From the NCBI GenBank assembly GCA_016926735.1, contig JAFGOA010000139.1:1-13212 (forward strand): a DNA stretch of 13,212 nucleotides, in the 5' to 3' direction. The notes beneath the pieces were generated by a model. It was not told the origin of the DNA, did no database searches, and saw only the letters and a list, made by a program, of their open reading frames with translations. Origin of the DNA: Promethearchaeota archaeon (lineage in GTDB: Archaea; Asgardarchaeota; Lokiarchaeia; Sigyniarchaeales; SOKP01). Every line of letters starts with the position of its first letter. Position 1 is the stretch's first letter. This document shows, in pieces, positions 1 through 13,212 of this stretch. The translations under genes and the position numbers were made by a program.

Positions 1-2152
1 AATCTAAATCAATCTGATACTCACTTATAGGTGTGGTAATTAAACCTGTTGGAGGATCTGGAGGTATAGTATCTGCTAAAGGTTCTATTCCATAGAGTAA
101 TATTCCATTATCGAATAAAGGTATGAATTTCGTTATCCGATTCTCATTTAGAGTTAAATTTTGAAAAGACCAATCATTTGTAGGATCCCACCCAGAAGGG
201 TCATTTGGGATTAAATTAAACAGAATTTCAGTTTGTACAAAACATTTATCCAATCCTCCAGGGAAGATCCTTGTACCAGATAAATCTACTATGATATAGT
301 ATATATCATTATAATAATGATATAACTCAGATAAGGAAGCATTAGCCCAAGGATCGACATAATTAAATGAAATCGAGAGATTATCTATTGTATAACCTGC
401 TGTAAATAATTCACTTAAATTTAGAAAATATCTATAAGATAATTTATCTTTAATCTGAGCTGGCCAACTACCATGATTTATAATATCAATATGAATAACT
501 GTACTTGTAGGTTGGTTTGAATTAATATTAGCATAACTATAATATTCTAAAAGGCGTTCTTCTTGAGGTTTAAACCATGCTATAGGAAAATTATTATGTA
601 TTTCACCACCAAATAATAGTGACATTTTAGCTAAAGCTCCGATTAAACCAGAATTATAATCCAAAGCTACCTTATTATAATTACTTGTTCTATCATCATT
701 AAAGTTATCATTTAAATCTGGACCAGATATTAATGCACCATAGAGAACATGTCTAGTTTCATTTGGATATTGATTATGATTATTTCCCCATGATCCATGA
801 GCAGTACTATGTTGAGGATTGATTGGAGGATTTATACCAAAACCACAAATATAGCTACTATTTCTTGGATTATTACCTAAAATATAATTTATTTGATTCT
901 GACCAAAATTGGAATATATAGAAATATTTAAAGGAGTACATAAAGGATCGTCACTCCATACAAAAGATAAATAGGCAGCATTTGCAGAAAATTTTAGAAA
1001 TCCTTCTCCAAAATTATTAAAATATGCTAAACCTCCTTCTGTATAGGATATGCCATTTATCCACCAATCTAAATTTCTCTCAATAGATTGAACAAAAGTT
1101 TGATTATGAGTCAATCTTGCAAGAAAGATTTGTGCCATATAATGCATATCATTCCATGAATGCGTAGATTTATATTTCCAATATTGTTCTTCTCCTTGTT
1201 CCTTTTCCCAATGATAAGATGATAATAGTGCATCATTTAGATAAATTGAATCATTGGTTTTGACATATAAAAGAACTCCTGCTGTCGATAATTCATCCCA
1301 AAATTCATTCTGTGTATTATATTTTGAGCCTACAATAGAATTATAATATATATCAGATTGAGCAGTCCAAGCTAGATTGTAAAGACCAATTGCATGGTTT
1401 AGACAAATATTTGCATATTCATAATTAGAATTATTAAAAATTATTGATGCAAATGTAAGAGCTGCTGCAGTTGCCCCGCATACAGAGGACCCTCCATGTG
1501 TAGAATTTACTTTAAAAGCAGGACGAGATAATAATTCTTCTATAATTTCTACTGGAGCCCATATTTGTTCATCTTGTATAATATCTCCAACTTGAAAATA
1601 AAATTCATTAGGAGTAGAATGACATTTTATAAAATAATCTGTAGCCCATTTAATTGTATTATTTAATTCCTCTAATTGATTAGTATCAAAAAATGCATTC
1701 TCATACTCATAAATAGCCCAAGCTAATGTAGCTACTGTTGAAGCGATAGGTAATCCAAATTTTACATTGCTACTACCATCATAAAATCCTCCTGTAAGAT
1801 CTAATCCAACATCTATTCCATCATCTAAACAAGAATCTCCTCGCCAAATAACAGGATTATTTTCATCTAAATCTCCTGACTTTTGTTGCTTATAGAAGTA
1901 TATAGCCTTTTGTAGAGCTGCATAATAATTATCCCAGTCTTCTTCAGGTGGGTTCCAATATGCATTTTTTAAGTATAAATCTTCATTCTCATAATTTTTA
2001 TATTCATTAAAAGGATTGATGGATAATAATTGATAAAAAACACCTAAGAAAGTAGATAAAAAAATAATTAAGACAAAAAAAAAAGCATATAAGAATCCCT
2101 TTGCTTTTATTGATTTTTTTTTTTTTAAAATTAGTTTTTTATATATTTTCAT
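1..2152 (-). CDS. Secreted or membrane-anchored GH9 endoglucanase-like protein (GH9-CBM3c-Fn3...), probably catalytically inactive; 3' end lies outside the window
   Basis: Manual translation from ATG 2152 is open for 717 codons to the window edge. N-terminus MKIYKKLILKKKKSIKAKG-FLYAFFFVLIIFLSTFLGVF (basic then hydrophobic). GH9 motifs: NYYAALQKAIYFYKQQKSG, WRGDS, DLTGGFYDGSSNVKFGLP, KWATDYFIKCH, QVGD, WDEL, QINYILGNNP, SYICGFG, TAHGSW, HVLYGALISGP, VALDYNSGL. CBM3c motifs: NHGSWPAQ, SYRYFLNLSE, YYIIVDLSGTRIFPGG, WDPTNDWSF, LYGIEP. Fn3-like start: DTIPPDPPTGLITTPISEYQIDLD. Confidence 0.93.
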   Translation of the reverse strand, partial: MKIYKKLILKKKKSIKAKGFLYAFFFVLIIFLSTFLGVFYQLLSINPFNEYKNYENEDLYLKNAYWNPPEEDWDNYYAALQKAIYFYKQQKSGDLDENNPVIWRGDSCLDDGIDVGLDLTGGFYDGSSNVKFGLPIASTVATLAWAIYEYENAFFDTNQLEELNNTIKWATDYFIKCHSTPNEFYFQVGDIIQDEQIWAPVEIIEELLSRPAFKVNSTHGGSSVCGATAAALTFASIIFNNSNYEYANICLNHAIGLYNLAWTAQSDIYYNSIVGSKYNTQNEFWDELSTAGVLLYVKTNDSIYLNDALLSSYHWEKEQGEEQYWKYKSTHSWNDMHYMAQIFLARLTHNQTFVQSIERNLDWWINGISYTEGGLAYFNNFGEGFLKFSANAAYLSFVWSDDPLCTPLNISIYSNFGQNQINYILGNNPRNSSYICGFGINPPINPQHSTAHGSWGNNHNQYPNETRHVLYGALISGPDLNDNFNDDRTSNYNKVALDYNSGLIGALAKMSLLFGGEIHNNFPIAWFKPQEERLLEYYSYANINSNQPTSTVIHIDIINHGSWPAQIKDKLSYRYFLNLSELFTAGYTIDNLSISFNYVDPWANASLSELYHYYNDIYYIIVDLSGTRIFPGGLDKCFVQTEILFNLIPNDPSGWDPTNDWSFQNLTLNENRITKFIPLFDNGILLYGIEPLADTIPPDPPTGLITTPISEYQIDLD

Positions 2153-2169
2153 AGTGGGATTATAACTGT

Positions 2170-2189
2170 AAATATATTTTATATAAAAT
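2170..2189 (-). promoter_or_regulatory. Putative archaeal TATA box for the GH9-like gene
   Basis: The minus strand reads TTTATATAAAATATATTT, with TTTATATA (2187-2180) 28-35 nt upstream of ATG 2152. The same 18-mer lies upstream of the GTPase gene. The AT-rich background limits confidence. Confidence 0.45.
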
Positions 2190-2582
2190 GGCTATAAGGA
2201 ATATTTTGAAAATTATTTAAGGAAAATTACTGATAAATTATTGCACAGTAAGGTTATTCTTTTTTTTGTTTTTCTCAAAAAATATTTTGCATATAGAATT
2301 TAAATTAATCTAGTTTTTAAACCTTTATTTTATAAGAGTTATGTATTAAAATTAGAGTGTTTAATATTTAAAATTTAAATGTGTTTTGAGAATTTTTGCT
2401 ATTGGAATTATTAGATAAAATTATTACGAAAAAATAGGATTAGATTTTAATTATTTATAGGAAATAATCTCTTTAAATCTAAAGGAGATATCTAGTTTAT
2501 AATTCATTGAAAAATTAGATTTCTAATATATAAGTATAAGAATAAAATTTTGAAATGAATTGATTATAAATGAGAAATTATT

Positions 2583-3908
2583 TTAATTTTGTAAAGAACT
2601 CATGTGATTAATTCTTTTTTGTAATAAACTACGTGTACCTATATCTTTTCTGTGAAATAATTTCCCTTTTATAAATCCAACTGCTTTTTCAGCTATATTT
2701 TCAGCTTCTTCTAATGAATTAGATATACCTAATACACCCATTGCCCTTGAACTAGTTGTAAAAATATTTTCTCCTTTTTTATAAACTGAAGCATAGTAGT
2801 ATCTGGCTCCGATTTTAGATATTTCTTTATCGTTGATTTCTACTAATTCATCTTTTTTTGGTGATATTGGATATCCTTCTGGAGCCAAATATTTACAAAC
2901 TGTAGCTTTTTTTTCAAATTCTATAGTAAAATTAAGATTTTCATTGATGATTCCTTTACAAATATCTAAGAAATTAGTTTTTAAAAGTGGAAGGATATTC
3001 ATTGCTTCAGGATCTCCTAATCTTGCATTAAATTCAATTATCTTTATTCCATTTGAAGTTTTTATGAATTGGCCATATAGAAATCCTTTATATTTAACAC
3101 CTGTTTCAATCCTAATTGCATTTACTACTTCCTTCATATCATTCAATGCATCATTGATATCATCTTTAGTAATAAATGGAAGTAAATGATCTTCTATAGA
3201 ATATGATCCCATTCCTCCTGTATTTGGACCGTCATCATTCTCAAAAGCTCGTTTATGATCTTGGACAAGAGGAGTTCCAATTACATTTTTTCCATCAACA
3301 AATGTTTGTAAAGTAAATTCTTCTCCATCAATTTTTTCTTCAAGTATAAAATTATCATTATTTTTAATGATTTCTTCACAATATGTTAAAATATCTTCTT
3401 TAGAGAAAAGATGATCTCCATATACCTTGACTCCTTTACCCCCTGTCAATCCATCTGGTTTTACAACTATTGTTTCTTCACCATTACTATCAATATATTC
3501 CTCAACACCATCTAATGAGTTAAATTTCTTAGATTTAATATTTGATTTTATATTGTATTTTTCCAATAATTCTCTCATAAAGATTTTTGAACCCTCTATT
3601 TTAGCTGCTTCAATTTTAGGACCAACACATGGAATTCCATTATCTTCAAGTCTATTTACTATTCCTTTACATAAAGGATCTTCAGGCCCAATAACCACGA
3701 AATCAATTTTATTATTTTTACAAAAATTTATTATTTCTTCAAAATCTGTCTCTGAATGAATTATTATTCTGTTATTACTCAATTCATCCAATCCAGCATT
3801 TTTAAAACTCATAAAGGCGTAAAGATCTACACCAGCTTTAGCAAGAGCTTCCCCAATAGCATGTTCTCTTGCTCCATGGCCTATAATTAAACAATTAGTC
3901 ATCTTCAT
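2583..3908 (-). CDS. purD: Phosphoribosylamine--glycine ligase (GAR synthetase), archaeal type
   Basis: Motifs LIIGHGAREHAI, VVIGPEDPL, AAKIEGSK, VVKPDGLTGGKGV, VQDHKRAFENDDGPNTGGMGSYS, IEFNARLGDPEA, CKYLAPEGYP, HRKDIG. The start may instead be the second Met (3902). Confidence 0.97.
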   Translation of the reverse strand: MKMTNCLIIGHGAREHAIGEALAKAGVDLYAFMSFKNAGLDELSNNRIIIHSETDFEEIINFCKNNKIDFVVIGPEDPLCKGIVNRLEDNGIPCVGPKIEAAKIEGSKIFMRELLEKYNIKSNIKSKKFNSLDGVEEYIDSNGEETIVVKPDGLTGGKGVKVYGDHLFSKEDILTYCEEIIKNNDNFILEEKIDGEEFTLQTFVDGKNVIGTPLVQDHKRAFENDDGPNTGGMGSYSIEDHLLPFITKDDINDALNDMKEVVNAIRIETGVKYKGFLYGQFIKTSNGIKIIEFNARLGDPEAMNILPLLKTNFLDICKGIINENLNFTIEFEKKATVCKYLAPEGYPISPKKDELVEINDKEISKIGARYYYASVYKKGENIFTTSSRAMGVLGISNSLEEAENIAEKAVGFIKGKLFHRKDIGTRSLLQKRINHMSSLQN

Positions 3909-4053
3909 TAATTAAAATGCATTAATATTATGATTATATTGATATTATAAATAAAATTCAGATTTTAATTTTATTTATTAACTCAAAATTAATTTTATAT
4001 ATTAAAATTTATAATAATTAGAAAAGAAGTCAAGAATTATTTATAAAAAGGTA

Positions 4054-4794
4054 CTAACTTAATTTTTGTTTAAAAATATCAATTACATTTGAAATCTCAT
4101 CTATTTGAAGAATAAATTCTTTAGGATTTAATTTTTTTATTTTATCAAAATCACTGATAATTTTCTTTAGCTCTTTAATCCATAAATCCATTAATATTTC
4201 TTTTTCTTTATCTTTTAAAAGTTGATTAATTTCTTCTATAATTACATCTTTTACTTTTTCAAGTAATTTATTTTCATTTATTGTGTAAGAAATCTTAAAA
4301 ACATCTTGTTGCCTTATAATTTCATCTATCTTTGAAGTATATGTATTTTTATAGTTTACAAATTCCTTATTATATTGATCTATTCTTTCAGTACTTATTT
4401 CATCTTGGACTTGAATTTTATCATTGATTTCGAGAAATTTTTTATTAAGTTTTTTGTCTAAATTTTTAAAATCATCATTAATACTAACCATTTTTTCATT
4501 GATATATTTATTTTGCTCAACTAATTCATTTTGTGTTTTTAAAAAATTGTCTAATCTTGTTTGTATACCTTCGATTTCTTTAGATAAATGAAGTTCTAAA
4601 TCTTTTAATTTCTTTTCAAAGTTAATAGATTTTTCAAAATTCTTTTCTAAATTATTCATTTTTTTTTCTTGTTCTGATAAATTATTTAAAATTTTATTAA
4701 AAGTATCACTAGTCTTATCTTTGTAATTAGAAAACTCTTTCTTGTATTTTTCAAGCTCTTCTTTTTCAATATAATTCGATTCCTTTTTATCCAG
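4054..4794 (-). CDS. Hypothetical coiled-coil protein (about 246 aa if it starts at CTG 4794; 201 aa from ATG 4659)
   Basis: The track ORF 4054..4659 stays open upstream until a TAA at 4812-4810, adding LDKKESNYIEKEELEKYKKEFSNYKDKTSDTFNKILNNLSEQEKK, which has the same K/E/N-rich helical composition. The CTG at 4794-4792 is one base after the GTPase stop and follows GAAGGGGA. The gene itself is well supported; the start is uncertain. Confidence 0.7.
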   Translation of the reverse strand: MDKKESNYIEKEELEKYKKEFSNYKDKTSDTFNKILNNLSEQEKKMNNLEKNFEKSINFEKKLKDLELHLSKEIEGIQTRLDNFLKTQNELVEQNKYINEKMVSINDDFKNLDKKLNKKFLEINDKIQVQDEISTERIDQYNKEFVNYKNTYTSKIDEIIRQQDVFKISYTINENKLLEKVKDVIIEEINQLLKDKEKEILMDLWIKELKKIISDFDKIKKLNPKEFILQIDEISNVIDIFKQKLS

Positions 4795-4795
4795 A

Positions 4796-5794
4796 TTAGT
4801 CCCCTTCTTTTAAAATATTTTTATTGTTAATAGTCTTTTCATTAGAGCGAAGATTATTAATATCCATTATTGTATTAAGTTTTAATTCGAAATCTTTTTT
4901 TAAGGTTTTTAATTCATTTAAGATTTTGTCGATTGAATCATTCAAAGATTGAATTGGTGTTCTTTTAAGACTAGATATCATATATTCTATAGAAAGAATA
5001 TTTTGGTTAAAATTTGTTTTAATTAAGGGTTTAACTAAATCAAGATCTTTAAATTTATCTTTCGATGGAATTTTTTCATCCACGATAAATTGTTCTTTTT
5101 CTATTTTCTTCTGTGAAACAACTAATGATTTTTTTTTTTGAATTTCACCTATATTTATTTTTGCAGAATTAACTATTATTGACTTAAGATCAGTTTCTGT
5201 TCGATTATTAATTTCTAAAAACAAATTACTTAAATTTTCTATTCCATTATTTTCGAATTCTTCCTTTTTTGTTTTTAGGAAATTATAAACAGCTATGTTC
5301 ATTAAATCTTCGATATTAATTTTTTTTAAAGCAGATATACATACTAAAGGATATTCTGTTATATTTATTTCTTTAATTATTTTATCTAATTTGTTCTCAT
5401 CAATATTAAGATCTAATTTATTTCCAATAAGAAAAACAATGCAATCTGTTGATTTTTTTAGTAAATTATCTAAGTAAATTTTTTTAATATCAGAAATAGT
5501 ATCTTTCGGTTTTGATAAATCAAATACAATAAATGCAATATCAACATTAGTAAAAAAAACTGGATTTAAAGGATTAAATGCTCTCTGACCCCCTAATTCC
5601 CATAAATTTACAGAGATCAATGAATTAGATTTCTTAATAAAATAATCTTTTTTTATAATATTTGAACCTATAGTAGGTATATATCTTTCATCAACTTCAC
5701 TATCTATAATGGATTGAATTAATGATGATTTCCCTACTCCACCATTTCCTAATAATACTAATTTTAAATTTATTTCATTTACTAATTCATTCAT
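4796..5794 (-). CDS. Rab/Ras-superfamily small GTPase with a C-terminal helical extension of about 160 aa
   Basis: G1 LKLVLLGNGGVGKSS, G2 YIPTIG, G3 variant LWELGGQ, G4 IGNKLD, G5 ISAL. No C-terminal Cys prenylation motif (the protein ends ILKEGD). Confidence 0.9.
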   Translation of the reverse strand: MNELVNEINLKLVLLGNGGVGKSSLIQSIIDSEVDERYIPTIGSNIIKKDYFIKKSNSLISVNLWELGGQRAFNPLNPVFFTNVDIAFIVFDLSKPKDTISDIKKIYLDNLLKKSTDCIVFLIGNKLDLNIDENKLDKIIKEINITEYPLVCISALKKINIEDLMNIAVYNFLKTKKEEFENNGIENLSNLFLEINNRTETDLKSIIVNSAKINIGEIQKKKSLVVSQKKIEKEQFIVDEKIPSKDKFKDLDLVKPLIKTNFNQNILSIEYMISSLKRTPIQSLNDSIDKILNELKTLKKDFELKLNTIMDINNLRSNEKTINNKNILKEGD

Positions 5795-5838
5795 GAGAAA
5801 TCATTAAAATTAACCAAAATTAAATTCTATATATTAGG

Positions 5839-5858
5839 AAATATATTTTATATAAATG
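5839..5858 (-). promoter_or_regulatory. Putative archaeal TATA box for the GTPase/coiled-coil gene pair
   Basis: The minus strand reads AAAAACATTTATATAAAATATATTT, with TTTATATA (5856-5849) about 55-62 nt upstream of ATG 5794 and preceded by an A-rich BRE-like stretch. Confidence 0.45.
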
Positions 5859-5898
5859 TTTTTGTAAAAGGCATTTGTAAAAACCAAGTAGTAAAGAA

Positions 5899-7395
5899 TT
5901 ATTTAATAGCATATATATGGAAAAACTTTTTTTCTAAATATTTAATAAAATATTCTGGATTTAATTCTCTACTTGTTATTTGAAATATTAAATCCTTTGG
6001 ATAATATATTTTTCCGTATTGATGTATATCTTCTCTTAAGTGATTCAAGAGACTAATAAAATCTCCATTAGAAATCTTTTTTGGAATTTCTGAATCTTTT
6101 TGTAGAATATGATTAAATATTTGAGAAGCATATAAATTACCTAAGCAATATGTTGGGAAATATCCAAAGGCGCCTCCTGACCAATGAACATCTTGTAATA
6201 TCCCATAAGAATCATTAGGAGGTCGTAAATTTAAAAGCTCTTCTGTTTTATTATTCCATAGTTCTGGAAGTTCTGAAATATTTATTTGATCTTTAAAAAT
6301 GAGCATTTCAATCTCAAATCTTAAAATTATATGCAATGAATATGTAATTTCATCTGCTTCTACTCTTATATAAGAAGGTTTTACTGAATTTATTGATCTA
6401 TAAAAATTTTCTTGAGAATAATGATTTAGATTTTTTGGAAATATTTTTTGTAATTTTGGATACCAAAAATGCCAAAATTCTTCACTTTTTCCTACCATGT
6501 TTTCCCACAGTCTTGATTGAGATTCATGGATACTCAGTGATGCTCCACCGGCTAAATTTGTGTTTTGAATCGCCTTCATAAATCCCATATCATATAAAGC
6601 ATGCCCACATTCATGTATTGTGCTGAATAAGCATGTAGGAAAATAGTTCTCCATAACTCTTGTAGTTATTCTAACATCATGAGGGGATAATGATACTGTA
6701 AAAGGGTGATCTGATTTATCCTGTCTTCCAATATTAAAATCAAAACCTAATGATTTAATCATGTTAATACTAAATTCCCATTGTTTATTTGGATCATATT
6801 TTTGTTCTAAAATCTTTTGATCAATTTCTTCACCTGAATTAATAATCTTTTTTAATATGTCTCTAATTTTACTTTTTAGAATAGTAAATAATTTAGAAAT
6901 CAATTCTGAGGACATTCCAGGTTCATATTCGTCTAATAATGAATCATATCTAGTTTTACCAATATTTAATCTATCTCCATATTCTTTCTGAAGGTTAATC
7001 ATCTTTTCTAAGAAAGGTTTAAATATTGTAAATTTATTTTTTTTTCTTGAATTTTTCCATGCGTTATAACCTAATATTGATGTTCTTGCTATATTTTTTA
7101 CTAAATCAATAGGTATTTTTATGGCTTTTTCATATTCTCTTTTTGCTTCTCGAAGAATTGCTGAATCAATTAAGTTTAGATTTTCTATCTTTTCACTTTC
7201 CTTTATAAGTTCTTTAGTCTTATCTGATGTCAATTTTTTATGATATATTTTGCTAACTAATTTGATAAGATTAGATTTATCATTAATTGCTCCATCTGGC
7301 ATATATACTTGTTGGTCCCATTGGAGTAAATTATTTAGGTAATTTATTTTTTTTAATTCTGAGAATCTTTTTCTTAGCTTGTTTAAATTACTCAT
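5899..7395 (-). CDS. Carboxypeptidase, family M32 (Taq/Pfu carboxypeptidase-like)
   Basis: Motifs LLQWDQQVYMP, YDSLLDEYEPG, GRQDKSDHPF, DVRITTR, HECGH (HExxH), HESQSRLWEN, IRVEADE, LQDVHW, GYFPTY. ATG 7395 is preferred over TTG 7404 from the track. Confidence 0.96.
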   Translation of the reverse strand: MSNLNKLRKRFSELKKINYLNNLLQWDQQVYMPDGAINDKSNLIKLVSKIYHKKLTSDKTKELIKESEKIENLNLIDSAILREAKREYEKAIKIPIDLVKNIARTSILGYNAWKNSRKKNKFTIFKPFLEKMINLQKEYGDRLNIGKTRYDSLLDEYEPGMSSELISKLFTILKSKIRDILKKIINSGEEIDQKILEQKYDPNKQWEFSINMIKSLGFDFNIGRQDKSDHPFTVSLSPHDVRITTRVMENYFPTCLFSTIHECGHALYDMGFMKAIQNTNLAGGASLSIHESQSRLWENMVGKSEEFWHFWYPKLQKIFPKNLNHYSQENFYRSINSVKPSYIRVEADEITYSLHIILRFEIEMLIFKDQINISELPELWNNKTEELLNLRPPNDSYGILQDVHWSGGAFGYFPTYCLGNLYASQIFNHILQKDSEIPKKISNGDFISLLNHLREDIHQYGKIYYPKDLIFQITSRELNPEYFIKYLEKKFFHIYAIK

Positions 7396-7503
7396 TTTTA
7401 ACAATTCTATATTTATTAATAATCCCTTTTACGTAAAATGTATATTTAAGATAATAAATTAGGTTATTTTTATTTTTCAAAGTAAATATCTTATTTTGTT
7501 ATT

Positions 7504-8934
7504 TTATTCGCGTTTTAAAAATAATCTAACTGCTGTTTTTAAATCATCGATAGTTAACTCTCTTTTAAGTGAATTTTTCATTTCAGCTATAAAACGATTG
7601 CACAATTCTAAACTTAGTGAACTACCTTGATTTTGAATCATTTTTTGCAAATATAATCCTTTATTAGGAATATCATCAAAATTCTCATATTCTTTCTTAA
7701 AGATATTATTAATATCTTTAGTTTCTTGTATATCTCCCAATTGAGTCTTCATATGTATTGTTTGCAAATCGTCATCCCTAATTTGCGATAAATCTGATTT
7801 TGGAGTATTTTTAACTTGATTATTTATTTTAGGAAGTGATTTAATTTTTATTTCTTTAGTAAAAGTAATTTGTTTGGGAGGAGCAAATTTCATTTTCCTT
7901 TCTAATTTTTTTCTTATATCAGATTTCTGAGAAATTTCTTGATTTATATCATTTATTTTTTTTTTTAGAATTTCAAATTGATCAAAATATTGGTATTTAT
8001 TTGCAATTTCAAGTAACTCTTTATATTTAGTTAACGCTTTTACATGATTGTTCTGTTGAATTGAATTCTCTGCTTCTAATAATAATTCATTATATTCATT
8101 TGGTAAAGAGCTCTTTAATTTTAAATCATTACTGATGATTTTCAGTATTTTTTCTTTCACATTTAAATCATTCAAAGATAAAAAAAAAATATTATTAATA
8201 TTAAGTTCAGTAATTATTCTTTTTTTATCATTTTCATCTACTAGATCAATTTTATTTGCAATTATTATAAATTTGGATAGGGGACTCTCTTTTTTTTTTA
8301 AGGTTAAATAATAATCTAATACATTTAAATTATAGTTGGAAGCACTAAAAAGAAAAATAATTAAATCTGAACCACTTATTATTTTAGACCATAGAAGAGA
8401 GAAATTATCTTTTAGTTGAAAATCCCAGACATCAAAACTTAAATCATAAATCTCAAATGTAGATATTTTAGCAAAATTCATTACCTTTTTTTCTTGCTTT
8501 TTATTTGTCAATATATCATAAAGTTTAGATTTTCCTGCATTTGAAGGTCCAATAATGGATATCTTACTGTGTAAATCTGCTTGAAGACTTATAAAATAAT
8601 TAATAAATTCTTGTTTATTAGAAAGATTATTTAAAAGCTTAATATCTGGAAAAAAAAAGTGAAATTTTTTTACAATATTCTCTAATATTTTTTCAATATA
8701 TTCTTTTGGATCTATAAGGTCTGTAACTATTAAAAATATCAAATTATTTAATTTTTTATAAAAAATTAGATATTCAGATATTCTACGCGAAGTGATTATA
8801 TCTATATTCGATAATTGTATACTTTCCATAAAAGTATATACAATATTATTAATCTCGTTATCATCAAATGCAAGGGCTAATGTATATGAAAAGAGTCTTT
8901 CTCTGTTGAAATATATATGAATTTGACGTAACAT
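7504..8934 (-). CDS. Longin-like domain fused to a degenerate small GTPase, a TPR/MIT-like helical segment and a small C-terminal helical domain
   Basis: Residues ~1-120 follow a longin/adaptin-small-chain pattern (MLRQIHIYFN...YLIFYKKLNNLIFLIVTD...IEKILENIVKKF). G1 ISIIGPSNAGKS (Gly at 8550), G3-like VWDFQ, SGSDLIIFLFS, G4 IIANKID. This is followed by YNELLLEAENSIQQNNHVKALTKYKELLEIA. Confidence 0.8.
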   Translation of the reverse strand: MLRQIHIYFNRERLFSYTLALAFDDNEINNIVYTFMESIQLSNIDIITSRRISEYLIFYKKLNNLIFLIVTDLIDPKEYIEKILENIVKKFHFFFPDIKLLNNLSNKQEFINYFISLQADLHSKISIIGPSNAGKSKLYDILTNKKQEKKVMNFAKISTFEIYDLSFDVWDFQLKDNFSLLWSKIISGSDLIIFLFSASNYNLNVLDYYLTLKKKESPLSKFIIIANKIDLVDENDKKRIITELNINNIFFLSLNDLNVKEKILKIISNDLKLKSSLPNEYNELLLEAENSIQQNNHVKALTKYKELLEIANKYQYFDQFEILKKKINDINQEISQKSDIRKKLERKMKFAPPKQITFTKEIKIKSLPKINNQVKNTPKSDLSQIRDDDLQTIHMKTQLGDIQETKDINNIFKKEYENFDDIPNKGLYLQKMIQNQGSSLSLELCNRFIAEMKNSLKRELTIDDLKTAVRLFLKRE

Positions 8935-9208
8935 TTCTGGAAATATTGTATTTTATAAATTTTAATATATAATTAATAAAAAAATTTGTATTAATAATTT
9001 ATTATATATTGAAACTAAGTAATTTCATTAAAATATGAAATGCTTTGAACTTTTTTATCTTTTCTAATATTTACTATAATTTACTTAGCTTATTGATTTA
9101 TAAATTTTTAAAATCTTACGATTAAATAAATATAATAAATATAAAATAATAAAAATTATTAGAAGTCTACATTTATTATTCATTAAAATCTTAATATTTA
9201 GTAAACTA

Positions 9209-10171
9209 ATGCCTCTAGAAGAAAAACATATAATAAAATTCTTAGAAAATCCATTAAATGAAAGGTACAATTCTGAAATATTAACCTTACTCATAAAAAG
9301 GATAAGAGATCTATGTTTTAAAGAATGTCAAGTAGATAGGATTACTTGTACTTTAACACCAATGTGTACTCGTAGATTCTTGTTGAAACTAAGAATAAAA
9401 AATGGATTAACTATGGAAGATCTTCCAAAATTTTGTTACAGTGTCAATAAAGGAGTTATAGAAAGATATTTTAGAGGTAAAACAGTGGTATATAAACCTT
9501 TTGATAGTTATTTATATTTAATTGATTTTCTTGATATTTTTTTTCACGGAGACTATCGCAAATTAAATAAATATATATCTTTTAAGAATTGGAAAGCTAC
9601 TTTTAATATTTTAGATGAAAGAATTAACAATGGAGAGAATTTTACTTATCATAAAACAGAAAATTATATATTAATTAATCATGACGAAAAAATTCATATT
9701 ATCTATTTAGAAAGTGGTTATGTTTTATGCAATGCTCATCGTGAATCTATAACAGATTTAGAATTAATTAAAGGAATATTTAATCTAAATGCTCGGAATA
9801 ATTTTCCAGAAATCTCTTTAAAAACAATTAAAAATAAAAAACTTATATTAAGGATAAAAATCCCATATGATATTATTTCAAAAATTAGTAGTGAATTTCC
9901 AAGTATAGAAAGTAATAATAATGTAGATCATCCTGATAATTATTTCTGGAATACATTTCCTGATGATCTAATTAAATTATCGGATTATTGCAAAATGATT
10001 AATTTGATTATGGATTATAATGAGGATCTATTATTAACATTAGTTATAGATAATAAAAAATATACTTATACTAATAAAAGAATGCAAGATTCTCTCAAAT
10101 ATAGAGATTTAATTGAAATTATAAAGATAATTAGTTTTATTTACAATAAATTTTATGTGATATGGATTTAA
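9209..10171 (+). CDS. Hypothetical protein with an N-terminal Cys cluster (C-x3-C-x6-C-x5-C-x22-C)
   Basis: 320-codon ATG-initiated ORF in DNA where long chance ORFs are unlikely; LCFKECQVDRITCTLTPMC...PKFCY. No family recognised. Confidence 0.8.
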   Translation: MPLEEKHIIKFLENPLNERYNSEILTLLIKRIRDLCFKECQVDRITCTLTPMCTRRFLLKLRIKNGLTMEDLPKFCYSVNKGVIERYFRGKTVVYKPFDSYLYLIDFLDIFFHGDYRKLNKYISFKNWKATFNILDERINNGENFTYHKTENYILINHDEKIHIIYLESGYVLCNAHRESITDLELIKGIFNLNARNNFPEISLKTIKNKKLILRIKIPYDIISKISSEFPSIESNNNVDHPDNYFWNTFPDDLIKLSDYCKMINLIMDYNEDLLLTLVIDNKKYTYTNKRMQDSLKYRDLIEIIKIISFIYNKFYVIWI

Positions 10172-10205
10172 GTTAGTTAGATTAAAATAAAAAGAAAAAT
10201 GAAAA

Positions 10206-11234
10206 ATGACAGAAGAAAAAATAAGTAATCAAAATGAAATGGAAGTAATAAAGCAGTTAGTATCTGAAGGTAGAATTGATGATGCAGTAAAAGATATAGC
10301 CTTATACCTAGAACAATCCACAGAGGAAAATAGTTTAGATCGATTAGAAAATATCTTAGAGACAGTATTAACACTTCATGGGGGAAAAACAGTATTGCGT
10401 TTTCTGCTTGAACACAATATAATTGATATACCCCTAATTTTAAAAAATTTATCAAAAAGAGATTCTGTACTAAGATATTCCTTCCTATTATTATTAAAAC
10501 CTATATGTGAAAATGAGTTTGATTTGATTACCCCTTATATTAATGATTTGTTGGAATTTGAAGATCCTAATGTAAAAGAAGCTGCATTACAACTATTGTT
10601 GTTTATTGCGAATAGTGAAAAGCAGATAGATGAAGAAATTCAGATAAAAGCGATTGCTAAAAAACTCGTTGAAAATCAAGATTTTATTGTAGAAAAAGCA
10701 ATACAAGTTTTAAGTGTAATAGGTAAAAAAAATCCTTCATTAATAACAAAGTTTTTGACAAATTTTGCAAAAGAATCTCCTGAAAATGAAGATTTGAAAA
10801 AAAATATAGATAATATTCTAAAATCTATTGTAACTGTTGAAAAAATTGATGAGATTGTTGAAGAAGAAAAACAAATTGAAAATATTACAGACGATAACAA
10901 AAAAAAAGTAGAAATTGTAAAGGAATTAGAAAAAGAAGAGCAAAAGATCTTAAATAAAGAAATGGAATTAAAAATTAAAGATATTGAGCTTAAAAAGAAA
11001 AAATTAGAATTAGAAAAAAAGGAAAAAGAATTAGAAGAAAAAGAAATAAAGGAGAAAGAAAAGGTTTTAAAGAAGAAAGAAAAATTGATTGAGGAGGAAA
11101 AAAAATTATCTAAAGTTGAATTAGAATTAAAAAGAAAGGAAGTAGAAGAAAAAAAACAAAAAATAATGGAACAAGAATCCAAAAGAATAAGTGATAAAAT
11201 AAAAAAAATCAAAGAAGACAATAATAATATCTAA
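10206..11234 (+). CDS. HEAT/ARM-repeat protein with a C-terminal Lys/Glu-rich coiled coil
   Basis: HEAT-like units IPLILKNLSKRDSVLRYSFLLLL, TPYINDLLEFEDPNVKEAALQLL and KAIAKKLVENQDFIVEKAIQVLSVIG. The last ~125 aa are dominated by K/E. Starts 34 nt after the preceding co-oriented gene. Confidence 0.85.
   Translation: MTEEKISNQNEMEVIKQLVSEGRIDDAVKDIALYLEQSTEENSLDRLENILETVLTLHGGKTVLRFLLEHNIIDIPLILKNLSKRDSVLRYSFLLLLKPICENEFDLITPYINDLLEFEDPNVKEAALQLLLFIANSEKQIDEEIQIKAIAKKLVENQDFIVEKAIQVLSVIGKKNPSLITKFLTNFAKESPENEDLKKNIDNILKSIVTVEKIDEIVEEEKQIENITDDNKKKVEIVKELEKEEQKILNKEMELKIKDIELKKKKLELEKKEKELEEKEIKEKEKVLKKKEKLIEEEKKLSKVELELKRKEVEEKKQKIMEQESKRISDKIKKIKEDNNNI
10860..11220 (+). repeat. Low-complexity purine-rich coding tract (recurring GAATTAGAA and AAAGAA words) encoding the K/E helix
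   Basis: The + strand is nearly C-free and A/G-dominated here. This explains the spurious antisense F/S-rich ORF 10676..11221. Confidence 0.6.
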
Positions 11235-12202
11235 ACTGGTTTTTCTTTTAATCTGGATCTAATCTTTCTTATCTCTGGTAATTTAATGTTTTCTGGAGGT
11301 AAACTTTTTACTAATTCATCAGCTATATTATAAGCAACCTCTATAAATTTTAATGATTCTAAAAGTTCAATAATTTGAATTTTATAATCCTCAATGTCTG
11401 CTTCATTTCCATAAAAAACAAGTTTTTCTTTAATTAAATCAGCTATTTCTGTAGGTAAATCAAAATTCTTAATTTTTTTAACTAATTGATTTAAACCAAT
11501 CATTATATTATACCATTCTGATTTGTTATATTTCTCAATACTTTCTAAAATCTTATTTATGTATAATTTAAATTTCTCAATATCATTTGATTCATAAGCA
11601 ATTTCAATTAAGTCTGATAATGCTAGCTCATATAGAAATTTACTTTCAATATTTGGAATAACTTTATCATAGATCCAATCTAATAAATCTCTCTGATTAA
11701 AATTACGAATAATATCAATAAGGAATTTAATTACTGCATAATATAATTTGGCGTTATCTGTTTTAGTAGGAGATAGAAAAGAAATAAGAGTATATTTGAT
11801 TCTTCCGATTGCATCATCAAAATTAATTGGAGTTTCTGTAAATTTATAATATGCTGATTCTAATATCTTTTGAACCTTTTCTCGATTATCTATATCATAA
11901 ACAAAATATTCAGCCCATTTTGGTTCTGGAATTGATGGATCTTTTGATCTTTTTGTTTTAGATTTGCTTTTTTCTTCTTTTTCAAGTATTTGCTTTAAAT
12001 TTATTTTATCAACTTCTTCTTTGGGAATTATTTTAAGAATGATTTTATCTTTTTCTTTAGGAATAATTAATTGAAAAAAAGTATCCTCATCATTAGGGAA
12101 TAATTCATCTCTTATTTCTTTAGGAAAAGTAACTCCTGTTTTAGTTTTTTTTATTATTGTTTCAAAAAACGAATTTTCCTCTAAGTTCTTTTGTTCTTCC
12201 AT
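11231..12202 (-). CDS. Hypothetical protein: N-terminal AbrB/SpoVT/MazE-like swapped-hairpin domain plus C-terminal alpha-helical repeat region
   Basis: FETIIKKTKTGVTFPKEIRDEL...TFFQLIIPKEKDKIILKII resembles the AbrB consensus (G-x-v-t-I-P-k-e-i-R-e-x-L...i-i-l-k). A basic linker and amphipathic helices follow. Its stop (TAG, 11233-11231) overlaps the convergent TAA (11232-11234). Confidence 0.7.
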   Translation of the reverse strand: MEEQKNLEENSFFETIIKKTKTGVTFPKEIRDELFPNDEDTFFQLIIPKEKDKIILKIIPKEEVDKINLKQILEKEEKSKSKTKRSKDPSIPEPKWAEYFVYDIDNREKVQKILESAYYKFTETPINFDDAIGRIKYTLISFLSPTKTDNAKLYYAVIKFLIDIIRNFNQRDLLDWIYDKVIPNIESKFLYELALSDLIEIAYESNDIEKFKLYINKILESIEKYNKSEWYNIMIGLNQLVKKIKNFDLPTEIADLIKEKLVFYGNEADIEDYKIQIIELLESLKFIEVAYNIADELVKSLPPENIKLPEIRKIRSRLKEKPV

Positions 12203-12315
12203 ATTTTTTTATTATCAATTACCTTTTATAATTGTTATGATTAATGAAAGAGTAATTTTAAAAAATAATATTATTAATAAAAAGAAATTAAAAAAGAAAT
12301 ATCTATTATTGTTAA

Positions 12316-12924
12316 TTATCCGGTAATATTAACCAATTCTATGCCTCTTACATCAAAATTCCGATCTATAAATAATAGAATAGCATGTCCCTTATGATTA
12401 TATACTAAAGGTACAGGATAATCCTCTGATTTTTCTATAAAACTTTTTTTTACGATAATTGGAAGTATTGAATTACAAACTCTACATCTTGCATTGATAA
12501 TCTTCACTAAATCATATTTTTTAAAATTATCCAATAACTTATCAATTTCAATCTTAAAGTTTTGAAATATATTTTCAGAAACGTTTTCAAACGATAAAAT
12601 TACTTTGATATCAAAAATTTCATTAAATCTTAAATCTATATATTCAAGTATTGCTTCTAGTAATTGATATTGAACATAATTATCTGCGCCTATAGTGTAT
12701 ATTAATTCATTTTTTTTAATATGTACAATCTTACTATTCCCTTTATGAATATGAAAAAAAATGTTATTAGTTGCATATTCTTTTATAAGATTAACGTCTA
12801 GTATATAACTTCTATATGACCTTGGAGGTTTCCATTCAAATAAAGTCATATTTTCACTGCTAATATTTATGAAATTTAAATTATTCTTAAGTTCATTAAA
12901 ACTAGATCTAAATATATCATCCAT
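12316..12924 (-). CDS. Longin-like domain protein with a C-terminal CxxC...HxxH putative zinc-binding domain
   Basis: Longin-like pattern LNFINISSENMTLFEW...SKIVHIKKNELIYTIGAD...LLEAILEYIDLRFNEIF...FQNFKIEIDKLL, then CRVC (first Cys at 12486-12484)...YPVPLVYNHKGHAILLFIDRNFDVRG. Confidence 0.75.
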   Translation of the reverse strand: MDDIFRSSFNELKNNLNFINISSENMTLFEWKPPRSYRSYILDVNLIKEYATNNIFFHIHKGNSKIVHIKKNELIYTIGADNYVQYQLLEAILEYIDLRFNEIFDIKVILSFENVSENIFQNFKIEIDKLLDNFKKYDLVKIINARCRVCNSILPIIVKKSFIEKSEDYPVPLVYNHKGHAILLFIDRNFDVRGIELVNITG

Positions 12925-12968
12925 AAAAATGCAAATCTATTAATTATGATTATAATGATAATAAATTG

Positions 12969-12981
12969 ATTATATAAATGT
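12969..12981 (-). promoter_or_regulatory. Putative TATA box for the longin-Zn gene
   Basis: The minus strand reads ACATTTATATAA (TTTATATA at 12978-12971), 47-54 nt upstream of ATG 12924. The same 12-mer occurs upstream of the GTPase gene. Confidence 0.35.
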
Positions 12982-13212
12982 CTAATGGTTAAAATCCTTA
13001 TCTTACAAACATTATTAAGAGTTATTCAGAGTATTTTTATAAATTAATTTTAGTTAAAAGAATATTTTATTTATCAAGAGATTCAATAAATAAAAGAATT
13101 AATCTATCTCTATATCTAAAATCTTAGAGATTTTTTAAAATGAAGATTTTATAAAGGTAATTTATTAATATCATATTTAAATTATAAAAATTAAAGATTA
13201 TATAATAAATTA

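Follow-up and report, generated by a model that had tools for sequence, protein, structure and literature searches.

The window, by which we mean the whole 13,212-nucleotide stretch of DNA that was analysed, encodes what we read, with a probability of about 0.6, as the extracellular portion of a receptor that crosses the membrane once and whose head is a GH9-CBM3c cellulase without catalysis. The cutting residues are lost, the protein is kept under selection and, by orthology, it belongs to the cell surface with an inner tail, so that sensing or gripping something extracellular, without digesting it, is its most likely role. The original prediction of a pseudoenzyme is supported by residue equivalence, the retained fold, substitutions shared with orthologues, low dN/dS and the presence of canonical paralogues. 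Among the roles it had offered (scaffold, adhesin, receptor or new chemistry), the receptor is favoured by the presence of fibronectin type III (Fn3) repeats and a transmembrane (TM) helix, by a tail that is conserved and by the winged-helix gene with which it is paired, and the adhesin and enzyme readings are disfavoured.

Reading frame and contig end

The gene lies on the reverse strand at 2..2152 and codes for the first 717 residues of a surface protein, its translation being open at the 3' end. The 717 codons contain no stop and run off the contig end; by our own estimate, the chance of such an open frame at ~30% G+C is ~1e-26. The frame is intact, without stops or shifts, as had been claimed, and all coordinates given with that claim were correct when read against the sequence and its translation (DGSS at 1780-1769, PQHS at 817-806 and the AAG codon of Lys494 at 673-671). 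The gene had further been described as hidden from the track of open reading frames (ORFs), and it is indeed missing from the list of closed ORFs, for the trivial reason that its frame runs off the contig end.

The 3' end is open because the contig ends within near-identical Fn3 repeats. Bases 1-62 were covered solely by unitigs of 43-56 nt at a depth of 60-170, compared with a depth of 23 elsewhere, and a contig from the probable source run spans positions 35-2600 with 0 differences at a depth of 23. Collapsed Fn3 repeats, found in three assemblies, explain the truncation.

At the other end of the gene, an N-terminal basic stretch and hydrophobic segment (residues 1-45; 2018..2152, reverse strand) are predicted to form a signal peptide or an N-terminal anchor, with hydropathy windows beginning at residues 18-27 exceeding 2.0. 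An A+T-rich, TATA-like stretch (2170..2188, reverse strand), read from the sequence 18-36 nt upstream of the ATG and conserved with the related genome G034, is a candidate archaeal promoter element. Footprinting of the upstream region across G000, G034 and G009 gave no clear operator, G000 and G034 being ~95% alike and G009 too diverged. No contigs matching the stretch were found in two metatranscriptome runs of the source study, a result with no bearing on expression.

Domains and fold

The catalytically disarmed GH9 (alpha/alpha)6 domain comprises residues 76-507 (632..1927, reverse strand) and was identified by Pfam Glyco_hydro_9 (E 6e-111), with 372.3 bits against a cut-off of 27.7 and model positions 1-444 of 444 covered. 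It is followed by a linker and a CBM3c module at about residues 520-692 (77..595, reverse strand), recognised by Pfam CBM_3 at residues 540-620 (E 6e-6) and by an alignment to 1js4 that reaches residue 605. Residues 697-717 (2..64, reverse strand) are the start of the first Fn3 repeat, which is collinear with the repeats that the G034 (contig C481) and G009 (contig C222) orthologues carry; Pfam detected fn3 itself in P0002 and P0005.

The AF2 model has a pLDDT of 93.0 and a pTM of 0.91, and Foldseek matched it to Cel9G with a TM-score of 0.94 and an rmsd of 1.7 Å, in agreement with the earlier claim that the GH9 fold is retained. Alignments of the second module extend through the CBM3c of 1g87 and 1js4, with a TM-score of 0.94 across both modules. 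Predicted structure thus shows both the GH9 fold and the rigid unit formed by GH9 and CBM3c to be intact.

Family, fold and this rigid arrangement are those of the theme-B GH9-CBM3c processive endoglucanases. Matches to Cel9G (1g87, 1k72), TfCel9A/E4 (1js4, 1tf4), CelR (7unp) and BlCel9A (8u49) had E-values of 4e-143 to 1e-128, and Foldseek gave identities of 39-41% and TM-scores of 0.91-0.94 to these enzymes. In contrast to them, the protein studied here has neither the catalytic base nor the acid, its equivalents of H125, W209, W256, H376, R378 and F476 are replaced, and it is, by orthology, membrane-anchored with a cytoplasmic tail, whereas they are secreted or dockerin-borne.

Active-site residues

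The Asp pair of the DAGD motif (D55 and D58 of Thermobifida fusca Cel9A) and the Glu of the NEVA motif (E424) are the catalytic residues of GH9. Residue equivalence was assigned from a HMMER alignment to T. fusca Cel9A/E4 (1js4), mapped by hand, and alignments to Cel9G, CelR and BlCel9A agree with this mapping. Replaced positions (TfCel9A to here) are D58 to S128, H59 to N129, H125 to E195, F205 to K277, W209 to Q281, W256 to S329, D261 to N334, W313 to F381, R317 to K387, Y318 to F388, H376 to Q447, R378 to S449 and E424 to K494; D55 (as D125), Y206, W260, D262, H377 and Y429 are kept. As aligned, both catalytic positions (D58 and E424) and at least 11 further cleft residues are replaced.

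On the reverse strand, DGSS (D125 G126 S127 S128; 1769..1780) replaces DAGD, with D55 kept and Ser128 at the position of the base D58, and the AAG codon at 671..673 places Lys494 at that of the catalytic acid Glu424. Both equivalences had been predicted and were confirmed by the alignment to 1js4. PQHS (806..817, reverse strand) replaces PHHR, H377 being the histidine that is kept, and Glu195 (1568..1570, reverse strand) occupies the position of the substrate-binding His125, where the orthologues have E, D or R. The loop after the Trp313 position carries GEG (residues 382-384; 1001..1009, reverse strand; alignment to 1js4), which overlaps a two-residue insertion (E383, G384) and is common to 7 of 8 disarmed proteins. 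Residue 494 is K in the orthologue of 90% identity, R in that of 63% identity and E in 33/33 canonical rows. Lys494 might, as suggested earlier, favour an anionic ligand; Arg or Lys at this position is restricted to the window subtype and one other, and three other subtypes have Ser or Gly.

W209, W256, W313 and F476, which we take to be the aromatic platform along the cleft and at the junction of catalytic domain and CBM in Cel9A, read Q281, S329, F381 and S550, the last being the junction aromatic. Because these sugar-stacking residues are gone (W209 to Q, W256 to S, F476 to S and W313 to F), binding of cellulose in the known mode is unlikely.

Across canonical GH9 sequences, 122 columns reached a conservation of 85% or more in 33 rows. 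Among the 8 disarmed proteins, 81 of these columns are kept throughout and 16 more are missing from no more than two rows, so that 97/122 are retained at this level, and 11 are lost (kept in at most two rows): positions 126-129, 195, 345, 388, 447, 476, 490 and 494. Eight of the 11 are catalytic-centre positions, and this clustering bears out the earlier statement that the substitutions are concentrated in the cleft. Between the orthologues of 63% identity, 9 of 23 cleft positions differ, about equal to the protein average, and the cleft is no longer under special constraint.

Orthologues and selection

Orthologues were found in G034 (C481; 90% identity, DGSSN/NKVA) and G009 (C222; 63% identity, DGSNN/NRVA). 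The original prediction had named shared substitutions, purifying selection and an intact paralogue as points to be checked. In both other genomes the orthologues have DGS-type, PQHS and N(K/R)V sequences at these sites, and five canonical GH9 copies are present in the genome. For C186 and G034:C481, dN/dS was 0.216 (NG86) and 0.119 (YN00) over the whole sequence, and 0.187 (NG86) and 0.075 (YN00) over the GH9 domain alone; intact paralogues from these two genomes gave 0.231/0.124 and 0.173/0.108 (NG86/YN00), and pairs with saturated dS were evaluated with NG86 only. These values, far below 1 and equal to those of the intact paralogues, show at the codon level that the disarmed GH9 is maintained under purifying selection.

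The tree unites all disarmed GH9s found, 8 distinct proteins in 11 rows, in one clade (SH-aLRT 99). This clade was found in the window's genus only, and its sister group consists of active GH9s with dockerins from that genus; the branch leading to the window subtype is long (0.32). The genome also holds a cohesin-dockerin system, with 19 dockerin and 7 cohesin matches. GH18 chitinase-like lectins likewise keep an enzyme fold in which the catalytic carboxylates have been replaced, under selection for a non-catalytic role, but they belong to another glycoside hydrolase family and are soluble lectins.

Architecture of the proposed receptor

The window ORF itself stops short of any TM helix, and no exact overlap (15-200 nt) was found between its open end and the start or end of any contig; the join to contig C124 was made by orthology and elimination. 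In G034 (C481, C615) and G009 (C222, C8), the cut end of the orthologue and the start of a second contig carry the same Fn3 repeat, and these second contigs proceed from the Fn3 repeat to a TM helix and tail. C124 shares 86% and 51% identity with the second contigs of G034 and G009, respectively, and its ORF codes for Fn3 repeats, one membrane helix and a cytoplasmic tail of ~75 residues. All three full-length members of the clade (P0002, P0006, P0007) begin with a signal, GH9 and CBM3c, continue with two to four Fn3 repeats and end in a TM helix followed by the tail. Orthology, as opposed to one continuous contig, points to the window gene going on in C124 as Fn3 repeats, TM helix and tail.

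The tail matched no family in Pfam and NCBIfam, and its best look-alike in the ESM Atlas scored 0.85, below the useful range. Pfam found no DNA-binding domain in it, the winged-helix units being on a separate ORF. That ORF, a triple winged-helix gene (C124 630-1295), lies on the same strand as the tail ORF and 27 nt downstream of it, and is 97% identical in G034.

A hidden Markov model of the tail detected 12 domains in 11 ORFs of the genome, 9 of which encode long proteins made up of an ectodomain, a single TM helix and, at the extreme C-terminus, the tail; 8 of these 9 have an N-terminal hydrophobic segment. A winged-helix paralogue directly adjoins 8 of the 9 long tail genes, and a winged-helix gene also adjoins the clade members of G009, G034 and G006, as well as all four tail genes sampled from three other genera.

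The complex of tail and winged-helix protein was modelled with an ipSAE of 0.76 in three runs, compared with 0.00 for the best of three controls. This mark was reached by 58/80 solved complexes and 2/110 mismatched pairs, a calibration that is roughly applicable here (own alignments). The runs share at least 90% of contacts, with a partner pLDDT of 76-77, and in the model the invariant W112 and H113 of the winged-helix protein contact the nearly invariant F63 of the tail. Binding of the winged-helix protein by the tail is accordingly a prediction of the modelling. Pairwise identities of tails and winged-helix proteins are correlated (r 0.62; 0/5000 permutations), for which co-duplication alone could be enough.

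The winged-helix protein was modelled with a pLDDT of 91.4, and its single domains resemble ArsR-type repressors (TMt 0.71-0.79). As a whole it is like the tandem winged-helix proteins SelB, Pol III C34, ESCRT-II and ScpB, which are non-DNA proteins (TM 0.22-0.30). Searches of Pfam and NCBIfam gave no match marking a clear regulator, most matches being below the cut-off.

Alternative explanations

The protein could be a non-signalling adhesin or spacer, in which the dead head would do no more than tether the cell to plant fibre or to other surface proteins, and the tail would have a role in anchoring or sorting, not in gene control. Several domains, anchored at the surface and set apart by Fn3 spacers, make up the protein, the cohesin-dockerin system of the genome would offer a setting for it, and the CBM3c and most scaffold residues are conserved. 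The loss of the canonical cellulose-stacking residues would be odd for a cellulose adhesin, and the pairing of the tail with a dedicated winged-helix gene (8/9 loci here, 4/4 sampled elsewhere), together with the predicted binding, also argues against this explanation, which we regard as unlikely but deserving of some weight.

The protein could instead be a receptor whose inner partner, rather than regulating transcription, is an adaptor of tandem winged helices (ESCRT-II-, ScpB- or C34-like) that would link surface proteins to machinery inside the cell, for example in sorting or turnover. Foldseek matches of the whole partner are tandem winged-helix proteins, including the ESCRT-II subunits 2zme_A and 3cuq_A (E 8e-4), and one paralogue has a very weak Pfam match to ESCRT-II (E 0.72). 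The whole-protein TM-scores are only 0.22-0.30, however, the best single-domain matches are repressors of the ArsR/SmtB type (TMt 0.7-0.8, rmsd 1.5-2.3), and the sub-threshold NCBIfam matches are all to DNA-binding families (ArsR, Lrs14, Sta1, SdpR, Sso10a). Such an adaptor is improbable.

That the protein is still an enzyme, with hydrolysis or some new chemistry carried out by Asp125 (the retained D55) together with Glu383 from the GEG loop, or else by Lys494 on an anionic substrate, is very improbable. D55, D262, Y206, H377 and Y429 are kept, the GH9 domain is under strong purifying selection, and Glu383 appears as a new conserved Glu in 7/8 disarmed proteins, in a loop that the alignment places next to the +1 region. 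The GEG loop is also present, however, in a subtype from which the two Asp residues and the Glu are all lost (NDGGY/TGVA) and is therefore not tied to catalysis; H125, H376, R378, W256 and W209 are all lost, and residue 494 varies between K, R, S and G across the clade.

Decay into a pseudogene, or an artefact of assembly or sequencing, to which the truncation of the ORF by the contig end and the long branch (0.32) to the window subtype might point, is refuted for practical purposes, since 717 codons are open at 30% G+C, the same substitutions recur in the assemblies of two other genomes, dN/dS is 0.08-0.22, the contig of the probable source run matches 35-2600 with 0 differences at a depth of 23, and the truncation is accounted for by the collapsed repeats of three assemblies.

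Comparison with known systems

By analogy, the best reading of the window protein is as the sensor ectodomain of a receptor-regulator pair comparable to RsgI-SigI. In Clostridium thermocellum and its relatives, RsgI proteins are described as anti-sigma polysaccharide biosensors with CBM3, PA14, GH10 or GH5 modules (PMC6852018; see also PMC10328401, PMC12203970 and PMC4711584). Both systems have a single-pass membrane protein that shows a carbohydrate-active module outside and is encoded beside its cognate cytoplasmic regulator, the regulator is presumably held by the inner part of the receptor, and each genome has several such pairs, paralogous to one another and differing in their sensor heads. 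The two differ in that they share no homology and are made of unrelated parts, the topology is opposite (here the sensor is N-terminal and the tail C-terminal) and a triple winged-helix protein takes the place of the sigma factor. Pfam and NCBIfam revealed no RsgI domain in the window protein or the C124 tail ORF, and the passages of PMC6852018 consulted name no GH9 head among the sensor modules of RsgI.

Transmembrane transcription regulators of the ToxR, CadC and TcpP type, which are known in archaea, unite a TM region with a DNA-binding domain in a single polypeptide and couple an extracytoplasmic sensor directly to DNA binding at the membrane (PMC10269533). The winged-helix protein described here differs in being a separate gene product that is predicted to dock on the tail. 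Asgard archaea, winged helices and glycoside hydrolases go unmentioned in the text of PMC10269533. Literature searches, with supplementary files outside their scope, returned nothing on a GH9 pseudoenzyme, on Lokiarchaeal GH9 or on an Asgard cellulosome.

Proposed mechanism and significance

In the receptor reading, the GH9-CBM3c head would bind an extracellular ligand, probably a cue derived from plant glucan but other than a cellulose chain bound in the cleft in the canonical way. The tail would keep the winged-helix protein at the membrane, contacting it at the N-terminal unit and at the recognition helix of the second of its winged helices. Once a ligand is bound, this hold would change and, in turn, so would transcription, the target genes plausibly being the GH9 and dockerin genes of the genus.

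More tentatively, and at somewhat less than even odds, the pair may belong to an undescribed signalling system of one Lokiarchaeal family, in which modular single-pass receptors with pseudo-GH9, solute-binding-protein-type or beta-helix ectodomains share a tail of ~75 residues that docks a triple winged-helix regulator, covers one of its recognition helices and releases it upon ligand binding. To our knowledge, signal transduction in Asgard archaea has been little described. If true, such a system would be an archaeal counterpart of anti-sigma/sigma sensing made of new parts, and the window protein the first GH9 enzyme turned receptor.

For one Lokiarchaeal family, the tail-bearing surface receptor and its winged-helix partner make up a repeated and testable two-gene unit, and the ectodomain, tail and partner provide defined constructs for binding and DNA-binding assays. 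The head would be a natural GH9 example of an enzyme that has become a sensor or binder, and the pair a possible route to the perception of plant polymers by a Lokiarchaeon that is uncultured, apparently degrades cellulose and possesses a cohesin-dockerin system.

Structure of the GH9 gene and mapping of its active site

The GH9 gene lies on the minus strand at 2-2152, where a frame with an ATG start stays open for 717 codons and overruns the contig end; the window is the complete contig C186 of a 3.88 Mb genome (G000, 238 contigs). The original prediction described the gene as hidden from the ORF track. It is indeed absent from the list of closed ORFs, for the sole reason that its frame is 3'-open. 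Pfam assigned residues 76-507 to Glyco_hydro_9 (E 6e-111, full model covered) and residues 540-620 to CBM_3. The closest solved structures were theme-B GH9-CBM3c endoglucanases: Cel9G (1g87, E 4e-143), CelR (7unp), BlCel9A (8u49) and T. fusca Cel9A/E4 (1js4, E 1.5e-128). Retention of the fold, as predicted, was supported by an AlphaFold2 model of residues 71-692 (pLDDT 93.0, pTM 0.91), which matched Cel9G with TM 0.94 and rmsd 1.7 Å, both modules included.

Residue equivalences were read by hand off the 1js4 alignment. Replaced were D58 (S128), H59 (N129), H125 (E195), F205 (K277), W209 (Q281), W256 (S329), D261 (N334), R317 (K387), Y318 (F388), H376 (Q447), R378 (S449), E424 (K494) and F476 (S550), and W313 (F381) is followed by a two-residue insertion in a loop reading GEG. 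D55 (D125), Y206, W260, D262, H377 and Y429 were unchanged. The coordinates earlier assigned to the GH9 substitutions were all right when checked on the window sequence, and the alignment placed Ser128 and Lys494 at D58 and E424, as had been proposed. With W209, W256 and F476 lost and W313 changed to Phe, the sequence argues against cellulose bound as a chain in the canonical groove.

Orthologues, selection and the disarmed clade

Close GH9 relatives were present in five of 121 genomes of the order: G000 and three others of its genus (G006, G009, G034), plus one from another family. The proteins of G034:C481 (90% identity) and G009:C222 (63%) share the substitution types noted earlier, with motifs DGSSN/PQHS/NKVA and DGSNN/PQHS/NRVA. 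A contig from the probable source run spans window 35-2600 with zero differences at depth 23; sequencing error was thus rightly discounted. For C186 against G034:C481, dN/dS was 0.216 (NG86) and 0.119 (YN00), below 1 and close to the values of two catalytically intact paralogues from the same genome pair (0.231/0.124 and 0.173/0.108). The corresponding values were 0.187/0.075 for the GH9 domain alone, 0.185/0.097 for CBM3c and 0.41/0.56 for the first 74 residues. Nine of a list of 23 cleft positions vary between the 63% orthologues, about the protein average. The GH9 of the window is neither an error nor a product of decay.

The search for a catalytically intact paralogue returned five canonical GH9s among seven matches in the genome (C177, C192, C103, which is cut, and C6 and C117 of Ig-like type); the two disarmed copies, with catalytic residues replaced, are that of the window and C42 (NDGGY/NINHR/TGVA). 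Genus-wide, eight distinct disarmed proteins fell into four subtypes, DGS(S/N)N...N(K/R)VA, DGSGS...TSIA, NDGGY...TGVA and DDDGY...NRVA. The fourth is represented by G009:C33:30311-32443 (L031; DDDGY/KIRHS/NRVA), where one TAA inside the match may mean either a damaged gene or a fault of assembly. In a quick IQ-TREE tree (LG+G4, 44 rows, 618 columns including the catalytic ones, two fragments omitted), all 11 disarmed rows (8 distinct) formed a single clade with SH-aLRT 99; its sister group consists of canonical, dockerin-bearing GH9s from this genus.

D58, H59, H125, W256, H376 and E424 are gone from 8/8 disarmed proteins, and F205 is likewise replaced in all eight, by an aromatic Tyr in one subtype. 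The 18 canonical sequences retain these positions, except for one with Arg at W256 and with position 205 being Phe or Tyr. Lys or Arg at the former acid position (E424) occurs only in the window's subtype and one other. The 33 canonical rows have 122 columns with a conservation of at least 85%; 81 of them were kept by all disarmed proteins and 16 more by all but at most two. A further 11 were kept in at most two, and eight of these 11 belong to the catalytic centre. Among the best 120 of 1491 matches from a search of 5.8 billion proteins, only the query and the proteins P0002, P0005, P0006 and P0007 were non-canonical. A profile of the disarmed clade was searched against 1.84 billion representatives; 143 of the 150 matches listed were new, and 109 of these 143 had a full GH9 domain. 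Apart from three truncated rows, every one of them retained the Asp pair and the Glu. Neither these 120 best matches nor the profile matches listed included a disarmed GH9 from outside the genus.

Architecture of the proposed receptor protein

The full-length clade members P0002, P0006 (the C42 protein) and P0007 share one layout: a hydrophobic N-terminus, then GH9, CBM3c, two to four Fn3 repeats, one strong TM helix and a cytoplasmic end of ~110 residues containing a conserved ~75-residue domain, the tail. Two of these proteins had an N-terminus that scored in the hydropathy scan. The active sisters P0003 and P0004 have a C-terminal type I dockerin instead. Of its first Fn3, the window ORF contains 21 residues before it is cut. 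In G034, the cut end of the orthologue C481 and the start of C615 share an Fn3 repeat, after which C615 continues into TM and tail; C222 and C8 of G009 show the same pattern. Contig C124 of G000 starts within Fn3, followed by TM and tail, with 86% identity to C615 and 51% to C8. Window bases 1-62 are covered solely by short, high-depth unitigs, as a collapsed repeat is expected to give. Among the other GH9 ORFs, C192 alone is open beyond its GH9 domain in the downstream direction, and it ends in CBM3, not Fn3; C103 is cut within the GH9 domain itself. We infer from this Fn3 collinearity, the unitig pattern and the exclusion of other open GH9 ORFs that C124:1-600 belongs to the window's gene; the contig ends showed no direct overlap.

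G006:C13 with C244 (L019, L050) has an NDGGY-type head followed by a tail (54%) and winged-helix gene (78%) like those of the window's subtype and unlike those of G000:C42 (43%); receptor paralogues may have exchanged heads or undergone gene conversion.

The tail domain and its winged-helix partner

The tail has no family in Pfam or NCBIfam. An iterated HMM search of the genome's ORFs returned 12 copies in 11 ORFs. Nine are long proteins with a single TM helix and the tail at the extreme C-terminus, eight with an N-terminal hydrophobic segment. Their ectodomains include pseudo-GH9 (C42, C124), NosD/beta-helix (C30, C41, C129, C207), SBP_bac_5 (C153) and a repeat protein (C144). The ninth, at G000:C19:21084-23210 (-), is of unassigned domain type; its cytoplasmic part contains a RING-like, zinc-finger-like insert rich in Cys and His (Pfam zf-C3HC4_3, E 0.043) together with a tandem pair of tail domains. 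Two tail-only proteins of 85-97 residues (G000:C184:388-678 (-), G000:C222:41135-41389 (-)) may be competitors for the partner or split receptors; a large secreted-protein gene lies directly upstream of one and near the other.

In the phylum, the HMM found the tail in 60/301 genomes: 56/68 of the window's family (G000 uncounted), 1/7 and 2/4 (weak) in two other families, and none in the remaining families. In two sister genera, most genomes encode a tail protein of ~264-281 residues, usually one each (e.g. G003:C61:137446-137664, L061), whose gene adjoins a winged-helix gene where sampled; it may be the ancestral cassette member.

Eight of the nine long tail genes directly adjoin a same-strand paralogue of one ~150-225-residue protein, the partner, encoded downstream in C124 (27 nt), C42, C19, C153 and C144 and upstream in C30, C207 and C41; on C129, a short contig, no partner gene was found. 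It also follows disarmed-clade members in G009, G034 and G006 and adjoins 4/4 tail genes sampled across three other genera. Its AF2 model (pLDDT 91.4) has three winged-helix units, which singly resemble ArsR-type repressors (TMt 0.71-0.79); the whole is loosely similar to the tandem winged-helix proteins SelB, Pol III C34, TFIIIC, ScpB and ESCRT-II (TM 0.22-0.30), and most Pfam and NCBIfam matches were below cut-off. A paralogue at G000:C138:3376-4506 (-) sits in an open frame of 377 residues whose N-terminal segment is hydrophobic. Its neighbour is a surface protein of 657 residues that has a C-terminal TM helix but lacks the tail, and the pair may represent a variant with a membrane-bound regulator.

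Modelled as a complex, the C124 tail and the neighbouring protein scored 0.76 (three runs), whereas the best of the three controls scored 0.00; 58/80 solved complexes and 2/110 mismatched pairs reach that level, counts that apply only roughly because our own alignments were used. The runs share at least 90% of contacts (partner pLDDT 76-77). On the partner, the predicted contacts fall in its first unit and in residues 106-119, which form helix three of the second winged-helix unit in the AF2 model; within this stretch the invariant W112 and H113 contact the nearly invariant tail F63. The model supports binding of the partner by the tail. Tail and partner identities correlated over eight cognate pairs (r 0.62, 0/5000 permutations), which co-duplication alone could explain.

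Other genes of the window and genome

The window also encodes two small GTPases of Ras/Roc/Arf type, extended by long non-GTPase parts (4796-5794 (-), 7504-8934 (-)), in the neighbourhood of purD (2583-3908) and an M32 carboxypeptidase (5899-7404). Pfam recognised no family in five other ORFs of 201-342 residues. The genome has 19 dockerin and seven cohesin matches (e.g. G000:C117:3389-3544, C147:32813-34162, C154:28-582, C69:35827-35985), including a 2040-residue ORF with three cohesins and a dockerin, and an open frame of 11,376 residues with one dockerin. This set suggests that an Asgard archaeon has a system resembling a cellulosome.

Interpretation

We consider it probable (about 0.6) that the disarmed GH9-CBM3c protein is a sensor head over a tail-held winged-helix regulator. 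The catalytically dead head would take up an external cue, the tail would retain the regulator with one recognition helix covered, and occupancy of the head would alter that hold. A plain adhesin is an unlikely reading, and a partner acting as a non-DNA adaptor somewhat less likely still. Residual or new catalysis is improbable: the conserved GEG loop would bring Glu383 near the cleft, but it also occurs in a subtype lacking both Asp positions and the Glu, and therefore counts against a catalytic role. Decay or artefact deserves next to no credence.

Searches of the literature, supplements aside, turned up no report of a pseudoenzyme in family GH9, of GH9 genes from Lokiarchaea or of a cellulosome in Asgard archaea. 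The same logic is followed by the RsgI-SigI biosensors of clostridia, which have CBM3, PA14, GH10 and GH5 modules among their heads (PMC6852018), whereas the window's system would have opposite topology and unrelated parts. Transmembrane transcription regulators, by the definition in PMC10269533, have their DNA-binding domain and a TM region on a single polypeptide, an arrangement absent here. Pseudoenzyme sensor heads and membrane-held regulators are known kinds, of which the window's system would be a variant.
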